Positions 1 through 64,000 of a stretch of DNA of 64,000 nt are shown here, piece after piece. Source of the stretch: Candidatus Parcubacteria bacterium (GTDB taxonomy: Bacteria > Patescibacteriota > Minisyncoccia > Phycocordibacterales > JBAYGS01); NCBI GenBank assembly GCA_039795895.1, contig JBDKKW010000001.1, positions 18,837 to 82,836 of the forward strand, given 5' to 3'. How positions within the stretch are numbered: the first letter of the stretch is position 1; every line of letters begins with the position of its first letter. A program made the position numbers and the translations under genes. The notes below the pieces were generated by a model. It saw nothing but the letters and a program-made list of their open reading frames with translations. It was not told the DNA's origin and did not search any database.

Positions 1-466
1 TCTCCTCTAAGTTATCCCCAGTTTTTTTATACGGCGTCCTATTCTTATTAATTAAATCTTTTTCTTTATTCTTGTTCGTGGTTCCCGTAGACCGATCTGA
101 CCGGTCTGTATGACCGATGTGAAAGTCTGACTGACCGATCTCGTTTGAGTTCGGTCTGTATGACCGGTCTAGTTTCAACAGGTAATACACATTGTGGTAG
201 CGTCGTCGGCTCTTGCGGATGATCTCCAGTTTGATCAGCTGGCGGATTCCTCTTTGCACGCTCGAGATGCTTGCGCCGATCTTGTCGGCCATAGTCTTGT
301 GCGACGGAAAACAAAAACCCTCCTGGTTGGCGTACTCAGCCAGGCAGTTATAAATAGCGATGCCGATCGGCCCGATCGTGCTTCCATACTCGTCGAGGAG
401 GACTTTGCTGATCCAATACCAGTCTCCCTTGCGAAGATCCCTAATTGTTATTTTGTCATCCGACAT
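1..466 (-). CDS. HTH-domain protein (HTH_36/replication-initiator-like), 3'-partial (runs off left edge); alternative start ATG at 574
   Basis: Manual translation of the minus strand from ATG 466 gives MSDDKITIRDLRKGDWYWISKVLLDEYGSTIGPIGIAIYNCLAEYANQEGFCFPSHKTMADKIGASISSVQRGIRQLIKLEIIRKSRRRY..., with no stop before position 1. It is absent from the ORF track because it has no in-window stop. The plus ORF 194..532 is its codon-aligned antisense. Confidence 0.55.
   Translation of the reverse strand, partial: MSDDKITIRDLRKGDWYWISKVLLDEYGSTIGPIGIAIYNCLAEYANQEGFCFPSHKTMADKIGASISSVQRGIRQLIKLEIIRKSRRRYHNVYYLLKLDRSYRPNSNEIGQSDFHIGHTDRSDRSTGTTNKNKEKDLINKNRTPYKKTGDNLEE
91..171. repeat. Cluster of GACCGRTCT / GGTCTGTATGACCG direct and palindromic repeats (iteron- or operator-like)
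   Basis: gaccgatct at 91-99 and 133-141; gaccggtct at 100-108 and 163-171; the 14-mer ggtctgtatgaccg at 103-116 and 153-166. GACCGGTC is itself palindromic. Confidence 0.6.
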
Positions 467-667
467 ACGCGAAAAATAAAGGTGTGCGGGTCGACCAAAA
501 CCCAGACCGCACCTTATCGCTCCTCTCAATGAGGATGGTATCCATTGAGGGGAGAGTAAAGTTTGGTCTACCATTCCTTTGATTTCGGAAGCGCACGATC
601 GATGTTGTCGAGTGCTCTACAGAAGTCGCGTCGTATATTCGGATTTTCAAGTTCCCGAATGGTGAAG

Positions 668-946
668 TTATTCAAGAGACTCTCCCTCCGTGCGAGGAGT
701 TCTTTCCTCGTCGGGGGCTTCCTCGTCATCCGTTTCCATATCGTCCGGATAAGTCTCTTGATCAGGATTTTCGTTCTCATGTTTTTTAATGTGATCCATG
801 TGATCCAAAAGCATGAACGCCATGCGCTTAAAGCCAGCATGGACTTTCCAGACTTCTTGTCGGGTTGGCTCCCGGCCGAGTACGTCCGAGAGTGCATTGC
901 GAGTAAGCTCCACGAGAGCTTCCTCGTCTTTCGTCGGCTTGGACAT
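668..946 (-). CDS. Hypothetical acidic protein (92 aa), co-oriented with the cro-like gene
   Basis: ORF MSKPTKDEEALVELTRNALSD... The overlapping ORFs 563..988(+) and 568..963(-) have junk-like, very basic composition. Confidence 0.4.
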   Translation of the reverse strand: MSKPTKDEEALVELTRNALSDVLGREPTRQEVWKVHAGFKRMAFMLLDHMDHIKKHENENPDQETYPDDMETDDEEAPDEERTPRTEGESLE

Positions 947-1008
947 GCGATGGTTTGGTTCATAAGAGTGACCTCACACTTTTATTGACCGCATCACGCC
1001 CTGCTGGC

Positions 1009-1215
1009 TCAAGGCAAGAAAATCTCCTCGACTCTAACCCCGAGAGCCAAGGCGATCCGCTGGGCTGTTTCGAGATTCGGACGCTTTCGTCCGGTCTCGT
1101 ACCTGCTGATCGCCGTGTTGTGCCTAAAACCAAGAATTCGGGCGAGCTTGTATTGCGTCAGCCCTTTCTTGATTCTCAGGTCTCGGAGTCGTATGTTTGT
1201 TGGTGTTTTATTCAT
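1009..1215 (-). CDS. XRE-family HTH regulator (Cro-like)
   Basis: 68 aa with GLTQYKLARILGFRHNTAISRYETG, a classic XRE helix-turn-helix. Divergent from the CI-like gene. Confidence 0.8.
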   Translation of the reverse strand: MNKTPTNIRLRDLRIKKGLTQYKLARILGFRHNTAISRYETGRKRPNLETAQRIALALGVRVEEIFLP

Positions 1216-1245
1216 ATGGTTAACTTTTAGACCTCTACAGTCATA

Positions 1246-1361
1246 TTAAGCAATTTTGCTTACGAGGTCAATATATTTAGGTGTGGATAAAGCAAAGTTG
1301 CTTAATGTTTACTAATTTGCTATAGTTAAGCAATCAAGGTCGTAGTTAATCGATTAAGCAA
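1246..1361. promoter_or_regulatory. Operator/promoter region of a cro/CI-type switch with repeated TTAAGCAA half-sites
   Basis: Palindromes TTAAGCAATTTTGCTTA (1246-1262) and TAAAGCAAAGTTGCTTAA (1288-1305), plus TTAAGCAA half-sites at 1326-1333 and 1354-1361 and the perfect palindrome TTAATCGATTAA (1345-1356). They lie between divergent HTH genes. Confidence 0.6.
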
Positions 1362-1372
1362 ACCCAACGAAT

Positions 1373-2089
1373 ATGTCATTTGGTTCATATCTAAAAAAAC
1401 AAAGGGAATCGAATAAGTGGACTATCAAAGAGATGGCAGAGCGGCTCGGCTTTTCGTCGAGCTACATCAGCCAGCTGGAAAACGGGACCCGCATTCCGTC
1501 CCAGAAACAGCTCGGCACTTTCGCAAAGGCCTACCAGCTCCCGGAGGAGGATGTCCGGAAGCAGTGGACTGAGGGAAAGATTCAACAGGTCAGCATGGAG
1601 GGCAATTATAAATTTGGCATGACCGATGCTGGTGAGAAGCGTGTACACGAAGCCGCCAGCAAACTCGAAGAAGGACTTGAGGAATTGAAAAAAAGTTTTT
1701 CGAGTGACGGTCATTTCAAAATGCCGGTGCTCGTAGCGATCCCGATTGATGATCTCGACGGTCATCTGACTCGAACGAGCGATTTTGTTTTGCTTCCTAA
1801 AGATGGCGTCATGGAGGATCATCGAGTGTTCGGACTTCGTGTGTCCGATCTCACGCTCCCCGATGCCGGCATTCTTTCCGGAGACTTCGTCATCCTTGAT
1901 GCCGATCTCACTCCAAAGAATGGCGACATCGTGATCATGAGGACACCGGATGGTTTGGTAATGACTTATTACCAAGAGCGAGGCGACCACCTCGAGCTCC
2001 GGCCGGAGAAGGAAGGCTTCAAAAAGACCTACCATCTCAAGGAGAGCAAGATGATCGGTCGGCTGGTGTATCACGTGAAGAAGTATTAA
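1373..2089 (+). CDS. CI/LexA-like repressor: N-terminal XRE HTH plus C-terminal S24 peptidase domain
   Basis: N-term WTIKEMAERLGFSSSYISQLENGTR; C-term ...DGVMEDHRVFGLRVSDLTLPDAGILSGDFVILDADLTPKNGDIVIM..RPEKEGFKK resembles an S24 autopeptidase (assigned from overall C-terminal similarity only; no Ser/Lys catalytic dyad or G-D-S-M motif was positively identified). Confidence 0.8.
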   Translation: MSFGSYLKKQRESNKWTIKEMAERLGFSSSYISQLENGTRIPSQKQLGTFAKAYQLPEEDVRKQWTEGKIQQVSMEGNYKFGMTDAGEKRVHEAASKLEEGLEELKKSFSSDGHFKMPVLVAIPIDDLDGHLTRTSDFVLLPKDGVMEDHRVFGLRVSDLTLPDAGILSGDFVILDADLTPKNGDIVIMRTPDGLVMTYYQERGDHLELRPEKEGFKKTYHLKESKMIGRLVYHVKKY

Positions 2090-2093
2090 CAAA

Positions 2094-2118
2094 CAGGGCT
2101 CCCTTCGGGGAGCCCTGA
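2094..2118 (+). terminator. Hairpin CAGGGCTCCCcttcGGGGAGCCCTG after the CI-like gene
   Basis: Perfect 10-bp stem with a cuucgg-type loop, followed by an AT-rich tract containing three AGTAAA repeats (2163-2205). Confidence 0.5.
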
Positions 2119-2216
2119 GCTCATTTTAAGGCACACCAGTTCAAGGAGTTGTAAAGAATTAGTAAAGAAAAAGTAAATTAATTATTAAAAATAAGTAAAC
2201 AATTTATAAAGGATTT

Positions 2217-3752
2217 ATGAACTACTTAGTCTACGGCCGTGTCTCTACCTCTCGTCAGGCCGAACGAGAACTGAGTATTCCGGCGCAGGTTAAAGCATGT
2301 CAGAAGTACGGCATGGATCACCACTGGAATCTCGCGCCGGATGGCATCTACGAAGAGAAGGGAGAGTCTGCTCGTACCACCGAGCGTCCCCAGCTTCAGA
2401 AAATGCTTCACCGTGCAAAGACCGATCCCAAGGTCGATGCGATCTTGATGCACAAACTGGATCGTATGTGTCGCAACGTCGCGGACTATGCCGCGATTAA
2501 AATGATGCTCAAAAAGCACGATGTCCGATTGATCTCGGTAGTCGAGCAATTCGACGAGTCTTTCTCCGGAGAGCTCGTTGAGAACATCATGTCGTCGATC
2601 GCGCAGTGGACGTCCCAGAACATCAGCTGGGAGGTCAGGAAGGGTCTCAAAGAGGCCGTAGAGCGTGGCCGGTTCCCCGGATACGCACCGCTCGGGTATC
2701 TGAACGATAAGAAGACCAAGTCTCTTATCGTCGACAATATCCGCGCTCCGTACATTAAGTTGGCATTTGAACTCTACGCCACCGGTAAATATTCGTATGA
2801 GTCTTTGTCTGCTGATCTTAATAAGCGAGGTCTGAAGACGCGAAGTGGTAAACAGATCAGTCGAAAAGCTACCGAGCACTTCTTGGCAAACACGATCTAC
2901 TACGGGCTTATAAAAACTCGATCGGCTACCAATCAGGCAAACTTTCCACCTCTCATCACCAAGAAGCTCTTTGACGACGTTCAAGAGATTATCCAACAGC
3001 ACAATCACTACGCCGATCGCACACGCAAACACTCGTATCCAATGGCCGGCTTTATGCGATGTGGCGACTGCGGATCAATGCTCTGCGGCCAGATGCAAAA
3101 GAACCATCTCTACTATTCTTGCAGTCATCGCAAAGACCCGAAGTGCATGGAAAAGAAGTACATGCGCTGGGAGGACGTCGAGGCACAAGTGGCAGTCATG
3201 CTCGCTCGTATACAGTTGCCGGACAAGTTCAAAAAGGTGCTCGATGCCTACTTCCAGTACTTCGCCAAGGAGCGTCTGGATCAGGAGGATAAGGAGCGCA
3301 AAAGTCTGAAACAGGAGCTTATTCGCATCCAGCAACAGATCCGCAATATCGTCGTGGATCGCTCAAAACGCATCATAGACGCAGAGGTCTTTATAAAGAT
3401 TCAGGACGAGCTTTTGCGCGAGAAAGAGATGTATCAGGGTCGCTTGGGTGAGATGGAGGGCAAGTCCGATAAGTTCGTCCAGAAGTTCAACGAGCTATTG
3501 GATTTCACCGATCATGCAGACCGAGTATTTCAGACCGGTGGCTTCCATCAAAAGCGAATAATTATGAAGCTTTGCTTCGAGGGATTCGTCGTCAAAAATC
3601 AAAAACTGACGCCCATCTGGTCGCCAGTCTTTGATGTCCTCATGGACTTACAAGTTTCCAAGATCGAACCTCCTGAGCCCCCTAGGGGGTCAAAAAACGT
3701 TGCAAACACTAAGGTTCAAACTTGGAAATCTGGCGGAGGAAGTGGGATTTGA
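2217..3752 (+). CDS. Large serine recombinase (integrase)
   Basis: N-terminal resolvase catalytic motif YGRVSTSRQ. It is 511 aa and has a Cys cluster CGDCGSMLCG...YYSCSH.. consistent with a zinc ribbon. Its 3' end overlaps the 3' end of tRNA-Ser. Confidence 0.85.
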   Translation: MNYLVYGRVSTSRQAERELSIPAQVKACQKYGMDHHWNLAPDGIYEEKGESARTTERPQLQKMLHRAKTDPKVDAILMHKLDRMCRNVADYAAIKMMLKKHDVRLISVVEQFDESFSGELVENIMSSIAQWTSQNISWEVRKGLKEAVERGRFPGYAPLGYLNDKKTKSLIVDNIRAPYIKLAFELYATGKYSYESLSADLNKRGLKTRSGKQISRKATEHFLANTIYYGLIKTRSATNQANFPPLITKKLFDDVQEIIQQHNHYADRTRKHSYPMAGFMRCGDCGSMLCGQMQKNHLYYSCSHRKDPKCMEKKYMRWEDVEAQVAVMLARIQLPDKFKKVLDAYFQYFAKERLDQEDKERKSLKQELIRIQQQIRNIVVDRSKRIIDAEVFIKIQDELLREKEMYQGRLGEMEGKSDKFVQKFNELLDFTDHADRVFQTGGFHQKRIIMKLCFEGFVVKNQKLTPIWSPVFDVLMDLQVSKIEPPEPPRGSKNVANTKVQTWKSGGGSGI

Positions 3753-3820
3753 ACCCACGAGGAGCTTTCACCCCTGCCGCTTTTCGAGAGCGGTGATTTC
3801 AACCACTCACCCATTCCTCC
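3731..3820 (-). tRNA. tRNA-Ser (anticodon CGA), class II long variable arm, CCA encoded
   Basis: Reverse complement GGAGGAATGGGTGAGTGGTTGAAATCACCGCTCTCGAAAAGCGG...GGGTTCAAATCCCACTTCCTCCGCCA; anticodon loop CTCGAAA. Confidence 0.8.
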
Positions 3821-3855
3821 AAACATTTCATTTAGGCTAGCAAACCATAGCATTT

Positions 3856-3892
3856 TTTTGCAAAATATACAAAAAATGCTATAGTACCTTTT
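3856..3892 (+). promoter_or_regulatory. Sigma-70-type promoter TTGCAA-N17-TATAGT upstream of tRNA-Glu
   Basis: tttttgcaaaatatacaaaaaatgctatagtacc. Confidence 0.5.
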
Positions 3893-3897
3893 CAGAC

Positions 3898-3969
3898 GGC
3901 CCTATCGTCTAACGGTTAGGACACGGCCTTTTCAAGGCTGTAATCGGGGTTCGATTCCCCGTAGGGTCA
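3898..3969 (+). tRNA. tRNA-Glu (anticodon TTC), no CCA encoded
   Basis: GGCCCTATCGTCTAACGGTTAGGACACGGCCTTTTCAAGGCTGTAATCGGGGTTCGATTCCCCGTAGGGTCA; anticodon loop TTTTCAA. Confidence 0.8.
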
Positions 3970-4005
3970 CAGCTTAGAGCACAGCGATAAAAGCTGTGAC
4001 CCTAA
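3961..4005 (+). terminator. Hairpin GGGTCACAGCTT..AAGCTGTGACCC that includes the tRNA-Glu 3' end
   Basis: 12-bp perfect inverted repeat directly abutting the tRNA. No U-tract, so it could instead be an att-associated structure. Confidence 0.4.
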
Positions 4006-4099
4006 GTAGAGCGGGAGCGCTCTACGTCGGGGAATCGAAGCCTGTTTGAGTATTTTTTCAAGTGTAGTAACACGCAGAAAAAATCCAAACAGGGTACTG

Positions 4100-4216
4100 A
4101 CCGTGTAACGGTCGAGTCCCGTAGGGTTACCTCCGTGACCGAGAATGTATGCAAGGTTCCCTGTAGGAAAATTATAGCTGAACCCATTACCATGTCGTTT
4201 TCCGTAGAGTTATCAT
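4100..4216. repeat. Degenerate direct repeats of the tRNA-Glu 3' end (att-site remnants)
   Basis: cggtcgagtcccgtagggttacc (4108-4130), ggttccctgtagg (4154-4166) and ttccgtagagtta (4199-4211) all resemble tRNA-Glu ggggttcgattccccgtagggtca. Confidence 0.5.
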
Positions 4217-4226
4217 TTTACCCACA

Positions 4227-4793
4227 TTGTTTAAAATAAGAGCAAATTTTGTAGGAAGTTTTAAGGTTGGAGATAACATCAATCACAATCTGAGGGTCTT
4301 AACTTTACTGTATAGTTATTTTGAAAATGTGGATAATAATAAAAAGCGGTTACTTTGTAAACCAATCATATTGATAATCATCTCCATTATTGAAGCGGTA
4401 CTGCATGATTTTCACGGACGAATAAGAGCTTACACGAAAGAAGGGGTAAGTACTTTAGCAGAAGATGTAATTAATTATATAAGAGGTAAACATATTGATG
4501 AGTTAGAAAAATACATCATGAGTGCCAAAAAACACGATTTCTTTGATATGAATGATACAAAGTTCTACGATACATTAGATAGTTTTAGAAAATTGAGAAA
4601 CAGAATCCATATTCAAAATACAAAAAACGATTTTGAATCCGATGAATATGTGGCGTTTAATGAAAAACGTAAGGTTGTTGCAGAAAAGCTCCTCGAAAAA
4701 ACCTTAGTGGTGATGAGTGAAAAGTATTCAAGAAATTTTAATGGATATGTACAAGACTTTGAATTGCCATGGGACAAACACTTCCATGATTAG
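4227..4793 (+). CDS. Hypothetical protein in an AT-rich islet, HEPN-like (R-x6-H motif RKLRNRIH); possible Abi/toxin-type protein
   Basis: 188-aa ORF with TTG start. GC is far below the flanks. The HEPN call rests only on the Rx4-6H motif and size. Confidence 0.4.
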   Translation: MFKIRANFVGSFKVGDNINHNLRVLTLLYSYFENVDNNKKRLLCKPIILIIISIIEAVLHDFHGRIRAYTKEGVSTLAEDVINYIRGKHIDELEKYIMSAKKHDFFDMNDTKFYDTLDSFRKLRNRIHIQNTKNDFESDEYVAFNEKRKVVAEKLLEKTLVVMSEKYSRNFNGYVQDFELPWDKHFHD

Positions 4794-4911
4794 GGTGAAC
4801 TATTGTAATTTTGTATTATTTCGTAGTAATTCTGTGTTTATTGGGGCAGAATAGGTTGGTGTGTGTGGTTAGGGAGGTGAATGTGTTAGAATTAGTAGAA
4901 TAGTAATATTC

Positions 4912-5559
4912 TTGAAGTGTATGAATTTTATAAACGATGAATGGACTATAGAAAAGATCAAGGTAGGATTTGAACGTTTTAAGGCTCAAAATGGTAGACT
5001 TCCGACTGGACCAGAAATTGACCAATTAGATTATCTTCCATCAGCTCGACAAATTCAGAGGAAGTTTGGAGGTCTCGAAAAATTACGTTCAGAGCTTGGT
5101 TATGAATATACCCATTTTGGAAAAGGTAAATATAGAAGTGAAATAGCAAGTCGAATAAATGTTAAAGGTCGCCAGGTAGAAATTTCTCTAGAAAAGATTT
5201 TAAAAGAGAAGTTTCATGAAGTTTTTGTTCATACTGAAAAAGTTTTTGATGATTCAAAGAATAGAGTCGATTTTTATGTGTATTGTCCCGATGGAAATTT
5301 TGGTATTGATGTCTTTTATACAGGGACGATGAGGGATTTACAGAAAAATGTAAATATAAAGATTGATAAATATCAGAATTTTACCCACCGATTATATCTA
5401 GTAGTCGCAAATAATGATTTTGAGCAACAAGAACTTAACGGATATATGGTTTCAAAAAAGAAAGCTTTACCGCAAGATAGTACAATTGTGACACTTGATA
5501 CACTTTTTGAAATTATGAAAAATAAAAGAAGTTATCCCGATCCATTTATTACTAAATAG
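4912..5559 (+). CDS. Nuclease-like protein: N-terminal homing-endonuclease-associated (HNH_repeat-like) domain plus C-terminal restriction-endonuclease-like region
   Basis: WTIEKIKVGFERFKAQNGRLPTGPEIDQLDYLPSARQIQRKFGGLEKLRSELGY matches the W..E...GR.PT..E...LPS...I.RKFGG pattern. The C-terminal half reads VDFYVYCPDGNFGIDVFY. AT-rich. Confidence 0.5.
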   Translation: MKCMNFINDEWTIEKIKVGFERFKAQNGRLPTGPEIDQLDYLPSARQIQRKFGGLEKLRSELGYEYTHFGKGKYRSEIASRINVKGRQVEISLEKILKEKFHEVFVHTEKVFDDSKNRVDFYVYCPDGNFGIDVFYTGTMRDLQKNVNIKIDKYQNFTHRLYLVVANNDFEQQELNGYMVSKKKALPQDSTIVTLDTLFEIMKNKRSYPDPFITK

Positions 5560-5702
5560 TTATAAATATCTCTTCAACTTCACAAAAAAGTTAGATGAAA
5601 GTTCTTGTTAATGAATAGAAAAATACTAGTGACCGAAAGCGTACTCTCGATTCCTTGTAAGGTCACAATTAAAAAACCACCGGATTTCTCCGATGGTTGT
5701 GT

Positions 5703-6683
5703 TCAGTTGATTCTATTTATCTTTTCAAGCGCTATGGCCATCTTTCTAAGCGCTTTGTTTTGAATTTGGCGGATTCGTTCGGCGGTGATGCCGAATTGTT
5801 CACCCACCTCTTCCAGTGTCTTGTCGCTGTCTCCATCAAGTCCAAATCTGATGCCTATCAGAGTTCGTTCTCGTGGAGTGAGGGTTTGCAAGAGTCTTTT
5901 GGCAAGCTTAATGTTTTCTCGCCTCTCGCAAACCTTCCGAGGATTTTCTGCATACTCATCCTCTAGTGTGTCCATCCATGTGGCGGTGTCTCCATCTGTG
6001 CCAAGTGGAGCGTCTAGTTCGATTGGCTTTTGGGCTATCGCAAACAAGTTCCTAATCTTCTCCACCGACTCACCGGTCTCCTCGGCTAGCTCTTCTTCGG
6101 TGATACTACGACCGAGGGATGTCTCGAGCTGTTTGATATATTTTCGGTATCGAAGGAATGTCTCAAGTCTATGCGTGGGAATACGAATTGTTCTCCCTTG
6201 TTCTGAGAGCGCCTCCAATATCTTTTGCCTGATCCACCACCTCGCATAGGTTGAAAGCTTTGCGTCGTATCTCCAATCAAACTTCTCGACAGCTTTACAG
6301 AGACCAATATTACCTTCGTTGATGAGGTCAGGTACAGGTACTCCAAGGCCTTCGTGATCGTAGGCTATAGATGCCACCAAGAGTAAGTTGGAGCACACCA
6401 GTGTGTCGCACGCTTGCTTGTCTCCCTTATCTTTCCGTTTACCGAGCTCGATTTCTTCTTCACGAGTAAGTAAGGGGAATGCGCTGATGTCGCGGAAGTA
6501 TCTCCTGAGCTCGTCAGAAGACCGGAGTCTGTTTCCTGAGAGTTCGACGTGTTCGTCGTCAGGTTCTTCGACAGGTGCTTTCGGTGCATTGTGGTTCATT
6601 ACAACCCTTTCGCTTTGAAGCGCAACAAGTAGTTGCGTGACAGTTCTGGTGATAGATACTACTACGGCCAACGGTGTTGTCAA
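5703..6683 (-). CDS. rpoD: RNA polymerase sigma-70 family factor (RpoD/SigA-like); the true start may be the internal ATG at about 6599
   Basis: Regions 2, 3 and 4 are recognisable: RYFRDISAFPLLTREEEIELGKR.., DLINEGNIGLCKAVEKFDWRYDAKLSTYARWWIRQ, ..LTPRERTLIGIRFGLDGDSDKTLEEVGEQFGITAERIRQIQNKALRKM. Confidence 0.9.
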   Translation of the reverse strand: MTTPLAVVVSITRTVTQLLVALQSERVVMNHNAPKAPVEEPDDEHVELSGNRLRSSDELRRYFRDISAFPLLTREEEIELGKRKDKGDKQACDTLVCSNLLLVASIAYDHEGLGVPVPDLINEGNIGLCKAVEKFDWRYDAKLSTYARWWIRQKILEALSEQGRTIRIPTHRLETFLRYRKYIKQLETSLGRSITEEELAEETGESVEKIRNLFAIAQKPIELDAPLGTDGDTATWMDTLEDEYAENPRKVCERRENIKLAKRLLQTLTPRERTLIGIRFGLDGDSDKTLEEVGEQFGITAERIRQIQNKALRKMAIALEKINRIN

Positions 6684-6770
6684 ATAAAATGAACACCCTT
6701 TTCTTTTTGTGGTTTTGAGTGCTTTGTGTATACTTGTACACAGAGAGTACTGTTCTGTTTTTTAATACCT

Positions 6771-7064
6771 ATGACAACCGCAAAGATTCTTTCCGTGGTC
6801 GCTTTGTATCGTGCTCGTTTTGAAAAAGAGGGGATTCCGAAGATTCGGATGAATCCTGATACGTGTCCACGGAGCAAGGACACTGGAGGCAAACGCGAGA
6901 TGTTGGCGCATGCGCACTATTTACTCGATGGCATTGCTAAATACGCTCAAGATCCCGAGAAAGTGGGGAAGACGGGGCGACATCTTGGCTCAGCGCAGAT
7001 GTTGCTGTGGTGTGCCGGCTGGTATACCCTCACTGAGCTGATGGACCACAACCGTCCCGACTAG
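6771..7064 (+). CDS. Hypothetical small protein (about 97 aa)
   Basis: ORF MTTAKILSVVALYRARFEKEGIPK..., followed by a rho-independent terminator. Confidence 0.4.
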   Translation: MTTAKILSVVALYRARFEKEGIPKIRMNPDTCPRSKDTGGKREMLAHAHYLLDGIAKYAQDPEKVGKTGRHLGSAQMLLWCAGWYTLTELMDHNRPD

Positions 7065-7082
7065 ATCGGGCGGTTTTTTGTT
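7052..7082 (+). terminator. Rho-independent terminator GTCCCGACtagaTCGGGCGGTTTTTTG
   Basis: GC hairpin followed by a T6 run. Confidence 0.6.
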
Positions 7083-7163
7083 AAACGTGGTACTATTTGA
7101 CTTTTTTATATAATTCAGTATCATAGATTTCAGAAAACAGTAAGAAACAGAAAGGATTGTTCT

Positions 7164-7541
7164 ATGGATCAAATGCGTTTGTCGGTGAATAGTCTGACGA
7201 GTCTCTTTGATTTGGTCGGAAAGGTGCAGACTGAGTGGCGGGGTGTACACTTCGAAGATATTGGTATCCGATGTATACCGGCTCCTGCTCGGTATCTTTA
7301 TTTGGTCAGTCCCAATGAAGACACTGGCCGTCCGAAAGCCCCATATCGTCCTACTCGACCGCTTCGGGGTTTCTGGGTGGGCACAGGTATTGCTTTTACC
7401 GGAGCTAATCCTCCCGAAAGTTTGGAGCATCTGCTCGAAGAGGCGCGATTCAGCTTTCCAGGTCGTTCTTTTGACCGCATCGGGGTGGGTGTTCTTGGGC
7501 CTTATATTTCCTTGATTCCACTCGAAGACTGGATACCGTGA
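7164..7541 (+). CDS. Hypothetical protein (125 aa)
   Basis: Good RBS agaaaggattgttctATG. Followed by the bidirectional terminator at 7547-7577. Confidence 0.5.
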   Translation: MDQMRLSVNSLTSLFDLVGKVQTEWRGVHFEDIGIRCIPAPARYLYLVSPNEDTGRPKAPYRPTRPLRGFWVGTGIAFTGANPPESLEHLLEEARFSFPGRSFDRIGVGVLGPYISLIPLEDWIP

Positions 7542-7546
7542 ATGCA

Positions 7547-7577
7547 AAACCGATACTCGTGGAGTATCGGTTTTTTA
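7547..7577. terminator. Bidirectional terminator AAACCGATACTCgtggGAGTATCGGTTTTTT
   Basis: Sits between convergent genes. Confidence 0.65.
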
Positions 7578-7582
7578 ATGCG

Positions 7583-7996
7583 CTATGCGGTATGTTTCTT
7601 TTTTAAATCAGCGAACATCGAGGCGGCGAGGGCTATGATGACAATATTTTTGATCATATATTGGCCTTCAAGTGTCGGAGTGAGAAAGCCTTGCCAAGCG
7701 ATATCTGGAAGGAGAAAAAGAGGCATGATGGTGGTGATCATGTGTGGGATGAGCAGGATCATTGCCACTTTTTCCATCTTCGGAATGATAAATAGGACAC
7801 CAATCAAGACTTCCCAGGCGCCAAGAATGCGGATAAAAGTGTGGAATGAAATGAAGGGTAGGGTTTGCTTCAAGAGTGCGTCTACGAGGGGATTGGCAGG
7901 ACTTAAGTCAAAGAATTTGAGTGCGCCAAACCAGACGAAGACCACAAAGAGAGCGAAGTGGGCGAAGAGGAATGCGATGTATTCTTTTTTCTTCAT
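7583..7996 (-). CDS. DoxX-like integral membrane protein
   Basis: 137 aa with four hydrophobic helices; its composition resembles the DoxX/YkgB family. Confidence 0.5.
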   Translation of the reverse strand: MKKKEYIAFLFAHFALFVVFVWFGALKFFDLSPANPLVDALLKQTLPFISFHTFIRILGAWEVLIGVLFIIPKMEKVAMILLIPHMITTIMPLFLLPDIAWQGFLTPTLEGQYMIKNIVIIALAASMFADLKKKHTA

Positions 7997-7998
7997 AG

Positions 7999-8937
7999 TT
8001 ATTGTGTGTGTAAGAAATTATAAATGTCTTCTAATGCTTTGACGGCATCTCCGGCGGCGATATTGTTTTGGTGGTATAGGCCATCAGTACAATCTCCCGC
8101 TGCCCATACACCGAGCGTACTTGCCCGCTGGGTGCGTGGGTCGACGACGATATGATTCCACTTGTCGAGTGTGACTACATCTTTTACAAAGCTAGTATTT
8201 GGAAGTAGTCCGATTTCAACAAAGATGCCGGTGGTTGGGATTTCGACAGTCTTTTTGGTGGTGGCATCGGTGTAGACAAATCCGGTGACGAATTTGTCAC
8301 CTTTCACTTCGGTCGGGATGGCTCCTTTGAGAGCTCGCATTTTTGGATTCTTGAGAATTCGCTCGACAGTGACTGGGTCTGCTCGGAAATCATTGCTACG
8401 GTTTATAAGAGTGACACTTTTGCAGTAGGCGAGAAGTTGCGCACAGGTTTCAAAGGCAGCGTTTCCACCACCAATGACCACCACGTCTTGATCGGCGAAA
8501 AGTGGTCCGTCACAGGTGGCACAATAGGTGAGACCTTTGTGTTCGAAAGTATCGGCGCCTTTGACTTCGAGTTTGCGACGGAAGCTTCCGGTGGTGACGA
8601 GGATTGTCTTGGCGGTGTATTCGGAAGTCTTGGTTTTGACACGAAAACCTTCTGGATTTTTTGAGACAGATTCGCAGAGTTCACCTGTCTTGATGGTAAC
8701 GATATCGCCCGCGTAGGCACGGAGATGGTTTTCGAGATTTTTGGCGAGGTCGTTTCCTGAAATTTTAATGCTTCCAATCCAATTTTCAATGCCCTCGGAG
8801 ACAGCGCTCTGACCTTGGAAATCTTTCGTAAGAAAAACAGTTTTAAGACGCTTGCGAGAAGCGTAGACTCCGGCGGCAACTCCTGCAGGGCCACCACCGA
8901 TGATTGCGAGATCGTATTGGGTAGAATTAAGATTCAT
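7999..8937 (-). CDS. trxB: Thioredoxin-disulfide reductase
   Basis: FAD motif DLAIIGGGPAG, redox-active CATCDG, NAD(P) motif VVVIGGGNAA, and a GD motif near the C-terminus. Confidence 0.9.
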   Translation of the reverse strand: MNLNSTQYDLAIIGGGPAGVAAGVYASRKRLKTVFLTKDFQGQSAVSEGIENWIGSIKISGNDLAKNLENHLRAYAGDIVTIKTGELCESVSKNPEGFRVKTKTSEYTAKTILVTTGSFRRKLEVKGADTFEHKGLTYCATCDGPLFADQDVVVIGGGNAAFETCAQLLAYCKSVTLINRSNDFRADPVTVERILKNPKMRALKGAIPTEVKGDKFVTGFVYTDATTKKTVEIPTTGIFVEIGLLPNTSFVKDVVTLDKWNHIVVDPRTQRASTLGVWAAGDCTDGLYHQNNIAAGDAVKALEDIYNFLHTQ

Positions 8938-8984
8938 GATTCAAGAATTAAGAATGAAAAAATACGGAGATATGAGGGCAATTA

Positions 8985-9105
8985 TAGCAGACAACAGACA
9001 AGAGACAACAGATTGGAGTATGGAACGAAAAGACAGGGCGTTCGCGAAGCGAACGCCCTGTCTTTTCGTTGTCTGTAGTCTGTTGTCTGTGTTCTGTTAT
9101 CTACC
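8985..9105. repeat. Long extended palindrome with a 21-bp perfect core ACGAAAAGACAGGGCGTTCGC-gaa-GCGAACGCCCTGTCTTTTCGT
   Basis: Flanking imperfect arms cagacaacagacaagagacaacag versus tgtctgtagtctgttgtctgtg. Located in the divergent intergenic region between trxB and ORF 9184. Confidence 0.7.
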
Positions 9106-9183
9106 CATTATATTTTGCTTTTTTACCCCTTTTAGACTACTATTTTTGTAGAACTGGACTTGTTGAAAGAAAAGAGGTGACTT

Positions 9184-9768
9184 ATGGTGAAAATCATCGC
9201 TGTTGGCACTGATTGTCAGTTTGGGATGGAAGACTTTGTAGTGAAACTGACCCGCAAGATACCGATTCACTGGCAGAGAATCTTCCCGGCGTGGCATGTG
9301 GTGATCATTGATCACTCACAGACCTTTCGGACCGTTGATTCCTTGTGGTCGGTATTTAAGCAGGGTGGATTTGATGCTCGCAATTATTCAGCTATGGCTG
9401 ATAATGCCGATGACTGGTGGTCAGTACGAGTCGCGCTTCAGCCACCAAACGAAAAGAGTATTGCTTGGGTCGTTTGGATTCGGCACTCAGAAGATCGTGC
9501 ACTACTTCGCTTCTTGTTTTTTGTCGAAGTGGGAGCGATTCTCTGGGGGAGCAATGCGCATCTCCGGACACTCTGGGGCTTTTCGGCACTGCAACACTGT
9601 GGGGTGAAGTCCGAAAATGATTCCGGACAGATGTTTTGTGAGGGATTTGCACATTATATGATTGATCGCCGTCGGTCCTATATGTGTAACTCGCCCATCA
9701 ACCATTTTCTCCACGATTTGGATGATAAGATTCGGGCCGGACACCTTTCGCTCGAACTGCCGACGTAA
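9184..9768 (+). CDS. Hypothetical Trp-rich protein (194 aa)
   Basis: Strong RBS gaaaagaggtgacttATG. Followed by two terminators. Confidence 0.5.
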   Translation: MVKIIAVGTDCQFGMEDFVVKLTRKIPIHWQRIFPAWHVVIIDHSQTFRTVDSLWSVFKQGGFDARNYSAMADNADDWWSVRVALQPPNEKSIAWVVWIRHSEDRALLRFLFFVEVGAILWGSNAHLRTLWGFSALQHCGVKSENDSGQMFCEGFAHYMIDRRRSYMCNSPINHFLHDLDDKIRAGHLSLELPT

Positions 9769-9774
9769 AAAACA

Positions 9775-9812
9775 AAACCGATTCCCTGAGGGGAATCGGT
9801 TTTTTCTATATG
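9775..9812 (+). terminator. Rho-independent terminator AAAACCGATTCCCCtgaGGGGAATCGGTTTTTT
   Basis: Hairpin plus T-run. Confidence 0.65.
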
Positions 9813-9831
9813 CGGATGTGGTAGTCGAGTA

Positions 9832-9880
9832 AAGCCCTGTTTCGCTAAGCGAAACGGGGCTTTACTCGACTATACTTTAT
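9832..9880 (-). terminator. 24-bp-stem hairpin TAGTCGAGTAAAGCCCTGTTTCGCtaaGCGAAACGGGGCTTTACTCGACTA downstream of ftsZ
   Basis: Perfect palindrome immediately 3' of the ftsZ stop on the minus strand. Confidence 0.55.
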
Positions 9881-9889
9881 ACCTCTTTT

Positions 9890-11086
9890 CTACTTTAACT
9901 TTGATCGTCTTAGAAACGCCGGCACTGCACCCCAATCGTCATCTTCATCTACATGCACCGTCTTCTTGTCTTCGACCGGAGCCGATTTTGGTGTCTCGAC
10001 TACTTTCACTGGTTCTATTTTGGGAGTCGGTTTGTCGATAATTGCTGGAGCTGGAGTAACCGTACTACCCACAGTAAACATTTTGCCCTGCTTGTCGGCA
10101 TTGTCACCAAAAAGAGATCGGCGCATCACACTCTCAGGGAAGCCAGAGGCAATAACGGTCACACGCAATTCGTTTTTCTTGAGTTTCTCATCTCGAACAG
10201 TACCGAAGATAACTTTCGCTGAAGGGTCGATTGATTCGGTGATCACCTTCGCTGCTTCTTGGATCTCAAACATGGTCAAATCATCGCCACCGGCAATAGA
10301 AAATAGTACACCCTTTGCGCCGTTGACTGAAAGGTCGAGGAGTGGAGAGTTGATCGCTGCCTTGGCTGCTTCTTCCGCACGCTTCTCACCAGATGCGGTA
10401 CCAATACCCATCAAGGCAGAGCCAGCGTTGTCCATCACGGCACGAATATCAGCGAAGTCGATGTTGATAATACCAGGAGTGGTGATCAAGTCCGAGATTC
10501 CTTCTACTGCTTGTTTGAGTACTTCATCGCACATTGCAAAGGCTGCCTTTGCAGTCGTATCTTTTGAAATCGAAGCGAGGAGACGGTCGTTGGGAATGAC
10601 GATGATTGCGTCAACAGACTTTCGGAGTTCTTCAAGGCCAGCTTCTGCAAGGCGCATACGTTGGATACCTTCAAAGAAGAAAGGTTTGGTGACTACTGCC
10701 ACTGTCAGTGCGCCAAGTTCTTTTGCGGTCTTAGCTACGACTGGAGCTGCACCGGTACAAGTACCGCCACCCATTCCGCCTGCAATAAACACCATATCAG
10801 CGCCTTTGATCGCCTCTTGGATCTCTTCTTTGGTTTCTTCGACGGCTCGCTTGCCGAGTTCTGGATTCATCCCTGTGCCAAGTCCACGTGTGAGGTTTTT
10901 GCCGATGTGAATTTTTCGCTTTGCGAGAGAATTGTGCAAATCTTGCGCGTCAGTATTCACGGCAATAAACTCAACTCCTTTTACTTTTGAGTTGACCATG
11001 TGGTTGAGCGCGTTCTTTCCAGAACCGCCGACTCCCAAGACTTTGATTCGAGCAAATGTTTCTACCTCTGGTGTGATATGTGGCAT
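9890..11086 (-). CDS. ftsZ: Cell division GTPase FtsZ
   Basis: GGGTGTG tubulin signature (AGGMGGGTCTGAAPVVA). 398 aa. Confidence 0.95.
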   Translation of the reverse strand: MPHITPEVETFARIKVLGVGGSGKNALNHMVNSKVKGVEFIAVNTDAQDLHNSLAKRKIHIGKNLTRGLGTGMNPELGKRAVEETKEEIQEAIKGADMVFIAGGMGGGTCTGAAPVVAKTAKELGALTVAVVTKPFFFEGIQRMRLAEAGLEELRKSVDAIIVIPNDRLLASISKDTTAKAAFAMCDEVLKQAVEGISDLITTPGIINIDFADIRAVMDNAGSALMGIGTASGEKRAEEAAKAAINSPLLDLSVNGAKGVLFSIAGGDDLTMFEIQEAAKVITESIDPSAKVIFGTVRDEKLKKNELRVTVIASGFPESVMRRSLFGDNADKQGKMFTVGSTVTPAPAIIDKPTPKIEPVKVVETPKSAPVEDKKTVHVDEDDDWGAVPAFLRRSKLK

Positions 11087-11602
11087 AGTAATAATTATGA
11101 AAACTGTTAGTGGATGAATACAGATACAGAACTAGCACGAAAATCAAAGGTGATTTCCGTGGGACCGTCTAAGCCATTTCCCAATAGCGTAGAACTTGTT
11201 TGTTCAATGATACCATCAGCGTTTAAAAAGGAAAGCCTTGATTTTCAACAGTTTTGTTTCGTGCTTTCTCTCTGGACAGTTGGTGTGTGGTGGTGTAGTC
11301 TGTCTTTGGAAACCTTGGTGGTGATTGCAAAATAGAGTAGGAGGCCATGAAGGTGTACTGATCCTGCACCGGAGCCCGCGTGGCCTAGAAATCACGCCTG
11401 AGTGTATGGAATAGTAATCTGTACACGAGTTGCCATTGGTTGTTCACTTGTCACCAGCAGATGTTGGTCTGAGAATAACAGTAGTCTTTCTATCTTGTAC
11501 ATTTCAGGTGTGCATGGGAGAGACGACGGTTACTACTTGCCACAGGTTTCCATTTTCCGCTCTAGCTTACTGCTCGAGCGGATTTTTAATTGAATAAGTC
11601 TT

Positions 11603-11643
11603 TAAAAAGCCCCAGAAATTGCGAAGCAATTTCTGGGGCTTTT
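11603..11643 (-). terminator. Terminator AAAAGCCCCAGAAATTGCgaaGCAATTTCTGGGGCTTTT after ftsA
   Basis: Perfect hairpin flanked by T/A runs. Confidence 0.6.
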
Positions 11644-11684
11644 ATTCATGAATCATAATTCATAAATCTTGAATCTCCCTGTAC

Positions 11685-12863
11685 TCAGGGCAAAAATTGT
11701 TTAAACCATCGTCCCACTTGCTTTGCCAAATCTTTGGTCACAAAATCACTGCCACCCTTGATACCTTCCGATTCTCCTGAAAGTCCTAGAATACAAAGTC
11801 CGTATGCGACAGACCAGGTGGCGTCTTTGAATCGGTCACCGAGGGTTGGTCCAAAAGTAATATTACCAATACGAGAAGGGAGCTTGAGAGAAGCTTTTGC
11901 GAAATCTTCGATAGTGGTGATACCTGAGCCACCACCAGTAATAATGATGCCCGCAGGAAGAAGACCGCTTCGGCCAATCTTTTTGAGGTGCACTTCAATG
12001 AGTTCAAAAATATCTGACAGTCGAGCGAGAATGATCTCGTCGAGCTTTTTGCGGGAATGGGCTGAATCAAGGATACCGCCAAGCTTTAATTTTTCAGCGT
12101 CTTCGAGAGACACTTTGAGTCCGAGGGCGATGTCGTTGGTGATATCGGTCGAGCCGATAGGGAAGACTTCGAGTGAAGTGGGGATGTTGTTTTCAAAGAC
12201 TACGATTGATACCGTCTCAGAGCCGATATTGGCCAAAAGACAGCCGGCTGTCTTTTGTTGTTTTGAAAGGGTGACGAGACTGGCAGCGACTGGTGAAGCA
12301 ACCACGTCTTCGATCTCAATGCCGGCGTCGTTTACCACTGAGGTGAGCTCTTGGTAGTGTTGTTCGAGACAAACAATAAAAAGCGTCTTCACTTCGAGCT
12401 TGTTGCCTTTCATGCCATTGAACTTGCCATACACCACCTGGCCATCGACTTTGTACTGAAGGGGAATCGTGTGGAGGATACGTCGGTTGAGAGAGGCTGA
12501 AGCAGGAATTTCATTTTTGCTAACCTCAATTGCTTTCTTAATGTCGAGTTCGGTGATTTCGAGATCGGCTCGGGTGATCACGGCGGTGCCAGTAGAGGTG
12601 AGTGATGAGAGTCCGATGCCACCGACTGAGATGTGTGCGTGTTTGATCGGTACTTTGGCAATCTTTTCTGCCTGAGCAATAGCCGTCTTGATGCATTTGA
12701 CTGCGTCGTTGGCGTTTACAATGTATCCATGTCGCAAACCTTTTGATTCAGCAAAACCCATCCCGATAATATGCGGAGTAGTTTTTTCTTTCCCCAGCTC
12801 TGCCACAACCACTTTGATCTGGTAGGTGCCGATATCAATGCCGACTGCGATGTTTCGTGCCAT
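11685..12863 (-). CDS. ftsA: Cell division protein FtsA (actin-like ATPase)
   Basis: MARNIAVGIDIGTYQIKVVVAE...; 392 aa; located directly upstream of ftsZ. Confidence 0.9.
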   Translation of the reverse strand: MARNIAVGIDIGTYQIKVVVAELGKEKTTPHIIGMGFAESKGLRHGYIVNANDAVKCIKTAIAQAEKIAKVPIKHAHISVGGIGLSSLTSTGTAVITRADLEITELDIKKAIEVSKNEIPASASLNRRILHTIPLQYKVDGQVVYGKFNGMKGNKLEVKTLFIVCLEQHYQELTSVVNDAGIEIEDVVASPVAASLVTLSKQQKTAGCLLANIGSETVSIVVFENNIPTSLEVFPIGSTDITNDIALGLKVSLEDAEKLKLGGILDSAHSRKKLDEIILARLSDIFELIEVHLKKIGRSGLLPAGIIITGGGSGITTIEDFAKASLKLPSRIGNITFGPTLGDRFKDATWSVAYGLCILGLSGESEGIKGGSDFVTKDLAKQVGRWFKQFLP

Positions 12864-12923
12864 AAAAAGAATTGTGTGGAGAGTGTCGTCTCAGCACAAT
12901 TCTTTTTTGTGCACAGACTCCAA

Positions 12924-13319
12924 TTAAATTCCGAATTGCTTTCGGAATTTCTTCTCTTCGTTCTCCATTGTACTACTATGTTCCATTCCTTTCAAATGCA
13001 GACATCCGTGGATAAATAAAAATGGCAAGAAATTTTCGATAGGGCGATCAAATTTGGGTGCTTCGTGTTTTGCTGTCTCGATGTCGAGATAAATTTCGCC
13101 TTCAAAAGAGTTGAGTGGGAAACTTAAAATATCGGTCGGGAAATCTTTCTGTCGATACTCGCGATTGAGTCGATGGGTCTCGGTGGGTGACGTGATGATG
13201 AGAGCGAGATCGTACTCCTTTCCCAAGATAGCTTCTTTGATAGAGGCAAAAAGCAACCGGTCAGGTGACGGGTTGCTTTTTGTTTTGATATGGATTTGAA
13301 AGTTGTCAGAACTCGCCAT
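12924..13319 (-). CDS. ybeY: Endoribonuclease YbeY (rRNA maturation factor)
   Basis: HGCLHLKGMEH zinc-binding H3xH5xH motif; 131 aa. Confidence 0.85.
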   Translation of the reverse strand: MASSDNFQIHIKTKSNPSPDRLLFASIKEAILGKEYDLALIITSPTETHRLNREYRQKDFPTDILSFPLNSFEGEIYLDIETAKHEAPKFDRPIENFLPFLFIHGCLHLKGMEHSSTMENEEKKFRKQFGI

Positions 13320-13337
13320 AATTACACGAATTTTTTT

Positions 13338-13460
13338 AAAAACTTCTAAAATTATTTCATCTGCGTCGTTGCTTCGCTTGTTTGCTCCTGCGCGGTAGGT
13401 CTACTACCGCTTAGTCACAAGCCTCGCTCACGCCTCGCATCTAAAGCGATTTTAGAAGTT
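13338..13460. repeat. Inverted repeat AAAACTTCTAAAAT ... ATTTTAGAAGTTTT (14-bp arms, about 95-nt spacer) with an internal hairpin GCGGTAGgtctaCTACCGC
   Basis: Lies in the intergenic region between rpsU and ybeY. Confidence 0.5.
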
Positions 13461-13709
13461 TTAACGACCTCGCTTCTTGGTCTCCTCTACGAGCTTACCT
13501 TGTTTAATCAACAATGCTTTTTCTGCTCGAGTAGCAATACCTTCAAGAGTTTTCATCTTGTTTTTGTAGTGCGAAAGTACTCGCTGGTTGTAGCGAAGTG
13601 AACGAACACGAGGAATAATACCTGAACCCTGGACACGCTTGGTAAAGCGACGCAAGACCGAAAGTCCTGTTTCTGATGCGTTTTTGGTGATTTCTACGTT
13701 TATAGCCAT
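13461..13709 (-). CDS. rpsU: 30S ribosomal protein S21
   Basis: MAINVEITKNASETGLSVLRRFTKRVQGSGIIPRVRSLRYNQ matches the S21 pattern I.V.....LRRFKR..G....R.R..Y. Internal ATG chosen as the start. Confidence 0.7.
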   Translation of the reverse strand: MAINVEITKNASETGLSVLRRFTKRVQGSGIIPRVRSLRYNQRVLSHYKNKMKTLEGIATRAEKALLIKQGKLVEETKKRGR

Positions 13710-13837
13710 GAGGGAGAGTCTAACATATGGGCAGATGAGAAGCAAGAGAGATAAGAAGACGAGTCAGATCGGAAGGGAAACTACTTAAAGAGCTCATACA
13801 CAAATAGTACACGGCCGGGCATAACTTTTGTATGAAA

Positions 13838-13875
13838 AAAAGTAAAAGAAAACGCCGTCCGGAAGCCGGACGGCG
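13838..13875 (-). terminator. Terminator CGCCGTCCGG-ctt-CCGGACGGCG plus U-run; homologous to the terminator at 17078-17112
   Basis: Minus-strand read: ...ctacgccgtccggcttccggacggcgttttcttttactttttttc. Confidence 0.65.
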
Positions 13876-13891
13876 TAGAGTGGGGAGGTGT

Positions 13892-14332
13892 TTAATCGGC
13901 GAGCTCCTTTGCTGACATGCCGATTCGCAGACCGAATCTGGCAAGTTCCTGATTCAACTTTTTGACTTTATTTACGCCAAAAGGTCGAAATTCAAGGTAG
14001 TCATTCTCGGTTTTGGCACACACTAATCGTAGCGTTGAAAGCTTTCTACTGGCCAGACAATTCATGGTCCGTGGATCAATGTTGAGTACTGATACCGAGA
14101 GATCGAGATTTTTGTTGTATGAGGGTATTTCTTCGTACCACACCGAGAAGACTGTGGTGACATAGAGGCACCCATCCTGGTGCGGGGATGCCGTGCTTGT
14201 TTGGGTCTGGTGAATAGACTTCACGTTGACTGTTTGCACGAATTCTGACATCCGATTTTCAATGTCGTCATCGATAATACTCAGTCCGCCATCAGTGATT
14301 CGGGCCAGCTCACGGAAGATTTTTACTTTCAT
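13892..14332 (-). CDS. Small protein with an RNA polymerase alpha-subunit C-terminal-domain-like (alphaCTD, HhH) region
   Basis: C-term ...IDPRTMNCLASRKLSTLRLVCAKTENDYLEFRPFGVNKVKKLNQELARFGLRIGM aligns with E. coli alphaCTD ...[52 protein letters not shown]. Start taken at MKVKIF (ATG 14332), immediately after the conserved leader. Confidence 0.6.
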   Translation of the reverse strand: MKVKIFRELARITDGGLSIIDDDIENRMSEFVQTVNVKSIHQTQTSTASPHQDGCLYVTTVFSVWYEEIPSYNKNLDLSVSVLNIDPRTMNCLASRKLSTLRLVCAKTENDYLEFRPFGVNKVKKLNQELARFGLRIGMSAKELAD

Positions 14333-14442
14333 AGAACAGTATTTTTCAGAAGTCCAAAAACAGGTGTTTTTGGCAACGGCGACGAATCGCACTTCTATAC
14401 CTTTCTGCTTAGTACGATACACGTACTATGGATATTTGTCAA
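14333..14442 (-). promoter_or_regulatory. Promoter (TTGACA-N17-TATCGT) plus about 75-nt structured 5' leader; paralogous to 16601-16709
   Basis: Minus-strand read: ttgacaaatatccatagtacgtgtatcgtactaagcagaaaggtatagaagtgcgattcgtcgccgttgccaaaaacacctgtttttggacttctgaaaaatactgttctATG. It contains a GCGA-UUCG-UCGC tetraloop hairpin and a CCAAAAAC/GUUUUUGG hairpin enclosed by GAAGU/ACUUC. Confidence 0.6.
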
Positions 14443-14469
14443 TATATTCATTGTTGATGTGGTGTAAGG

Positions 14470-14510
14470 AGAAAAGCCCCGAAAAATGTCCGACATTTTT
14501 CGGGGCTTTT
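14470..14510 (-). terminator. Terminator AAAAGCCCCGAAAAATGtccgaCATTTTTCGGGGCTTTT after hisS
   Basis: Perfect hairpin with flanking A/T runs. Confidence 0.6.
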
Positions 14511-14524
14511 CTGGTTGTAAGTTG

Positions 14525-15778
14525 CTATTTGCTTGTGGGTACTTTTGTTCCTTTCAGCTTCTTCAAATACGCCGGCACATCCTCAATCTTCACCGTATCT
14601 TGCGAACGGTCGGTCATATCGCGGACAATCACTGAATTTTCCATCGCTTCTTTGAGACCCATAATGAGAAGGAACGGCACTTTTGATTTTTCGGCAATAG
14701 CGATTTGGCTCGCCATACGATCGCGACAGAGTGCTTGATGCACGGGAATCTTTGCTTGGCGGAGCACCTCGATAACCTTCAAACTTTTGAGCTTCGCCTC
14801 AAAGCCAAGCTGAATAAAGTAGACTTCGGGCTTCTTCACTTTATGATTGGCTTTTTCGCCAGTCGGCTTTTTAAATTGGAGGAGTGCGCATGCGCCGGGA
14901 ATATCTTTTTTGGCACCAAGTTTCTTTGCGACTCCATCGTAGCGACAGCCGACCGCGAGCGCAGGCTTACCAGAATCTCGGGTGCAATCACTGTTGCGAA
15001 TCTCAAATACTGGTCCTGAAGAGAAGTTTGGGTTACCGACGAGTAGATTTTGGATAGTGTAGGGGATATCAAGTGTTTCCAAATACTCGAGGATTTCTTG
15101 GAAATGATGACGATTTGGCTCAGAGAGGAAGCTGATTGATTGCGGAGCTTCAACAGCAAGCTTTTTGCAAGTTTCGTGTGCGCTACACGAGAGGAGACTG
15201 TAGATGCTCGACTTCATGGCCTGGCGACAAGCGGCGGGAAGATCATTGATGTGTTTTCGATAGTAGGCAGTTAGCTCCTTGGTGAATCGAGCAAAAGAAT
15301 CTTTTTCACCAATACTGTTGATTTCAAGATGAAGATTCTCATAGCCTTCTTCTTTGAGAATGGCGATTGAGGTCTCGATAATAATCGCCTCGGCAATACT
15401 CTTTGGGGTGCCGATAATTTCCAGGTAGCACTCCATTTCTTTGTTGTCCTTTTTGGTTGTTTTGCCTTCCTGTGGAAATGGACCCTTGATGTAATGGGTG
15501 AGTGGTTGGGGGAGATTGTGCCAGTTGTTTTCGGTATATTCACGGATAATCGCTGCGCGACTTTCAATGGTAAGATCGCTCCAGCCGGTAGAGAGAGCCT
15601 CTTTTTCGATGGCTGACTCAATGTGTTTTGCATTGGTTTGATCTTCTTTTTTGATGGTCGGAGTCTTTTGTGGGGTGAAGCCGTAATACACCGCTACTTC
15701 AGCAGCAGTATCAATATCTTTGTATGCAGTATCAGATTCTTTCGGGACAATTTGTTTCATTTTATTTTTTGCAGACAT
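14525..15778 (-). CDS. hisS: Histidine--tRNA ligase
   Basis: Class II aaRS core and anticodon-binding domain: ..ECYLEIIGTPKSIAEAIIIETSIAILKEEGYENLHLEINSIG.., ...GGRYDGVAKKLGAKKDIPGACALLQF. Confidence 0.9.
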   Translation of the reverse strand: MSAKNKMKQIVPKESDTAYKDIDTAAEVAVYYGFTPQKTPTIKKEDQTNAKHIESAIEKEALSTGWSDLTIESRAAIIREYTENNWHNLPQPLTHYIKGPFPQEGKTTKKDNKEMECYLEIIGTPKSIAEAIIIETSIAILKEEGYENLHLEINSIGEKDSFARFTKELTAYYRKHINDLPAACRQAMKSSIYSLLSCSAHETCKKLAVEAPQSISFLSEPNRHHFQEILEYLETLDIPYTIQNLLVGNPNFSSGPVFEIRNSDCTRDSGKPALAVGCRYDGVAKKLGAKKDIPGACALLQFKKPTGEKANHKVKKPEVYFIQLGFEAKLKSLKVIEVLRQAKIPVHQALCRDRMASQIAIAEKSKVPFLLIMGLKEAMENSVIVRDMTDRSQDTVKIEDVPAYLKKLKGTKVPTSK

Positions 15779-15789
15779 AGATATGGTGG

Positions 15790-16392
15790 TTAATTATTTT
15801 CGGTGCTCATAAATTTCCCCGGAAATTTCTCGATAGTTGAAAATGGGTACAGTCGGACAAGTGGTCTACCGATAATTTCTTTTTCAGGGAGCGGACCCCA
15901 GCTTCGTGAGTCGAAGCTTGCACTGCGGTTGTCTCCCATTACAAAATATTCAGAGGGGCCGAGGGTTTTAGTGAGAGTGTTTGACCACGGTACTTTTACG
16001 TACGACTCGTCGAGCACAAAGCCTTTCGGATGTTCAGTATTGATGATAGTGACTTTTGTGCCAGAAATGCTGATGGTCTCGCCAGGGAGGCCAATGATGC
16101 GCTTAATATAAAATTTACTTTCGTCGAGTGGTGGACGGAAGATGATGGTTTCGCCACGGGCTGGTTTTTGAAAATGATAGGTGAGCTCGTCGACGATCAA
16201 ATATTGTCCGTCGGCAAAGGTCGGGTGCATTGATTCACCAGAGACGATAAATGGCTGAGCGACGTAGAGGCGGATAGGGACGACAATGACAAGGACGATG
16301 AGTGCAAAGCGGAGGAGTTCTTTCCACTCGGCCTTTGGGGTGAGGGTATTTACTGGGGTAATTGGCTGGTTTGGGGTAGGATTTTCGAGCAT
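15790..16392 (-). CDS. lepB: Signal peptidase I
   Basis: VSGESMHPTF (catalytic Ser box), GDNRSASFDSRSWG box, and an N-terminal TM helix. Confidence 0.85.
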   Translation of the reverse strand: MLENPTPNQPITPVNTLTPKAEWKELLRFALIVLVIVVPIRLYVAQPFIVSGESMHPTFADGQYLIVDELTYHFQKPARGETIIFRPPLDESKFYIKRIIGLPGETISISGTKVTIINTEHPKGFVLDESYVKVPWSNTLTKTLGPSEYFVMGDNRSASFDSRSWGPLPEKEIIGRPLVRLYPFSTIEKFPGKFMSTENN

Positions 16393-16600
16393 TGGTGATG
16401 AAATAGAGCCTTAGATTAAGGGTCTGCGGTCAAAAACAGAAGAACAGTGGGGGTATTATACTATCCATTAGTATTTTACACAACGGATGATTTTATGGCC
16501 GAATAGAGCCGTTTTTTTGGGATTTAGCCAAAAAACGGCTCTATTACAACGTATTTATACTAAGATGACCCCGTACTTAAAGCTTTACGGGGTGTATAAT

Positions 16601-16709
16601 TTGACAAGTAAATAATATATGTGTATTATTATAGATAGAAAGGTAGAGAAGTGCGATTCGTCGCCGTTGCCAAAACATCCGTTTTTGGACCTCTAGAAAG
16701 AACTGTTCT
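16601..16709 (+). promoter_or_regulatory. Promoter (TTGACA-N17-TATTAT) plus structured 5' leader; paralogous to 14333-14442
   Basis: ttgacaagtaaataatatatgtgtattattatagatagaaaggtagagaagtgcgattcgtcgccgttgccaaaacatccgtttttggacctctagaaagaactgttctATG. The 55-nt core is near-identical to copy A. Confidence 0.6.
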
Positions 16710-17066
16710 ATGAAAAAAATGCACATCTTTTTCTGTTTTCTCTCGGTTATCCTAGTAGGATTCAATCTCCTAATTCAGATAGATATCGAAAGATCAGAAC
16801 GGTGGATAATAATAGCGATAACCTTAAGCTTGGTATTTCAGATCGAAGAAGATGGTCCTGTCGCAACAACACTCAGTTGTCTTTTTGCGTGCATCACATG
16901 GTTGGGTATCATGGTGGTATCATTTCGAGAACCCCTTAGATTTATCGAAAACTTTTTCTACGCTGCACTGTTTGTGCTTGGAGCACATCTCTTACTGGGC
17001 TACAGCAGTTTTCGTAAATTACTTGATTCAACACCAAAAATCGGTGTGCAAGAATCAGGTCAGTAG
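16710..17066 (+). CDS. Small integral membrane protein (118 aa)
   Basis: Three or four predicted TM helices. Embedded between the paralogous leader and terminator modules. Confidence 0.55.
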   Translation: MKKMHIFFCFLSVILVGFNLLIQIDIERSERWIIIAITLSLVFQIEEDGPVATTLSCLFACITWLGIMVVSFREPLRFIENFFYAALFVLGAHLLLGYSSFRKLLDSTPKIGVQESGQ

Positions 17067-17077
17067 GTATCGTTTTA

Positions 17078-17112
17078 CACCGTCCGGCTTCCGGACGGTG
17101 TTTTCTTTTTCA
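17078..17112 (+). terminator. Terminator CACCGTCCGG-ctt-CCGGACGGTG plus T-run; homologous to 13838-13875 with a compensatory G:C to A:T change
   Basis: acaccgtccggcttccggacggtgttttctttttcattttt. Confidence 0.65.
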
Positions 17113-17243
17113 TTTTTCCCTACTTTATACTTTTTATTCCAACGAGCGAGAAGCGCGTGGACAATTCTGATTGTATACAGCGTCCGAGTCGAAGTTGGAT
17201 CAAAGAGTGGCAACTCTTTACTTTCTACTATATACTTTCTGCC

Positions 17244-17861
17244 ATGAACTACATCATCGTCGGCCTCGGTAATCCTGGAGAAGAATACAAAGATACTCGC
17301 CATAATGCGGGAAGGATTGTGCTCGATACTTTTGCAAAATCTATTTCGGCAGATGAGCTTGGGGTGGACAAGAAATTAAATGCACTGGTTTCGATTGCGA
17401 CTGTAGCAAAGAAAAAAGTGACGCTGGTTGAGCCGGAGACTTTTATGAATAAATCGGGGCTTTCGGTGAAGCCTTTGGTGAAAGTGGCGAAGTCCAAGAT
17501 TTTTAAAGGTGGCACAGCAGAAAATCTAGTGGTGATCCATGATGATCTCGATATTCCGATTGGTAAGTTTAAAATTTCGTTTAATAAAAGCTCGGGTGGA
17601 CACAAAGGAGTTGAGTCAATCATTAAAGCGATTGGCACGGAAGCTTTTGTGCGGGTGCGTATGGGTATTTCACCTGTCAGTCCTTCGGGTAAGCTAAAAA
17701 AGCCGTCAGGCGAGGCATTGATCGGTGATTTTATTGTTGATCCATTTAAAAAAGCGGAGTTGGAGTTGATTAAAAAGTCTGCAAAGAAAGTGGCTGAAGG
17801 TCTCGCGGTTCTCGTCGAACATGGCAAAGATAAAGCGATGAGTGAGTTTAATGGGCTGTAG
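17244..17861 (+). CDS. pth: Peptidyl-tRNA hydrolase
   Basis: MNYIIVGLGNPGEEYKDTRHNAGR..., the canonical Pth N-terminus. Confidence 0.9.
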   Translation: MNYIIVGLGNPGEEYKDTRHNAGRIVLDTFAKSISADELGVDKKLNALVSIATVAKKKVTLVEPETFMNKSGLSVKPLVKVAKSKIFKGGTAENLVVIHDDLDIPIGKFKISFNKSSGGHKGVESIIKAIGTEAFVRVRMGISPVSPSGKLKKPSGEALIGDFIVDPFKKAELELIKKSAKKVAEGLAVLVEHGKDKAMSEFNGL

Positions 17862-17867
17862 AATTAT

Positions 17868-18311
17868 ATGGCACTTGAACAACCAGAGGCACTACCTGTC
17901 GATACGGCACATTCTAAAGAGAAGGGTTTGCCTAGCCTCCATTTTGATAAGAGAGAAATTAAACCGAATGTAGTTGCCTATGATTTTGAACACGCGAGTG
18001 TTGGTATAAATACTACTGGAGTAAATTACCGGGATTTACCAGAGATTGTATTTGGATTTTTGGATAAGGAGAAGGGGAAGTATTCTGTACAGCAACCCGA
18101 GGTGCGATCTATTGCAACAAATATGGACTACATTGTTCAGTGTATCAAGGTGGTTGCAGAAGAGAGTGGTATAAAGGAATTTTGGTTTTATCCATATGGC
18201 GAGGATGGTACGGATGAGTCACGCCGTGAATCAGCTCGATTACGTTTGTTTAAGCTATATATAGATTTTGTACCAGCACCGACTGGTCACGGGTATATTT
18301 TAAGAATTTAA
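17868..18311 (+). CDS. Hypothetical protein (147 aa)
   Basis: ORF located 7 nt after the pth stop. Followed by the terminator at 18318. Confidence 0.5.
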   Translation: MALEQPEALPVDTAHSKEKGLPSLHFDKREIKPNVVAYDFEHASVGINTTGVNYRDLPEIVFGFLDKEKGKYSVQQPEVRSIATNMDYIVQCIKVVAEESGIKEFWFYPYGEDGTDESRRESARLRLFKLYIDFVPAPTGHGYILRI

Positions 18312-18317
18312 AATCAA

Positions 18318-18352
18318 AATGCGGGGCGACGAAGTCGCCCCGCATTTTGATT
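18318..18352 (+). terminator. Rho-independent terminator AAAATGCGGGGCGACgaaGTCGCCCCGCATTTTGATTT
   Basis: Hairpin plus T-run. Confidence 0.65.
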
Positions 18353-18417
18353 TGACTCGATGTTTAAAAAGAGTACAGTTGCTTCCAGAATTTGCACTTT
18401 TAAAAGAAAGGCGAAAA

Positions 18418-19356
18418 ATGAAAGCTACAGAAATGAAGACACGGATTTTGTTGTTCGAGTCGATTCCATGCTGGTATCAGCTGGCGTTTCGAAACGTAGA
18501 CGCGGTGCTCATCGTTCGTATACATGAGGTGTATTTGGCGGGGCTTACAGATATTCCCGAAAATGCGCCGGTGGTGCGCTACTTTGAGCGCTTGCGGGGC
18601 TTTGAGCCCGGTTTGTTTTTTGATCGGTTTCGCGGAGCGTTCCAAGGGGATACCTTTGGTTTTAATCGCGCACTGATCAAACAGCCTCGGAGAAATGGCG
18701 ATCCGTTTGTGGAATACTGGGCCAAGATTCCGACGGTGTGTTTTGAGACGCACGAGGTGTGTCGGGATTGCAGTGGTACCAAGAGGAGATTTTGTGACAA
18801 GTGCTATGCCTGCAGGGGTAGTGGTAAACAAAGAGACTATGATTTTACCGATGCCTTCGTGCTTCAAACGAGTCTGGCCTTGTTACTGAGCTTGCTATCC
18901 GTCCCGCCACAGATAGATTTGGATACAGACGGGTGGCAGACACTGTCGGTTGAATGTGGAGCTGAATCGGGTAACTCTAAGTCTGGTGTGTGGGGTGAGA
19001 TGGGTCCACCTCTCGTAGACCATCTGAAAGGGTTGTCGAAGTCATCACGAGACGCTTTGATCACTGAAGTCTCTCAGGCGATGATGATTGCTCACGCGAC
19101 CATGATGCATGAGTCATCTGATCCGCACGCATTTCACAAAAGTCTGGATGACCGGGGGATTCATATAAGTTGCCCGGGAAATGCTACGGGGATTGATGGG
19201 GCGTTTGAGCCGAATCATAGTGGTCCGTATGGCATGAGATTCTCTCCGCACAATGTGGATTCGCCGATTCAAGGATTGAGTTTGATTGCGGGTATTGCCA
19301 AACTCTCTGAGCTTACGCAATTTTGGCTCAAGAGGGAAGTACCTGCGAAAAAATAA
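18418..19356 (+). CDS. Hypothetical protein with a DnaJ-type CxxCxGxG zinc-finger pair
   Basis: CRDCSGTKRRFCDKCYACRGSG; RBS aaagaaaggcgaaaaATG. The ORF track's upstream extension (from 18319) overlaps the terminator and is not used. Confidence 0.5.
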   Translation: MKATEMKTRILLFESIPCWYQLAFRNVDAVLIVRIHEVYLAGLTDIPENAPVVRYFERLRGFEPGLFFDRFRGAFQGDTFGFNRALIKQPRRNGDPFVEYWAKIPTVCFETHEVCRDCSGTKRRFCDKCYACRGSGKQRDYDFTDAFVLQTSLALLLSLLSVPPQIDLDTDGWQTLSVECGAESGNSKSGVWGEMGPPLVDHLKGLSKSSRDALITEVSQAMMIAHATMMHESSDPHAFHKSLDDRGIHISCPGNATGIDGAFEPNHSGPYGMRFSPHNVDSPIQGLSLIAGIAKLSELTQFWLKREVPAKK

Positions 19357-19364
19357 TTACGCCA

Positions 19365-19405
19365 AGCCCCGCCCCGAGTGCTCTCGAGGGCGGGGCTTTT
19401 TCTTC
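19365..19405 (+). terminator. Terminator AAGCCCCGCCCcgagtgctctcgagGGCGGGGCTTTTTCTTCTT
   Basis: Hairpin plus T-run. Confidence 0.6.
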
Positions 19406-19436
19406 TTAGTTGTACAATTTTGTGGAGTGTGGTTTG

Positions 19437-19655
19437 ATGGACACAGAAAAAAGAGAAAGGATTTATATGCATGACGACTTGTGGAAGTGGGGATTGTTTT
19501 TGGTCGGGATTGCTGTGTGGATTTGGTACGCGATCATCGAGATTCATGATTGCGAACGAACCGATCACAAAGTAGTTTGCGTGATTTTCGGAATACTCCC
19601 ACCACTTTGCTTTTTGTGTGCTATTGGGATGTATTTCTGTAACCGGTTCTTTTGA
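19437..19655 (+). CDS. Small membrane protein (about 72 aa)
   Basis: MDTEKRERIYMHDDLWKWGLFLVGIAVWIWYAII..., with two TM helices. Confidence 0.35.
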   Translation: MDTEKRERIYMHDDLWKWGLFLVGIAVWIWYAIIEIHDCERTDHKVVCVIFGILPPLCFLCAIGMYFCNRFF

Positions 19656-19955
19656 TTCAAAATTGAAACCCCACGATACCCTTCTTAGGTGTATCGTGGG
19701 GTTTTCCTTTATCGATAACGAACGAGAATCCTTTTGGTGTATGTTGCGGAGTTGAGCCAGCAGGGTCAGTCAAGAGATGTGTCTGCACATTATCTTGACT
19801 GTGGCGAGACGAGTGAGAAAGTGCGGGGCACTTTCGCAAGACTCATTGAGATTCTTTCTTTAAAAATCCAATGAGTGGACAGTTCCTGTAAGGAATAGGA
19901 AAAGCCGGCGCTGGCCGGCTTTATCCGCGTACACCAAAAGTGATGGAGTGAGTCT

Positions 19956-21191
19956 TTACTTCTTATCTCCTGTGAACGCCAGTGTCATCTTCTGCTCCTT
20001 CGGATCAAACAAAGTGATTTTAAATGGATACACCTTACCGAGCTCGAGCTTCTTGCGAAGCATATCTTCACTACCAAACTCTGATACATGCACAAGACCT
20101 GCTACACCTTCTTCGATTGAAGCGAGTGCACCATGCTTGTTGAATTTGATAATCACACCAGAGACAGTCTGCTCTTTCTTGTATTTCTTAGCAGCTTCTT
20201 TCCATGGATTTTCCTTGAGTGCCTTGATTGAAAGCGATACTTTGCCATCCTTTACTTCAATCACTTTCACGCGCACTTTGTCGCCAATCTTGTAGAGTGT
20301 TTTTGGATTCTCAACGAGTGCCCAATCGATTTCAGAAATGTGCACCAAGCCTTCAAGACCCTCTTCGACTTTCACGAAGATACCAAAGTCGACAAGGCCG
20401 GTCACTTCGCCAGTTAATTCATCGCCAACCGCATATTTGACGGTCATCTTCTCTTTCTCTTTTTCTACCGGACTCTTTTCAGAGAAGATAAGTTTACCTT
20501 CCTTTGGATCTGAGCCGATGATTGAGACGGTGAGGCGAGTGCCTACCAATTTTCGCAACTCTTCAAGAATGCGATCCTTGTCGCCATCCTGTACGCGAGG
20601 GTAGTGATCAGCTTTGAGCTGAGACGCTGGCAAGAAGCCAACAATCCCTTGCCACTCCATAATCAAACCACCCTTGTTTGCTTCCTTTACGGTAAGTTCA
20701 ACGAGAGTCTTGTTTTTGATAATGTCTTCTGCCTCACTCCAGATGAGTGCCTGTCGAGCTTCCTTGAGTGACAACTCGATGTAGCCTTCAGGGTGTTCAG
20801 TATCAACCACTTTTGCAGCGATGGTGTCGCCGATGTTGATCTTTTTAATGATGTCGCGGGCATTGATGTATTCACGACCGTAAATAATACCCGTGCCGAT
20901 AGGGGCAAGGTCAACATACACGCCAGATTTATCAATCGCAATGACCGGACCTTCTACCAAGTCACCAATCGCTGGTGGATTTTTACTGTCTGCCAAAAGC
21001 TGATCCATGACGGTGAGTTTTTTTGGACTCACTTCCTCAGAAGCTTCGACAGCTTTTACCTTTGAAGCTTTTGCTTTCGCTGGAGCTTCTTTTTTTGCTG
21101 GGGTCTCGGTGGTTGCGGTCTTGGTTGCAACTTCCGCTACATCTGCTTTTGCTTCGTCTTTCTTCTTACGTGAAAAAATACCTAATACCAT
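19956..21191 (-). CDS. rpsA: 30S ribosomal protein S1 with a Lys/Ala-rich N-terminus
   Basis: Multiple S1 domains (..GDLVEGPVIAIDKSGVYVDL.., ..GTRLTVSIIGSD.. and others). The long N-terminal extension in the ORF track was trimmed to MVLGIFSRKKK. Confidence 0.9.
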   Translation of the reverse strand: MVLGIFSRKKKDEAKADVAEVATKTATTETPAKKEAPAKAKASKVKAVEASEEVSPKKLTVMDQLLADSKNPPAIGDLVEGPVIAIDKSGVYVDLAPIGTGIIYGREYINARDIIKKINIGDTIAAKVVDTEHPEGYIELSLKEARQALIWSEAEDIIKNKTLVELTVKEANKGGLIMEWQGIVGFLPASQLKADHYPRVQDGDKDRILEELRKLVGTRLTVSIIGSDPKEGKLIFSEKSPVEKEKEKMTVKYAVGDELTGEVTGLVDFGIFVKVEEGLEGLVHISEIDWALVENPKTLYKIGDKVRVKVIEVKDGKVSLSIKALKENPWKEAAKKYKKEQTVSGVIIKFNKHGALASIEEGVAGLVHVSEFGSEDMLRKKLELGKVYPFKITLFDPKEQKMTLAFTGDKK

Positions 21192-21399
21192 ATAATTTAT
21201 TTCGGCGCTGGCTTCCGTTCTGAGTATACTGGTCGATGGTGGCGAGAATCGGCACACAAGACCCATGTCACAAACGGCGTTATCCAAACTCCGGACTATT
21301 AATGGACGAGTGATTAGTATACTTAAAAAGAGGGGAGTGTCAACGAGTGTAGACAAGGAGACATTAGTAGTTAGACATTAGACCGGAGAGATCCCCAAT

Positions 21400-21510
21400 T
21401 CTCCCTTATTAAAGGGAGCACTTCATTCTGATGAAGGAGGGATTTTTTGACTCAAAATCCTCCGCCTAGAGTACTAGGCACCTCCTTTAATAAGGAGGAA
21501 TCAGAAAAAA
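21400..21510. other. Cluster of five consecutive short hairpins with SD-like GGAGG/AGGGAG sequences in their stems
   Basis: CTCCCTTattaAAGGGAG; CTTCATtctgATGAAG; GGAGGGATTTTttgactcAAAATCCTCC; CCTAGagtaCTAGG; CCTCCTTtaataAGGAGG. Confidence 0.5.
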
Positions 21511-21590
21511 CACCATTCCAATTTCACACACCGATTTTCCGCCAAGAATGCCTTGTTTCTAGGGCTCGTTTAGCGTACTATTGAAACACT

Positions 21591-21622
21591 TGTATTTATA
21601 TATAATCTGTGCTATAATAGCA
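21591..21622 (+). promoter_or_regulatory. Promoter TTGTAT-N17-TATAAT for the gene at 21651
   Basis: cacttgtatttatatataatctgtgctataat. Confidence 0.5.
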
Positions 21623-21650
21623 ATCAGAAAATAAGCACCTTAGAAAGATT

Positions 21651-22073
21651 ATGAAAAAAATCAAAGTTGGTTTTGTTGGTTATTGCCCACCCACTCGTTT
21701 TAATGTGGATGAGGCTCGACGAATGATTATCGAGGCTTTTAGCATGATTCTTGCGGAAAACCCAGATACCAATATCACTCTGGTTTCAGGTCTGTGCAAT
21801 GTTGGTTCCCTCGCTATCGCTTACGAAGAAGCGGTTAAGTTGGGATGGAGGACGGTCGGCATTGCTTGCGAGAAGGCCAAGGAGCATCCACATTTTCCTG
21901 TCGATGAGAAAATCATCGTTGGTGCTGAGTGGGGTGATGAAAGCACTGCCTTTGTTTCTTCACTCGATATGATTGTCCGAGTTGGAGCTGGTAAACAAGG
22001 ACGTCGTGAGACTGAAGCGGTGAAGGCTTCTGGTAGGCCCGCATTCGAATACGAACTCCCTGTTCTTCAGTAA
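21651..22073 (+). CDS. Rossmann-like small protein, possibly SLOG/DprA-LOG-like (DUF2493-like)
   Basis: KVGFVGYCPP...ITLVSGLCNVGSLAIAYEEAVKLGWRTVGIAC; family assignment is weak. Confidence 0.45.
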   Translation: MKKIKVGFVGYCPPTRFNVDEARRMIIEAFSMILAENPDTNITLVSGLCNVGSLAIAYEEAVKLGWRTVGIACEKAKEHPHFPVDEKIIVGAEWGDESTAFVSSLDMIVRVGAGKQGRRETEAVKASGRPAFEYELPVLQ

Positions 22074-22079
22074 TTCAAG

Positions 22080-22112
22080 GCTCGCGCCCTGCGCGAGCCT
22101 TTTTCTTTTTCT
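22080..22112 (+). terminator. Terminator AAGGCTCGCGCcctGCGCGAGCCTTTTTCTTTTT; the stem sequence is repeated at 23285
   Basis: Hairpin plus T-run. Confidence 0.65.
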
Positions 22113-22137
22113 CGTTTTTGTATATACTATTCTCCAT

Positions 22138-22767
22138 ATGATCATCAGTTACCACGGAGCGGAATTTTTCAAGGTGCAGTTTGGCGAGACAGTGCTCGCG
22201 TTTAATCCGATTTCGAAAGAATCAAAATTACCCCAGACACGATTTGGGGCCGATATCGCATTGGTGTCGCTCAATACGCGAGATTATAATGGTATCGAGC
22301 AGGTCACTCACGGCGACCGGACTCCGTTTGCCATTGTCGGTCCCGGAGAATACGAAGTGAAAGGGGTGTTTATCAAAGGTATACAGTCAAAATCGATGGA
22401 GGGTGGAGAAGAACGTATTAATACAGTCTACTCAGTGACTCTTGAAAATATGAATTTGTGTTTTTTGGGTGCGCTTGGTGCCGAATTGTCTTCTGATGCA
22501 AAGGGAGCGATTGATGATATCGATATTTTGTTTGTGCCGGTCGGTGGTAACGGCGTGCTTTCTCCTGCGGAGGCGTACAAGCTTGCGGTAGCGCTCGAGC
22601 CAAAGTTGATCATCCCGATGCATTACGGGGAAGCCGGAAGCAAAGAGCTCAAGTCGTTTTTGAAAGAAGCGGGAGAAGAAGGGGTGAAGCCGATAGATAA
22701 GCTCACGCTCAAGAAAAAAGATTTGGAAGGGAAGGAGGCGGAAGTAGTTGTTTTAGACAGAGTCTAA
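22138..22767 (+). CDS. MBL-fold metallo-hydrolase family protein (UlaG-like)
   Basis: MIISYHGAEFFKVQFGETVLAFNP... resembles the MBL fold. It has no canonical HxHxDH motif. Confidence 0.6.
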   Translation: MIISYHGAEFFKVQFGETVLAFNPISKESKLPQTRFGADIALVSLNTRDYNGIEQVTHGDRTPFAIVGPGEYEVKGVFIKGIQSKSMEGGEERINTVYSVTLENMNLCFLGALGAELSSDAKGAIDDIDILFVPVGGNGVLSPAEAYKLAVALEPKLIIPMHYGEAGSKELKSFLKEAGEEGVKPIDKLTLKKKDLEGKEAEVVVLDRV

Positions 22768-22914
22768 GATAATTTCTAATTTCTAAATTATAATTTCTAA
22801 TGGGGGGGGGGAGAATGATTCGGACTCTGACTAAAAACCCCGCCCGAACGGACCAGAGTCCGCTCGGTACGGGCGGGTATCAGCAATAAACTTATAAACT
22901 ATCGACTTCTGCCA

Positions 22915-23268
22915 ATGCTTGATTTTTTACACAATCTTCGAAATAAGCCAACTGCGGTGCGCGAGCGAATTGCGATCAGTACAACGGTAGTGCTTATTGT
23001 CTTAATTGTGGGTGTGTGGCTGGGGACCAATCGGGCACTCACTTTTTCAACTCCCGAAACTACAGCAGATGCTCAGCCGACGGTGGTGGCTCCAGGACCT
23101 TTTGATACGCTCAAAAATTCGTTCTCACAATTTTCAAACAATTTTAATAAAAACGTGGATGATCTGAAGACAAAATTCTCAACACAAGATGGATTGCAGG
23201 TGCTTCCTGCGACGAGCACAACAGAAGAGGCGACTCCTGTAGATGTCGATACGACCACTACTCAATAA
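22915..23268 (+). CDS. Membrane-anchored hypothetical protein (117 aa)
   Basis: N-terminal TM helix and a Thr-rich C-terminus. A G9 homopolymer lies upstream at 22803-22811. Confidence 0.45.
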   Translation: MLDFLHNLRNKPTAVRERIAISTTVVLIVLIVGVWLGTNRALTFSTPETTADAQPTVVAPGPFDTLKNSFSQFSNNFNKNVDDLKTKFSTQDGLQVLPATSTTEEATPVDVDTTTTQ

Positions 23269-23284
23269 AGATTGGAAATAGAAA

Positions 23285-23312
23285 AAGGCTCGCGCGTTGC
23301 GCGAGCCTTTGC
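23285..23312. terminator. Hairpin AAAGGCTCGCGCgttGCGCGAGCCTTTg between convergent genes
   Basis: Same stem sequence as the 22080 terminator. Confidence 0.5.
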
Positions 23313-23321
23313 TGAAAGAAC

Positions 23322-23681
<360 letters not shown>

Positions 23682-23854
23682 CTACCTTTCTTTCTCACAG
23701 ACGAGCTGTGTGTTGTTTCTTTTCCGCTCAGCATACTACACGATATCTTTTACTTGTCAAATATTACAATTACGAAAGAGACAATTCGGATATTTTTGCA
23801 TTGTCATTTTTTATTGAGAAATGCTATACTTAGGCACTCATTTAAATACAAATT

Positions 23855-26329
23855 ATGCCTGAAAAAGACGAACAACTAGAAGCTCCGCGAGACCCGAACA
23901 AAGGTGTGGTGTCACAAGAAATTGTGGCAGAAATGCGCACCTCATATCTCGACTATGCGATGTCCGTGATTACGGATCGCGCGCTTCCTGATGTTCGCGA
24001 TGGCTTGAAGCCAGTGCATCGTCGTATCCTCTTTGCGATGCACGAGATGGGACTCACTGCTTCGTCTCGTTTTCGAAAGTCAGCGACCGTGGTGGGAGAC
24101 GTACTCGGTAAATATCACCCCCACGGAGATATGGCGGTGTATATGTCGATGGTGGGTATGGCGCAGGATTTCACCTATCGCTATCCGCTCATCTCTGGCC
24201 AGGGAAACTTCGGTTCAATTGACGGCGACAATCCCGCAGCGCACCGATACACCGAAGCAAAGATGTCTCGTGTCTCAGCTGAAATGCTCAAAGATCTCGA
24301 AAAAGAGACAGTGCTGTGGCGACCAAACTACGACAACACTCGCAAGGAGCCAGCGGTGCTTCCTGCAGCGGTCCCGAACTTGCTTTTGAATGGTACGCTT
24401 GGTATCGCGGTCGGTATGGCGACCAATATTCCTCCACACAATCTCGGAGAATTGGTAGATGCGACGGTACATTTGATTGATGAAAAGGATGCAACCACCG
24501 AAGACTTGCTTAAGTTTGTAAAAGGCCCCGATTTTCCAACCGGCGGAGTGATTTATGGCGAAAAAGATTTGCGTCATGCGTATTCAACCGGCAAGGGAAG
24601 TGTGGTTACTCGTGGTGTGGCAGAAATTGTGGAAGACAAAAAAGGTAATTTTCAGATTATCATCACGTCGATTCCGTATCGCTTGGTGAAGTCGGATTTG
24701 TTGATGTCGATTGCGGATTTGGTTCGCGACAAGAAAATCGAGGGTATCAAAGGGCTTCGTGATGAATCAGCAAAAGATATTCGTATCGCGATCGATTTGA
24801 AGCAGGGTGCACATCCGCAAAAAGTACTCAATCAGCTCTACAAGCATACTCGACTCGAAGACGCGTTCCATTTCAACCTTGTGGCGCTCGTGGATGGTAT
24901 TCCGCAAACCTTGTCGCTCAAGGTCATGCTCGAAGAATTTGTGAAGCATCGCAAAGAGGTGATTCGCAAGCGCACCGAGTTTGACCTCAAAGACGCGCTT
25001 GCTCGCGAGCATATTTTGCTTGGACTCACCAAAGCACTTGATCATATCGACGAGATTATCAAGCTCATCAAGAAATCAAAGGATGTGACCGAGGCTCGTG
25101 CTGGCTTGATGAAGCAGTTTAAATTCTCAGAGCTCCAGGCAAATGCGATTCTTGATATGCGTTTGCAAAAGCTTGCGGGTCTTGAACGCAAGAAGTTGGA
25201 AGATGAGCTTTCAGCGGTGCAAGCTTTGATCAAAGAACTTAAAGATATTTTGGCAAACCCTAAGAAGATTTTGGGTATTATTAAGACTGAGCTTTCAGAG
25301 GTTAAGGCAAAATATGCCGATGAACGACGCACTCGGGTGATCAAGGGTGGTGTGCAAGAGCTTTCTGATGAAGATTTGATTCCAGATGTAGAATCAGTAC
25401 TCGTGCTCACGGCGGGTGGCTACATCAAGCGCACAGCGCCAGAGGAATATCGCAAGCAAAAGCGTGGAGGTGTCGGCGTGGTGGATTTGGATACCAAAGA
25501 AGAAGATTTTATTACGCATATTATCAACACCAATACACACGCAGATCTCCTCTTCTTTACCAACAAAGGCAAGGCGTATCAGATCAAGATGCACGAGATT
25601 CCAGAGGGTAAGCGTGCGACGAAGGGCAAGGCGATTGTGAATTTCCTCCAGCTTGCTGATGATGAAAAAGTCACTTCGATTTTGCCTATGCCAAAGGAGG
25701 TGAAGAAAGCCGAACTCTCGCTCTTTATGGTCACTAAAAATGGTACCGGAAAGAAAGTGAAGGCGGAGTCGTTCCATGATGTGCGACGCAGTGGCTTGAT
25801 TGCTATTGGTCTTGATGCGGGCGACAGTCTGGTATCAGTGCGATTTGTCGAAAAGGGTGATGACCTTGTGCTTGCAACTTCAGAGGGTCAGTCGATTCGA
25901 TTTAAAGAAAGTGATATTCGGGAGATGGGACGCACCGCAATGGGTGTGATCGCTATGCGACTTGAAAAGGGTGACACGGTCATTGGATCGGATGTGGTGC
26001 GAAAGGGTATGAAGAAGCCGACTCTCTTGGTGATTATGTCTGGAGGCTACGGCAAGCAAACCGAGATGAGCGAATACAAAGTACAAAAGCGAGGTGGTTC
26101 TGGTATTTTGACCGCTAAAGTGACCGACAAAACGGGAAAGGTGATTACCTCGAGTGTGGTAGAAGCTGTGGAAGAAGAAGTGGAGTCAGAGCTCGTGGCA
26201 ATTTCAAAAAAGAGTCAGGTGATTCGATGCAGTATCAAAGAGATCCCAACACTTGGACGACAGACACAGGGGGTACGCATAATGCGACTACGAGATGGGG
26301 ATACTCTAGCTTCAGCGGTGTGTTTGTAA
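23855..26329 (+). CDS. gyrA: DNA gyrase subunit A
   Basis: Active-site region [11 protein letters not shown]-terminal [11 protein letters not shown], and C-terminal beta-pinwheel repeats. 824 aa. Confidence 0.95.
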
Positions 26330-26479
26330 GACATCCAAAATTACCCCATCCGCATTGTAGCGGTTTGGATTTTCTATTCACCATATGACCAAGTAGGCTT
26401 TGTCGAAAACCCTTCCGTGGCGTTTAGGCTAATTTTGGAAGTCTAAGATTTATTGTTGATATATTAATATTCATTTTTT

Positions 26480-26821
26480 ATGGTTACCATCGAAGATTTT
26501 CTAAAACTAGACATTCGAGTGGGAAAAATTACTGAAGTGAGTGATTTCCCTGAGGCGAAAAAACCAGCGTATAAGCTCAAAATTGATTTTGGTGCAGAAA
26601 TTGGTATCAAACAATCTTCGGTCCAGATCGTGTCGCTCTACACCAAAGAATCGTTGGTGGGGAAGTTGGTGCTCGGAGTGGTAAATTTTCCACCACGCAA
26701 AATCGGGCCCTTTCTTTCAGAAGTACTGACGCTTGGTGTGCCTGATGCAGATGGGAAGGTGATTTTGATCGCGCCTGATAGTGGCGTGTCTCAAGCGGTG
26801 ATTGGAGGGAAGTTGTTTTGA
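26480..26821 (+). CDS. csaA: tRNA-binding protein CsaA/Trbp111-like (EMAP/OB fold)
   Basis: IEDFLKLDIRVGKITEVSDFPEAKKPAYKLKIDFGAE...VVNFPPRKIG. Confidence 0.8.
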   Translation: MVTIEDFLKLDIRVGKITEVSDFPEAKKPAYKLKIDFGAEIGIKQSSVQIVSLYTKESLVGKLVLGVVNFPPRKIGPFLSEVLTLGVPDADGKVILIAPDSGVSQAVIGGKLF

Positions 26822-26915
26822 TGTGAATTACATAGGTCTGACCTATGTAATTGCGAGAATAAGGCTTTTTGTGATATAAAAGGGTGAGAATAGTTCCTCA
26901 AAAGAAAGGATGGAT

Positions 26916-27059
26916 ATGACGACTCGTTCTCGTTTGTCTGCGCAGATTATCCTCTTTGTCATCACCGGGATTGTTATTTTCGGTACGGGAGGATTTTTGG
27001 CGCTTTGTGTGGGGATCTACCTCATCAAGCAACTTCCCGGGTTTCGTTCAAAAAACTAA
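26916..27059 (+). CDS. Putative small membrane protein (47 aa); below the ORF-track size cutoff
   Basis: aaaggatggatATG, MTTRSRLSAQIILFVITGIVIFGTGGFLALCVGIYLIKQLPGFRSKN. Confidence 0.3.
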   Translation: MTTRSRLSAQIILFVITGIVIFGTGGFLALCVGIYLIKQLPGFRSKN

Positions 27060-27129
27060 ATACAGTTTTCCGCCACTCTCCCCAGTGTGGCTTTTTGTTT
27101 GGGTGTGGCCAGTGGTATACTTACGGTAT

Positions 27130-27658
27130 GTTCTCCGATCCGCAGGCGATAATTGACCAACTCGAACTAGCTCCCGAATCTATCGTGGCTGATTTTGGTT
27201 CGGGCTCGGGATTTTATTCACTCGCTGCTGGACGAGTCCTGTCAGCTGGTGGAGGAAAAGTCTATGCTATTGATGTACAAAAAGAGTTACTTGAGCGACT
27301 CAAAGGATTGGCTTCAAACCAAGGTATTCACAACATAGAAGTTATTTGGGGTGATATTGAGGCGCAAAAAGGTAGTAAACTGAAAGACGGGTTGGTGGAT
27401 TGGGTGATTATCGCGAATTTACTTTTTCAGGTTCCGGAGAAATTGGCGGTGTTGAACGAGGCGAAGCGTGTACTCAAGCCACGCGGAAGAGTCTTGGTGG
27501 TAGATTGGTCTGAGTCTTTTGGTGGTACTGGTCCGGCACAGGCTGATGTGGTAACTGAGAGTGCGGTGAAGACGCTTGGGGTGACCGCAGGACTTACCTT
27601 TGAAAAAAAGATTTCCGCCGGTGAACACCATTTCGGGGTTATTTTTAGAAAAATATAA
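27130..27658 (+). CDS. Class I SAM-dependent methyltransferase
   Basis: Motif I VADFGSGSGFYS. Start trimmed to MFSDPQ. Confidence 0.75.
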
Positions 27659-27672
27659 TTTATCACTGCTGT

Positions 27673-28959
27673 ATGTCACGCTTTCAAATCATCTTACTTA
27701 CGCTCTGTGTCGTCTTTATTGTCGCTGGGGTGACCGTCTTTTCACTAACCAAAGATGCAACCAAATCAGCGCGAGGTACGACCGTGCTATGGGGAACTAT
27801 TCCTGACACTCAAATGCAAGTGATACTAAGCCAAGCGAGGGTGACGGACGGGTTGCTTGATGTGACCTATGTTCAGAAAAAGCCGGAGACATTTGATCAG
27901 GAATTCATTGAGGCATTGGCATCAGGCAAGGGTCCGGATGGAATTATTCTTTCCCAAGATTCCATTGTAAAATACGCTGACAAAATTATTCCTATCCCGT
28001 TTACCACGCTACCTGAACGTGATTTTAAAGATACGTTTGTGACTGAGGGTGATCTCTTTTTGAGTGACACAGGGGTGCTCGGTGTGCCATTTACTGTGGA
28101 TCCGCTAGTCCTTTATTGGAATCGGGATGTATTTGCCAATGCAGGTCTCGCTACTCCACCAAAGCTCTGGCAAGACTTTTTGACAATTACCCCAAAGCTC
28201 ACGGTGCGCAAAGGGGTGGGTGATGCAGTAATTACCAAGACTGCGGTGGCACTCGGTGAATATCGAAATATTGAAAACGCTAAGGCGATTTTGTCTGCAC
28301 TACTTCTTCAGGCGGGGACGCCGATTGTGTCGATGAAAAATGGTAGACCTTCGAGTGCCCTAGGTTTTCGTTCGGAACAAGGGTTTTCTCCAGCCGAATC
28401 AGTACTAAGGTTTTACACGCAGTTTGCTGATCCGCAAAAAGCGATGTATGCATGGAATCGTTCGTTTACTTCGGCCCAGCAAAAGTTTTTGTCGGGAGAT
28501 TTGGCGACCTATGTTGGTTTTGCAAGTGAACTCGCCACGCTTCGCGTAAAGAATCCAAATCTCAATTTCGATGTAACACTCTTGCCTCAGACATCAAACG
28601 ATAGTCTCAAGACTACGTTTGGTCAAATGTATGCGCTTGCGCTTGTTCGAGGCTCAGCCAACCCCAATGGGACGATCGCAAATTTTCTAAGTCTTGCTTC
28701 GGCTTCGGTCGGCTCGGTAGTGAGTGAGACATTGCATCTTCCACCTGTTCGTCGAGACTTACTTTCAGTGCAACCAACCGATCCATACAAAGCGGTATTT
28801 AATAATTCAGCGCTGGTGGCAAAAGGGTGGCTTGATCCGAGTCGATCGACAAGTGATCAGATTTTTAAAGACCTCGTTGAATCTGTATCTTCGGGTAGAC
28901 TTAGTTTGCCTGAGGCTATTTCGGAGGCTAACAACCAGCTGGATGCTGTGTTAAAATAA
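27673..28959 (+). CDS. Extracellular solute-binding protein (ABC-type, family 1-like) with an N-terminal membrane anchor
   Basis: 428 aa with an N-terminal TM helix and overall SBP-like architecture. Confidence 0.55.
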   Translation: MSRFQIILLTLCVVFIVAGVTVFSLTKDATKSARGTTVLWGTIPDTQMQVILSQARVTDGLLDVTYVQKKPETFDQEFIEALASGKGPDGIILSQDSIVKYADKIIPIPFTTLPERDFKDTFVTEGDLFLSDTGVLGVPFTVDPLVLYWNRDVFANAGLATPPKLWQDFLTITPKLTVRKGVGDAVITKTAVALGEYRNIENAKAILSALLLQAGTPIVSMKNGRPSSALGFRSEQGFSPAESVLRFYTQFADPQKAMYAWNRSFTSAQQKFLSGDLATYVGFASELATLRVKNPNLNFDVTLLPQTSNDSLKTTFGQMYALALVRGSANPNGTIANFLSLASASVGSVVSETLHLPPVRRDLLSVQPTDPYKAVFNNSALVAKGWLDPSRSTSDQIFKDLVESVSSGRLSLPEAISEANNQLDAVLK

Positions 28960-29414
28960 TGGGTATGATTTTTCCTGTTCTCACAAGTAGTGTGTTTAAA
29001 AGTATTTCGCGAGTGCTTTCTGGTGGGGCGCTGTTTGTGATGTTGGTGTTGTCGATGGTAGGGAGTGGTATATCTTTTGTATCTGCTCAAAACGACCCTT
29101 CTCAGGCAGGATTTCAAGTTGTTCCGTGTGACGGTGTCACCGTCAAATGTGATTACAACCAATTCATCATTGGTATCCAGCGTATCATCAAGGCATGTAT
29201 TCTTTTTGCAATACCACTTTCGGCTGGTGTGTTTGGGTGGTTTGGGATCAAGATGATGACTGCAGGAGGAGATGTAAAGGCACGCGAAGAAGCAAAAAAA
29301 GCGATGTTTATGGTCCTGAAAGGGATGCTTTTGATGCTTTCTGCATGGTATGTGGTAGATCTCGCGCTCGGCGGTCTGCTTTCAGCCGATTTTAAAAGTG
29401 GTTTACAACACTAA
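28959..29414 (+). CDS. TrbC/VirB2-like small membrane protein (pilin-like), paralog 1 of 5
   Basis: Signal/TM segment plus two C-terminal TM helices separated by a charged loop (..GDVKAREEAKKA..). Confidence 0.55.
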   Translation: MGMIFPVLTSSVFKSISRVLSGGALFVMLVLSMVGSGISFVSAQNDPSQAGFQVVPCDGVTVKCDYNQFIIGIQRIIKACILFAIPLSAGVFGWFGIKMMTAGGDVKAREEAKKAMFMVLKGMLLMLSAWYVVDLALGGLLSADFKSGLQH

Positions 29415-29415
29415 T

Positions 29416-29781
29416 ATGAAAAAAATACGCACCTTCGGAATTATGTTGCTTGCGAGTACAGTCTTATTGGGACCAATGTTTGTGCTAGCAGATCAGGTGG
29501 CGAGTGGATTGCCAAACCCGCTTGGCTCCCAAAACGGTACCATCTACGATTTCGTTAAAGCAGTTCTGGGTATCTTCCTTAAAATCGGTATCTTTGTCTC
29601 GGCCTGTTCCTTCATCTACTCGGGCTTCCTTTTCGTGAAGGCTCAGGGTGATGCAAAAGGGAGGGAGGAGGCTTCAAATGCTTTTTTGAATACCGTCATC
29701 GGTACAGCGTTGCTTCTGGGTTCTTGGGGATTGTCGCAGATTATTAAGACGACAATTAGCAGTATTACTGGTATAAATTAA
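29416..29781 (+). CDS. TrbC/VirB2-like small membrane protein, paralog 2
   Basis: MKKIRTFGIMLLASTVLLGPMFVLA signal; ..FLFVKAQGDAKGREEASNAFLNTVIGTALLLGSWGLSQII. Confidence 0.55.
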   Translation: MKKIRTFGIMLLASTVLLGPMFVLADQVASGLPNPLGSQNGTIYDFVKAVLGIFLKIGIFVSACSFIYSGFLFVKAQGDAKGREEASNAFLNTVIGTALLLGSWGLSQIIKTTISSITGIN

Positions 29782-29786
29782 ATAGT

Positions 29787-30182
29787 ATGAATATGGTTAT
29801 GTTTAAAAAGAATCTAAGATCGGTTGTTGTTGGGATGGTGTTGAGTGTTAACGCCTTTTTGGTGATGACTACGTCGGTCAGTGCACAATCTGTCCCTGCA
29901 AGCAAGATTAAGGATTTTCCTGACCTGATGCATTTTGCGATGAGTACTATCAATGACATTATTGTGTTCATTGTTGCCCTCGGGGTAGTGTGGGTAGTGT
30001 ATCTCGCTTTCTTGTTGATTAAAGTCGAAGGAGAGAAGAAAGATGAGGCTCGAAATTCAATTATTTACGGACTAGTGGGTATCTTTGTGATGATTTCGAT
30101 ATGGGGTTTGGTCAATATCTTTGTAAATACGTTTCAGTTAGATAACGATACCAAGCCTGTGCCACCGACACTCTCGAATTAA
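29787..30182 (+). CDS. TrbC/VirB2-like small membrane protein, paralog 3
   Basis: ..AFLLIKVEGEKKDEARNSIIYGLVGIFVMISIWGLVNIFVNTF. Confidence 0.55.
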   Translation: MNMVMFKKNLRSVVVGMVLSVNAFLVMTTSVSAQSVPASKIKDFPDLMHFAMSTINDIIVFIVALGVVWVVYLAFLLIKVEGEKKDEARNSIIYGLVGIFVMISIWGLVNIFVNTFQLDNDTKPVPPTLSN

Positions 30183-30286
30183 GTAACATGTCGGCTGTTC
30201 TGGGTATCCACAGGGTGGTGTTTGATGGCAACCTCTCGTGATATACTTACGGGTATAGTAATTATCATTAGTAGTAATTAATTTAT

Positions 30287-30649
30287 ATGAAGAAATTTGC
30301 AATTGCGCTTTCAGTATTGGTTTTTCCAGCGTTAGCGTTGGCCCAGTACTCTATTAGTAGTTCTGATGATTTGTATATGACAGCTCTCAATGTAATCAAT
30401 CGTGTGGTAACACTCATTATTGCATTGGCGGTTGTGTACACTGTCTATGGTGCATTTCGATACGGCTTCGGGGGCGAAGAAGAGAAGTCAAAGTGGAAGG
30501 ATACCATCTTGTACGGTATCATTGCTATCTTTGTGATGGTGTCTATCTGGGGCTTGGTAAATATTTTGACTGGTACTTTCCGTCTCAATTCAACCACTGT
30601 TCCAACTACGGCTCCAGATGTAACCACCTTCCGGAGGGGTACAATTTAA
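30287..30649 (+). CDS. TrbC/VirB2-like small membrane protein, paralog 4
   Basis: ..GAFRYGFGGEEEKSKWKDTILYGIIAIFVMVSIWGLVNILTGTF; shares the IWGLVNI motif with paralog 3. Confidence 0.55.
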   Translation: MKKFAIALSVLVFPALALAQYSISSSDDLYMTALNVINRVVTLIIALAVVYTVYGAFRYGFGGEEEKSKWKDTILYGIIAIFVMVSIWGLVNILTGTFRLNSTTVPTTAPDVTTFRRGTI

Positions 30650-30665
30650 CTAGCACATTTGTTTT

Positions 30666-30947
30666 GTGAACACTGTCTACGCTGAAATCAACGCAAACTC
30701 GGCTGATCCATTGATCGCTAAGGTTTTGACACTCGTGGTCAATCCACTCGTTGGTTTCTTGTTTGCGCTGGCGGTACTCTACTTTCTCTGGGGTGTCTTC
30801 AAGTTTATTCAACACTCTGAAGACAGTACTGCAAGAGAGGAAGGACAGCAACATATGCTCTGGGGGGTCATCGGGATTGTGATTATGGTGTCGGCATACG
30901 GCTTGATTCACTTCATTCAAAATTCGTTGGCAGTGATCGGGGCGTAG
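30666..30947 (+). CDS. TrbC/VirB2-like small membrane protein, paralog 5
   Basis: ..FIQHSEDSTAREEGQQHMLWGVIGIVIMVSAYGLIHFI. Confidence 0.5.
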   Translation: MNTVYAEINANSADPLIAKVLTLVVNPLVGFLFALAVLYFLWGVFKFIQHSEDSTAREEGQQHMLWGVIGIVIMVSAYGLIHFIQNSLAVIGA

Positions 30948-31143
30948 GAATAGAAACGAGATTCAAGAATCTAGATGTAAGTGAAGAAAAAGCGACGAAG
31001 GCGAAAGCCTTCGTCGCTTTTTCATCCTATCCTTAATTCTTAAATCTTGATTCTGGGTTTCATTCTACCCAAAAGAAAACCCCGTAGAGTGCCAGTGTGG
31101 CGCTCTACGGGGGCGATTTGTGCGAGATACTCCGACTTTCGGA

Positions 31144-31632
31144 TTATAGCTCGCGAATGAACAAGGCGACCGATTCTCGACCGGGCGCTTTGAAGGAAAC
31201 ACTCCATTTTGCACCACAGTCCACATGACTGTCGGGGGTAAGGAGTACAGGCTTGTTGGTATTTCCTTCAGGATAGGCTATGACAGTTCCGCTACGAATG
31301 ACTTCGTATCGTGCTCCGGGAGCAAGCTCTATCTGAAGATCTACCAATCGAGTGACTTCACCTGGGTAGGCAGTAAGAGAAATTTCGCGTTTGGGGCGAA
31401 CTTCGCTCGGCCTGCTTGCGGAGGTATGGGAAACTTTCTTTGAGTTGTCGTAACAACCCTTGAAACCCCACACCAAGATACCGACTATCACCAGAAACTT
31501 CCAGTTGTTGCCGAACCAGGTTTTGACGCTGGTGCCAGCACCTGCAGGAAGCGAGGGGAGTGTCGGTGTTCCGAATGCAGCGATGAGGGTGGTGATAACC
31601 ACCACTCCCACTACGATCCATACCCAGATCAT
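31144..31632 (-). CDS. Membrane protein, possibly NfeD-like partner of the upstream SPFH protein
   Basis: Two N-terminal TM helices plus a soluble C-terminal region. It overlaps the upstream gene by 4 nt (ATGA). Confidence 0.4.
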   Translation of the reverse strand: MIWVWIVVGVVVITTLIAAFGTPTLPSLPAGAGTSVKTWFGNNWKFLVIVGILVWGFKGCYDNSKKVSHTSASRPSEVRPKREISLTAYPGEVTRLVDLQIELAPGARYEVIRSGTVIAYPEGNTNKPVLLTPDSHVDCGAKWSVSFKAPGRESVALFIREL

Positions 31633-32699
31633 GGTGTACCTCCTTTTTTTGTGTCATCCTCTACGAGGAGCTGGGCTCCACCACCAAGGACGAGGGTGCC
31701 TTGATGCTTTTGAATCGCATCAGCAAGCCCGCGTCTTGCTTGGGGGTCGTGTTTTTGCAAACGCTCGTAGCGAGCCGCTTCAACTTCGACGTCAGCCATA
31801 CCTTTCGTTCTTCCTGCGGTAGCCAATCTTTCGATGGCTTTTGCATCGGCTTCAGTCTTTGTTGCGAGGACTTTAGCAGCTAGTTCGGCTGCCTTAATGT
31901 TTGCCTCACCCTCAAGCTGAGCTCGTGCAGTCTTTTCCGCTGCGTCAGCGAGACCACCAGCCACGTCGTAGCCTAAGAATTCGGCGGAGTTGAATTTCAC
32001 TCCACACATTTCCAAGAGACTAAGACTTACTGCACTGGTCAGCGTCGTATTGAGACCCATGACTCGGGCACTCAATTGGTTTACGTGTGCTGGAGTATTG
32101 GCACGGAAGTCAACCGATGTCTGCGAACGCAGATAATCGGTCGCCACTGCCGTAATCTTTGCAGTGGCGTTGGCGAGCCAATCGGGAGTCTTGAAGAGCA
32201 TTGTCTCCACATTGACCGCTTCGATCGTGACCAAGAGTCTCAGATTGATTTTTGCCCCATCTGCAGTCTCGGCATCAGTGATTTCGATTGCATACGGGAA
32301 TCGGAAGTAAACGCTCATCGCGTCACCATCTCTTGCTTCGATTGTGTGCTCCTTTGCATCTTTCTTTTTTGTCCACTTGTTCCAGTGGAATGGATAGGTG
32401 TAGATACTACGGAAGGGCGGAACACCGATCCAATAGATTCCATACCAACCATTGGGACCCGCTACGCCGGGGGTGTGTTTGATCACACCTGTGCTTGGAT
32501 CGATCGAGTAGTCCCTAATACAGGATATAAACTCGTGTTGGGTTTTTCCACTCATGATGGTCAGTATCTGACCTTCAGGGAGCATGACCCAACCAATACC
32601 TTTTTTTGCTAGGATATAGATCCATAAGGGGATCATCGCTAGCAAAACGAGAACCGCGATTCCGAATTGAATCGGATGTTGTGCGATAATTTCGTTCAT
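31629..32699 (-). CDS. SPFH/band-7 (stomatin/flotillin/HflK-like) family membrane protein
   Basis: N-terminal TM helix, a central SPFH-like region, and an Ala/Glu/Lys-rich coiled C-terminus (AEKTARAQLEGEANIKAAELAAKVLATKTEADAKAIERL). Confidence 0.55.
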   Translation of the reverse strand: MNEIIAQHPIQFGIAVLVLLAMIPLWIYILAKKGIGWVMLPEGQILTIMSGKTQHEFISCIRDYSIDPSTGVIKHTPGVAGPNGWYGIYWIGVPPFRSIYTYPFHWNKWTKKKDAKEHTIEARDGDAMSVYFRFPYAIEITDAETADGAKINLRLLVTIEAVNVETMLFKTPDWLANATAKITAVATDYLRSQTSVDFRANTPAHVNQLSARVMGLNTTLTSAVSLSLLEMCGVKFNSAEFLGYDVAGGLADAAEKTARAQLEGEANIKAAELAAKVLATKTEADAKAIERLATAGRTKGMADVEVEAARYERLQKHDPQARRGLADAIQKHQGTLVLGGGAQLLVEDDTKKGGTP

Positions 32700-33066
32700 T
32701 TTTTTCCTTATTTTGTTGTCAGGGCCGGTGGGGAAACAGATCCCTTAGGCGTACTAACGTTCTAGGGTTAAGTATAGCATATTTGAATAATAAAGTCAAA
32801 TGAATCAGGGCGAGGGAGAAATGGCTTAATGGAGGCGTATTTTAGATAATTTGTCGCGGTTCAGTTTACTTATTTTAGGGGAGAGTCTCGATCGTTGCTC
32901 GGTCAGTACCCGCGATTGGATTATTGTGGATAGAGGCTCGGTCACGCATAATCTTTTGCTAAAGATTTGCGCGACCCCGACTCGCGCCGTCGCGCTCCGT
33001 CTTTCGAGTCTCCATCCACAAGACATACAAAAAGACTGGAATTCAATCCAGTCTTTTTGTATGTTG

Positions 33067-33147
33067 TGGGCGAGGGGAGACTCGAACTCCCACACCTTAC
33101 GGTACTAGTTCCTAAGACTAGTGCGGCTACCATTACGCCACTCGCCC
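33067..33147 (-). tRNA. tRNA-Leu (anticodon TAG), long variable arm, no CCA
   Basis: Reverse complement GGGCGAGTGGCGTAATGGTAGCCGCACTAGTCTTAGGAACTAG...GGGAGTTCGAGTCTCCCCTCGCCCA. Confidence 0.75.
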
Positions 33148-33345
33148 AGTGAAGTTCCTTCGTATCCAGTAGGAAATTCGAAGCTTATCGTAAATTTGAT
33201 CAACATGCTTTGTGGTCACGGATATTTTACTCGTCGTCACTCGTAAAATTCCTCGACCTCGACTCGGTTGTTTTGTCTGCTGACAAAACATACCTCCGTC
33301 TCGCACCAGTAAACAAAAAAGTTACGCAGGCAACTTTTTTGATTC

Positions 33346-33421
33346 TGGTGCGCCCAGTAGGAATCGAACCTACGACCTTCTCCTTAAGAGGGAGCAGCTC
33401 TACCAACTGAGCTATGGGCGC
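33346..33421 (-). tRNA. tRNA-Lys (anticodon CTT), CCA encoded
   Basis: Reverse complement GCGCCCATAGCTCAGTTGGTAGAGCTGCTCCCTCTTAAGGAGAAGGTCGTAGGTTCGATTCCTACTGGGCGCACCA. Confidence 0.8.
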
Positions 33422-33651
33422 ATATATGTTCTCTATCGAATAAATCCGAAAGAGTGTTGAAAAATATAGCAAAATTTTAATGATTTAGCAATATGGGGTA
33501 CTTGAGGTGGGATATCTTTCTCTATGAGAACAGTATCCCAATTGGATATTTTATTTCGCAAAGCTCTTAAAATATCTCAATCGGGCTTCGATTTCCACCT
33601 CGAAAGCGTAACACGCTTTCTTCGAGCACAAAGCTCACTTCGTTCGTTTTG

Positions 33652-33737
33652 TGCTCGAGGTGGGAATCGAACCCACATGTCTTTTAAGGGACGGGGGATT
33701 TTAAGTCCCCTGCGGCTACCAATTACGCCACTCGAGC
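33652..33737 (-). tRNA. tRNA-Leu (anticodon TAA), long variable arm
   Basis: Reverse complement GCTCGAGTGGCGTAATTGGTAGCCGCAGGGGACTTAAAATCCCC...GGGTTCGATTCCCACCTCGAGCA. Confidence 0.75.
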
Positions 33738-33766
33738 ATGTTGCGCGAAAGCTGAGTGCTTTCTCG

Positions 33767-33841
33767 TGGAGGCCACGGCGAGAATCGAACTCGCGCATAG
33801 AGATTTTGCAGATCTCCGAATTACCACTTTTCTACGTGGCC
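33767..33841 (-). tRNA. tRNA-Cys (anticodon GCA), CCA encoded
   Basis: Reverse complement GGCCACGTAGAAAAGTGGTAATTCGGAGATCTGCAAAATCTCTATGCGCGAGTTCGATTCTCGCCGTGGCCTCCA. Confidence 0.8.
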
Positions 33842-33849
33842 AGGTTGTA

Positions 33850-34194
33850 TTATGCGATGTTTTTGTTCATCACTGAAATCTCGTCTAATTTCTGACGAGT
33901 CTTCTCGCCTAAGTCTAACTCAAAATTGAAAAATGGGATACGGCCAATCTTTGAATGCGAGAGAACGTATTGTCGAAATTCTCCTCGCATACGCTTGGCA
34001 AAGTCGAGTGCCATCGCTTCTTTGTCCTCGGGCATCACGGTGATATAGATGGTGGCTTGTTTACCTTTGTCGAAGACGGTCACGTGTGTCACGGTGATGA
34101 GAGAAGTGCGGTTTGACTCAGCCTGAAGAAAGCGAGCGGCAAGCTCACGAATCATATCTCCGAGACGTTCGTCTTTGTGTGCATCAACAGGCAT
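33850..34194 (-). CDS. rbfA: Ribosome-binding factor A
   Basis: MPVDAHKDERLGDMIRELAARFLQAESNRTSLITVTHVTVFDKGKQATIYITVM... Start trimmed to MPVD. Confidence 0.8.
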   Translation of the reverse strand: MPVDAHKDERLGDMIRELAARFLQAESNRTSLITVTHVTVFDKGKQATIYITVMPEDKEAMALDFAKRMRGEFRQYVLSHSKIGRIPFFNFELDLGEKTRQKLDEISVMNKNIA

Positions 34195-34360
34195 AGAGGG
34201 TAGTATACACGGGGGTAGGGTAGAAGCAAGATGGGGGATTAGACGAGTCAGCAAGAGAGATAAGAAGACCGGTCAGACCGAAAAAAAAGACGAGGACAGT
34301 CGCAAAGCGATCGTCTCTCACATGTCTTCTTGTCTGACAGGTCTGACTTGTCTTCTACAC

Positions 34361-35866
34361 TCATCTCGCTACCGTCGTAAAGCTTTCGATTCTATCACCC
34401 GCCACGAGTTCCATTGGTGCTTGGACTTGGGCGCCGAATTCATATCCCTCTCGAACTTCTGAAGCCACTTCTTTTTGTTGTTGGAGACTTCGGATCTTGC
34501 CTTTGCCGAGCACTTCTTCTCGGCGGATAATCTTCACTTCGTCGCCAATCTTGATCGAGCCACTCTCGACTTTGCCACCAAGAATATACTTATCTTTAGT
34601 GTTACTAAAGATTTTTACAATTTTTGCTTTGCCGTGTGCCTCATCGACATCAACTTTCGGTACACGTTCTTTGAGAGCTTTTTCAAGCCACTCGGTGAGT
34701 GCGTAGATAATATCAAAAGTAACAATAGGGATGTTTGATCGGTCAGCCCATTCTTTGGCACGAGGTTCGACTCCGACCGCAAAGCCGATGATGATGGCGT
34801 TGGCTTTGCCTCCAGCCGTCTTGGCGTCGTTTTCACTGATGGCGCCGATACCTGAGTGGATGATGCGGACGGCGAGTTTTTCGTTCTTCCACTTACCGAC
34901 TTCGTAACGGATAGCGTCGAGGGTGCCAGCCGTATCGGCCTTAATGACAAGTGGTACACAAATACATTCTTCTTCGGTGGTACTGATGGTTTGGGGCTTA
35001 CTCTTTCCTGCAAGGACCGAGGCTTTTTGAGTCTCAGCGTATTTTTCAGCATCTTTTTTATTGGCAAATGCTTTGCAGATAGTGCCAACTGGTGGAAGTG
35101 AATCAAAACCGATGATGCGTACTGGAGCCGAAGGGATAGCGTCGGTAATTTTCTTGCCAACTGCGTTTTCAATAATTCGTCCGGGAGAAAAACTATCGCC
35201 TGCAACAAAGCACATCCCTTTTTCGATATGGCCGTCTCGAAGGACGACGGTCGCAGTGATACCTTTCTTCGTGTCGATATAGGCTTCAATCACAACGCCT
35301 TCTGCGGGTTTGGCGGTATCAATTAATTTCTCTTCGATATCAGCCGAAAGGAGAATGGTGTCGAGGAGTTCGGGAATACCCTCACCAGTTTTTGCGGAAA
35401 CGCCAACCCACGAGGTGGTACCACCGTAGCCTTCGACATAGATTTCATTTTCAGCGAGGCTTTGCTTGGTGCGCTCGATGTTGACTGCGGGCTTGTCGAT
35501 TTTATTGATGGCGACGACATAGGGGAGCTTGGCATTCGTAATCGCTTTGAGCGCGTCGAGAGTTTGAGGTTTGACTCCATCTTCAGCTGAGACAACGAGA
35601 ATCGCTACGTCAGCCACGGTGGCGCCACGAGAGCGCATGGCACCAAAGGCTTCGTGTCCGGGGGTATCGAGAAAGGTGATCTTGCGACCCATATGTTCTA
35701 CCTCATAGGCAGAGAGACGCTGGGTAATGCCACCAACTTCTTTTTCGGCTACATTGGTCTTGCGAATAAAGTCGAGGAGGGTACTCTTGCCGTGATCAAT
35801 ATGCCCCATCACTGACACGACGGGCGGACGCTTTTGGATATTTGGTTGTGCAGGTGAGGGAGTCAT
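34361..35866 (-). CDS. infB: Translation initiation factor IF-2 (compact, 501 aa)
   Basis: G domain [30 protein letters not shown], then IF-2 domain II and C-terminal domains. Confidence 0.95.
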
Positions 35867-35918
35867 ACGGTGGGTGTGTTAGCGAGTTCATCTTGCGTAA
35901 GCTATGGGGTAGTGACGA

Positions 35919-36392
35919 TTATTCTTTCGCGAGCACTGATTTTGCTTCAGTAAGGGCATTTTTTTCTTCAGCACTGAGTTCAAATTCAGATGTAAATTTC
36001 TGAAGCGGTTTTGAAAAGATACTGACATGTTCGCGACTATACAAGCTAGAGAGGACAACGCCGTCGCCGTTTTCACTCACGAAAGCGGTGGCGAAGCTTT
36101 GGTTGCCTCCAGAGCCGGTACCTTTGAATGGATTGAAGCGAATAGTTTTGACACCAGTGATACTCTTGCGTACTCGCTCATCCATTTTCTCAATGTATTC
36201 CTCAGATACTTCTTTGTATTTTCGCAAATACGCAATATCTTTTTTGAGATTAGCGATACTCTCGTCGACAGTTTCGGCTTTGCCGTGAAGCATCTTTTTT
36301 AAGAGTATTTCTAGGCGAATAACCCAAATAATCAAGAGGATGATGATCGCAACAAGTGCACACAATATGTAGGTGTTTGTATCAAACAGCAT
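35919..36392 (-). CDS. Membrane-anchored hypothetical protein (DUF4446-like)
   Basis: N-terminal TM helix and a coiled region; 157 aa. Confidence 0.45.
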   Translation of the reverse strand: MLFDTNTYILCALVAIIILLIIWVIRLEILLKKMLHGKAETVDESIANLKKDIAYLRKYKEVSEEYIEKMDERVRKSITGVKTIRFNPFKGTGSGGNQSFATAFVSENGDGVVLSSLYSREHVSIFSKPLQKFTSEFELSAEEKNALTEAKSVLAKE

Positions 36393-36482
36393 ACGGGCTA
36401 GTCTACGTCATTTTACTGATTTTTGCCAGCTACGAGTGTAGATAAAAGAAAAGCTTCTTCGACGAGCGAAGAAGCTTGGGGA

Positions 36483-36839
36483 TTACTTGACCCTTAGGAT
36501 TTCCATGAGCAAGGGGAGCATGCTTTGTCCCTTTGGGAAAAAGCGATGAGCGCCTGCCTCCAATGCTTGCAGGTGTATGTTCCCTTGAGCGCTAGTGGTG
36601 AGAATGATGTGAGCCGTCGGAACGCGCTTCTTTGCCGCCTGAACTACCTGAAGACCATCCGCACCTGGCATCTCATAATCAGTGATGATGTGAGTGATGT
36701 CGGGATGAGTCTCGATATGCGCAAGCGCTTCGACTCCGTTATTTGCCACAAGGATGATTGTGTCCCTTCTGAGATGTTCGATCATCTTTTGTGTGACGGA
36801 TAGTAGTTGGGGATTGTCGTCAGCAAGTAGTATTTTCAT
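36483..36839 (-). CDS. Stand-alone response regulator receiver (CheY-like REC) domain protein
   Basis: MKILLADDNPQLL...ITDYEMPGADGLQVV...ILTT. Conserved D at positions 8/9 and 54 with K near 104 gives the REC pattern. Confidence 0.8.
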   Translation of the reverse strand: MKILLADDNPQLLSVTQKMIEHLRRDTIILVANNGVEALAHIETHPDITHIITDYEMPGADGLQVVQAAKKRVPTAHIILTTSAQGNIHLQALEAGAHRFFPKGQSMLPLLMEILRVK

Positions 36840-36897
36840 TTTTGGTATAGAACTGATTGCTTTTTTTCTGGCGTAATGATAGCTTATATTTATATTT

Positions 36898-38094
36898 ATG
36901 TCAAGAAAGGCTCAAACAACCAAGCGAATCTATCTCGACTATGCATCGACCACTCCGGTGGATACGCGTGTGGTGCGAGCGATGAAGCGATACCAGTCGC
37001 AAGATTTTGGTAATCCGAGTTCGATTCACGCGGAGGGGGTGGTAGCAAAGAAGGTGCTTATGGATGCGCGGAAAAAAGTGGCCACACTTTTTTCCGCGCA
37101 TCCAGACGAGGTTATTTTCACTTCCGGAGGGACCGAAGCAAACAATCTCGCTATTTTAGGGACACTTTATGAGCTTGAGAAAAAAGGTGTATCGATTTCA
37201 AAGATGCACGCGATTACTTCAGTGGTTGAACATAGTTCAATCCTTGAATGTTTTAAACAGCTTCAGTCTCGAGGGATGTGGGTGGATTTTGCTCTGGTGA
37301 CCGAAAAAGGGATTGTTGATCTGAAAGCTTTCAAAAAATTGCTACGCCCTGAGACGGTGCTGGTGTCAGTGCAGTATGTAAATAATGAAATCGGAACTAT
37401 TCAGCCAATACGAGAGATTGCCAAATTGCTACGTCATCAGCAAAAGATGAAGGGTAAGAAAATACTTTTGCATACCGACGCTAGTCAGGCTGGGCAGTAT
37501 CTAGATATGAATACACAAGTGCTAGGAGTCGATTTACTAACGATTGATGCCCACAAAATGTATGGACCAAAAGGGGTAGGAGCTTTGTTTGTAAAAAGGG
37601 GGGTTGCATTAGCTCCACTTTTGTTTGGAGGGAAGCAGGAAGGAGGACTTCGATCTACTACTGAAAATGTTGCTGGTGTTGTCGGACTCTCTGAGGCTTT
37701 TGCACTTTCGGTGGCACTCCGAGATGCGGAGACGAAGCGTCTTTCGGCACTACGAGATTATTTTTTCAAATCGGTTCAAAAAATGGTGCCGAGAATTTGT
37801 ATTAATGGCGATCTGGATCTACGCCTCCCAAATAATATCAATATCTCAATTCCGGGACTTGATGCTGAGTATGCAGTACTCCAGTTTGATGCAGAGGGGG
37901 TTGCTGTATCGACCAAGAGTTCATGTCTTACTAATGAGAGTTTATCGTATGTTGTCTTTGCATTAGGCGGGGACAAGGAACGAGCCTCGACCTCACTTCG
38001 ATTTGCTTTTGGACGTGACACGACGAAAGAAAAGATTGATCAGGTGCTTTTAATTTTGAAAAAGATTCTTACGGGGCAAAAAATCATTACGTAG
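36898..38094 (+). CDS. iscS: Cysteine desulfurase (IscS/NifS class, PLP-dependent)
   Basis: YLDYASTTPVD..., PLP-lysine region TIDAHKMYGPKGVGALFVK, ..SSCLT. Confidence 0.85.
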   Translation: MSRKAQTTKRIYLDYASTTPVDTRVVRAMKRYQSQDFGNPSSIHAEGVVAKKVLMDARKKVATLFSAHPDEVIFTSGGTEANNLAILGTLYELEKKGVSISKMHAITSVVEHSSILECFKQLQSRGMWVDFALVTEKGIVDLKAFKKLLRPETVLVSVQYVNNEIGTIQPIREIAKLLRHQQKMKGKKILLHTDASQAGQYLDMNTQVLGVDLLTIDAHKMYGPKGVGALFVKRGVALAPLLFGGKQEGGLRSTTENVAGVVGLSEAFALSVALRDAETKRLSALRDYFFKSVQKMVPRICINGDLDLRLPNNINISIPGLDAEYAVLQFDAEGVAVSTKSSCLTNESLSYVVFALGGDKERASTSLRFAFGRDTTKEKIDQVLLILKKILTGQKIIT

Positions 38095-38191
38095 AAGAGG
38101 TGTTGACGGAATATCAATATATATGGTACTTTAGTTATAGAACAAAGCGGTATTTTTACCGTCTGCACCTTCAAAAAGAAAGGCATACCGT

Positions 38192-39145
38192 ATGTTGGTT
38201 ACGATAAGTGTTCCTGATGAGTTATTTGCATCAGTAAATGAGCTTGCTACGCGATTAGGAATTACCGGAGATGAATGTTTGATTCGTATGCTCCGGGTGG
38301 GTGTACACAAGATTAGGTGTTCAGATCCGAGTCGACAACTTTCTGATGAAGAAAGGAAAAGAGTGGCAGAGTTGTTTGGTACCAAGACGTGGCGTGAGAT
38401 TGCACAAGAGCTTGGTCGCAAGAAAAAGGACATAAAAGAATGTTGGATGGCTTTGGTCAAAAAGTATGTCGCTGAAAATTGGAAAACAGCAAGTGACTCT
38501 CAGATAGCGACTCGTATTAAGAGTAACACTAATACCGTGTGCGTTATTCGTCGATCCCTCGGACTAGTCCGTCCCATAGATAGTAAGCTTAAGTCTCGTG
38601 TTGGACCGCCTGATCCGACCTCCATTAAAACAATTGATCCTGTCGAGATACGGGAATTACTGTTGAATGGCGGTAAGACGATCACGGACTTGATTACTCA
38701 CTATGGGCTTGCGGTTACTCGTCAACGAATGAAGCAGATTTGTCACGAGAAAGATTGCTGGATTGATCCAGTGAGACGAACGGCGAAATGGTATGCTACA
38801 CGTTACAATAACCCCGACCTTGCTAGCAGAGAAAAGCTTTGTGAGCTTCGTAAGGTTCATAAAACTTTTACGGGTTTGTCTGCAAGACTTACTGTAAGTG
38901 TTACAATCCTCGAACGAATTTGGGCCTTACATGGAATCCCTCGTCCGAAAGATAATTGTGAGAGTCGAGTACAGTGTACGTGTAGTAACCCTGCTTGCGG
39001 TAAGCAATTTACGAGATACACAAATAATAAGAATAGGTTGGGTAATCTTGTTCTTCATCCGTCTTGTTCGCACACTTGTCGCAACATAGTATCAAGACTC
39101 TTTCCTCCGCGGCTAAAAGGAAAACCTCGGGAAAAGAAGGTGTGA
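38192..39145 (+). CDS. Hypothetical multi-domain DNA-binding protein: N-terminal ribbon-helix-helix, two sigma-70 region-4-like HTH segments, C-terminal Cys-rich zinc ribbon
   Basis: MLVTISVPDELFASVNELATRLGIT (RHH); SDEERKRVAELFGTKTWREIAQELGRKKKDIKECW (r4-like); CTCSNPACGKQF..HPSCSHTCRN. Confidence 0.45.
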   Translation: MLVTISVPDELFASVNELATRLGITGDECLIRMLRVGVHKIRCSDPSRQLSDEERKRVAELFGTKTWREIAQELGRKKKDIKECWMALVKKYVAENWKTASDSQIATRIKSNTNTVCVIRRSLGLVRPIDSKLKSRVGPPDPTSIKTIDPVEIRELLLNGGKTITDLITHYGLAVTRQRMKQICHEKDCWIDPVRRTAKWYATRYNNPDLASREKLCELRKVHKTFTGLSARLTVSVTILERIWALHGIPRPKDNCESRVQCTCSNPACGKQFTRYTNNKNRLGNLVLHPSCSHTCRNIVSRLFPPRLKGKPREKKV

Positions 39146-39165
39146 TCTTTTGGTTTCGAAACCGT

Positions 39166-39235
39166 ACTACCTGAGGGTGTTACGGTTTTTTTTATTTGGA
39201 GCCGGATTTTGCGGAGCAAAATCCGGCTCTTTTCT
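39166..39235 (+). terminator. Tandem terminators AAACCGTActacctgagggtgtTACGGTTTTTTTT and GAGCCGGATTTTGCggaGCAAAATCCGGCTCTTTTC
   Basis: Two consecutive hairpin-plus-T-run structures. Confidence 0.65.
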
Positions 39236-39261
39236 ATTTGGTTATTTAAAAACAATACGGT

Positions 39262-40134
39262 ATGATTATCGCAATGGATCATCTCAATAAACAACAACTT
39301 GTTCTCCTTGCACTCCTCTTGAGTTTTGTGACTTCGATTGCTACTGGTATCGTGACGGTGTCTTTGGTCAATCAGGCGCCTCCGGCAGTGACGCAGACGA
39401 TCAATCGTGTAGTAGAGCGTACAATTGAAAAAGTAGTACCAGCGCAGGGTGCCGCGGTGGTGACCCATGAGACCGTGGTGGTCAAGTCAGATGAAGCCGC
39501 AATCAATTCTATCGAAAAAAATTCAGCGAGTATTGTGCGCATCAAGACCATGCTTGATCCGTTTACCTCAGGTAATACTTCGGGCGAGCCGGTTGAGGTG
39601 TTTGTGGGGTTGGGATTGGTAGTATCAAAAGACGGTATTATTTTGGGGGATAAAGGGTTGCTCTCAGGTAAGCCAAACTATAGCGGTGTGTTTGCAGATG
39701 GCACCAAAATGCTTCTGTCTCCAGTGGCAAGTGATGATGAGAGTACGATTGTACTTTTTCAGGCAATCAAAGATCCAAATGCAAAACAGACCACGGCGTT
39801 TGTGCCGGCAACTCTCGGTGATTCTGATGCACTCAGACTTGGACAGACAGTGATTTCGGTATCAGGTAAAGAGCAAAATAGTATTGCGATGGGAATTGTG
39901 GCTAGTCTGATTGGAAAGACTGACGCTGACGGCAACAAAATTATTCGCGCCGTCGAAACCGATACCAATCTTTCGGGAAGTATCCTTGGGAGTTTCCTCC
40001 TTGATTTGTCTGGAAATATTGTGGGAATTAAGGGCGGAGCAGATGCTCAGAGTGATTCAAAAAATTTGTATGTAACCATTAGTCCGATTAAAAAGAAATT
40101 GGCTGCACTCTTGGACACGCTCAAAGGGAGGTAG
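39262..40134 (+). CDS. Membrane-anchored trypsin-like (S1C/HtrA-family-like) protein, possibly catalytically degenerate
   Basis: ..TDTNLSGSILGSFLLDLSGNIVGIKGG.. resembles the GNSGGPL..G.VIGI region but has no canonical GNSGG. Confidence 0.45.
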   Translation: MIIAMDHLNKQQLVLLALLLSFVTSIATGIVTVSLVNQAPPAVTQTINRVVERTIEKVVPAQGAAVVTHETVVVKSDEAAINSIEKNSASIVRIKTMLDPFTSGNTSGEPVEVFVGLGLVVSKDGIILGDKGLLSGKPNYSGVFADGTKMLLSPVASDDESTIVLFQAIKDPNAKQTTAFVPATLGDSDALRLGQTVISVSGKEQNSIAMGIVASLIGKTDADGNKIIRAVETDTNLSGSILGSFLLDLSGNIVGIKGGADAQSDSKNLYVTISPIKKKLAALLDTLKGR

Positions 40135-40151
40135 TGGTGGTGGGGGGGGTG

Positions 40152-40188
40152 AAAAATGAGGGGCGCCGTAGGCGCCCCTCATTTTTCT
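40152..40188 (+). terminator. Terminator AAAAATGAGGGGCGCCgtaGGCGCCCCTCATTTTTC (a G8 tract lies just upstream at 40143-40150)
   Basis: Hairpin plus T-run. Confidence 0.6.
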
Positions 40189-40223
40189 TGCTTCTTCTCC
40201 ACCCCTCAGTATATACTTTCCCT

Positions 40224-42926
40224 ATGCCTCCATTTCAAAATTTCACTACCAAAGCAAAAGAAGTGATTCGCAAAGCGCACGAGCTCGCTATTGAGCGAGG
40301 GCAGAACCACGTCAATCCGATCCACCTCCTGTCGGCCCTGATTTTGCAAGACGAAAGTATCGTACTTTCCATTCTCGAAAAGCTCGGTATTGATACGATT
40401 TTGCTCACCGATTCTATTTTGGACCAAATCGAAACTCCTGAAGGATCGGCAACCTTGTCGGCTTCGTATCAGATTTATTTGACCCCCGAGTTGGCTCAGA
40501 CTATCGAGATGTCTGGCAAGATCGCTGCGTCTATGAAAGATGAGTTTATCTCAACCGAACATCTCTTTTTGGCGCTGTTTGATATTGTCGGTCCTGCAAA
40601 AGAATTGTTGGCTCGATTTAAAATTGATAAGGTCAATGTGCACCGTGTGCTCGAGGAGATCAAAAGCTCAAAGAGTCATGACTCCGTCACGCCAAAGAAA
40701 AATAAATCGTTGGCAAAATACACGCGCAATCTTACCAAGCTTGCGATGGAAAACAAGCTCGACCCAGTGATCGGCCGAGACACTGAAATTTCCCGTATCA
40801 TTCAAATCCTCTCTCGTCGCACTAAAAATAATCCCATCTTGATCGGTGAGGCGGGGGTAGGAAAGACGGCGATTGTTGAAGGACTCGCCAATCGTATGGC
40901 GCTCGGTGACGTGCCAGAATCGCTCAAAGACAAAGAGTTGGTATCACTCGATCTCGGGGCTTTGATTGCAGGGACCAAGTATCGCGGAGAATTTGAAGAG
41001 CGTCTTAAAAATTTGATCAAGGAAATTGAGCGTTCAGAAGGAAAGATTATTTTGTTTATCGATGAAATCCATACCATTGTTGGTGCAGGTTCAGCTGAGG
41101 GTGCAATGGACGCGTCGAATATGATGAAGCCGGCGCTGGCACGAGGCGAGCTTCGAGCAATTGGAGCGACGACAATTCGTGAGTATCAAAAACATGTTGA
41201 GAAAGATTTGGCTCTCACACGACGTTTCCAACCGGTGCAGGTAGTAGAGCCGTCGATTGAAGATGCGGTGGCTATTTTGCGCGGACTCAAAGAGAAATAC
41301 GAATTGTTCCACGGGGTCCGTATCACAGATGATGCTATCCTTTCGGCGGTCAATCTCGGCGCTCGCTACATTACCGACCGATTCTTGCCAGATAAGGCGG
41401 TGGATTTGATTGATGAAGCAGCATCAGCCCTCAAGATCTCGCTTGAGACAATGCCACCTGAGCTTGAAGATTCACATCGAAAGGTGATGCGTCTTGAGAT
41501 TGAAAAGGAAGCGTTGAAAAAAGAGGCAGATGCACCAAACAAAAAGAAGACCAAGGAGCGCATCAAGGGTATTGAATCAGAGATCGCAGACCTCAAAGAA
41601 AAGACTGAGGAGCTCGAGCTCAAATGGAAAAATGAGAAAGAGACGATTTCTGAAATCAAGCAGATCAAAAAACAACTCGAACATTTGCGCCTCGACGCTG
41701 AATCAGCAGAAGCGAAGGCTGATTTGTCGAAGGTGGCCGAGATTCGCTATGGCAAAATTCCTAATCTCGAAAAAGAATTGGATACTAAGAGTAAGCGTTT
41801 GAAGAAATTGCAGAGTTCACGCCGGATTCTCAAAGAAGAAATTACCGAATCAGATATTGCTGATGTGGTTTCTCGCTGGACCAGTATTCCTGTTGCTCGA
41901 ATGCTTGAAGAAGAGGCGGAGAAGCTTTCTCGAATGGAGGAAGTGCTCAAAAATCGCATCAAAGGGCAGGACGAAGCGGTGCAGAAAATTTCAGATGCGG
42001 TGAAGCGATCTCGCGCCGGCATCGCTGACCCCAATCGACCAATCGGCTCGTTTATCTTCTTGGGTCCGACCGGTGTGGGTAAGACCGAGCTCACCAAGGC
42101 CTTGGCAGAATTTATGTTCAACGACGACAAGGCACTCATCCGTGTCGACATGTCTGAATTTATGGAGAAGCATTCTGTCAGTAAGCTGATCGGTGCGCCT
42201 CCAGGCTATGTAGGGTACGACGAAAGTGGCGGACTGACTGAAATGGTCCGACATCGTCCATACTCGGTGATTCTCTTTGATGAAATTGAGAAGGCACACC
42301 CAGAAGTTTTCAATGTGCTTCTCCAAGTGCTTGATAACGGCCGATTGACCGATACCAAGGGGCGCGTGGTCAACTTCAAAAACACCGTGATTATTATGAC
42401 CTCAAACATTGGGGCGCAATACATCGACAAGATGGAGAAGATCGGCTTTGCTGAGACAGCGAGTGAAAAGCAAGAATATGTCGACGTGAAATCAAAAGTG
42501 TTGGTCAGTCTCAAGGATTATTTCCGCCCAGAATTTTTGAATCGCCTAGATGATGTGATTATCTTCAATATCTTGAGTGAGTCAGCGATCAAAGACATCG
42601 TGGAGATTCAGATTGCTCAAGTGAAGACACGATTGGCGGATAAAGAAATTACTCTCGAAGTGACTCCTGCGGTCATCAGCTTCCTTGCAAAAGAGGGGTA
42701 CAATCCTCAGTATGGTGCCCGACCACTCAAGCGCTTGATCCAAGATAAAATTTTGACCAAGGTGGCAGGTCTCATGATTTCAAAAGGTATTCTTCGTGGG
42801 GGTATCGTATCGATTGATGTAAAAGATGGTCAGTTTGTGTTTGATGTGAAGAAAGGTAAAAAGGGAAGTGTGCTGGTGGATGACGCTCCGGTAAAGTTTG
42901 TACCCTCTGAAGTTTCCTCAAAGTAG
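40224..42926 (+). CDS. clpB: ATP-dependent chaperone ClpB (two AAA+ modules plus coiled-coil middle domain)
   Basis: Clp N-domain; Walker [14 protein letters not shown] and [14 protein letters not shown]; long coiled-coil M-domain. Start trimmed to MPPFQNF. Confidence 0.95.
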
Positions 42927-42967
42927 AGTTTGGAGATTTTACTTTTTCTGCATTTAGCCTTAGACTG

Positions 42968-43054
42968 TATGTCACGCGTAGGTGGCAGAGCGGTCAATTG
43001 CAAGAGACTGTAAATCTCTCGCCCTTTGGGCTACGGGGGTTCAAATCCCTCCCT
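42968..43054 (+). tRNA. tRNA-Tyr (anticodon GTA), long variable arm, CCA encoded
   Basis: GCGTAGGTGGCAGAGCGGTCAATTGCAAGAGACTGTAAATCTCTCGCCCTTTGGGCTACGGGGGTTCAAATCCCTCCCTACGCACCA. Confidence 0.8.
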
Positions 43055-43055
43055 A

Positions 43056-43088
43056 CGCACCAATAAAAAACACTGGTTCAAAACCAGT
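43056..43088 (+). terminator. Terminator AAAAAACACTGGTTcaaaACCAGTGTTTTTT
   Basis: Perfect hairpin flanked by A and T runs. Confidence 0.65.
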
Positions 43089-43094
43089 GTTTTT

Positions 43095-43186
43095 TATTGG
43101 TTATGTAGAGGGATTTGAACCGCGGGCCGCAACTCGCGAAGAGCGAGTGAAGGTTTCGAGCACAGCAGTGCGAGAGGCAAATCCCT
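43095..43186. repeat. tRNA-Tyr fragment duplications: inverted partial copy GTAGAGGGATTTGAACCGCGGG and direct copy CAAATCCCTCCCTATG of the tRNA 3' end, forming a long hairpin
   Basis: The 16-nt direct repeat has one mismatch versus tRNA 3' CAAATCCCTCCCTACG. GAGGGATTTG (43098-43107) pairs with CAAATCCCTC (43171-43180). Confidence 0.55.
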
Positions 43187-43208
43187 CCCTATGTTATACT
43201 TTTCTCAT

Positions 43209-44351
43209 ATGAAAATTTCAAAAATCGCTATCATTTGTATCCTAGGTATTCTTGCTATTGGGCTTGGTGGATATATGGCATTTAAAAAGATGACAGTGGA
43301 TGCTATTGGTTGGAAGACCTATACAAACTCAAAATACGGATTTGAAATCAATTATCCTTCTGACTATACTCTTGCTGATACACCAGGAGTAAATACTGGT
43401 GGTCTGAATCGAGACCAGTACGAAGCGACTCCGTTCCCTTTGCCACTACCACGAATTGTAAACTTTTCTGCCAAAAAAGAAGCGTATCTTGATGATGCGG
43501 GTCTCACTATTTTTGCAGACACGGCTATGGGTAATAAAAATGCATGTCTAAAAACAGGTGAGGGCAAAGATATTGTGCAGACCAAAGAAATCAATGGAAA
43601 TATTTTCTATGTTGTCTCAGACAAGGTGGGTGACGCTGCAATGGGTGGACAGCGAGGGCAATTTAGTGAGTATCGCATCGTTCATAACAATACCTGTTAT
43701 CTTATCGAGTCTCATGTGTCTTGGCATATTGTCGGGTACGGTGGATATATTAATACCGGTGTGTCTGACGCGACACCAGAGCAAACCAAAGCGCAACAAG
43801 ATAGCATTTCGAAACATACCAAGCTACTTGATACACTGCTTTCAACTTTTGTCTTTGTTGGATCAGAAACGTATCAAACAAAGAATACGTTAAAAACATA
43901 TCGGGATGAAAAGTATGGATTTGAATTTATGTACCCAGACACATACACCCTCAAGCAGAGTGTTATTGATGTTGGTAATGGGTCAGGGCGTACATTAGTG
44001 GTTGATTTTGATGATATTCGGAATGTGTCCACCTCCCTCAAGATCAATGCTGGTTTGTACAAACCTTCAGAATGTAATGTTCCTGTGAATGGTCCTTCGT
44101 ATACTAAAACCACTGTGGTGAATGGTATTCAGTTTTATACCGGAAATTCAGGGGATCGTGGTATGGGCATGGCACTTGATCAAGAGGGGTATTCGGTGGT
44201 ACACAACGGGGTGTGTTATCAGATTAATCTTGATATGGGATATCTGAGGTCTGCTGATGGTTCATATGCGGAGAATTTTGATAAGGCAAAAGTGGAAGAA
44301 GTATTTAAAAAGATAATGACTACATTTACGTTTGTTTCCGCAAAAAATTAG
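43209..44351 (+). CDS. Secreted/membrane-anchored protein with an internal tandem domain duplication
   Basis: Repeated modules KYGFEINYPSDYTL... and KYGFEFMYPDTYTL...; N-terminal TM or signal sequence. The region is relatively AT-rich. Confidence 0.55.
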   Translation: MKISKIAIICILGILAIGLGGYMAFKKMTVDAIGWKTYTNSKYGFEINYPSDYTLADTPGVNTGGLNRDQYEATPFPLPLPRIVNFSAKKEAYLDDAGLTIFADTAMGNKNACLKTGEGKDIVQTKEINGNIFYVVSDKVGDAAMGGQRGQFSEYRIVHNNTCYLIESHVSWHIVGYGGYINTGVSDATPEQTKAQQDSISKHTKLLDTLLSTFVFVGSETYQTKNTLKTYRDEKYGFEFMYPDTYTLKQSVIDVGNGSGRTLVVDFDDIRNVSTSLKINAGLYKPSECNVPVNGPSYTKTTVVNGIQFYTGNSGDRGMGMALDQEGYSVVHNGVCYQINLDMGYLRSADGSYAENFDKAKVEEVFKKIMTTFTFVSAKN

Positions 44352-44360
44352 TTATAGTAA

Positions 44361-44392
44361 AAACTCCCCAACGCGGTGCGCTGGGGAGTTTA
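44361..44392. terminator. Bidirectional terminator AAACTCCCCAacgcggtgcgcTGGGGAGTTT
   Basis: Sits between convergent genes. Confidence 0.55.
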
Positions 44393-44404
44393 TGTAAAGT
44401 GAAA

Positions 44405-44986
44405 TTACTTCAGGAAGCCGAGCATACCACCAATTTCCTGGAGGAGGTCGATGGGTCCACCAAAGATCCGTCGGTCAGTTTGGAGTTGATCCATAAAGAC
44501 TTCGCGCGGAGCGGCGTAGATGACGATGTCGTTGTGGAGGACAATGCTGTAGAGTGAATCCCAGCCGACCGTCGTGGTCACCTTCTTGTTCATATAAATA
44601 CGATCACTTGTGACGGTCAGATCCTTGTAGGGGATTTGGTAAAGTGTGTAGCTATTGAACTCAGGTAGGCGTTTGTCGAATCCGACATTGCCGTCGATGG
44701 CGTTACGAAACACATCGGGACCAAAGAGCTCACGAAAAGCAGGCACGCCAGTAAATTTCTGGACGTTGCGACTTTTGAGGTCAAATCCGGCCCATTCGAG
44801 GTCTGTCAGAGTGGTCTTGCCACGCACGATACCTTCGAATTTTTCTTTCAGGACCTGTCGGTCGTTCGAGAACATTCCCGTCTTGTTGCGATCCAGCTTG
44901 GTACGTTTACGGGCTGATTCACAGCCAGTACCAAGGGTGAGAATGAAGAGACTGCACAGTGCTACTGCCACAATACGTGATTTCAT
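44405..44986 (-). CDS. Putative lipoprotein (193 aa)
   Basis: Signal peptide ending LTLGTGC, a lipobox-like sequence. Confidence 0.5.
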   Translation of the reverse strand: MKSRIVAVALCSLFILTLGTGCESARKRTKLDRNKTGMFSNDRQVLKEKFEGIVRGKTTLTDLEWAGFDLKSRNVQKFTGVPAFRELFGPDVFRNAIDGNVGFDKRLPEFNSYTLYQIPYKDLTVTSDRIYMNKKVTTTVGWDSLYSIVLHNDIVIYAAPREVFMDQLQTDRRIFGGPIDLLQEIGGMLGFLK

Positions 44987-45136
44987 ACTAGGCTCCTAAA
45001 CGCTTGAAAACGAACTATTCCATATATAAGCGTACTCCTTCCGTACCCCCTGTCAACGCACATAAAAACAGTGTCATTTTGAGTAAAATAGTCAAAAAGC
45101 CCAGAAAATCGTTGCGATTTTCTGGGCTTTTCTGTA

Positions 45137-46285
45137 TTACGCCACCACCACTCTCCGCAACTGTTCTGGAATATGAATGAAGATCTCGTACGGGCTGGTC
45201 TCGCACAGTTTGGCAATATGCTCAGCGGAGTTTGGCGCGTTTCGGTCGGTACCGATTACGGTAACAAGGTCATTAAGTTTTGGATTCGGTACAGCACCAA
45301 TGTCGATTGTGGTGATATTCATGCTGACCCTACCGACGATCGGACATGGAACGTCTTTGATATATACAACTCCTTTGTTGGTGAGTCGCTTGTCCACACC
45401 CTCGTAGTAGCCAGCGGGAATGGTACCAATCAACATATCTTTTGGTGCGGTGAAGAGGAGTTCGTACCCAATATTTTCTCCTTTTTTCACGTGCTTAATA
45501 TTTCCTAATACGGCATGGAGTGAGAGGACTGGTTTGAAGGCAAGTGATTGTCCGAGCTTGGTGTGTAGGGCGAAGCCATAAAGACCAAGACCCGAACGAG
45601 AGACATTGGCGTCAATCTTGCTGTTGTAGTAGTTACCACTGGTAGCAGAGATGTGCCAGTACGTAAGCTTTGGAAACGATTTTTTGACAGTGATTACTGT
45701 TGCGTTCCAGAGATGGATTTGTTTTTCTGTAAAATGAGGATCGTCATTTGATGCGTCAGCGAAGTGCGAGCAGATACCTTCGAGGCGAATATAAGGATTA
45801 CTTTGGATCAGTGCAATTGCTTCGGTGATCTCGCGGTACAAAATTCCCTGGCGATGCATACCGGTGTCGATTTTGAGATGAAAGGTGGTCGGGCGAGTGA
45901 TTTTTGTTGCGAGGTCTTCAAGCTCAATAATACTCGTGATAGTGAACGCAATATTTTTCAGATGGTTTGCAAGAATATTTTTGGTGTGGGTGTAGCCCAT
46001 AATCAAAATTGGCGAAGTGATGTCTTCGTTGCGAAGCATTAGTGCCTCATAGTATGAGTCCACAACCAAAAAGGGGACTGATTGGGTGTCTAGAATTTCT
46101 GCGACCGCCACCAAGCCATGACCGTAGGCATTACTCTTGAGCATCGGGGCTACTCCTCTTTGCGGAGCAATCTTTCTGAGTTCGGCGAGGTTGTGAAGCA
46201 GGGCACTTTTCGAAATATGCACCTCAATCAGAGGTTCATATGGGTGATATGACTTGCGAAGATAGCGAAAGATACGACGAAACAT
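45137..46285 (-). CDS. alr: Alanine racemase
   Basis: PLP-lysine motif APMLKSNAYGHGL; 382 aa. Confidence 0.9.
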   Translation of the reverse strand: MFRRIFRYLRKSYHPYEPLIEVHISKSALLHNLAELRKIAPQRGVAPMLKSNAYGHGLVAVAEILDTQSVPFLVVDSYYEALMLRNEDITSPILIMGYTHTKNILANHLKNIAFTITSIIELEDLATKITRPTTFHLKIDTGMHRQGILYREITEAIALIQSNPYIRLEGICSHFADASNDDPHFTEKQIHLWNATVITVKKSFPKLTYWHISATSGNYYNSKIDANVSRSGLGLYGFALHTKLGQSLAFKPVLSLHAVLGNIKHVKKGENIGYELLFTAPKDMLIGTIPAGYYEGVDKRLTNKGVVYIKDVPCPIVGRVSMNITTIDIGAVPNPKLNDLVTVIGTDRNAPNSAEHIAKLCETSPYEIFIHIPEQLRRVVVA

Positions 46286-46452
46286 AGATACCGACAGTTT
46301 AGCATAAGTTAGTTAGATTTCTATTAGTTTTTATGGACTAGTCTGGGAGTACTTGACATATATCAATATTGGGTATATAATCGTCGACAGAACGAAATAG
46401 GGCAGAAAGCCCTGTTTTTCTTTGAAAATCAACCAAAAACGCAGTTAATCCT

Positions 46453-46749
46453 ATGCAAACGAAACATCCTGTGGTAGTTCAACGGAGCTACTTTGTTCTG
46501 GTCATGGCCTTTATTGTCGGTTTCCTTCTCCTCGCCGTCTTTATCAAGGTGGCGTGGAAGATGAAAAAGGATAAGGAGCAAGTCGCTCCGGTTACACCTC
46601 TCAAGGTGATGCCGACCACTGTGCCGGCGCACCAAGATCGCATTGTCCTCAACAAGGACGATGGTTCGGTCGTCGTCCGGACAAGCTTTTCGTTTGAGGT
46701 AGCCAAAGGGACCAATCATGGTCCTGCTGTCATACCTCAGTCGAAGTAA
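46453..46749 (+). CDS. Small membrane-anchored hypothetical protein (98 aa)
   Basis: N-terminal TM helix. GC-rich segment. Confidence 0.4.
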   Translation: MQTKHPVVVQRSYFVLVMAFIVGFLLLAVFIKVAWKMKKDKEQVAPVTPLKVMPTTVPAHQDRIVLNKDDGSVVVRTSFSFEVAKGTNHGPAVIPQSK

Positions 46750-46791
46750 CTGCGGTAAACCAAAACAAAAGCAAAGACAGAAAGCAAACGT

Positions 46792-47790
46792 ATGAAAAAA
46801 ATGAATGGTCTCCTCTGGGCCTTGGTCGCGATGATCCTGTGCGTGTTCAATCTCAACCTCAACGCCGCCCAAGGCTTTGATGGTTCGATGATTGCCGGTT
46901 CGGACAACCTGCGCAACTACGCGTTGAAGCAGGTCAAGCGCGGCTTTATCTCCCTGTCGTCCATCAGCATGGACTACACCTACAAGGGTGGCGTCACCTC
47001 CGCTGAAGTGGTGGGTGATTATGCCGAGGAGGTGCTCGCGAAACTTGGGGCTGTGGAGTTTGTCTTCCGGCTCACCAATCCTGATGACGCGGTGAATGGA
47101 TATCTGTATCTGTATGACGCGAACAACAACTTGTTGTTCTACGGTTCTACTCAGTTTAAATTGGCAGATCTTGCCAATGGTAAACCGAAATACAGTATCT
47201 GGATCCAAGAAATCCCGCTTTCGACCGGTGTTGTGTCGGCAGAAGTGTTGGCGCTCAATCCGGATGGCACTACTGGTGGCCAAGTGAATCGCCTGCGTGT
47301 GAATGATAACGGCCAACTCCTCTTTCAGCCGTGGATGGCTGGAGTGGGTAATGGTCTCCTTGTAGTTAAATACAAGGACGGGGATGTGCTCACCTACCGG
47401 TTGGCTAATCCTGAGAATGAATCCACTCCAAGCGTTTCGAGCGAGAGCTCTGAATTCTCGATCCAAGGGCACTATGTGTTCAAGGATCCGAGTCCGCGGA
47501 AAATCAAAATTCTTGCCCTTTGGGATCGGCCGACAGTCTTCCTTGAGTTGACTGTCGAAAGTCCGATGAGTATTGAATTTGATATTGCCGGCGTTATCCA
47601 GAAGGGTTCTGAAATTCAGTTTGAGCGCCCTACTGCGATTATTGCTGAGGGGTGGTCGGTGAAGCTGTTCCAGGATGTCACTACGAATATGGCTCTTCCT
47701 AAGGGCAAATATCGTTTCAAGTTTCAGTGGAAGGAGTTTGGCAGTCCCGGACTGCTCTACACTGGGCCGAGCGACAATGGGAAGGGTTGA
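46792..47790 (+). CDS. Secreted hypothetical protein (332 aa) with a signal peptide
   Basis: MKKMNGLLWALVAMILCVFNLNLNAAQG... GC is above the local average. The minus ORF 46429..47472 is its antisense shadow. Confidence 0.6.
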   Translation: MKKMNGLLWALVAMILCVFNLNLNAAQGFDGSMIAGSDNLRNYALKQVKRGFISLSSISMDYTYKGGVTSAEVVGDYAEEVLAKLGAVEFVFRLTNPDDAVNGYLYLYDANNNLLFYGSTQFKLADLANGKPKYSIWIQEIPLSTGVVSAEVLALNPDGTTGGQVNRLRVNDNGQLLFQPWMAGVGNGLLVVKYKDGDVLTYRLANPENESTPSVSSESSEFSIQGHYVFKDPSPRKIKILALWDRPTVFLELTVESPMSIEFDIAGVIQKGSEIQFERPTAIIAEGWSVKLFQDVTTNMALPKGKYRFKFQWKEFGSPGLLYTGPSDNGKG

Positions 47791-47797
47791 TTCTGTT

Positions 47798-47835
47798 CTT
47801 TAACGCAGCGCGTGTCCGCACAGGACACGCGCTTT
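47798..47835 (+). terminator. Terminator AGCGCGTGTCCgcacaGGACACGCGCTTTTCTATTT
   Basis: Hairpin plus T-run. Confidence 0.6.
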
Positions 47836-47934
47836 TCTATTTCCCAATTTTCCCTACATTAAGTCTGATTATGTAGCTGGAAAATTGAGGACCCAGCACC
47901 TTTCGGGAAAGGTGCTGGGTGGAGTGGTTATACT

Positions 47935-48289
47935 ATGAAGAAGAACTTGGTCACAACTCTCGCCTCGTCGTCACTCGGCGAGGTCGCGAAGCCTCCGCCG
48001 GCACGATTTACTAATCGCCCATTCGCGGTTTCGCTTACTAGCGAAACATCGCTCCGCTTTTCAAGTCTCTCACGGAGTCGCGTTCAGCGACTCCTTCCCG
48101 GCACAACCTCGCTAACGCTTGTTTTGTGCCGGGAGACGCTTGGTCACAAGTTGTTTTTTTTGCCGTCGCTCAAAAACACTTGCGACCCCGCCTCGTACCG
48201 CTTGTTGCTACAAGCGGTTGACTCCGGCTTTCAAGTCTCTCGCGCAGGCAAAATCGTTTGCCTGCTTCCCATCACTTCGCTACGCTTTG
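47935..48289. repeat. Hairpin-rich region with degenerate tRNA-Leu fragments (pseudo-tRNA / att remnants)
   Basis: TTGTGCCGGGAGA (48117-48129) duplicates the tRNA-Leu(CAA) 3' end (48286-48298). tttcaagtctctc occurs twice (48055, 48227), resembling the T-arm gagagacttgaa. Multiple hairpins present (GGAGTCGCgttcaGCGACTCC, GCAGGCAAAatcgTTTGCCTGC, CCGCTTGTtgctACAAGCGG). The track ORF 47935..48318 overlaps the tRNA and is rejected. Confidence 0.5.
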
Positions 48290-48372
48290 TGCCGGGAGAG
48301 AGACTTGAACTCTCATGACATTGCTGTCGATCGATTTTGAGTCGATTGCGTCTACCATTCCGCCATCCCGGC
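48290..48372 (-). tRNA. tRNA-Leu (anticodon CAA), long variable arm, no CCA
   Basis: Reverse complement GCCGGGATGGCGGAATGGTAGACGCAATCGACTCAAAATCGATCGACAGCAATGTCATGAGAGTTCAAGTCTCTCTCCCGGCA. Confidence 0.8.
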
Positions 48373-48664
48373 ATTACTACCTGGTACTCTAACGTAAAAT
48401 CAGCAAGATTACAATTACTTTGTTTGCTGTTAGTGCTATTTGACAGATATGTTTGCTTATGTATAATTATCCTAGACTTGCAAATGGGAGATTTGGTCTC
48501 AAATAAATCTCTCAACACACGGAAGAACGCTTTGCGTTGTGTCTTTTTGTAAGGGGCTAGATTTTGTCTTTCCTGACTCTGGCGCGCTGTAGTTTGAGCT
48601 ATTGAAAGTATGCTCATTCGTTCAGCACTTTCAAGGATAACACTGACCATGTTATCCTTTTTTT

Positions 48665-49561
48665 ATGTCAGTTAAACCCAAAATCATCGTCATCCTCGGT
48701 CCCACCGCAGTCGGAAAAAGCGACTTGGCTGTTGTCCTTGCTCGAAAATATAATGGCGAAGTTATTTCAGCTGACTCTCGTCAGGTGTACGGAGGTCTCG
48801 ATATTGGTACCGGCAAAATTACGGTTGAAGAAATGCAAGGTGTCCCGCACCATCTACTTGATGTTGCTGATCCACAAACCGTATTTACTGTGGAGCACTA
48901 CAAAAAGCTCGCACAAAAAGCAATCATCGATATCGTAAAACGAGGGAAAGTACCAATCATCTGCGGAGGTACCGGTTTTTATATTCATTATCTCATCGAC
49001 GATGTGTCGATTGTTGATGTCCCTCCAAACAAAGCTTTGCGAACCGAGCTTTCAAAGAAGTCTGTTGAAGCACTTTTTGAAATGTTGGAAGACCTTGACC
49101 CTGATCGAGCGGAGAATATTGATAGACAAAATCCAGTGCGATTGATTCGGGCGATTGAGATTGCAACAGAGCTTGGTAAGGTGCCGAAAGTGGAGACCAA
49201 CGCGCCGTATGAGGTGCTTCAGATTGGTATTGATGCACCCGACGACTTACTTAAAGAAAAGATTAAAATTCGTCTTGAAAAAAGATTGGCCAGTGGAATG
49301 GTGGCAGAAGTCGAAGGTTTGATTGCGAAAGGGGTGAGCTTTGAGCGACTGTTTAGTTTGGGACTTGAATATCGATATGTTTCTCAATACCTCAAAAAAG
49401 AAATCACTGAAGCCGAAATGAAAGAGCGATTATTTTTTGCCATTTGGCACTACGTGAAGCGTCAACGCGCGTGGTTTAAAAGAGATAAAAGAATTGTGTG
49501 GTGTTCTCTGGTTGATATGAAATTGATTGAAGAGACCATGGGAAAATTCTTGGGATTGTGA
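48665..49561 (+). CDS. miaA: tRNA dimethylallyltransferase
   Basis: P-loop ILGPTAVGKSDLA, SADSRQVY, DIGTGK motifs. Confidence 0.9.
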   Translation: MSVKPKIIVILGPTAVGKSDLAVVLARKYNGEVISADSRQVYGGLDIGTGKITVEEMQGVPHHLLDVADPQTVFTVEHYKKLAQKAIIDIVKRGKVPIICGGTGFYIHYLIDDVSIVDVPPNKALRTELSKKSVEALFEMLEDLDPDRAENIDRQNPVRLIRAIEIATELGKVPKVETNAPYEVLQIGIDAPDDLLKEKIKIRLEKRLASGMVAEVEGLIAKGVSFERLFSLGLEYRYVSQYLKKEITEAEMKERLFFAIWHYVKRQRAWFKRDKRIVWCSLVDMKLIEETMGKFLGL

Positions 49562-49576
49562 TAGGATGCCTGTGTT

Positions 49577-49648
49577 GGGCCTGTAGTTTCAATGGTAAAA
49601 CATCGCACTCCAAACGCGAGGTTCCCAGTTCGAGTCTGGGCGGGCCCG
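49577..49648 (+). tRNA. tRNA-Trp (anticodon CCA), no CCA end encoded
   Basis: GGGCCTGTAGTTTCAATGGTAAAACATCGCACTCCAAACGCGAGGTTCCCAGTTCGAGTCTGGGCGGGCCCG. Confidence 0.75.
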
Positions 49649-49669
49649 CAGTGAACTTTTTAAATAATA

Positions 49670-49705
49670 AAAATACCCGCCGTACGGCGGGTATTTTTAT
49701 TATTT
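49670..49705. terminator. Bidirectional terminator AAAAATACCCGCCgtacGGCGGGTATTTTTATTATTT
   Basis: Sits between tRNA-Trp (+) and rpmG (-). Confidence 0.65.
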
Positions 49706-49858
49706 CTTTCCTTCTTTGTGGGTAGTAGCTTTCTTACACCATTTGCAAAACTTCTTGAGCTCGATTTTGCGCTCAACTTTCTTTTTGTTCTTGCGACTCC
49801 AGTAGTTTGTTCGCTTACATTTTGAGCAGGCGAGTCTGATGAGTTGATCTTGAGACAT
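49700..49858 (-). CDS. rpmG: 50S ribosomal protein L33
   Basis: MSQDQLIRLACSKCKRTNYWSRKNKKKVERKIELKKFCKWCKKATTHKE, with the two Cys pairs of the L33 zinc ribbon. Confidence 0.8.
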   Translation of the reverse strand: MSQDQLIRLACSKCKRTNYWSRKNKKKVERKIELKKFCKWCKKATTHKEGKK

Positions 49859-50034
49859 AGTAATTTTGGTAGTAGGTTGGCGTCGGAATCGAAATTGTTG
49901 ATTTAGACGTGGGTGCAATTGTAGCAAATCTCTGGAATCTGCGCAAGTCAGTGTATTTATGGGGGAATTTGTGCACTTGTGTACTTTTGGAGTGTGCTAG
50001 AATAGATAAATATTAGTAAATCAGCGATTTTCAC

Positions 50035-51141
50035 ATGGTTCAATTTTTCAGCAATTCAATATTTTGGGTCGAAGTCGAGAAAATTCGACCAAACCCATTT
50101 CAGCCACGCCGTGAGTTTGAGCAGGCACGTCTCAATGATCTCTCCGAATCCATCCGTCAGTACGGTATTCTCCAGCCTCTCGTGGTCACTCGAAAAGAGT
50201 CACTCAAAGGGGATGAGGGTCTTGAGGTGTACTACGAGCTCATTTCTGGCGAGCGCCGACTTCGTGCGTCAAAAATCGCTGGACTTAAATCGGTGCCGGT
50301 GCTGATTCGTAGTGACGAAGAGTCTGATCGAATGAAGCTTGAACTTGCGATTATTGAAAACCTCCAGCGTGAAGATTTGAATGCGGTAGATCGCGCGATT
50401 GCTTTTGATAAGCTCGCAAAAGAATTCAAACTCAATCACGGACAAATTGGTCAAAAAGTAGGGAAGAGTCGTGAGTATGTTTCCAACACCCTGCGTATTC
50501 TCCTCTTGCCACAAGAAATGCTCAACGCACTTTCAGAAGGCAAAATGTCTGAGGGGCACACTCGTCCACTCTTGATGCTCACTGATCGAAAGGAGGAGCA
50601 AGAAACGCTCTTTAAAGAAATTATGTATAAAAAGGTGACGGTGCGTGAGGCAGAGCTGATCGCTCGACGCATCGCCACTGATCGTGCGCGTAACAAAGAG
50701 TCTCTTCCTGATCCTGAAATTGCCGATATGGAACGCAAGCTCACCGAGTCACTCGGTACTCGCGTGCAGATTGAGCGAAGACAGAAAGGTGGACGGATTT
50801 CGATTGAGTATTTTTCTCCAGCCGATTTGCATCAGATTTTGGACATGATGAAGTCAAATGAAAAGCGACGAGTGGGTGATATGCTCAATCGCCACATTGC
50901 GTCAGTGCAGGGAAGTGCTCCTGTCTCTACTCCTGCTTCAGCGCAACCGGGCACACCTGTTGCTCCTACTACTGCCACTCCAGCACAAAATCAGGCGACT
51001 CCGACGGTCTCAGATGTTCCTCCGGTGGTCCCAAGTGCTATCGACGAATCTTCTGCTCCAATCGACGACCGAACTAAAGAAGAAAAAGAGAGTGATGAGA
51101 ATACAGAAGAACTCTACTCAATCAAAAACTTCAGCTTATAA
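50035..51141 (+). CDS. parB: ParB/Spo0J-family partition protein with a Pro/Ala/Thr-rich C-terminal extension; no parA in the window
   Basis: ParB box ELISGERRLRASKIAG; HTH ..NHGQIGQKVGKSREYVSNTLRIL; C-terminal ..PASAQPGTPVAPTTATPAQNQATP... Confidence 0.85.
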   Translation: MVQFFSNSIFWVEVEKIRPNPFQPRREFEQARLNDLSESIRQYGILQPLVVTRKESLKGDEGLEVYYELISGERRLRASKIAGLKSVPVLIRSDEESDRMKLELAIIENLQREDLNAVDRAIAFDKLAKEFKLNHGQIGQKVGKSREYVSNTLRILLLPQEMLNALSEGKMSEGHTRPLLMLTDRKEEQETLFKEIMYKKVTVREAELIARRIATDRARNKESLPDPEIADMERKLTESLGTRVQIERRQKGGRISIEYFSPADLHQILDMMKSNEKRRVGDMLNRHIASVQGSAPVSTPASAQPGTPVAPTTATPAQNQATPTVSDVPPVVPSAIDESSAPIDDRTKEEKESDENTEELYSIKNFSL

Positions 51142-51279
51142 TAATTCTAAAATCACCCCATCTGCTTTGTCGTCAGTTCCGTCCGCTCCCGCACGGTATG
51201 TCTATATACCGTTTGGTCACGGTACTCACTGGCTTCGCGCATCTGAGGTAATTTTAAAATTACCTATATATTTTTGATA

Positions 51280-51310
51280 AAGAAAATCGCCGACAAAAGT
51301 CGGCGATTAC
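51280..51310 (+). terminator. Terminator AAAATCGCCGACaaaaGTCGGCGATTacgttt
   Basis: Hairpin after parB. Confidence 0.5.
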
Positions 51311-51618
51311 GTTTGGGGAAGAGCGATTTCTAATTGTCGCTCATCCTGGTGCTGAGCGAGACGAATTCGCAAGAGAAGCTGTGCGTCAGATAATGCTTCA
51401 TCTGTATCGATAAAAATTTTCAAAAATTTTTCCATCGAGCCTTCAAAGTGACACCCGTGACACCGAAAGCGGTGTGATTTCGGCCACATATGCATAGACG
51501 GAGTTTTTTCACGGTGTACCGGGCAAAGAATGATGATCACTCCGGTCGATCTTTTGGTGTAAGGTAGCTTGAGCATCTTACACACGTGTTCCCATGTTGG
51601 GTTGGGTAAGAAGTCCAT
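51307..51618 (-). CDS. Stand-alone CHC2 (DnaG-primase-type) zinc-finger protein (103 aa)
   Basis: CPVHREKTPSMHMWPKSHRFRCHGCHFEGS versus the primase zinc finger CPFH.EKTPSF.V......YHCFGC...G. Confidence 0.55.
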   Translation of the reverse strand: MDFLPNPTWEHVCKMLKLPYTKRSTGVIIILCPVHREKTPSMHMWPKSHRFRCHGCHFEGSMEKFLKIFIDTDEALSDAQLLLRIRLAQHQDERQLEIALPQT

Positions 51619-51805
51619 AGTTTACCTTTGTTGATTGTTGAAAGAGCAAAGACGCTCCTACCTACGCACAGATCCTCACAGGAATCTGTTGGTAGATGAA
51701 AACACGAGGTTCTCAAAAATGCAGGAGCGTGCCCTAAGTCTGGCACACTTACCAACAGAAAACAACACTTTTTGCTATGTGAAAGGGGTACCGTACGCAT
51801 TACTT

Positions 51806-51836
51806 GACAAAAAGATTATAATTTGCTATATTACCG
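51806..51836 (+). promoter_or_regulatory. Promoter TTGACA-N17-TATATT upstream of the flotillin-like gene
   Basis: cttgacaaaaagattataatttgctatatt. Confidence 0.5.
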
Positions 51837-51875
51837 CCGAACAGTTCTTTACAACTTACTTACTATTCATCAGAG

Positions 51876-51935
51876 CAAAAAGCTCGTTTAGGCCCTTGTT
51901 GAGCGGTCTTTTTGCTCTGATGAATCGAGTGACGC
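51876..51935 (+). promoter_or_regulatory. 17-bp inverted repeat TTCATCAGAGCAAAAAG ... CTTTTTGCTCTGATGAA (25-nt loop) in the 5' leader of the flotillin-like gene
   Basis: Perfect arms, read directly from the sequence. Confidence 0.6.
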
Positions 51936-51938
51936 ATC

Positions 51939-53927
51939 GTGCGCTTCGGTATGTCAGAACACTTAAAGAAAGGCAGAAAAAGTATGTTTGCGTTCATTGT
52001 GAAGCTGGTGTTGGGTGTCGTGCTCTTCTCGTTTGCACGGTATTTGTTCGGTCGCGCCAAAGAGCCTACGGGCCGGCGCGATGAAGGTGCCATCACTCCT
52101 TTGCTGGCAGGTTTGCTGGGCAAGGTTGGTGTGTCGTTGTCGGTTGCCATGATTTTCTGGGCCATCATCGGTACCAGTATGATCTGGGTGCCGTCCGGGA
52201 AGATTGCCACGTTTAAGCGGATCTACTTCGCTTCGCCTCTGCCTACGGGCAAGATCGTGGCGTTGGACAATCAGCTCGGACCGCAGGCTCGCATCATGAC
52301 CGCTGGGTTTCACTTTGAACCATTCGTCACACTCCTCAATGAAGTCGAGGATGTGCCGGTGTTCTCTGTGCCCAATGGCCAGTGTGCGATCATCTCGGCG
52401 CGTGATGGTGTGATCTTGCCGGGTAATCCGGCATTTCCGCCTCCGTGGTCAGATGAGACCAAGCTGAAGATGATCAACGACGCCGAATACTTCCTCACGG
52501 AAGGAAAAGGTGTGCGTGGTCCTCAAACGACGGTCCTGACACCTGGTTCGTATAACATCAATCCGTTTTTGTGGGAGGCCCCGAAACTGGTCGCCGCACA
52601 ACGGGTTGAGCAAGGCACGGTCGCTGTCGTGAAGTCGTCGGTGCGAGCTGCGGTGGACTTCGGTCCGTTCCGTCGCCCGCTCTCTGTCGATGGTAAACTC
52701 AAGGTGCTCACGTTGGAGCGACTCCAGAAGGATTCGGCCAATGTGCTCTTGGTGCCTGTCGGCGAGATCGGTGTGTGGGAGGAACCGTTGCCAAACGGTC
52801 TCTACTACATCAACACCGACGCATACAAGGTCACGATGGTGCCGACGGTCGCGCAGGTCCACGAATACAAAGGTGGATACAAAAAGCGCTCGGTTGAAAT
52901 CAGCCTCAGTGACAAAGGCACGATTACCGAACGGGTCAGTGAAGTGGATGTGCAACCGGCGAATGCAAAGTCGGACACCGCCATCTTTACGAAGCCCGAA
53001 GGGTGGGATGTGCCTCAGGAAGTGCGGGTGATTGTGCAGGTTAGTCCGGAGATGGCGCCATTTGTGGTGGCATCGCTCGGATTGACCGAAGCAAATGCGA
53101 CGCACGTCATTGAAGACCGTGTGGTGACTCCGATCGTTCGTTCGGTTGTGCGCGATGTGCTTGGTGGGGCTCAAATCCTCTTCAAACAAATGCGCGCGAT
53201 CCTCGACGACAAGGGTATGCCGGTCATCGGTGCCGATGGCAATCCGAAAACCGAGATGCATCAGGAGTTCCGTGCGGTGAAAGTGATGGACTTGCTCGAG
53301 CAACGCGCTTCTCTCGAAGAGGCGATTGATTCTCGGGTGAGGCCTGAAGCGCTGAAAGAGGGTGTGACGGTCAACGAAGTCCGTCTGTCCGAATCGGCGA
53401 TTCCTGCTGAGCTTCTGATTGCGCGCAAGCGTGAACAGCTCGCTCAACAGCTCACCAAGGCATGGACTGCCGAACAGACTGCGCAAGCCCAGCGTCAGCT
53501 CACTGAAAATGCTCGGTCACAAGCCGAACAGCAAGGTGAGTTGGTGAAGGCTGATATCGCGGCACAGGCGGCAAAGCAACGCGCCAATGCTCGGACGATT
53601 GAGGCCGATGGCGAGAAAGCCTATCTGCTCGCGGTCGCTGAAGGACAGAAGGCCCAGTCTCTGGTCCTTGGTCCCGAAACGACTGCCAAGTTGCAGATGT
53701 TCCAGCAGCTTCTCAAAGCCGGCATGGAGCTGGTGGAGAAGAATCCGGAAATGATCAAGGCTGGTCTCGAAAGCGCGCACAAGTTTGTGCCGACTGTGAT
53801 GGTGAACTCGTCTGGTCAGGGTAGCGGAAATATGGAGGGGGCTGCGGCCGTCTTCGGACATCTGCTAACTACTGGTGGAGCTCAACCGTTTAAGCCGGTG
53901 TCCACTCAGGCGGTCACTACGAAGTAA
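51939..53927 (+). CDS. Flotillin-like SPFH-family protein (long form, about 650 aa); start may be the internal ATG at about 51984
   Basis: N-terminal TM helices, an SPFH-like core, and a long Ala/Gln/Glu-rich coiled region (..AQAQRQLTENARSQAEQQGELVKADIAAQAAKQRANARTIEADGEKAYLLAVAEGQKAQ..). Confidence 0.65.
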   Translation: MRFGMSEHLKKGRKSMFAFIVKLVLGVVLFSFARYLFGRAKEPTGRRDEGAITPLLAGLLGKVGVSLSVAMIFWAIIGTSMIWVPSGKIATFKRIYFASPLPTGKIVALDNQLGPQARIMTAGFHFEPFVTLLNEVEDVPVFSVPNGQCAIISARDGVILPGNPAFPPPWSDETKLKMINDAEYFLTEGKGVRGPQTTVLTPGSYNINPFLWEAPKLVAAQRVEQGTVAVVKSSVRAAVDFGPFRRPLSVDGKLKVLTLERLQKDSANVLLVPVGEIGVWEEPLPNGLYYINTDAYKVTMVPTVAQVHEYKGGYKKRSVEISLSDKGTITERVSEVDVQPANAKSDTAIFTKPEGWDVPQEVRVIVQVSPEMAPFVVASLGLTEANATHVIEDRVVTPIVRSVVRDVLGGAQILFKQMRAILDDKGMPVIGADGNPKTEMHQEFRAVKVMDLLEQRASLEEAIDSRVRPEALKEGVTVNEVRLSESAIPAELLIARKREQLAQQLTKAWTAEQTAQAQRQLTENARSQAEQQGELVKADIAAQAAKQRANARTIEADGEKAYLLAVAEGQKAQSLVLGPETTAKLQMFQQLLKAGMELVEKNPEMIKAGLESAHKFVPTVMVNSSGQGSGNMEGAAAVFGHLLTTGGAQPFKPVSTQAVTTK

Positions 53928-53992
53928 GTGGTTTTGAAAACGCAAAGGCGCAACACGGAGTGTTGCGCCTTTTTCTATTGTTCTAGTTTAAG

Positions 53993-56167
53993 CTATTTTG
54001 TTTTCTCTAGCTTGTGTGGGTTATGATTTGCACAAGCCTTATTACTACATCTCTCAGGAATCGTCTTCGTGCCATCCATCATGAGTGACTGACACATTGG
54101 GCAGATGTTGCCGGTAGGGCGAGCTTTGATTGCGTTTTTACACTTTGGATAATTTGAGCAACTGTAGAATGCACCAAAGCGTCCGCGTCGCTCGGTCATC
54201 ATGCCGTCTTTGCAGGTCGGACACTGTACGCCGGTCGAGTTTTGTCGCTCGAGCTCAGCGTCTTTTTTAATAAACTTACATTTTGGGTAGTTGTTGCAAG
54301 AAATAAATCGGCCAAATTTACCATCTCGCTCCACCAGCTTGCCGTCTTTACACTCAGGACACGCTTCGCCAGTCTCTTTTGGTCCGGCTAGTTCGATGCC
54401 GTCGATAGTGCGTGCACCCAGACAATCAGGAAAATCTTTGCACGACAGGAATTTGCCGGTCTTGCCGAGCTTGATGAGCATTCCTTTACCACACTTCGGA
54501 CACACATATTTTGCATCCGCCTCACCCATATCTGTAATCTTGGCAGTCTTCTCGCGAGACTTCACCTCTTTCAAAAATGGTTTGTAGAAATCGCCGAGCG
54601 TTTTTTCGTAGGTACGGTCGCCATTGGCAATATCATCGAGCTTGTCTTCCATCTCGGCGGTAAAAGTATCGCTGACATAATCTTTGAAATTGTCTTCAAT
54701 AAAAGTACTGACCACGTCTCCCGTGTCAGTCGGGCAGAGAGCTTTATTTATTTTACTCACATACCCACGCTCTTCGAGTGTCTTGATGATAGATGCGTAG
54801 GTCGACGGTCGGCCGATACCGCGCTTTTCGAGCTCTTTGACGAGGCCTGCTTCAGAATATCTTGGTGGCGGTTCGGTAGCTTTTTCTTCGGTGTGAATAT
54901 CGAGGAAAGTTAATTTTTCTCCGACGGTGACTTTTGGAAGCTCGACATCTTCGCCTCGAGCATCAGGGTCGGCGAGAAGCCAGCCAGGGGAGAGAGTACG
55001 TGAGCCGTTAGCAGAGAAATGAGGGATGGTCGCATCACTGCCGACAGCCACTTCGATTTTACTTCGCAAGATTTTTGCATCAGCCATCTGTGAGGCTATG
55101 GTGCGTTGCCAGATCAGCGTGTAGAGTGCTTGCTGTTCGGGAGTGCTTCCGGCTTCGTCGTGAGCCATATGGGTCGGACGGATTGCCTCGTGCGCTTCCT
55201 GTGCATTTTTACTTTTCTTGGTGAACGTGCGAGGACTGACCAGTTCTTTTCCGTATTTCTTTTCGATGGTTGCAAGGATTTGACCGACAGCCACCGTACT
55301 GAGGTTGGTACTATCAGTACGCATATAGGTGATAAGGCCGGCTTCGTAGAGCTTCTGGGCGACGCCCATGGTGCGAGAGGGAGCAAAGCCGAGGCGAGTA
55401 CTGGCGGTCTGCTGGAGGGTCGAGGTGATGAACGGCGCTTTTGGTGAGCGCTTAGCTTCGGTCTCCGTGACATCTATCACCACCCACGAATCTTTTTTGC
55501 CGGCAGTGACGATTTTGTCTACTAGATTTTTGTCTCGAGGCTCTTCGACACAAGTCAAAAGCAATGCAACATTTTTTGCTGTCTTGGTGTCGGCGGTAAT
55601 GACCCAGAATTTCTCGGAGATAAACGCGCGGATTTCTCGCTCGCGTTCCATAATGATACGGAGCGCGGGGGACTGCACGCGACCAGCCGAAAGACCGTAG
55701 CGTACTTTTTTCCAAATCAAACCAGAGAGGTCGTAGCCTACCAAACGGTCGAGCACACGTCGGGCTTCTTGAGCTTTGCGGAGATTTTGATCAATGTCTC
55801 GGGGGTGTTTGATGGCTTCGATGACAGCGTCTTTGGTAATTTCATAAAAGACTACTCGGCGAGGTTTTTTGAGGCCGGTAGCTTCGGCGATGTGCCACGA
55901 GATGGCTTCACCTTCTCGGTCGGGGTCTGTCGCAAGGAGGATTTCGTCTGCTTTTTTGGCGAGGGATTTGATTTCTGCCACTACTGATTCTTTGCCTTTT
56001 GAGATTTCGTAGGTCGGTACGAAGCCCGCATCAATATCGATTGCCTTTTTATTACTCTTTGGTAAATCACGAATGTGACCGACCGACGCCACCACTTTGT
56101 ATGCGCCATCCAAATATTTTGAAATAGTTTTTGCTTTCGCCGGCGACTCAACGATCAATAATTTCAT
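53993..56167 (-). CDS. topA: DNA topoisomerase I with C-terminal zinc-ribbon repeats
   Basis: Toprim N-terminus MKLLIVESPAKAKTISKYL; active-site region; C-terminal CPKCGKG..C..C and CPECKDGKL.. CxxC ribbons. Start trimmed to MKLL. Confidence 0.95.
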   Translation of the reverse strand: MKLLIVESPAKAKTISKYLDGAYKVVASVGHIRDLPKSNKKAIDIDAGFVPTYEISKGKESVVAEIKSLAKKADEILLATDPDREGEAISWHIAEATGLKKPRRVVFYEITKDAVIEAIKHPRDIDQNLRKAQEARRVLDRLVGYDLSGLIWKKVRYGLSAGRVQSPALRIIMEREREIRAFISEKFWVITADTKTAKNVALLLTCVEEPRDKNLVDKIVTAGKKDSWVVIDVTETEAKRSPKAPFITSTLQQTASTRLGFAPSRTMGVAQKLYEAGLITYMRTDSTNLSTVAVGQILATIEKKYGKELVSPRTFTKKSKNAQEAHEAIRPTHMAHDEAGSTPEQQALYTLIWQRTIASQMADAKILRSKIEVAVGSDATIPHFSANGSRTLSPGWLLADPDARGEDVELPKVTVGEKLTFLDIHTEEKATEPPPRYSEAGLVKELEKRGIGRPSTYASIIKTLEERGYVSKINKALCPTDTGDVVSTFIEDNFKDYVSDTFTAEMEDKLDDIANGDRTYEKTLGDFYKPFLKEVKSREKTAKITDMGEADAKYVCPKCGKGMLIKLGKTGKFLSCKDFPDCLGARTIDGIELAGPKETGEACPECKDGKLVERDGKFGRFISCNNYPKCKFIKKDAELERQNSTGVQCPTCKDGMMTERRGRFGAFYSCSNYPKCKNAIKARPTGNICPMCQSLMMDGTKTIPERCSNKACANHNPHKLEKTK

Positions 56168-56257
56168 GTGGGTAGTATTGCACGATATGTGAATGATTGG
56201 CAAATCTTAGGTAGTTGGTATACTTAATCTATATTGTTGTAAATAATAAAATTCTCT

Positions 56258-56440
56258 ATGTTTAATATTATAGGTTTAGTGATTGTGGGTTATTTTTTGT
56301 ATGGATTTCACAAAGACGACACATTAAAAGAATTTGAGAATAAAAAATTAAAAGATTTGACGATTAATGATATAGGCTCAATTCTTTGGCTAGTATTTCT
56401 GATACTGATTCTTGGTAGACTTTTACAAAATCTATTTTAA
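56258..56440 (+). CDS. Small two-TM membrane protein (60 aa) in an AT-rich islet
   Basis: MFNIIGLVIVGYFLYGF...ILWLVFLILILGRLL. About 30% GC. Confidence 0.35.
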   Translation: MFNIIGLVIVGYFLYGFHKDDTLKEFENKKLKDLTINDIGSILWLVFLILILGRLLQNLF

Positions 56441-56451
56441 TCTAAATAGTA

Positions 56452-56480
56452 ACAGCGGTTCGCAAGAACAGTTCTCGCGA
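56452..56480. promoter_or_regulatory. Palindrome TTCGCAAGAACAGTTCTCGCGAA (GAAC-N1-GTTC core)
   Basis: A similar palindrome GCAAGAACCGTTCTTGC sits at 56963-56979, on the other side of ORF 56506..56958. Confidence 0.5.
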
Positions 56481-56505
56481 AGATTTTCCTAGCTTCAGAA
56501 ATTTT

Positions 56506-56958
56506 ATGACCAAGAATAAGACAAAAGAAAATGAAGAAATGCTCAAGGCATTAGCTGATTATGGCAAAATCTCACAAGAAGCGTGGTCAATTCAAAAAGA
56601 TAAGAGTTTGACTCAACTAGATGTCATTAAATTGAGGTTTGAAAATAGGATCAATACCCTCGATTATCTTCTAGATTTTTTTAAAAACTTGTTGACCATT
56701 GTACTCACTGGACTCATCGGTTCCTTTGCTGTCACTAATAGTGTAGAAATAATAGAACTCCGTTTTTATCTTTGTTGGCTGGGCGCGGTGTTGCTTGTTA
56801 CGGTGTATCTGTTATTTTTGAGAAGAAAGTCTACTGTTCAATTGATGCTTTCTATGATTGAAAGCTCGTTTGAGAATATTCAATTTTTACATGATGGGCG
56901 CCTAAGTGAGATAGAGAGTAGAAAAAAAATCTTCACCGATACAATTCTTGGTAAATAA
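56506..56958 (+). CDS. Hypothetical membrane protein (150 aa) in an AT-rich islet between topA and dprA
   Basis: Central TM helices. AT-rich. Flanked by the related palindromes. Confidence 0.45.
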   Translation: MTKNKTKENEEMLKALADYGKISQEAWSIQKDKSLTQLDVIKLRFENRINTLDYLLDFFKNLLTIVLTGLIGSFAVTNSVEIIELRFYLCWLGAVLLVTVYLLFLRRKSTVQLMLSMIESSFENIQFLHDGRLSEIESRKKIFTDTILGK

Positions 56959-57023
56959 TGATTAGCAAGAACCGTTCTTGCTAAGGGTTTAGAAATTATA
57001 ATTTAGGAATTAGATGTTTTCTT

Positions 57024-57899
57024 TTACATTAGCCTGATTTCCCCCTCGCTTTCCTTAATCATCCCTTTAATCTCCATCATTGAAAGAAGAATGCTGACTT
57101 TTTGGGTGGGAAAGCCGGAGGCACGGACGAGGGAGTCGCGGGTGCATGGAGTGGCGAGCAGGCACAGGAGAGTAAGCTCGTCTTCATTTGCGTCGGCGTA
57201 CTGTTTTTCAAAGGGGAGTGTGCTTTGGCCTTCAAGACCAAGAGCGATCAGTAAATCTTCGACCGAGGCGATAGGAGTGGCACCAAGTTTCAAAAGCAAA
57301 TGCGGGCCGGTGGAATTTTGGGAGTAGATTGAGCCAGGCACGGTGAGTACATCGCGATTGTAATCGGTAGCGAGGCGAGCAGTGATCAGTGTGCCGGATT
57401 TTTGTTCCGCTTCAATAATCAGCACGGCTTTTGAAAGTCCTGCCATAATGCGATTGCGTTGCGGAAAGCTGTAAGGGGTCGCTTTGAACGTCGGATCAAA
57501 TTCTGAAAGCAAGCATCCACCCGCTTCAACAATTTCTTTTGCTAGATTTTTGTGCGAAGCAGGGTAGAGGGCACTTGGGTCGAGTCCTGATCCGGGCACG
57601 GCGATGGTTTTGAGATTATTTGCGAGGGCTGACCGATGGGCGATAGCGTCGATACCGAGCGCGAGGCCAGAGACGATCACTACCGGCTTGCCTCGCAGTC
57701 CCGCAATGAGCATTTCGCAGACTTCTTTTCCATACGGACTGTATTTTCTGGCACCGACCACGCAGAGGTGTATCGAATCTTCAGGGGGAAGCTCGCCAAC
57801 AATAAAAAGCTGTTCGGGAGGCTTAGGAATTTCCAAAATCGGTTTTGGAAATTTATTTTTGGGGAGCGAAATGATGCGTTTGTCTTTTGAGAACGACAT
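57024..57899 (-). CDS. dprA: DNA processing protein DprA (Smf)
   Basis: Rossmann-like DprA core ..VVGARKYSPYGKEVCEMLIAGL..VSGLALGIDAIAHRSAL..TIAVPGSGLD.. Confidence 0.85.
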   Translation of the reverse strand: MSFSKDKRIISLPKNKFPKPILEIPKPPEQLFIVGELPPEDSIHLCVVGARKYSPYGKEVCEMLIAGLRGKPVVIVSGLALGIDAIAHRSALANNLKTIAVPGSGLDPSALYPASHKNLAKEIVEAGGCLLSEFDPTFKATPYSFPQRNRIMAGLSKAVLIIEAEQKSGTLITARLATDYNRDVLTVPGSIYSQNSTGPHLLLKLGATPIASVEDLLIALGLEGQSTLPFEKQYADANEDELTLLCLLATPCTRDSLVRASGFPTQKVSILLSMMEIKGMIKESEGEIRLM

Positions 57900-57934
57900 G
57901 CTAGAGTAAGTATAGCATTGTTCCTTTTAAAACT

Positions 57935-58234
57935 ATGAACCCTCCAATCTACCTGGGTGAGTTTGGTATGTACCTCCGTGCGTTCATTGATGGCGGTGAG
58001 ATTGTCCTCGCTCGTCAGCATTTTGTAAAAACGTATCGTGGTGTTGAGTCGGGTACTCACGTGTTAGCTTCTGCTGTTCCAGCTCACCGATCGCATGATC
58101 TAGAACATCTCGATAGGGTGTGTAGTCAACTCTTTGGGATTACCGCGCAACAATTACTACAGGAAACCCCGGTAGTATCTCATCCGGCCACTTCGGGTGA
58201 GTATTTCATTGAGTGTGATGTTGAGGATCCCTAA
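57935..58234 (+). CDS. Hypothetical small protein (99 aa), tandem paralog A
   Basis: F..Y..AF..GGE.VLAR..F.... pattern shared with the downstream ORF. Confidence 0.4.
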   Translation: MNPPIYLGEFGMYLRAFIDGGEIVLARQHFVKTYRGVESGTHVLASAVPAHRSHDLEHLDRVCSQLFGITAQQLLQETPVVSHPATSGEYFIECDVEDP

Positions 58235-58245
58235 ATTATTGTGTT

Positions 58246-58533
58246 ATGAAGTCAAAGACTTTCTTTGAAGTTTTTCAGCACTACTTTCTGGCTTTTGTTT
58301 ATGCCGGAGAAACCGATCTTGCCAGAAAGATTTTTCGGAGACTGAGACGGCGTATTCAGGCTCATCGTGGCATGTACGACCCCTCAGTCTGGGACTTGAG
58401 CGAATCACGGTTCTTTGATGAACTTGCAATGAGTTCAGTTTTGAAAAATTCACCCGAGCCAGTACAGCGAGAATCTGTATATGTGCCGTATGGGGGAGGA
58501 TGGTGTGATGGCTCTCCTTGTAATGATGCCTGA
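58246..58533 (+). CDS. Hypothetical small protein (95 aa), tandem paralog B
   Basis: ..FQHYFLAFVYAGETDLARKIFRRL.. shows similarity to 57935..58234. Confidence 0.4.
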   Translation: MKSKTFFEVFQHYFLAFVYAGETDLARKIFRRLRRRIQAHRGMYDPSVWDLSESRFFDELAMSSVLKNSPEPVQRESVYVPYGGGWCDGSPCNDA

Positions 58534-58539
58534 TTTCAG

Positions 58540-58588
58540 AGGCCCCTCGCCGACGCTTTGGTCGGACGAGGGGCTCTTTCTTTATCTT
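58540..58588 (+). terminator. Terminator GAGGCCCCTCGccgacgctttggtcggaCGAGGGGCTCTTTCTTT
   Basis: Nested hairpin plus T-run. Confidence 0.55.
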
Positions 58589-58671
58589 AATACCTTATAC
58601 TTTTTACTTTATACCTACCCAACAGCCTCTATTTTCCTTATTTTCACTATTCTGCTATTATAAGTCCTACT

Positions 58672-59946
58672 ATGCTCGACATTAAGTTTATCCGCGACAA
58701 CAAAGAGATTATCGCTCTCGGTGCCAAAAAGAAGCATCTCAATTTTAAGGTGGACGATTTGATCAAGGCCGACGATGAACGGCGCAAGCTTATGACTTCC
58801 CTTGAAGCCAAGCGTGCTGAGCAAAACCTCGTCAGCGCCAAAATCCCAACCGCATCTGTCGAAGAAAAAGCCTCACTCCTTGTGGCGATGAAAGAAGTCA
58901 AAGAATCTGCCCAAAAAGAAGAAGAAAAATTGAAAGAAGTGATGAAAAAGTGGCAGACCTTGATGCTTGCGGTGCCAAATGTTCCCGATATGTCCGTGCC
59001 GGAAGGCGAGACCGACAAAGAAAATGTCGAAATTAAGACACACGGCACTATTCCCGTATTTGATTTTGATCCAAAGTCACACATCGAGCTCATGGAAAAG
59101 CTTGGTATGGCTGATTTTGAAAAGGGAGTAGAAGTGGCGGGTTTCCGAGGCTACTTTTTGAAAGGTGACGGAGCGCGATTAAACTTTGCGCTCTGGCAAT
59201 TTGTGCTCGACCATTTCGCTACCAAAGCCGACTTTGAGCCAATGCTCGTGCCATCTCTCGTGCGCAAAGATACATTGCTCGGTACTGGCTACTTGCCTCA
59301 AGGTGAAGATGATTTGTATAAAACACAGGACAATGACTATCTAGCGGGCACCGCGGAAGTAGCAACTATGAGCTACTTTGCCGAGACTACTCTCGCGAAA
59401 GCTGACCTACCAAAAAAAGTACTGGCTTTCTCTCCAAGTTTCCGTCGCGAAGCGGGGAGTCATAGCAAAGATACTAAAGGGCTCAAGCGTGTGCATGAAT
59501 TTTTCAAATTTGAACAAGTGATCTTGTGCGAAGCCAGTCATCAGGTGAGTGTCGAGCAACACGAAGCTCTTCTGGTAAATGCCGAGGAATTACTCCAACG
59601 TCTCAATCTCCCATATCACGTAGTGGTCAATTGTGGTGGTGATCTCGGCCTTGGCCAAGTAAAAAAATACGATGTGGAGACTTGGGTACCATCTCAGCGA
59701 GCGTGGTGCGAGACACATTCGTGCTCGTACTTCCATGATTTCCAAACTCGTCGACTCAATATTCGCTACAAAGATACCGACGGTAAAATCCGTTTTGCCC
59801 ACTCGCTCAACAATACCGCGCTCGCCACTCCTCGCATTTTAATTTCACTGATTGAAAACAACCAGCAGAAAGACGGTTCGATTTATATTCCTGAAGCGTT
59901 GCAAAAATATATGGGCAAGGCAGTCATCGGTCCCGCAAAACGCTAG
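58672..59946 (+). CDS. serS: Serine--tRNA ligase
   Basis: N-terminal coiled-coil arm; class II motifs ..FRREAGSHSKDTKGLKRVHEFFKFEQV.. and ...GRTWVAI.. Confidence 0.95.
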   Translation: MLDIKFIRDNKEIIALGAKKKHLNFKVDDLIKADDERRKLMTSLEAKRAEQNLVSAKIPTASVEEKASLLVAMKEVKESAQKEEEKLKEVMKKWQTLMLAVPNVPDMSVPEGETDKENVEIKTHGTIPVFDFDPKSHIELMEKLGMADFEKGVEVAGFRGYFLKGDGARLNFALWQFVLDHFATKADFEPMLVPSLVRKDTLLGTGYLPQGEDDLYKTQDNDYLAGTAEVATMSYFAETTLAKADLPKKVLAFSPSFRREAGSHSKDTKGLKRVHEFFKFEQVILCEASHQVSVEQHEALLVNAEELLQRLNLPYHVVVNCGGDLGLGQVKKYDVETWVPSQRAWCETHSCSYFHDFQTRRLNIRYKDTDGKIRFAHSLNNTALATPRILISLIENNQQKDGSIYIPEALQKYMGKAVIGPAKR

Positions 59947-59982
59947 ACGTTAGATTTAAAACAGACTCTAGTTCCTTTTTCT

Positions 59983-60828
59983 ATGGCATTTGCCAGTACC
60001 ACACAAAATAAGAATACCGCCATCAAACGTCGAAAGAAGAATCGGCTCTACCTCGGTATTTTTCTCATAGTATTGCTTGTTGCAATACTTTTTGCTGTGT
60101 CGGTTGTGGTCAGTCGGATGGATCAATTTCAAATCAAAGATGTGGTGATCTCTGGCAACACAGTCACTGACGGTACTCTGATCGAAGATGTGGTGCGTTC
60201 GGGTATGAAAGATACCTATTTTTGGATGTTTCCAAAATCAAACAGTTTTCTTTTTCCTGAAAAAGCGATTACGTCTGAAATGCTTTCTGAATTTGCTCGT
60301 GTCGAGAGAGTAGAATTGGTTCGGACCAATCTCTCAACTCTCGCGGTCAATATCACCGAACGAAAGCCAAAGGCCCTCTGGTGTGAAGGATTAAAGCCTT
60401 TTTTGACGGGGACGAGTATTGCTGATTGTTATTTCTTGGATGCAAGCGGTCTCATCTTTAGTCGAGCACCTGATTTTTCGCGAAATGTGTTTGTACGCTA
60501 TTTGGGAGAGATATCCGCCACGACGACTATCGGTGGTGTGTATGGCGACGGACATTTCCCCGAGTATGACTTTTTTGTGCAATCGCTCGTTGCTGAGCAT
60601 CTCCCCGTTACCGATTTGATTGTGCATAAAGATGGCAATCGAGAACTATATTTGTCTTCGGGTGTGAAGATTTTGTTTGATAACCGCCAAGATTTGAGTG
60701 TGGTGCTTACGAATATTAAGTTGATTATTGAGAAGGATGAGTTGTCATTGCTGTCAGTGACACCGAGATTTGAATATGTAGACTTGCGCTACGGCAACAA
60801 GGTCTTTTACAAAAATCGGCAAAATTAA
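59983..60828 (+). CDS. FtsQ/DivIB-like cell-division protein (TM plus POTRA-like domain)
   Basis: N-terminal basic segment plus TM helix, then QIKDVVISGNTVTDGTLIEDVV.. The family call is tentative. Confidence 0.5.
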   Translation: MAFASTTQNKNTAIKRRKKNRLYLGIFLIVLLVAILFAVSVVVSRMDQFQIKDVVISGNTVTDGTLIEDVVRSGMKDTYFWMFPKSNSFLFPEKAITSEMLSEFARVERVELVRTNLSTLAVNITERKPKALWCEGLKPFLTGTSIADCYFLDASGLIFSRAPDFSRNVFVRYLGEISATTTIGGVYGDGHFPEYDFFVQSLVAEHLPVTDLIVHKDGNRELYLSSGVKILFDNRQDLSVVLTNIKLIIEKDELSLLSVTPRFEYVDLRYGNKVFYKNRQN

Positions 60829-61021
60829 CTCGTCTGCTTTGTTGCGTTCAGGATTTTCTATTCGCCGTACGTCTAGTACGACTCAGTCGAAAATCCTTCC
60901 GCGCCTGATTCAGCAGAATCACCTACTGGGTCCCATCCGAGTTAATTTTGCCGATTTTAGGAATACAAGCGATTTAAGTAAAAAGAAAAGCCACACGTAT
61001 GCTCGTGTGGCTGTAAGTAAA

Positions 61022-61465
61022 CTACCTCAGACTTTCCGGAGGCTTCTGCATAAAGGTGACCCACATTCCCATATAGGCCATCTTTCCGTTGTAGAGAGCG
61101 ATCTCGGGGGAGACCGAAACGACCGGACCAACGATTTTTGCGGTGCTGTCGAAGGCATTGAGCATCACCTTGTAATCGGGAAGTGGAATCCGTAGACCAT
61201 TGGTGGCGTCTACTTGGTAGAAGTAGAAGACATTGCCCTGCTGGAGTGATCCAAGTTTACCACCATTTTGGGTGAGTGCTTCGCCATCCTTGAGAGTCAG
61301 TGATTTCTCATGTTCAAGCTCGAGTTGCCGAAGTGCTTTTGCGTCGTGGCTTTTTATTGCATGATACGTTACGAATCCTGTAAGTGTGAATAACGCCAAG
61401 ACAGCAATGGTTATTGGTAGAGCCGCTGGAATTGAGAGCTCGAAGCTCCTTGTTTGTGGGGACAT
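61022..61465 (-). CDS. Membrane-anchored hypothetical protein
   Basis: Start trimmed to MSPQTRSFELSIPAALPITIAVLALFTLTGFV.. (one TM). Confidence 0.45.
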   Translation of the reverse strand: MSPQTRSFELSIPAALPITIAVLALFTLTGFVTYHAIKSHDAKALRQLELEHEKSLTLKDGEALTQNGGKLGSLQQGNVFYFYQVDATNGLRIPLPDYKVMLNAFDSTAKIVGPVVSVSPEIALYNGKMAYMGMWVTFMQKPPESLR

Positions 61466-61573
61466 GATGTATAGCCTTTCTTTATTTGAGTTAAACGAAC
61501 TTTCCGGAGTCACTATACATAAATACCCGGATATTTGTCAATCGTATGTATTTTGTGTTACTGTGAGTGTCTT

Positions 61574-62617
61574 ATGATTTCTGGATTCTGGAAAAACCTC
61601 AAAAAACCCTTTTTTGTACTGGCGCCGATGGCGGATGTGACCGACTGCGTCTTTCGGGCGCTGATTGCAAAATATTCTAATCACGGAAAAGCTTCTGGTG
61701 GGCCGGATGTCTTTTGGACCGAATTCGTATCGGCGGATGGTCTATGTAATCCACACGGCAGAGAACACCTTTTGATTGACCTGAAATATTCTGAAGCGGA
61801 GCGTCCGATTGTAGCCCAGCTCTTTGGAAGCAATGTAGAGAATATGGAAAAAGCTTCGGCATTTGTGGCGAGTCTCGGCTTTGATGGTATTGATATTAAT
61901 ATGGGTTGTCCTGACAAAACGATTGAAAAGCAGGGAGCTGGAGCGGCAATGATCAAAGATTTATCAAAAGCGAAAGAGATTATTCGCGCCGTAAAGCGTG
62001 GCGCGCCGAATCTACCTGTCTCAGTAAAGACTCGCATTGGCTACAACAAAAATGAAATTGATACTTGGGTACGGGGATTGCTCGAAGAAGATTTGTCAGC
62101 ACTCACGATTCACGCCCGCACTCGAAAAGAGATGTCGATGGTTCCGGCACGGTGGGAGCACGTTCGTGAGGTGGTGGAATTAAAAAACAAAATGGGTAAG
62201 GACACACTGATTATTGGCAATGGCGATGTGCTCGATAGTGCTGATGCTCGAAAGAAGGTGAGTGAGACTGGATGCGACGGAGTGATGCTTGGGCGGGCGA
62301 TTTTCGGCAATCCATGGCTCTTTGACCAGACTAAAGGGATTGCGGTGGGGCAGAGTGTGGAAGATGATCGAGTTGGACTGGGCTCAGGGAATCATAAAGT
62401 GACTGTATCGGAGCGACTGCGAGTACTCGTGGAGCATGCTGAGGAATTTGAGCGAGTATTATGTGAGCACAAAAGCTTTGCAGTAATGAAAAAGCATTTC
62501 AAGGCGTACGTAAACGGTTTTGATGGCGCAAAAGAGTTACGAATGCAACTAATGAGCACAGAAGACTCAAAACAAGTGAGGGGAATCGTGGATAGTTTTC
62601 TAAAAAAGGCTCTATAG
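61574..62617 (+). CDS. tRNA-dihydrouridine synthase (Dus family)
   Basis: FVLAPMADVTDCVFRAL..., catalytic-Cys region ..DINMGCP.., and TIM-barrel FMN-binding motifs. The specific Dus paralog is not identifiable from sequence alone. Start trimmed to MISGFWKN. Confidence 0.85.
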   Translation: MISGFWKNLKKPFFVLAPMADVTDCVFRALIAKYSNHGKASGGPDVFWTEFVSADGLCNPHGREHLLIDLKYSEAERPIVAQLFGSNVENMEKASAFVASLGFDGIDINMGCPDKTIEKQGAGAAMIKDLSKAKEIIRAVKRGAPNLPVSVKTRIGYNKNEIDTWVRGLLEEDLSALTIHARTRKEMSMVPARWEHVREVVELKNKMGKDTLIIGNGDVLDSADARKKVSETGCDGVMLGRAIFGNPWLFDQTKGIAVGQSVEDDRVGLGSGNHKVTVSERLRVLVEHAEEFERVLCEHKSFAVMKKHFKAYVNGFDGAKELRMQLMSTEDSKQVRGIVDSFLKKAL

Positions 62618-62659
62618 AGCCATATTTATGCTATTGCGGGTGGTGGGGTGATAAAGTGC

Positions 62660-63042
62660 TTGACTTTTATATATGAGTATGCTATGATACTCTCCAGACA
62701 GTCGAGTTGGTTTCTGAATCGAAGGGATTTACCTAAAGGTGAATCAATCAGAAGCTCGCACTGTGTTGTACAGCCTAACCGGCCCACTCGCGAAATTCGC
62801 GCCTGAGAAGGAGGGTAAAAACACACGGAAGCCAGTTTAAGGTAAGATCAATCCTCAGAAAGAGATCAAAACCTACTGGCCTTGTCGACAAAGTTCGTTA
62901 AAAAATTATCAGATAAATAATCTGATAAAGAGTAACGGGTCGGATAAGCCGACAAAACTCTCACCATTAACCGACCAGAGACTGGCGCGCCACATCGAAG
63001 GCCCCGCCAAGTCTCCGGTCACAACAAAGAAAGGAGGTAAAA
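62660..63042 (+). promoter_or_regulatory. Promoter TTGACT-N17-TATGAT plus a long (about 350-nt) untranslated leader; candidate cis-regulatory RNA
   Basis: cttgacttttatatatgagtatgctatgat, then a long ORF-free stretch ending in the strong SD aaaggaggtaaaaATG. Confidence 0.4.
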
Positions 63043-63273
63043 ATGTTCTATGAAAGACTGTGGTTGCGGTTGCACGGAGCGTTTGTGGAGGTAGGCGAAT
63101 TTCTCGCTCACCTCCAGACGATTTTGCGGAACCGTGTTCGGGATATCAAGAAAAGCATTTGCGATTCTGCCATTGTGCAGAAGGGTGCTTGCTTGAATGT
63201 CCCCATCAGTCGGGCGGGTCTGTCGGAGCTGTCGCTCTGGCCGATTAAGCCATCGTGGAAAATCCTGAGTTGA
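63043..63273 (+). CDS. Small hypothetical protein (76 aa) with an unusually strong SD
   Basis: AAAGGAGG 6 nt upstream of the ATG; MFYERLWLRLHGAFVEVGEFLAHLQ... Confidence 0.45.
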   Translation: MFYERLWLRLHGAFVEVGEFLAHLQTILRNRVRDIKKSICDSAIVQKGACLNVPISRAGLSELSLWPIKPSWKILS

Positions 63274-63494
63274 GTCTGGGTGTCGGCGTTGGACCGAAGG
63301 TATAGAATGATGGGTATCTTGCGCCCCGGTGGGCCCTTGATATAACTGTCGGACTGTATTCAGTAGGAAACATGACACAGAAAAATGTGTCCCAACGACG
63401 CCCTAGTCCCAAACAACCACCCCGTTTTGCAATCTCGTTCCTACGAGAAAGCGAAGCGGGGTTTTCTTTTATCTGAATGGTGTCGTTGTTCTGA

Positions 63495-63540
63495 AAACCC
63501 CAGAAAATTGCCCAAAGATTTTCTGGGGTTTCTTATTTTT
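63495..63540 (+). terminator. Terminator AAACCCCAGAAAATtgcccaaagATTTTCTGGGGTTTCTTATTTTT
   Basis: Hairpin plus T-run. A second weaker element AAGCGGGGTTTTCTTTT lies at about 63455. Confidence 0.6.
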
Positions 63541-63640
63541 ATATATTTTAATTTATACATGATAATTCTCCTGAAAGATTGACAATATCTATCAATGTGT
63601 ATATAGTGCACTCAGAAAACGTCCTTTCCAGAAAAAAACT

Positions 63641-64000
63641 ATGAAAAAGCTGAACTCGGTGGCCATTCTTTTGGCCTTTCTCTCACTCGTGTCTCCCTGT
63701 TTTGGGGCGACAAACTTCGTTTTGACCTCGGTCTCGGACCCGGTCAAAACCACTTTTACGGTGGCGAGCAGTAACGTCCTGTTGTCGAGCTGGAATCTCC
63801 AGATCTCGACCAATGGAGAGCCGTTTGCCGATGTGGTGGGGACCATCAATTTCGGCTCGGTGGACAATAAAAGCGTAGGTTTTTATGTGCTCCATCCCAC
63901 AACCTACGGGTTTTATCGCGGAAAGACGGTGCTTTCGGGCACCAATGCTTACTCGACCACAAACCTGTTGTTTACGACTCAGACGGCGGTTACTCAAGGG
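63641..64000 (+). CDS. Secreted hypothetical protein, 3'-partial (runs off right edge); not in the ORF track
   Basis: ATG at 63641: MKKLNSVAILLAFLSLVSPCFGATNFVLTSVSDPVKTTFTVASSNVLLSSWNLQISTNGEPF..., with no stop before the window end. Confidence 0.5.
   Translation, partial: MKKLNSVAILLAFLSLVSPCFGATNFVLTSVSDPVKTTFTVASSNVLLSSWNLQISTNGEPFADVVGTINFGSVDNKSVGFYVLHPTTYGFYRGKTVLSGTNAYSTTNLLFTTQTAVTQG

Follow-up and report, generated by a model that had tools for sequence, protein, structure and literature searches.

A serine integrase gene that spans its own attachment site in a phage family of Patescibacteria, and a probable module of this family at a tRNA-Ser gene

The first 3,820 nucleotides of the window, which is the whole analysed stretch of 64,000 nucleotides, were investigated together with related loci. 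We concluded, with a probability of about 0.8, that window 1-3820 represents the lysogeny and early-replication module adjoining attR in a temperate tailed phage, or in what remains of one, integrated in the chromosome of a candidate-phyla-radiation bacterium (Patescibacteria). The phage family of this module is large and undescribed, and its serine integrase gene spans its own attachment site.

Gene content and a complete relative

The order given in the initial annotation (Rep, acidic ORF, Cro, CI and a 511-aa large serine recombinase, LSR) was recovered in full, with every gene at its expected position. The features were as follows.

1-466, minus strand: rep, lambda-O-like replication initiator with a winged HTH; 5' part, 155 of 180 codons (translation, HTH_36, PHROG)
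668-946, minus strand: conserved acidic ORF of 92 aa with a very acidic C-terminal tail (ORF calling; also called in L001 and L152)
1009-1215, minus strand: Cro-like XRE HTH regulator that heads the leftward early operon (HTH_3, 6.9e-15; PHROG transcriptional regulator/repressor)
1373-2089, plus strand: CI-like repressor with an N-terminal HTH and a LexA/S24-fold C-terminal domain (HTH_3, 8.5e-14; Peptidase_S24, 1.1e-8)
2094-2117, plus strand: strong hairpin separating cI from the LSR gene, resembling a terminator on either strand (10 pairs, 8 of them G-C, T-rich tail)
2217-3752, plus strand: LSR, prophage form, 511 aa (Resolvase, Recombinase and Zn_ribbon_recom domains; phrog_95 integrase, 1.8e-93)
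3731-3820, minus strand: tRNA-Ser(CGA), the integration target (ARAGORN)

All five backbone genes were intact ORFs with lengths typical of the family. The acidic ORF also occurred in relatives, and it had no match in Pfam, PHROG or PADLOC. Downstream of rep, a zinc-ribbon ORF of 96-101 aa was conserved in the family, without a match to a protein family.

The LSR showed the domains of its class. An N-terminal resolvase catalytic domain (PF00239, 4.7e-30, residues 5-152) was accompanied by a recombinase domain (PF07508, 1.4e-14) and a zinc ribbon (PF13408, 1.1e-7). In a PDB search, residues 4-131 matched the catalytic domain of TP901-1 integrase (7.8e-13), and residues 70-419 matched SPbeta integrase (2.2e-5). 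S10 is the predicted nucleophile, as read from the YGRVSTSRQ motif. The identity of the LSR to every integrase in 50,697 deposited phage records was 29% or lower. No recombination directionality factor was identified for the element.

The phage-like nature proposed for the element was supported by a relative. In the IMG/VR contig UViG_3300025154_002045, the matching module terminates a prophage of ~37.8 kb that encodes terminase, portal, capsid, tail and lysis functions. Matches were obtained for TerS (1.6e-8), TerL (6.7e-20), the major head protein (1.2e-31), a tail fibre (7.7e-16) and an Amidase_2 endolysin (1e-26), and a portal gene was also present. This tailed-phage gene set lay between the att sites.

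The tRNA junction and the attachment sites

As previously described, the final 22 nt of the LSR gene, which ends at 3752, overlap tRNA-Ser(CGA), which begins at 3731. We collected 123 LSR/tRNA junctions from relatives, and the overlap was conserved in 105, with various tRNAs and various flanks. This was consistent with the proposed integration at the tRNA-Ser 3' end. The conserved junctions comprised 95 tRNA-Ser genes (gct 30, gga 27, cga 24, tga 14) and 10 tRNA-Asp(gtc) genes. LSR 3' ends that were 100% identical were found beside different tRNAs (L007 at Ser-gct and L089 at Asp; also L019 and L102), which meant that the element is mobile. The identity between L007 and L089 was 100% across 7.6 kb.

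When the junctions of about 50 loci were aligned, the element sequence was conserved up to TGGCGG and was tRNA-specific beyond it. The sites were defined as follows.

3713-3736, unstranded: phage half of attR, with P arm GGTTCAAACTTGGAAATC at 3713-3730 and core TGGCGG at 3731-3736 (junction, attP and attL alignments)
P' arm pattern: GCGATTTCC[GC]GAAGTTTGAACC

Read in reverse complement, the core gives CCGCCA, the 3' end of the tRNA, which comprises C71, C72, the discriminator G73 and CCA. The central GG at 3735-3736 matches C71-C72, and the symmetry point falls there. Unoccupied tRNA-Ser genes in relatives were variable past CTCCG. The last 4-6 nt of tRNA-Ser(CGA) come from the phage, and the tRNA stays intact because the phage re-supplies GCCA.

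Of the att sites, the window contains attR alone. A second att site had been anticipated as a direct repeat of the tRNA-Ser 3' end. The second site, attL, was found in three relatives (L005, L169 and L170), but it is not a long direct repeat. It consists of a core of 5-6 bp, TG(G)CGG, and, after it, the P arm of the LSR side in inverted orientation, as expected for a serine integrase. Both arms covaried between lineages (AAAGTT/AAAGTT; CTAACTT..GACATC on each arm). The joined site, attP, was found on one metagenome contig of 853 nt (L173), in which the LSR 3' end is fused to the phage left end. It read GGTTCAAAGTTGGAAATC-TGGCGGTGGC-GATTTCCGGAACTTTGAACC, with the inner part GGAAATC-TGGCGGTGGC-GATTTCC. 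In the relatives, attP was a short imperfect palindrome, and attL and attR had only the small core in common. In the proposed reaction, the LSR would recombine a near-palindromic attP of ~50 bp with the 3' end of the tRNA gene. The arms GGTTCAAAsTTGGAAATC and GATTTCCGGAAsTTTGAACC would flank the centre TGGCGGTGGC. Any tRNA ending in CC-G-(CCA) would be eligible, which in practice would mean four tRNA-Ser isoacceptors and tRNA-Asp.

The attP site falls inside the LSR reading frame, and integration therefore swaps the native last 45-48 residues for a tail read from the antisense tRNA. In the window LSR, the residues past ...WKSG are read in this way. The tail is GGSGI*, and the TGA stop lies in the T-loop of the tRNA. 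The native extension of 45-48 aa was conserved and ended at one shared stop in each of the three attL copies. The other two frames were closed, there was no in-frame start, and the frame was kept over a 3-codon indel. The codon differences comprised 9 that were synonymous-only and 14 that were non-synonymous. We tentatively consider, as a rather improbable idea, that the full-length LSR of the free phage and the tRNA-tailed LSR of the prophage could differ in direction, activity or stability. If true, the directionality of a serine integrase would be under a built-in control exerted by integration itself, perhaps with no classical directionality factor, and such control would operate in a phage family spread across many lineages of Patescibacteria.

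The integrases of phiC31, Bxb1, TP901-1, A118 and SPbeta resemble the window LSR in their three domains (resolvase, recombinase and zinc ribbon with coiled coil). These phages also have short dyad-symmetric attP and attB sites, no long att repeat and an int gene at the prophage end, next to att. In model serine integrases, attP lies outside int, and the targets are protein-coding or intergenic. Here, in contrast to those phages, the extreme 3' end of several different tRNA genes is targeted, and attP lies inside the integrase ORF, so that integration alters the C-terminus. Mycobacteriophages such as BPs reportedly show integration-dependent immunity, with attP in the repressor gene and a tyrosine recombinase as integrase. 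As in those phages, an intragenic attP gives a prophage protein isoform unlike that of the free phage. However, the remodelled protein here is the integrase itself, and any functional effect is putative. SSV1-type archaeal proviruses also have attP in the integrase ORF, a tRNA target and an integrase altered on integration. Those archaeal viruses use tyrosine recombinases, and their gene is divided into two large parts, whereas here a bacterial serine integrase is involved and the exchange is limited to the last 45-48 codons. In the literature, a review on archaeal tyrosine recombinases (PMC8371274) was the only place where the wording "within the integrase gene" was found.

Regulatory switch and candidate replication origin

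The region between cro and cI contained the following features. The pairing of proteins with sites, the use of promoters and the induction signal were inferred.

1243-1271, minus strand: leftward promoter P(cro), TTGACC, 17 nt, TAATAT (promoter scan)
1245-1262, unstranded: operator O1, ATTAAGCAATTTTGCTTA
1287-1306, unstranded: operator O2, ATAAAGCAAAGTTGCTTAAT, overlapping the -35 of the rightward promoter
1298-1326, plus strand: candidate rightward promoter P(cI), TTGCTT, 17 nt, TATAGT (read by eye from the letters; block conserved in relatives)
1354-1361, plus strand: single half-site TTAAGCAA preceding the cI start, conserved in relatives

Four or more half-sites arranged as palindromes had been reported here. 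The four exact copies of TTAAGCAA were confirmed; four of the five window copies lie in 1246-1361, and 2.7 are expected in the whole 64 kb. The palindromic arrangement held only in part, since just two palindromes, O1 and O2, were present. The remaining half-site at 1326-1333 was single and was not conserved in relatives. The family consensus of O1 is a perfect palindrome, TTAAGCAA-TT-TTGCTTAA. O1 occupies the spacer of P(cro) and overlaps its -10. Both P(cro) hexamers were kept across 69 distinct intergenic sequences, as were the operators. These sequences showed the layout of a lambdoid switch: divergent HTH genes with palindromic operators, of predicted binding, over divergent promoters. 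P(cI) was treated as a candidate because it was absent from the consensus promoter scan list. The two divergent promoters would be governed via O1 and O2. CI at O1, in the spacer of P(cro), would silence the leftward operon, which would comprise cro, the acidic ORF, rep and the zinc-ribbon ORF.

The assignment of CI as an HTH protein with an S24 domain was correct at the level of the domain match, but not as an active peptidase, because the Ser/Lys dyad was absent. In the alignment with LexA, S119 was replaced by T161 and K156 by T198. Among 73 distinct CI sequences, Lys was never found at the K156 position, and the S119 position was T, P, S, Q, D or A. The LexA-fold domain also had no Ala-Gly site. 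RecA-stimulated self-cleavage is therefore unlikely. Judged by these residues, the S24 domain is catalytically dead, and a lambda-style RecA-cleavage step is unlikely in the switch.

The rep ORF runs 25 codons past the left edge of the window. Its full length was taken from L001, which was 100% identical to window 1-2055. It matched HTH_36 (3.6e-10) and the PHROG annotation "replication initiation O-like" (9e-14 to 2e-10), and the ORF was 177-192 aa in 59 of 68 relatives. Inside rep, the following features were located.

21-86: AT-rich stretch adjoining the iteron cluster
87-171, unstranded: iteron cluster, candidate replication origin inside rep (four GACCGRTCT, one copy with 1 mismatch, a 15-mer twice)

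The GACCGRTCT cluster proved to be real, with four of the five window copies in 90-170 (0.76 expected; five copies were reached in 0 of 100 shuffles). The repeat previously given as a 14-mer was present, but it was actually a 15-mer, CGGTCTGTATGACCG, at 102-116 and 152-166. We rejected the suggestion that the repeat-bearing tail of rep is non-coding; it is conserved coding sequence among the relatives. The iteron core YCGGTC occurred in 3-5 copies in 53 of 58 distinct rep genes. These repeats were read in two frames of rep (DRS and IGQ/IGH), which indicated that the repeat is maintained as DNA, irrespective of the encoded residues. The iterons and the AT-rich stretch lie in the initiator gene, downstream of the DNA-binding domain, and Rep would bind the iterons inside its own gene, as at the lambda ori in gene O.

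The overall arrangement was similar to that of lambda. The lambda immunity region has divergent cI/cro-type genes and palindromic operators over two promoters, and ori-lambda in gene O combines a winged-HTH N-terminus with iterons and an AT-rich stretch in the initiator coding sequence. However, the CI described here has neither the Ser/Lys dyad nor the Ala-Gly site, two palindromes and one half-site replace two sets of three operators, and the integrase is of the serine rather than the tyrosine type. A P-like helicase loader was not identified in the element.

State of the copy and alternative readings

The left edge of the window cuts rep, and 3 kb more could be retrieved leftward; the evidence for the central prophage reading comes from relatives. 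Neither the window nor the further 3 kb obtained on its left contained phage late genes; in these 3 kb, L001 carries accessory-type genes that encode an IetA-like AAA ATPase and membrane or secreted proteins. In L152, which is the closest relative (92% nucleotide identity), 9 kb held only a restriction-modification cassette followed by genes of transporter type, without late genes. No P' arm was found from window -3040 to the right end of the window, so the left end was unseen. There were degraded copies among the relatives (L005 and L148), and the window copy may therefore be defective. In L005, the stretch from attL to the backbone retains no more than Dam, ParB, fragments of TerS (38 aa) and of a tail protein, and the left-end gene; Dam was also present in L019. 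The LSR is N-terminally truncated in L148 and L150. It is quite possible, with a probability of about one in three, that the window copy is a defective prophage remnant, a fixed island and not an inducible phage, in which the late genes, and perhaps attL as well, were deleted and the backbone and accessory genes were kept. However, the five backbone genes are intact, and the operators, promoters and iterons fit the family consensus. In addition, the late genes of the intact relative start ~14 kb left of the backbone, which is past the DNA recovered here.

The conserved block of ~4.4 kb (zinc-ribbon ORF, rep, acidic ORF, cro, cI and LSR) might instead be an autonomous integrative plasmid-like or satellite element resembling a tycheposon or PICI, with the DNA further left being unrelated island material. 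We regard this as very improbable. The nucleotide similarity to about 50 loci does end at window -650 to -690, the left flanks beyond the block are mosaic, GGC(G) microhomology is present at each of its ends, and tandem accretion at one tRNA site was seen in L150. However, no inverted P-arm copy was found at the left edge of the block. In L169, L170 and L005, the true P' arm is found on the far side of the late and lysis genes and covaries with P, and the attP contig connects the LSR end to a holin-like gene, not to the left edge of the block. The variable genes also move with the backbone, as in the 7.6 kb shared at 100% by L007 and L089. The block is a phage lysogeny and early module, not a small autonomous element. 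A non-mobile host recombinase resident in fixed synteny beside tRNA-Ser has almost no probability. The recombinase adjoins tRNA-Ser in nearly all relatives, but the tRNA varies (four Ser anticodons and Asp) and the right flanks are unrelated. This reading was refuted by the varied targets, the identical LSR ends at different tRNAs and the existing attP junction. The initial annotation had named two points against its own proposal, a lack of a second att site and phage genes, and conserved synteny with fixed cargo. Both were contradicted in the relatives, where a second att site and phage genes are present and the cargo is variable.

A tycheposon- or PICI-like satellite was rejected as a classification, as a small element bounded by its own att sites was not found, and in the intact relative a full phage lies between the att sites. 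Among Prochlorococcus tycheposons and PICI-like elements, a minority use LSRs (10.1101/2020.12.28.424599). Tycheposons resemble the present element in their tRNA targets, streamlined genomes, variable cargo and tandem or remnant islands at tRNA genes (10.1101/2020.12.28.424599). They have no full set of virion genes, whereas the intact members of the window's phage family have a full morphogenesis and lysis module.

Gene content and prophage character of the window end

The left end of the window and the adjoining tRNA-Glu gene were annotated as listed.

Features of window 1-3820 and its surroundings (negative coordinates lie left of the window edge)
about -255 to -560, minus strand: ORF of 96-101 aa (2310-2615, plus strand, in contig L001)
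from 466 past the left window edge, minus strand: rep-like ORF; HTH_36 3.6e-10; PHROG replication-initiator/'O-like' matches down to 9e-14
668-946, minus strand: acidic ORF, 92 aa (ORF call)
1009-1215, minus strand: XRE/Cro-like gene, divergent from cI
1373-2089, plus strand: CI-like gene, HTH and Peptidase_S24 (domain matches)
2094-2117: strong hairpin between cI and the LSR gene
2217-3752, plus strand: large serine recombinase (LSR), 511 aa; Resolvase, Recombinase, Zn_ribbon_recom; phrog_95 integrase 1.8e-93
3731-3820, minus strand: tRNA-Ser(cga) (ARAGORN)
3898-3970, plus strand: tRNA-Glu(ttc) (ARAGORN)

The gene order of the initial annotation (rep, acidic ORF, Cro, divergent CI and 511-aa LSR) was recovered by ORF calls, domain matches and PHROG matches, each gene lying where it had been placed. 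The ARAGORN coordinates also bore out that the last 22 nt of the LSR gene overlap the 3' end of the minus-strand tRNA-Ser(CGA). In an exact look-up, neither the LSR nor the CI of the window was on record, and Cro and the acidic ORF matched only L001 and L152. The conserved ORF of 96-101 aa was found 3' of rep in all relatives; it contained two CPHC motifs, and its C-terminal segment was hydrophobic. It is a possible candidate for an accessory or directionality factor. The recorded gene call at this site of L001 was instead a 60-aa ORF on the other strand.

The Logan contig L001 was 100% identical to window 1-2055 and added 3040 nt leftward. In the case of L152, the closest relative, the identity was 92.4% from -688 to 3759. 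The similarity to all relatives ended at about -650 to -690, and the sequences left of this point were mosaic among relatives. From this block end and the mosaic DNA, the conserved 4.4-kb block was first read as a small integrative plasmid. The block end itself (-650 to -688), which bears a GCAAAGCTCGCCAC...GGCAAAAAGGGGCT motif and shows GGC(G) microhomology, was taken as attL. This attL was rejected because the true P' arm, the inverted copy of the LSR-proximal arm (P) at the far phage end, lay elsewhere in relatives, and the plasmid reading was dropped given this arm and the late genes of relatives. It was overturned by leftward genes common to loci at different tRNAs, by a complete prophage and by phage genes in two further relatives. 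L007 and L089 were identical over 7.6 kb and had leftward genes in common, though they were located at different tRNAs. The complete prophage, UViG_3300025154_002045, measured ~37.8 kb between att ends. From the tRNA leftward, it carried the backbone (rep to LSR), a ~10-kb accessory stretch on the plus strand (tyrosine recombinase, PD-(D/E)XK, Ppl-like PHP-ATPase, methylases and Fic) and then the late genes. The late region contained Dam and ParB, TerS (1.6e-8) and TerL (6.7e-20), a weakly matching portal, a major head protein (1.2e-31), a tail fibre (7.7e-16) and a 938-aa tail protein, along with a LysM protein, an endolysin of the Amidase_2 type (1e-26) and small membrane proteins. Relative L005 kept Dam, ParB and the last phage gene together with fragments of TerS and of a tail protein, and L019 had Dam at the contig edge. 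These results supported the initial interpretation that window 1-3820 is a prophage end, intact or remnant. The 190-aa protein next to the window had a 94% homologue, whose gene was located with a PD-(D/E)XK/ResIII/methylase cluster on one side and the backbone on the other. A leftward walk through the homologues of this protein and of the AAA protein showed island-type genes and nothing more.

The window element is of an ordinary kind, a prophage end, with three unusual features and a wide reach in an under-studied bacterial group. A large part of bacterial diversity belongs to the Patescibacteria (candidate phyla radiation), and what is known of their phages comes almost entirely from automated provirus calling. 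In one example, 20% of groundwater MAGs had provirus calls (PMC12960796). Full-text literature searches gave general reports of Patescibacteria proviruses and no description of this prophage family. The closest analogues were serine-integrase phages, the lambda immunity region and ori, SSV-type int partition, integration-dependent immunity and tycheposons.

Host range and attachment sites

A scan with one genome per species gave 69 LSR loci, ~50 of them at 61-92% protein identity. All of these were in Patescibacteria-type MAGs (Parcu-/Paceibacteria, Yonath-, Vogel-, Kaiser-, Nomura-, Azam-, Magasanik- and Komeilibacteria). For the lysogeny module, LSR identity was 75-95% across MAGs labelled Yonath-, Vogel-, Kaiser-, Nomura-, Azam-, Magasanikbacteria and others. 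The metagenome scan added 160 relatives, of which 80 were kept. The LSR was at most 29% identical to any integrase among 50,697 deposited phage records. Many assemblies broke within the LSR gene or the backbone (L010, L016, L032-L036, L042-L046, L048, L050, L056, L057 and many metagenome loci). Such breaks are expected for a sequence that is multi-copy or strain-variable, so MAG-based counts of the family are underestimates.

A minus-strand tRNA-Ser adjoined the LSR end at 95 of 123 junctions (gct 30, gga 27, cga 24 and tga 14), and tRNA-Asp(gtc) adjoined it at 10. The other 18 were mostly contig ends. In the junction alignment, the element was conserved as far as ...GGTTCAAAsTTGGAAATC-TGGCGG, beyond which lay whichever tRNA was present. 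A resident host gene in fixed synteny with tRNA-Ser and without variable cargo was considered as the alternative to a mobile LSR. LSR 3' ends that were 100% identical over 800 nt stood beside different tRNAs: L083 (tga) and L042/L146 (gct), L019 (gga) and L102 (gct), and L007 (Ser-gct) and L089 (Asp). These identical ends, together with unrelated right flanks, excluded the resident gene, and the cargo was variable among relatives. L148 and L150 shared 7 kb of identical sequence, in which lay the remnant of an LSR truncated at the N-terminus. From 7074 onward, L150 carried another element between this remnant and tRNA-Ser; it encoded a 595-aa serine recombinase of its own and had TGGCGG on both sides. 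This indicated that several serine-recombinase elements share one tRNA end and accumulate in tandem.

The second attachment site had been expected as a direct repeat of the tRNA-Ser 3' end. The 3 kb left of the window gave only chance matches of 8-11 nt. Another attachment site was indeed present in L005, in L169 (the far end of the UViG prophage) and in L170 (a second IMG/VR prophage), as an inverted copy of the P arm and not as a direct tRNA repeat. There, attL followed host-specific DNA and read (T)G(G)CGG(A/T)GGCGAT(T/G)TCC(G/C)GAA(G/C)TT(T/A)GAACC. This P' arm contained two extra bases, and an ungapped search for the inverted P arm gave no match because of this 2-nt insertion; a gapped pattern later succeeded. 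A P' arm of the family would read GCGATTTCC[GC]GAAGTTTGAACC, with TG(G)CGG before it and, after it, an ...IDKIIRxLR...VPAFAxKVY* ORF and a gene for a 71-72-aa membrane protein. Both arms covaried between lineages: proximal and distal arms carried AAAGTT...GAAATC in L005 and CTAACTT...GACATC in the UViG prophage, and the L170 arm was the AAACTT variant, same as that of the window. The attR of the window was located at 3713-3736. The pattern search detected no P' arm from -3040 to the window's right end, so the left end of the element lies further out. The left junction of L152 did not align with the family attL, and when the left flanks of all loci were compared by BLAST with the right flanks in search of empty sites, the one match was irrelevant. 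For the window element, the predicted attP junction is ...GGTTCAAACTTGGAAATCTGGCGGTGGCGATTTCC..., and an empty attB would consist of the host DNA on the left followed directly by TGGCGGAGGAAGTGGG.

IMG/VR contained no match for a free-phage attP, and the P' pattern was present only in the two known prophage contigs. A joined attP, AAGGTTCAAAGTTGGAAATC-TGGCGGTGGC-GATTTCCGGAACTTTGAACC, was borne by L173, an 853-nt ENA contig in which the phage left-end gene is fused to the LSR 3' end. Positions 1-17 and 837-853 of L173 were GTTTCCCAGTCACGATA and its reverse complement, which we take to be a random-amplification (SISPA) primer. The primer-like sequence at both ends indicated that L173 is a single amplified fragment, and it is a hint, though no proof, that virus particles had been prepared. 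The sequence common to attP and tRNA was TGGCGG, the reverse complement of CCGCCA, and the attP symmetry was centred on GG, which corresponds to C71-C72 of the tRNA. This meant that the phage re-supplies G73 and the CCA end. It explained why unoccupied tRNA-Ser genes were variable after CTCCG and occupied ones were all CTCCGCCA, and why Ser and Asp targets were all CC-G-CCA at this end. The target rule is a tRNA ending in CC-G-CCA, and attP, attL and attR of the family are now defined. With its attP known and its target present in every group member, this serine integrase could serve as the basis of an integration vector for hosts that are very hard to manipulate genetically.

In the three attL copies and L173, the LSR frame ran on for 45-48 codons past the core (GGDFRNFEPV...IDKIIRQLR..YK.NP..F.VPAFA.KVY*). 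The stop was the same in all copies, the other two frames were closed, and the extension was without an in-frame ATG, GTG or TTG. A three-codon indel kept the frame, and L005 and L170 differed by 9 synonymous and 14 non-synonymous codons. P0124, the product called on L173, covered 100% of a chimeric query of LSR C-terminus plus extension. The extension peptide was also fused to unrelated host-derived N-termini in attL gene calls. The conserved in-frame extension and P0124 indicate that the free phage encodes a longer LSR. Integration replaces the LSR tail with antisense-tRNA codons, giving ...WKSG-GGSGI* in the window. The stop of the window LSR comes from the TTCAAAT T-loop, and relatives had longer tails, with LSR products of 520-568 aa. 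The extension matched no Pfam family, and the AlphaFold2 model of the P0124 fragment was uninformative at low confidence (mean pLDDT 43). Serine-integrase genes do not usually run across the phage attP, and this arrangement is relevant to the control of directionality. Full-text literature searches gave no serine integrase with an ORF across attP, and in them the phrase 'within the integrase gene' came up only for archaeal tyrosine recombinases.

Lysogeny switch and replication gene

The cro-cI spacer was conserved across 69 distinct sequences. Half-site palindromes had been proposed here, and four of the five window copies of TTAAGCAA did cluster within 1246-1361. Two palindromes, the putative operators O1 and O2, were recognised. 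O1, with the family consensus TTAAGCAA-TT-TTGCTTAA, lay between -35 TTGACC and -10 TAATAT of a leftward promoter that was also found by a consensus scan. O2, ATAAGCAA-AG-TTGCTTAA, lay over -35 TTGCTT of a candidate rightward promoter, TTGCTT-17-TATAGT. Upstream of cI lay a conserved half-site that stood single. A perfect DnaA-box-like 9-mer, TGTGGATAA, was observed at 1282-1290, overlapping the left half of O2. It was conserved in the family (TGTGGAT-AAGCAA) and may simply be part of the operator.

The description of CI as an HTH plus S24 peptidase was correct for the domains, but the LexA-type Ser/Lys dyad was absent. In the alignment of the C-terminal domain to LexA, S119 corresponded to T161 and K156 to T198. 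Among 73 distinct CI relatives, the Lys position was never Lys and the Ser position was variable. CI is therefore probably not RecA-cleavable, and the best interpretation of its S24 domain is that of a module for oligomerisation.

The repeats noted in the first 180 nt were real and clustered. GACCGRTCT had four of its five window copies in 90-170 (0.76 copies expected per 64 kb; no shuffle reached five), and a 15-mer at 102-116 recurred at 152-166. The accompanying proposal of a non-coding rep tail was contradicted. The rep ORF was 177-192 aa in 59 of 68 relatives, and the protein was conserved through the repeats and beyond. The DNA core YCGGTC recurred 3-5 times in two different reading frames, beside a Lys/Asn-rich (AT-rich) linker. 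These results show that the repeats are iterons embedded in coding sequence. The iterons of lambda ori lie within gene O, and rep resembles it in this respect.

Variable gene content and the neighbouring tRNA-Glu

The early operon and the late genes were separated by a variable plus-strand block of defence-type genes, at 4-17 kb to the left of the LSR (L003, L007, L013, L027, L151/L159, L152 and L153). It contained type I, II and III restriction-modification, Vsr/Z1/NgoFVII/Dcm, PD-(D/E)XK, AbiE, Fic, zeta-like genes and a Ppl-like PHP-ATPase (5.6e-38). An IetA-like AAA ATPase (2.7e-20) adjoined the window's own backbone copy. The interval from early to late genes is a hot spot at which the defence systems vary (restriction-modification, Ppl-like, AbiE and IetA-like). 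At the point where the leftward gene content starts varying, a conserved motif of ~90 nt was found (L001 2330-2420, window about -690 to -600). It contained GGCAAA repeats and GCAAAGCTCGCCACAGGGGCAAACAAATGGCAAAAAGGGGCT and ended with a bidirectional terminator hairpin. In L109, two copies (2237-2300 and 3249-3310) lay on either side of a tyrosine recombinase gene, and this pairing suggests a cassette-exchange site.

To the right of the prophage end, the tRNA-Glu 3' end TCGATTCCCCGTAGGGTCACA (3951-3971) was repeated at 5647-5667 (18/21), with another tRNA-Glu-like fragment near 4103-4131. The repeats bracketed a segment of 35% GC with two ORFs (4227-4793 and 4912-5559), for which neither a significant Pfam match nor a PADLOC match was obtained. 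Window 3951-5667 resembles what is left of another integrative island, at tRNA-Glu, in which case the back-to-back tRNA-Ser and tRNA-Glu would each have foreign DNA at the 3' side.

Follow-up and report, generated by a model that had tools for sequence, protein, structure and literature searches.

The stretch of DNA analysed here is 64 kb in length (the window) and has a tRNA-Glu gene followed by a short AT-rich islet with two open reading frames. A convergent sigma-70 gene is present on the far side of the islet. The features of the locus are as follows.

2217–3752, + strand: large serine recombinase gene (Pfam Resolvase, Recombinase and Zn_ribbon_recom)
3731–3820, − strand: tRNA-Ser(cga)
3898–3970, + strand: tRNA-Glu (UUC; ttc), found by ARAGORN and by the Rfam tRNA model at 61.7 bits
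3975–4137, + strand: structured module that trails the tRNA, termed the R module (repeats, homologous modules and covariation)
4135–4173, + strand: copy B, the bracketing repeat on the left, in which the tRNA-Glu 3' half is degenerate (repeat search and alignment)
4227–4793, + strand: ORF1, HEPN-fold stand-alone protein of 188 aa (fold and conserved residues)
4921–5559, + strand: ORF2, 212 aa, an HNH_repeat-like module with a PD-(D/E)xK-fold domain (fold and conserved residues)
5629–5667, + strand: right bracketing repeat, copy D (shuffle test and repeat search)
5675–5698, − strand: intrinsic-terminator-like hairpin of the sigma-70 gene (terminator scan)
5703–6683, − strand: sigma-70 gene (rpoD), convergent to the islet (Pfam Sigma70 r1_2, r2, r3 and r4)

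The AT-rich segment after tRNA-Glu was pointed out in the initial annotation and is real. The GC content is 0.29–0.35 across positions ~4200–5650, compared with 0.46 for the window and approximately 0.49 for the flanks, and this is the most AT-rich stretch within the 64 kb. The serine recombinase gene abuts tRNA-Ser, its last 22 nt overlapping the tRNA 3' end, and two tRNAs lie between it and the islet. It is part of a separate neighbouring element outside the islet. On the other side, the rpoD terminator hairpin is directly against copy D and marks the native flank. The host genome has no close relative in the databases; the next-best sigma-70 sequences are only 47–51% identical.

A hairpin that includes the 3' end of tRNA-Glu is present as previously described, but it is formed by a perfect inverted repeat of 14 bp rather than 12 bp (positions 3962–3975 and 3991–4004). 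It lies innermost in a longer inverted repetition of the tRNA 3' half (3942–3961/4028–4047), which is interrupted by an 8-bp hairpin at positions 4006–4025. The R module comprises, in order, the tRNA 3' end in inverted form (3991–4004 and 4028–4042), split by this small hairpin, then a long hairpin (4041–4093) and a short one (GACCGTGTAACGGTC), and finally copy A (4112–4130), in which the tRNA 3' end recurs in direct orientation. The 153-nt fold has a z value of −8.3. Homologues of the module are found at loci L115, L001 and L031, and also after tRNA-Leu(taa) in the window. A comparison of four sequences shows that 17 of 33 base pairs change on both sides and that 90% of the cells are paired, which is matched by none of 500 shuffles. 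The module has no match to an Rfam family. Analogous modules, made of inverted and direct copies of the tRNA's own 3' end, follow five of the nine tRNAs in the window. Neither the hairpin nor copy A is specific to this hotspot; both belong to a structured module that is conserved in this lineage, where it is found after several tRNAs. Because the module is common after many tRNAs, copy A and the hairpin alone do not show integration.

The sequence repeated downstream is the 3' half of tRNA-Glu. Three direct copies had been listed in the initial annotation. The first, copy A, is significant, with an equal or higher score in 0.4% of shuffles. The second (positions 4154–4166) is at the level of chance when taken alone (P = 0.18) and stands only as part of a direct repeat of 31–39 nt, 4135–4173 versus 5629–5667. 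The third (positions 4199–4211) is indistinguishable from chance. The list missed copy D at the far end, which is decisive. Its core, TCGATTCCTTGTAAGGTCACA at positions 5647–5667, has 18 of 21 bases and a score of 27 that is matched in 0.2% of shuffles, and none of 500 shuffles reach the scores of copy A and the copy D core jointly. Of the displaced tRNA-Glu 3' halves, copy D is the best preserved, and it marks the right boundary of the insertion, immediately next to the rpoD terminator. Copy B has the form TGACCG...TTCCCTGTAGG and is 71% identical to positions 5629–5659 in the repeat search. The composite repeat motif is found at positions 4098, 4136 and 5630, with one short match at 44611. 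Copies B and D bracket the islet, and ORF1 and ORF2 are the only genes between them; there is no integrase gene.

An alternative is that there was no insertion, i.e., that ORF1 and ORF2 are old resident genes of unusual composition and the repeats are the normal tRNA-trailing modules of the lineage. The inverted and direct copies that follow five window tRNAs without an islet fit this, as do the missing integrase and the lack of database relatives that could display an empty site. However, copy D is 1.7 kb from tRNA-Glu, well outside the range of the usual module (+115 to +190 nt), and copies B and D pair exactly around the AT-rich DNA. Homologues of both genes elsewhere are scattered, AT-rich and cassette-like. 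In addition, the island at L115, which consists of an HTH gene, a homologue of ORF2 (77% identity, the closest found) and a 306-aa gene, lies between tRNA-Glu and the homologue of window positions 3966–4135. It is in an unrelated genomic context and at a different position relative to the R module than the window islet. Since the two islands sit at different points of the same arrangement, the window and L115 can serve as reciprocal empty sites. A history with no insertion is thus very unlikely.

The segment at ~4135–5667 is probably an integrase-less AT-rich islet of about 1.5 kb at a tRNA-Glu hotspot, with two functionally independent single-gene modules. That the insertion is linked to tRNA-Glu, as first proposed, is borne out by the tRNA-derived bracketing repeats, the odd GC content and the presence of ORF2 homologues after tRNA-Glu in two other contigs. 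At L055 the 3' end of tRNA-Glu is followed first by its direct copy and next by an ORF2 homologue. The islet sits after the R module, which normally trails the tRNA, and before the rpoD terminator, with the mode and order of the insertions inferred. The islet resembles known tRNA-linked genomic islands in its position 3' of a tRNA, the direct repeats of the tRNA 3' end, the anomalous GC content and the defence- or toxin-type cargo. It differs in its small size, the lack of an integrase, the degenerate state of the bracketing repeats (only ~71% identical) and an insertion point that is distal to the structured module and not at the tRNA end itself.

ORF1 is intact and starts at TTG 4227. It is an all-alpha, up-down helical bundle with the HEPN fold, and it has the motif R121-x6-H128 (RKLRNRIH), in which R121 is present in at least 90% of the sequences and H128 is invariant. 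The description of ORF1 as HEPN-like with an R-x6-H motif is thus upheld by both the fold and the conserved residues. Invariant residues are R124, N125, R126, H128, I129 and Q130; the spacing R124–H128 is only R-x3-H, and an Rx4-6H motif is provided by R121. There is also an invariant N-terminal patch, G15-D16-N17-I18..N21. Sequence similarity of ORF1 to solved HEPN proteins is undetectable, nothing convincing is found in NCBIfam or PHROGs, and the Pfam matches reported for ORF1 or the family consensus include no HEPN-clan family. Likewise, for 58 family members (E ≤ 0.1), no HEPN-clan family is among the 25 most frequent of the 36 families matched; these 25 include two weak matches to MtlR (E 0.021), which is counted as an inactive HEPN relative. 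The more specific label of a Swt1/Abi-type protein does not hold, as no Swt1, Abi or other HEPN Pfam match is listed and PADLOC finds no family for ORF1 or ORF2. The ORF1 family similarly has no listed Pfam or PADLOC match that would join it to the Abi HEPN proteins, e.g., lactococcal AbiV (9bj5) or the HEPN domain of AbiA (8oz7). Identity to HEPN-MNT toxins (8xdj, 5yep, 7ae2) and to YutE/DUF86 is 7–11%. Unlike in HEPN-MNT modules, there is no MNT (nucleotidyltransferase) antitoxin gene beside ORF1 or its homologues, and the RKLRNRIH motif differs from that of DUF86-type proteins, RNxxxHxY.

Homologues of ORF1 are found in many phyla, including on rhizobial plasmids, and the closest (L113) has 77% identity. 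Clustering of neighbours at 50 loci reveals no shared family that could represent a partner gene, and no small ORF is conserved downstream. The genes upstream are heterogeneous and include AbiH, Mrr, GmrSD, HNH and ResIII genes among others, so that some homologues have defence genes as neighbours. At L022 the homologue begins 35 nt after a tRNA-Glu. At L027 it makes up one cassette of an array with five attC-like repeats of 94 nt, which end in GTT-type cores, an arrangement comparable to that of streamlined defence genes in integron gene cassettes (bioRxiv 10.1101/2024.07.02.601686). The window differs from integron cassettes in that it has no attC array or integron integrase and its repeats are tRNA-derived. 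A precedent for solo HEPN defence is HepS ('HEPN Solo'), an abortive-infection protein of the Salmonella Gifsy-1 prophage (PMC13043305). Like HepS, ORF1 is a single small HEPN protein with an Rx4-6H motif and no conserved partner, carried on mobile DNA; unlike HepS, it is ~190 aa and has the additional invariant N-terminal patch (GDNINHN). ORF1 is most likely a putative metal-independent RNase that would act on its own as an abortive-infection or toxin-type effector, similar to HepS and other solo HEPN proteins. Its fold and context are what suggest the RNase activity and a role in defence or addiction.

ORF2 is also intact, and ATG 4921 is a more likely start than TTG 4912. It has an N-terminal helical module (residues ~8–60) that resembles HNH_repeat and a C-terminal region with the alpha-beta-beta-beta-alpha-beta core fold of restriction endonucleases, which confirms the restriction-endonuclease-like region that had been proposed. 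Residues E87, H104, E106, K113, R115, D117, D130, K147, Y151 and Q169 are invariant. D117 is at the start of strand 2, D130 in strand 3 and K147 in the helix that follows. Strand 3 has the sequence GIDVF and does not provide the lysine of an xK motif. A canonical (D/E)xK triad is not pinpointed, and the catalytic lysine may be supplied from elsewhere.

A homing-endonuclease-associated repeat had also been assigned to ORF2. The N-terminal resemblance is consistent, and PF18780 is the most frequent Pfam match across the family, with 16 of 53 members matched at E values of 5e-4 to 0.1. However, the family consensus scores 17.2–20.5 bits, which is under the gathering cutoff of 26 bits, and ORF2 of the window itself has no match at E ≤ 1. 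Residues ~15–58 align to positions 11–53 of the 54-position model; ORF2 differs from HNH_repeat proteins in that the repeat is present once and is followed by a PD-(D/E)xK domain and not by an HNH domain. No sequence-level match to PDB chains is found. Compared with PD-(D/E)xK nucleases (Upx 9wuf, CdiA-CT 4g6v, type II REases, Hjc and XisH 2okf), ORF2 has a non-canonical position of the catalytic lysine and no methyltransferase partner, which was not found for its homologues either, and it is 212 aa in length as opposed to 1212 aa in Upx. On the basis of fold and context, ORF2 is a small putative DNA nuclease, in which a helical DNA-binding module, kin to the homing-endonuclease-associated repeat, would be joined to a PD-(D/E)xK catalytic domain; DNase activity and a role in defence or addiction are suggested.

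ORF1 and ORF2 lie next to each other in the same orientation, 127 bp apart, have a similar GC content (~0.30–0.34) and share one pair of bracketing repeats. This arrangement agrees with the original proposal of a two-gene toxin or defence cargo, in which an RNase (ORF1) and a DNase (ORF2) were delivered as a unit. Comparative data largely refute it. The two genes do not occur together within about 8 kb at any of the 53 loci with ORF1 homologues or the 59 loci with ORF2 homologues, and with none of 112 loci carrying both, the idea of a two-gene system fails. Each family has its own, different neighbours, and those of the two closest homologues (L113 and L115) are entirely different. The ORF1 family is spread over many phyla, whereas the ORF2 family is mostly in Patescibacteria, and there is no PADLOC match. 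A single system is therefore highly improbable. ORF1 and ORF2 travel separately as single-gene modules, and their adjacency in the islet is proposed to arise because the site is a hotspot. The locus is a real tRNA-linked insertion hotspot with a fairly ordinary islet and not a two-gene defence system.

ORF2 homologues are highly conserved, with identities of 50–79%, and their contexts are variable. The GC content of the homologue is below that of its flanks by more than 0.05 at 27 of 36 loci, and homologues of both ORF1 and ORF2 are AT-richer than the flanks in most host genomes. A gene for a Xer-like tyrosine recombinase precedes the ORF2 homologue at 18 loci. At four loci (L095, L096, L098 and L102) the 3' end of the upstream recombinase gene, comprising its last 24–38 codons, is directly duplicated, and the two copies enclose only the ORF2 homologue; these recombinases are of two lineages that are only 31% identical. 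The ORF2 family behaves as a small insertion cassette.

These duplications, together with the high conservation in variable contexts, a GC content below that of the flanks, the N-terminal resemblance to the homing-endonuclease-associated repeat, the lack of a methyltransferase partner and the presence of ORF2 homologues at tRNA-Glu in three contigs (the window and two others), are in keeping with a selfish homing-type endonuclease gene that drives its own insertion beside conserved genes (tRNA-Glu and xer) at their 3' ends, with ORF1 as an unrelated passenger or a separate cassette. Classical homing does not make target duplications, however, and the duplications are equally compatible with site-specific or Campbell-type integration. 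PF18780 remains below threshold, and the gap between ORF1 and ORF2 in the window has no detectable tRNA fragment, so that ORF2 lacks bracketing repeats of its own. The closest ORF2 relatives have a gene for an Xre-type HTH protein (HTH_3) 4–6 nt upstream, as in toxin or controlled-REase modules. A homing-type element is thus considered unlikely.

No HTH gene or remnant of one is detectable upstream of ORF2 in the window, where the copy would have lost, or never had, this gene. The islet might then be a decaying remnant with ORF2 an orphaned toxin or controlled nuclease and neither gene in a current role, to which the missing integrase and the degenerate bracketing repeats could also be attributed. 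This is quite unlikely in that both ORFs are full length and keep all invariant residues of their families, and the HTH gene is missing from many other ORF2 loci.

Two independent single-gene modules at a tRNA-Glu hotspot remain the preferred reading, and the position of the R module gives rise to one further proposal. With its inverted and direct copies of the tRNA 3' end and its three covarying hairpins, the ~160-nt module could be an undescribed structured element that serves small integrase-less cassettes of Patescibacteria as a landing pad or junction, with the ORF2 family as the agent of insertion. This is improbable. If true, the ORF2 family would place such cassettes at tRNA-Glu and xer genes, in each case at the 3' end, and the R module and ORF2 would represent a new kind of site-specific mobile cassette. 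In L115 and L031 a homologue of the module lies at the distal edge of an island bearing an ORF1 or ORF2 homologue, and in L001 one lies at what seems to be the edge of a mobile-looking region.

The tRNA-Glu locus is a genuine insertion hotspot, occupied by an integrase-less islet of 1.5 kb with two independent cargo genes, ORF1 and ORF2. What the genes do enzymatically and biologically, and how the islet was inserted, are predictions throughout. The tRNA and cargo genes are:

3731–3820, minus strand, tRNA-Ser(cga), called by ARAGORN and Rfam
3898–3970, plus strand, tRNA-Glu(ttc), called by ARAGORN and Rfam
4227–4793, ORF1, 188 aa, HEPN-fold protein with an R-x6-H motif
4921 (ATG)–5559, ORF2, 212 aa, putative nuclease

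The AT-rich segment proposed in the initial annotation is confirmed. The GC content is 0.29–0.35 across positions ~4200–5650, compared with 0.46 for the window and ~0.49 for either flank, and this is the most extreme AT-rich segment within the 64 kb. The hairpin noted downstream of tRNA-Glu is also real, but it is larger than first described. A 14-bp perfect inverted repeat (3962–3975 and 3991–4004) forms the inner portion of an inverted copy of the entire tRNA-Glu 3' half, whose outer arms are at 3942–3961 and 4028–4047; a hairpin with an 8-bp stem (4006–4025) splits the inverted copy. The fold of tRNA-Glu plus trailer is far better than that of shuffled sequences (z = -8.3).

Candidate direct copies of the tRNA-Glu 3' part were scored against composition-matched shuffles. 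Of the three copies initially proposed, the one at 4112–4130 is significant, with an equal or higher score in 0.4% of shuffles, but 4154–4166 taken singly is not (P = 0.18), and 4199–4211 was rejected, as it cannot be told apart from chance. The best copy had been overlooked. Situated at the islet's far end (5647–5667, TCGATTCCTTGTAAGGTCACA), it matches in 18 of 21 bases and has a score attained in 0.2% of shuffles. With its upstream extension (5629–5667) it forms an imperfect direct repeat of 31–39 nt with positions 4135–4173. A composite motif, TGACCG-N4-16-TCC-N-GTAGG, is found on the plus strand at 4098, 4136 and 5630; a short match at 44611 looks like a chance occurrence. The far copy directly abuts a terminator-like hairpin (5675–5698) of a convergent sigma-70 gene. 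In the simplest reading, this copy would be the former tRNA-Glu 3' half, displaced and still against its native flank, and the DNA between the two bracketing repeats would be inserted. Elsewhere in the window, a T-arm-like fragment at 37011–37037, TAATCCGAGTTCGATTCACGCGGAGGG, matches the tRNA-Glu 3' probe as well as the real copies do; no tRNA is called there by ARAGORN or Rfam.

Comparison of the islet DNA with all fetched loci shows recurrence at tRNA-Glu. Locus L115, which has the closest ORF2 homologue, displays in order tRNA-Glu (7593–7667), a helix-turn-helix (HTH) gene, the ORF2 homologue, a gene for 306 aa and a homologue of window positions 3966–4135. The island in L115 is thus between tRNA-Glu and the trailing module, whereas in the window it is beyond that module, and therefore each locus displays the uninterrupted site of the other. 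L055 begins with a tRNA-Glu 3' end, followed by a direct copy at 170–191 (20 of 22 bases), a terminator, an HTH remnant and the ORF2 homologue; in L022, 35 nt separate tRNA-Glu from the start of an ORF1 homologue. The tRNA-derived bracketing repeats, the AT-rich DNA and this recurrence bear out the tRNA-linked hotspot initially proposed. By itself, the islet is an ordinary tRNA-linked islet.

A search for orthologous loci by way of the RpoD-like sigma-70 gene (5703–6683, minus strand) found no near relative of the host among 5.8 billion proteins. The next-best homologues are only 47–51% identical, and with no relative above ~51% a true orthologous comparison is impossible. This divergence reflects either a poorly sampled host lineage or an unusual sigma factor. 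Several of the few named best matches are from Verrucomicrobiota.

The two genes had been interpreted as a joint RNase and DNase toxin or defence cargo. The locus sets consisted of 50 genomic loci for ORF1 and 57 metagenomic loci for ORF2, with others added by exact-protein look-up. Homologues of both genes do not occur together in any fetched locus, and the two-gene model is therefore unsupported. The pairing of ORF1 and ORF2 is accidental and the cargo genes are independent; genes side by side at an integration hotspot are no evidence of a system.

ORF1 has no significant match among Pfam, NCBIfam, PHROGs and PADLOC profiles. A Pfam scan of all family members and of the family consensus rescued nothing among the matches listed, and a profile search of PDB sequences yielded no relatives. 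Homologues are nevertheless plentiful, with 216 in a 90%-identity protein collection and 552 clusters among 50%-identity representatives; the best 150 of these clusters are mostly stand-alone proteins of ~190 aa. Residues R124, N125, R126, H128, I129 and Q130 are invariant in the alignment, R121 is nearly invariant, and there is a further invariant patch, G15-D16-N17-I18..N21. The initial HEPN assignment stands as to fold and R-x6-H motif, but in view of the lack of profile matches it does not extend to any named HEPN family. ORF1 defines a widespread stand-alone HEPN family outside all the profile libraries and found in many phyla, in places beside known defence and restriction genes. It is a new, unprofiled solo-HEPN family, probably of RNase effectors, and a plausible new defence or toxin candidate.

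Hosts of ORF1 homologues include Planctomycetota, Pseudomonadota, Omnitrophota, Verrucomicrobiota, Bacteroidota, Patescibacteria and others. The homologues are AT-richer than their flanks (mean difference 0.10). No conserved partner was found upstream, where the genes are heterogeneous and include those for AbiH, Mrr, GmrSD, HNH, ResIII and DndB, or downstream, where small ORFs are unrelated and mostly spurious. In L027, from a Verrucomicrobiae MAG, a repeat of 94 nt that contains an internal dyad symmetry is present five times between 4817 and 9129 at spacings of 461–2305 bp, and one copy ends in GTTAGGC. This array looks like integron attC sites, with the ORF1 homologue as one 661-bp cassette. 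A 54-bp direct repeat flanks the homologue in L024. Rhizobial plasmids also carry homologues. On the Agrobacterium plasmid pAt7 (NZ_CP048582.1, 16.9 kb; locus L117, 5–1124) the homologue, 53% identical, overlaps the end of a small gene annotated as a recombinase family protein by 14 nt and has genes for a HigA antitoxin and a relaxase as neighbours. A Patescibacteria (UBA661) MAG (L031, 1–4083) and a Saccharibacteria MAG (L032, 4330–8412) share a block of 4.1 kb or more at 99.3% identity; the ORF1 homologue is at its right end, and the block stops 165 nt past the gene. This points to recent horizontal transfer. The cassette array, the plasmids, the AT-richness, the lack of a partner and the shared block together argue that, as judged from genomic context, the ORF1 family is an autonomous, horizontally mobile single-gene function. 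The closest functional precedent, HepS, is an anticodon nuclease of the solo HEPN kind, and a phage tail protein is its trigger (PMC13043305). ORF1 homologues are absent from the phage collection, and IMG/VR gives a single distant match. The 323-aa gene adjoining the closest ORF1 homologue (L113) was considered as a sigma-70 gene and rejected.

ORF2 has 283 homologues, chiefly from Patescibacteria, and defines a small nuclease family centred on that group. No significant match was found in Pfam, NCBIfam, PHROGs or PADLOC, and a profile search of PDB sequences revealed no relatives of the family. At the N-terminus, the homing-endonuclease-associated repeat initially proposed appears as a PF18780 signal in 16 of 53 family members (best E 5e-4). 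The consensus of the family covers nearly the whole model; yet the signal is sub-threshold (17–20 bits for the consensus against a 26-bit cutoff), and the window protein itself gives no match. The invariance of E87, E106, D117, D130 and K147 points to an active enzyme; the (D/E)xK lysine is missing from its canonical position. The family is a small PD-(D/E)xK nuclease, of predicted activity, whose DNA-binding module is related to homing endonucleases.

In 18 loci a gene for a Xer-like tyrosine recombinase (~320 aa) is 1–31 nt upstream of the ORF2 homologue (86 nt in one). In four loci the ORF2 gene alone is flanked by the last 24–38 codons of the recombinase gene in direct duplicate; the recombinases of these loci include a lineage just 31% identical to the rest. 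The duplicated stretches are:

L095, 524–596 and 1296–1369, duplicated recombinase 3' end
L096, 826–904 and 1599–1677, duplicated recombinase 3' end
L102, 3088–3166 and 3862–3940, duplicated recombinase 3' end
L098, 925–951 and 1802–1828, duplicated recombinase 3' end

The downstream duplicate is decaying and contains stop codons. With this flanking duplication, the ORF2 gene looks like a single-gene cassette put in at the recombinase 3' end. The closest relatives (67–78% identity) have, instead of the recombinase, an Xre-type HTH gene of 67–76 aa at 4–6 nt upstream. The window copy is without an HTH gene, and neither an HTH remnant nor a tRNA fragment was detected in the spacer between ORF1 and ORF2 (4794–4920). 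Downstream, only variable genes are present (SocA/Panacea, PDDEXK_1 and unknowns). ORF2 homologues are absent from the phage and plasmid collections, with a single distant match in IMG/VR. The family behaves like a one-gene cassette inserting at tRNA-Glu and xer 3' ends.

The analysis may have its most original lead in the structured segment trailing tRNA-Glu, termed here the R module. Homologues were sought by nhmmer and covariance-model searches:

Window 3975–4137, after tRNA-Glu
Window 33490–33632, minus strand, after tRNA-Leu(taa)
L115 9750–9922, after the island, at its distal edge
L001 8386–8530, at what seems the boundary of a region that looks mobile
L031 4134–4251, a tRNA-Ser-like version starting ~50 nt past the end of the block shared with L032

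The region in L001 carries genes for a serine recombinase and AAA_25 besides an ORF1 homologue. Four helices are common to four copies, including the Glu and Leu(taa) versions, in which the shared structure spans ~145 nt. Both sides change in 17 of 33 pairs and 90% of cells pair; this covariation was matched by none of 500 shuffles, and slid controls were 31–54% paired. Several of the G-U pairs favour the tRNA strand, and the module has no match in Rfam. A weak covariance-model match is present at window positions 19838–19896 (E 8e-4).

Five of the nine window tRNAs are trailed by their own 3' end, as an inverted copy at approximately +40–70 nt and a direct copy at approximately +115–190 nt. 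Besides Glu and Leu(taa), these are:

33066, tRNA-Leu(tag)
43062, tRNA-Tyr
48289, tRNA-Leu(caa)

Among 38 distinct tRNAs from all loci, strong inverted copies are downstream of eight and upstream of none. These trailing copies and their downstream bias show that the hairpin and first direct copy at tRNA-Glu are part of a lineage-wide feature; trailing inverted and direct copies also occur in some other Patescibacteria. The initial view of the repeats as a scar of integrations is compatible with the position of the R module at distal island edges (L115, L031 and probably L001). Possible identities of the R module are an att-type junction, a miniature element and a co-transcribed trailer RNA. 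It could bear on the gain and loss of cargo at tRNA genes in tiny-genome CPR bacteria.

Two other regions of the window have the following genes:

1373–2089, CI/LexA-like repressor (HTH_3 and Peptidase_S24)
2217–3752, large serine recombinase, 511 aa, with the last 22 nt overlapping the tRNA-Ser 3' end on the opposite strand
53993–56203, minus strand, topA
57024–57899, minus strand, presumed dprA (by eye), 291 aa

A prophage-like element integrated in tRNA-Ser and reaching past the window start probably has its right end in positions 1373–3752. Serine recombinases distantly related to the 2217–3752 product (~30% identity) are present in L001 and L032 within ~8 kb of the ORF1 homologues. A second islet of sharply AT-rich DNA (56204–57023, minimum GC 0.295), flanked by topA and the presumed dprA, has no adjacent tRNA and holds an ORF of 150 aa with hydrophobic segments (56506–56958).

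Follow-up and report, generated by a model that had tools for sequence, protein, structure and literature searches.

On balance, we think that the two unrelated genes on either side of hisS and lepB in this window (the whole stretch of Parcubacteria DNA that was analysed, 64 kb) lie in copies of one lineage-specific expression scaffold that is under selection, probably as an RNA-level element of the 5'UTR, and whose cargo is exchangeable. The scaffold would consist of a sigma70-type promoter, a 5'UTR of about 73 nt that includes a 47-nt domain (two hairpins, with a third helix closing them), an A-rich linker and a strong intrinsic terminator, and in a Parcubacteria clade of genus rank its place would be the intergenic slot that separates hisS from rpsU. 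Its parts in the window, with the genes around them, lie at these positions:

13461-13709, minus strand: rpsU (S21), which bounds the slot downstream
13842-13876, minus strand: intrinsic terminator of cassette A, ACGCCGTCCGG-CTT-CCGGACGGCGT followed by TTTCTTTTAC (stem 13852-13876)
13892-14332, minus strand: gene A, 146 aa, a conserved N-terminal domain (about residues 1-67) and an RpoA alphaCTD-like domain (70-140)
14333-14406, minus strand: 5' leader of cassette A, conserved from AGAAAGGTA to TGTTCT before the ATG (covariance-model match 14327-14406, 106 bits)
14349-14395, minus strand: junction domain of leader A, a predicted three-way junction (minimum-free-energy fold and RNAalifold consensus)
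14414-14442, minus strand: predicted promoter of cassette A, TTGACA-17 nt-TATCGT (consensus scan)
14525-16392, minus strand: hisS-like gene (14525-15778) and lepB (15790-16392), bracketed by the cassettes; outside the element, they define the slot
16601-16629, plus strand: predicted promoter of cassette B, TTGACA-17 nt-TATTAT (consensus scan)
16637-16709, plus strand: 5' leader of cassette B (covariance-model match 16637-16715, 97 bits)
16648-16693, plus strand: junction domain of leader B, a weakened prediction (hairpin 2 minus one A, A-C mismatch in the closing helix)
16710-17066, plus strand: gene B, 118 aa, by appearance a 4-helix membrane protein
17077-17111, plus strand: intrinsic terminator of cassette B, ACACCGTCCGG-CTT-CCGGACGGTGT followed by TTTCTTTTTC (stem 17077-17101)

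The two cassettes of the window

The sequence-only reading had described genes A and B as unrelated genes with a common promoter, a common leader and a near-identical terminator, in cassettes inverted around hisS-lepB with the leaders inward and the terminators outward, and both the pairing and the geometry were borne out. The TTGACA-N17 promoter proposed before each gene was found for both A and B. These promoters, predicted by consensus match only, agree with the sigma70-type consensus at 10/12 and 11/12 positions, with a 17-nt spacer each, and all six copies described below retain TTGAC at -35 and the 17-nt distance. No alignment among the copies was possible for the sequence 5' of the promoter.

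The alignment of the leaders runs from the -35 box to ATGAAA (14320-14460, minus strand, against 16580-16722, plus strand), with a longest exact common word of 29 nt, AGAAGTGCGATTCGTCGCCGTTGCCAAAA, and a 24-nt leader core occurs exactly twice in the 64 kb, as against no occurrence in 100 shuffles. The homology claimed for the leader core stood, but the count of differences did not, there being seven substitutions and one indel from GAAGTG to ATG rather than five and one. Both leaders are about 73 nt long and end in TGTTCTATGAAA. In six of six copies the conserved block sets in about 7 nt past the conserved -10 box and ends at ATGAAA, and the start region, UGUUCUAUGAAA, is without a Shine-Dalgarno sequence in any copy.

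Both terminator stems have 11 bp and a CTT loop, and the tail TTTTCTTTT is common to A and B. As expected of intrinsic terminators, 8-9 of the 11 pairs are G-C, the loop has 3 nt, the tail is TTTCTTTT, and the structure lies 10-16 nt past the stop codon. The compensatory change of G:C to A:T noticed at the outset is the sole difference between the A and B stems, and among the copies changes in the terminator preserve pairing (G:C to A:T in window copy B, a G-U wobble in the relative L002), the 32-nt terminator having a mean identity of 0.95. The hisS terminator of the same genomes shows visible drift. A further near-identical inverted terminator pair was seen at 22077 and 23285.

Gene A matches the Pfam model RNA_pol_A_CTD (PF03118) at 28.2 bits (cutoff 23.8) and PDB alphaCTD chains at E = 1.6e-4, and its L002 orthologue matches the NCBIfam rpoA model at E = 5.5e-19, in the CTD only; the domain layout is also based on a profile search of 1.84 billion representatives. 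That gene A is RpoA itself was rejected, as the protein has 146 aa and is without the N-terminal assembly domain. Its orthologues are P0002 and P0003, and the one in L002 keeps the equivalents of R265, N268 and G296-K298-S299. A protein search of 5.8 billion sequences, of limited sensitivity (it missed the gene B homologue of L052), found gene A homologues in three populations only. The AlphaFold model of gene A, with a pLDDT of 42, is unusable. Gene B matched no known family; its C-terminal tail, STP(K/R)IGVQE, is conserved.

Occupancy of the slot and conservation of its flanks

Six distinct copies could be compared: the two of the window (winA and winB) and four more from related genus-level populations, namely L002_A (the same as in L003 and L004), L005_A, L051_B and L052_B (the same as in L053-59). 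The order lepB-hisS-slot-rpsU-ybeY-ftsA is found in all relatives, with one cassette between hisS and rpsU that carries A in some and B in others; in L002, L005, L051 and L052 the cassette is followed by an rpsU orthologue. The rpsU mRNA, as read from the sequence, has a leaderless look (TAGACT-7 nt-ATG). The slot is empty in L060, whose hisS is 87% identical, and in more distant relatives hisS is directly beside rpsU, or another gene, of 226 aa and without the leader, is present. In the window genome A stays in the slot and a second scaffold copy, carrying B, lies inverted between lepB and pth; L001, an independent Logan assembly, is 100% identical to window positions 12961-16520.

Cargo replacement, which had been suggested from the window, is seen in these genomes as A or B in the same scaffold at the orthologous hisS-rpsU slot of different populations. 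L002_A has a promoter spacer with identities of 0.86-0.89 to those of L051_B and L052_B, and L005_A a downstream flank with identities of 0.90-0.93 to theirs. Promoter spacer and downstream flank therefore cluster by locus rather than by cargo, which indicates an exchange of the ORF inside flanks that stayed conserved. How and in which direction this happened we infer from the comparison: one ORF may have replaced the other when the conserved leader and terminator recombined, or the pattern may reflect differential loss from a tandem ancestor. One relative has lost the whole cassette. A more recent cargo exchange is suggested by gene B, since its dS between the window and L051 is 0.36, below that of ybeY, ftsA and hisS of the same genome pair (0.78-1.71). 

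Pairwise identity among the six leaders is 0.80-0.92 (0.90 between A and B of the window). The genomes that carry them have diverged much further: for hisS, ftsA and lepB, dS is 1.3-3.9 (saturated) and dN 0.07-0.26, with an identity of 0.39-0.53 at 4-fold sites. The cargo proteins, too, share just 41-73% of their residues. These alignments show purifying selection on leader and terminator at the nucleotide level, at a pace close to that of the non-synonymous sites of housekeeping genes. The modules, originally recognised as homologous within the window, are functional-looking and conserved across related genomes (leaders 80-92%, terminators about 95%). The constraint on the leader is not a coding one, because the 4-fold codon third positions of its sole upstream reading frame are nearly invariant. 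A recent local duplication was rejected, given leaders 80-92% identical across genomes with saturated synonymous sites.

A covariance model of the leader, run with filters off over the 64-kb window of the ~136-kb contig, gave two copies only, and one per related locus; the small regulon that had been envisaged is not shown, because there are no further copies in the window. A scan of the window with Rfam 15 (4227 models) at gathering thresholds matched tRNAs only, and permissive Rfam scans gave nothing over the leaders (13700-17300, E up to 5; L052 11200-12250, E up to 1). Phage, plasmid and viral collections yielded no match, and two large nucleotide scans returned unrelated high-GC coding matches only.

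Leader fold and rival explanations

The predicted helices of leader A are a closing GAAGU/ACUUC, a hairpin GCGA-UUCG-UCGC and a hairpin CCAAAAAC-ACCU-GUUUUUGG; the two-hairpin fold first drawn from the window was independently returned by RNAalifold. The 5' end, AGAAAGGUA, predicted to be single-stranded, is conserved, the linkers AGAAAGGTA, CGTTG and TGTTCTATGAAA, likewise predicted single-stranded, are invariant, and an A-rich linker is part of the layout. It had been said that the second loop differs between copies while the stem is kept; the loops do vary, but the stem is not fully kept, hairpin 2 of copy B having 7 nt against 8 and the closing helix an A-C mismatch. Among the six variants, which represent one narrow clade, the junction has 17 pairs with 98% of cells paired, two uncompensated mismatches (one in winB, one in L005) and one compensatory pair (A-U to G-C in L052), the observed covariation score being reached by 86 of 500 shuffles. 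Columns are variable at 6 of 8 positions in the hairpin loops vs 16 of 70 elsewhere (Fisher p = 0.005), and at 5 of 34 paired vs 7 of 13 unpaired positions (p = 0.01). Folding z-scores against shuffles are -2.7 and -3.0 for copy A and -0.13 and +0.59 for copy B, the latter no better than shuffled sequence; only winA reaches significance, the remaining five copies ranging from +0.6 to -1.8, and the two copies whose hairpin 2 has four A's have a minimum-free-energy fold other than the junction. No conserved alternative pairing of the kind expected of an expression platform was found (an alternative hairpin of L002 is not kept in L052), and predicted duplexes between 5'UTR and 3' end were no better than shuffles.

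The weak thermodynamic support for the RNA fold is one of several points in favour of a DNA operator in the initially transcribed region, which we nevertheless regard as unlikely. The nested palindromes GCGA..TCGC and CCAAAAAC..GTTTTTGG would then be bound by a repressor, possibly the alphaCTD-like product of gene A regulating both A and B. All three helices are also perfect or near-perfect DNA palindromes, the single compensatory change fits a palindrome equally well, and the A-tract/T-tract palindrome is like sequences bound by alphaCTD, a domain that binds UP elements and whose residues listed above are kept in the L002 orthologue. However, the leader is as conserved before gene B in L051 and L052-59, where gene A was not seen in the 5.6-21 kb covered, a finding that also leaves the autoregulation by gene A, offered earlier as a hypothesis, unsupported; gene A homologues came from three populations only, within the limited sensitivity of that search, the gene A model is unusable, and three nested palindromes with invariant linkers are more in keeping with an RNA junction than with a typical operator. 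It is quite unlikely, in our estimation, that the leader is instead a translated upstream ORF, bringing ribosomes to the cargo start without a Shine-Dalgarno sequence, with AGAAAGG serving a GUG 7 nt on and the ORF crossing the hairpins to end at AUGA or to fuse with the cargo. AGAAAGG is complementary to CCUUUCU, the 3' end of 16S rRNA in many bacteria. The arrangement AGAAAGG-7 nt-GTG is invariant in six of six copies and its frame is open in all six (three in frame with the cargo ATG, three ending at an overlapping TGA, as ATGA), no copy has a Shine-Dalgarno sequence before the cargo ATG, and the invariant ATGAAA guarantees the TGA. Yet two of the three frames are open anyway (chance of six in six about 0.09), the peptide is wholly different between copies past the A4/A5 indel, and the synonymous positions are invariant, so that it is not a peptide that is being selected. 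Nor does a start that lacks a Shine-Dalgarno sequence call for a special device in this genome, because in the window just ~9 of 55 large ORFs have a Shine-Dalgarno-like motif and a number of genes have a leaderless look.

The presence, absence or alternative content at one slot, together with the additional copy that the window has at a new site, would also fit a small mobile gene cassette whose end hairpins are recognised by a recombinase or transposase, as in attC or REP elements. The terminator palindrome is unusually conserved while the hisS terminator drifts, and the inverted pair at 22077 and 23285 could be read in the same way. We nonetheless consider this very unlikely: no integrase, recombinase or transposase is among the genes within ~5-10 kb of every copy, which are housekeeping neighbours (pth, lepB, hisS, rpsU, ybeY, ftsA, ftsZ, gyrA), no attC-like core sites or target-site duplications were seen on reading the sequence, the flanks beyond the scaffold are orthologous, the promoter is inside the conserved unit, the phage, plasmid and viral collections gave nothing, and the copy number is 1-2. 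Almost nothing is left of the idea that the similarity goes back to a local duplication that is recent and without function, or that the inverted repeats serve an invertible-segment switch. The copies are indeed inverted around hisS-lepB at a separation of 2.1-3.2 kb, and the flanks of B are closest to those of A within the window, but divergence between A and B (0.90) is about that to other genomes with saturated synonymous sites (0.80-0.92), and with its own promoter in each cassette an inversion changes nothing. The inversion-prone pair that had been considered likewise found no support, as the longest exact identity is 29 nt and L001, the sole independent assembly, has the window orientation.

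Under the reading that we favour, a selected scaffold with exchangeable cargo, the leader would act in the transcript, where it may determine how stable the cargo mRNA is or how well it is translated, or may itself be targeted by a trans-acting factor or ligand. A side effect would be that the conserved flanks act as homology arms by which cargo moves between strains.

Comparison with known systems

Non-homologous genes are swapped between conserved flanks in idiomorph-like loci and in the exchange of capsule and O-antigen cassettes by homologous recombination. As there, unrelated sequences alternate at an orthologous position and the phylogenies of flank and cargo are incongruent. Here, in contrast, the unit is a single ORF, the flanks are only ~110 nt and ~35-48 nt and consist of the scaffold's own regulatory signals rather than neighbour genes, and the limits of the unit fall at ATGAAA and at the terminator stem. 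Integron gene cassettes are also single-ORF units with an imperfect palindrome 3' and variable content at one site, although the scaffold has its own promoter and a 3' palindrome in the form of a terminator with a U-tail, and attC cores, an integrase and an array were not seen.

Orphan cis-regulatory 5'UTR motifs before unrelated genes are known as candidate motifs (Weinberg et al. 2017, PMC5737381). Like these orphan leaders (Rfam 'Cis-reg; leader'), the scaffold leader is a short conserved element, from the predicted transcription start to the start codon, before functionally unrelated genes, with a predicted multi-helix junction, variable loops and conserved junction nucleotides. Unlike them, it lies outside all Rfam models, occurs in 1-2 copies per genome region in one genus-level clade, has minimal covariation and no evident terminator or sequestering hairpin that could be an expression platform, carries cargo that suggests no ligand, and is conserved along with a matching terminator. 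Among the Firmicutes, 5' mRNA stabilisers include the STAB-SD of Bacillus thuringiensis cryIIIA (reviewed in PMC4113751), and hbs of Bacillus subtilis is a small-gene mRNA controlled by its 5'/3'-UTR (PMC5737220). The scaffold resembles such mRNAs in its Shine-Dalgarno-like AGAAAGG right at the 5' terminus, well away from the cargo start and followed by structure, and in being, as predicted from sequence, a small autonomously transcribed unit with a strong terminator; its predicted 5'UTR/3'-end duplexes do no better than shuffles.

More tentatively, and with low expectation on our part, the 47-nt junction and its invariant linkers might be a regulatory RNA of a new class, a sensor of some factor or ligand, forming together with the terminator a portable "plug-and-play" slot whose ends double as homology arms for exchange. 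If this is true, episymbiotic Parcubacteria would express any accessory gene recombined into the slot under one control signal.

The two cassettes in the window

In this Candidatus Parcubacteria MAG, the inverted cassettes around hisS and lepB carry gene A, which encodes a 146-aa alphaCTD-like protein, and gene B, which encodes a putative small membrane protein of 118 aa. The order of features across this part of the window is as follows.

Features of the window from rpsU to pth
13461-13709, minus strand, rpsU
13892-14332, minus strand, gene A, between terminator A and leader A/promoter A
14525-15778, minus strand, hisS-like gene
15790-16392, minus strand, lepB
16710-17066, plus strand, gene B, after promoter B and leader B and before terminator B
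17157-17861, plus strand, pth

The upstream regions of A and B can be aligned from the -35 box through ATGAAA. The longest exact word common to both is 29 nt, and the core word occurs twice in the 64 kb, where no occurrence is expected by chance. Both promoters read TTGACA-17 nt-TAT..T, and in both terminators an 11-bp G+C-rich hairpin with the loop CTT is followed by an identical tail, TTTTCTTTT; a single compensatory base pair is all that separates the two terminators. The alignment, the 29-nt word and the terminator match thus bear out the sequence-only reading, in which two unrelated genes were proposed to share promoter, leader and terminator modules. Homology between A and B ends at ATGAAA and picks up again near the terminator. 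We considered the possibility that the ends of the two coding sequences (an MK.. start and an ..IG(V/M)..QE.. tail) are homologous as well, but the local alignments do not exceed those of shuffled sequences (fractions 0.01-0.75).

Gene A has a genuine alphaCTD-like domain at its C-terminus, while gene B matched no family and has the appearance of a predicted four-helix membrane protein. Both genes are very rare: among 5.8 billion sequences there were two homologues of gene A (49-53% identity) and one of gene B (69%). A full HMMER profile search with gene A returned thousands of alphaCTD domains and just a handful of short full-length relatives, and the defence-system, phage and NCBIfam libraries gave nothing for either gene except the alphaCTD match. 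An AlphaFold2 model of gene A, built from three input sequences, had a pLDDT of 42 and was too poor for a fold search.

Gene B (compared among window 16710-17066, L051:1458-1814 and L052:11525-11878, the last two being contigs of relatives) evolves quickly, with dN/dS of 0.37-0.52 against 0.02-0.14 for its housekeeping neighbours, yet an N-terminal helix and a C-terminal STP(K/R)IGVQE tail are conserved despite the fast change. For gene A, dN/dS is 0.16-0.27, and the N-terminal domain is far better kept than the alphaCTD part. The "hisS" gene itself (14525-15778) matches the anticodon-binding domain well, but its match to the HisRS catalytic core does not reach the Pfam threshold (E = 0.0043), and in some database sources relatives of the gene are labelled HisZ-like regulatory subunit.

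The slot between hisS and rpsU

We retrieved the contigs that encode homologues of A or B, as well as those that encode close hisS orthologues. Four further distinct copies of the scaffold were recovered from these related contigs.

Related contigs carrying the scaffold
L002, L003 and L004: scaffold with gene A
L005: scaffold with gene A
L051: scaffold with gene B
L052-L059, from a Hainich groundwater population: scaffold with a 41%-identical gene B

In all four, wherever the contig reaches that far, the cassette is flanked by the 3' end of hisS on one side and by rpsU on the other, and this slot is the site of gene A in the window. Contig L060, whose hisS is 87% identical to that of the window, has no cassette in the slot and none between pth and lepB. 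In family-level relatives (hisS 52-55%), hisS either adjoins rpsU directly or is separated from it by a 226-aa HD-type gene, and the leader was not found in these distant loci (L061-68). From this distribution, the scaffold is an insertion confined to a single genus-level clade. Within an otherwise rigid synteny (pth, lepB, hisS, slot, rpsU, ybeY, ftsA, ftsZ) the slot forms a small variable spot, and across the family it has received insertions repeatedly. The 226-aa gene found there in relatives with 55%-identical hisS (L061:4097-4777 and L062:3253-3933) has a weak PDEase_I/HD match and no leader.

Nucleotide scans for the leader, with GTGCGANTCGTCGCNGTTGCC against GTDB species genomes and AGTGCGANTCGTCGCNGTTGCC against JGI/ENA metagenome contigs, gave 34 and 11 matches respectively. 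Every one fell in GC-rich coding sequence with no relation to the leader, for the most part a single Verrucomicrobia gene, and the leader flanks were absent from all; a viral scan gave no matches. An exact-protein look-up of the window's S21 for further strains returned only L001, the independent assembly. Scaffold k-mers for read or unitig searches are GAAGTGCGAYTCGTCGCYGTTGCC and CCGTCCGGCYTCCGGA.

L002, which carries A, has a promoter spacer 86-89% identical to the spacers of L051 and L052, which carry B, and the sequence following the terminator in A-carrying L005 is 90-93% identical to that in the same two B carriers. The flanks are therefore orthologous and the ORF between them is different, as the suggestion of cargo replacement made from the sequence alone had it. 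Judging from the alignments, the exchanged unit would run from just past ATGAAA to just before the terminator stem. Across copies, the cargo proteins are only 41-73% identical. The flanks of the window's copy B are closest to those of its copy A, while the coding sequence of copy B is closest to that of L051 (dS 0.36, against 0.78-1.71 for neighbouring genes in the same genome pair). In the simplest account, cargo would have been swapped by recombination inside the conserved leader and terminator, either between strains or between copies; alternatively, an ancestor with A and B in tandem may have lost one of them through deletion between its two leaders or its two terminators. The window lineage also shows a local rearrangement, in which a second conserved element, X, was displaced.

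Other elements of the locus

Element X is conserved over about 190-270 nt (window 19694-19963, plus strand; homologues at L052:11961-12152, L051:1894-2085, L002:781-973 and L060:4843-5062). RNAalifold predicts 63 pairs in a three-way junction with a closing stem of about 20 bp, with compensatory double changes at 10 pairs among just four sequences, and Rfam gave no match; we regard X as a candidate for a new structured ncRNA. Its position in relatives is between the cassette terminator and rpsU, whereas the window copy has an 80-nt insertion and sits 2.6 kb past terminator B, relocated to the interval between a small ORF and the S1-domain gene. Complementarity between the leader and X (GAAGTG and CACTTC) appears to be coincidence, as the stem of the window's X changes by compensation and the leader does not.

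A second pair of near-identical inverted terminators is found at window 22077-22111 and 23275-23310, with the form AAGGCTCGCGC-(CCT/GTT)-GCGCGAGCCTT and a common T-rich tail. One ends a 140-aa ORF (21651-22073, plus), the other a PII-like gene (23322-23672, minus) unrelated to it, and unrelated neighbouring genes may often have the same terminator in this genome. The motif AGCAAGAGAGATAAGAAGAC occurs in two copies, 88% identical over 34 nt, at window 13741-13774 and 34250-34283, just upstream of rpsU and of an ORF at 33849-34254 (minus). L060 has a similar string ahead of pth (about 2560-2600), and the motif may be a promoter-proximal element.

Upstream of rpsU, pth and ftsA (window 13710-13730, 17225-17247 and 12864-12885), a -10-like hexamer (TAGACT, TATACT and CACAAT, respectively) stands 7 nt before the ATG with no Shine-Dalgarno sequence, which suggests that these mRNAs are leaderless. 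A Shine-Dalgarno-like motif precedes only about 9 of the window's 55 large ORFs. A palindrome, (T)AGAGCCGTTTTTT...AAAAAACGGCTCT(A), is kept upstream of lepB, and in L051 it is upstream of the slot cassette too (window 16495-16545; L060 about 2725-2765; L052 about 9232-9282; L051 about 1275-1325). Its form suggests a bidirectional terminator or an insulator; the window copy scored 35.6 bits with the Rfam "trpB motif", short of its gathering score of 59.

Constraint on the leader and its possible role

Between the host genomes, hisS, ftsA, ybeY and lepB are saturated or nearly so at their synonymous sites (dS 0.8-3.9, 4-fold-site identity 0.39-0.62, dN 0.03-0.26), and the DNA upstream of the promoter cannot be aligned. 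Across these same genomes the six leaders are 80-92% identical in pairs, with a mean column identity of 90%, and the 32-nt terminator has a mean identity of 95%, so that a non-coding element is changing as slowly as the amino-acid-changing sites of essential genes. This removes the possibility, left standing by the sequence-only reading, that the copies reflect nothing but a recent local duplication. The conserved block runs from AGAAAGGTA, about 7 nt past the -10 hexamer, to ATGAAA. In the sole plausible upstream frame, the 4-fold third positions are nearly invariant and the peptide is wholly changed past a 1-nt indel. The constraint therefore acts on the nucleic acid rather than on an encoded peptide; an A4/A5 indel shifts the frames on sense and antisense alike, and we rejected a conserved leader peptide on either strand. 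The scaffold is real, selected and lineage-specific, and its cargo is exchangeable.

The RNAalifold consensus is a closing helix, GAAGU/ACUUC, around two hairpins, GCGA-NUCN-UCGC and CCAAAA(A)C-NNNN-GUUUUUGG, with an invariant C(C/U)GUUG linker between them, so the fold proposed earlier from the sequence is predicted independently. The leaders vary chiefly in the two loops (Fisher p = 0.005), and L052 has a single A-U to G-C double change in a helix. Covariation is not significant, there are two uncompensated mismatches, and every helix is a DNA palindrome too. The folding z-score is convincing in copy A alone. The earlier claim that the stem is kept in both copies needs correcting for copy B, which has lost an A from hairpin 2, has an A-C mismatch in the closing helix, and has a predicted fold no better than shuffled sequence.

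A role at the RNA level is favoured, since the conserved block matches the predicted 5'UTR in extent and the predicted structure is a nested multi-helix junction with invariant linkers. The leader matched no Rfam family, and we see in the 5'UTR a candidate for a new, narrowly distributed cis-acting RNA. The cargo start codon lacks a Shine-Dalgarno sequence, as is common in this genome. At the 5' terminus, AGAAAGG stands 7 nt ahead of a GUG, an arrangement that might act as a ribosome-binding stabiliser or open a coupling ORF. Pairing of the 5'UTR with the 3' end, as in hbs mRNA, was rejected, the duplex energies being no better than those of shuffled leaders (fractions 0.32-0.85).

It had also been proposed that the alphaCTD-like product of gene A regulates its own expression through the leader. 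The domain is real and its DNA-contact residues are kept in the L002 orthologue, but the leader is equally conserved before gene B in populations where no A gene was seen, and the link between gene A and the leader consists of adjacency in three genomes; we consider autoregulation unlikely. Nor is the proposed small regulon in evidence beyond A and B, as a covariance model built from the six copies found no further copy in the 64-kb window (filters off) or in any related locus.

To our knowledge, next to nothing is known of gene regulation in Candidate Phyla Radiation bacteria; we know of no genetically tractable member of this clade, and of very few group-specific cis-regulatory elements that have been described. 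The scaffold is the same kind of thing as orphan leader motifs and as gene replacement between conserved flanks, and is not categorically new. It is an unusually clean natural case of an ORF replaced within its own regulatory frame, and it is bounded to the nucleotide (predicted transcription start to ATGAAA, plus the terminator) and short enough for synthesis and probing. Should the leader turn out to be only a stability or translation element, it is a tidy, modest addition; binding of a factor or ligand would instead make it a new class of regulatory RNA and a usable expression part for these organisms. By replacing ORFs in a fixed frame, reduced genomes could exchange accessory genes with no need for new expression signals.
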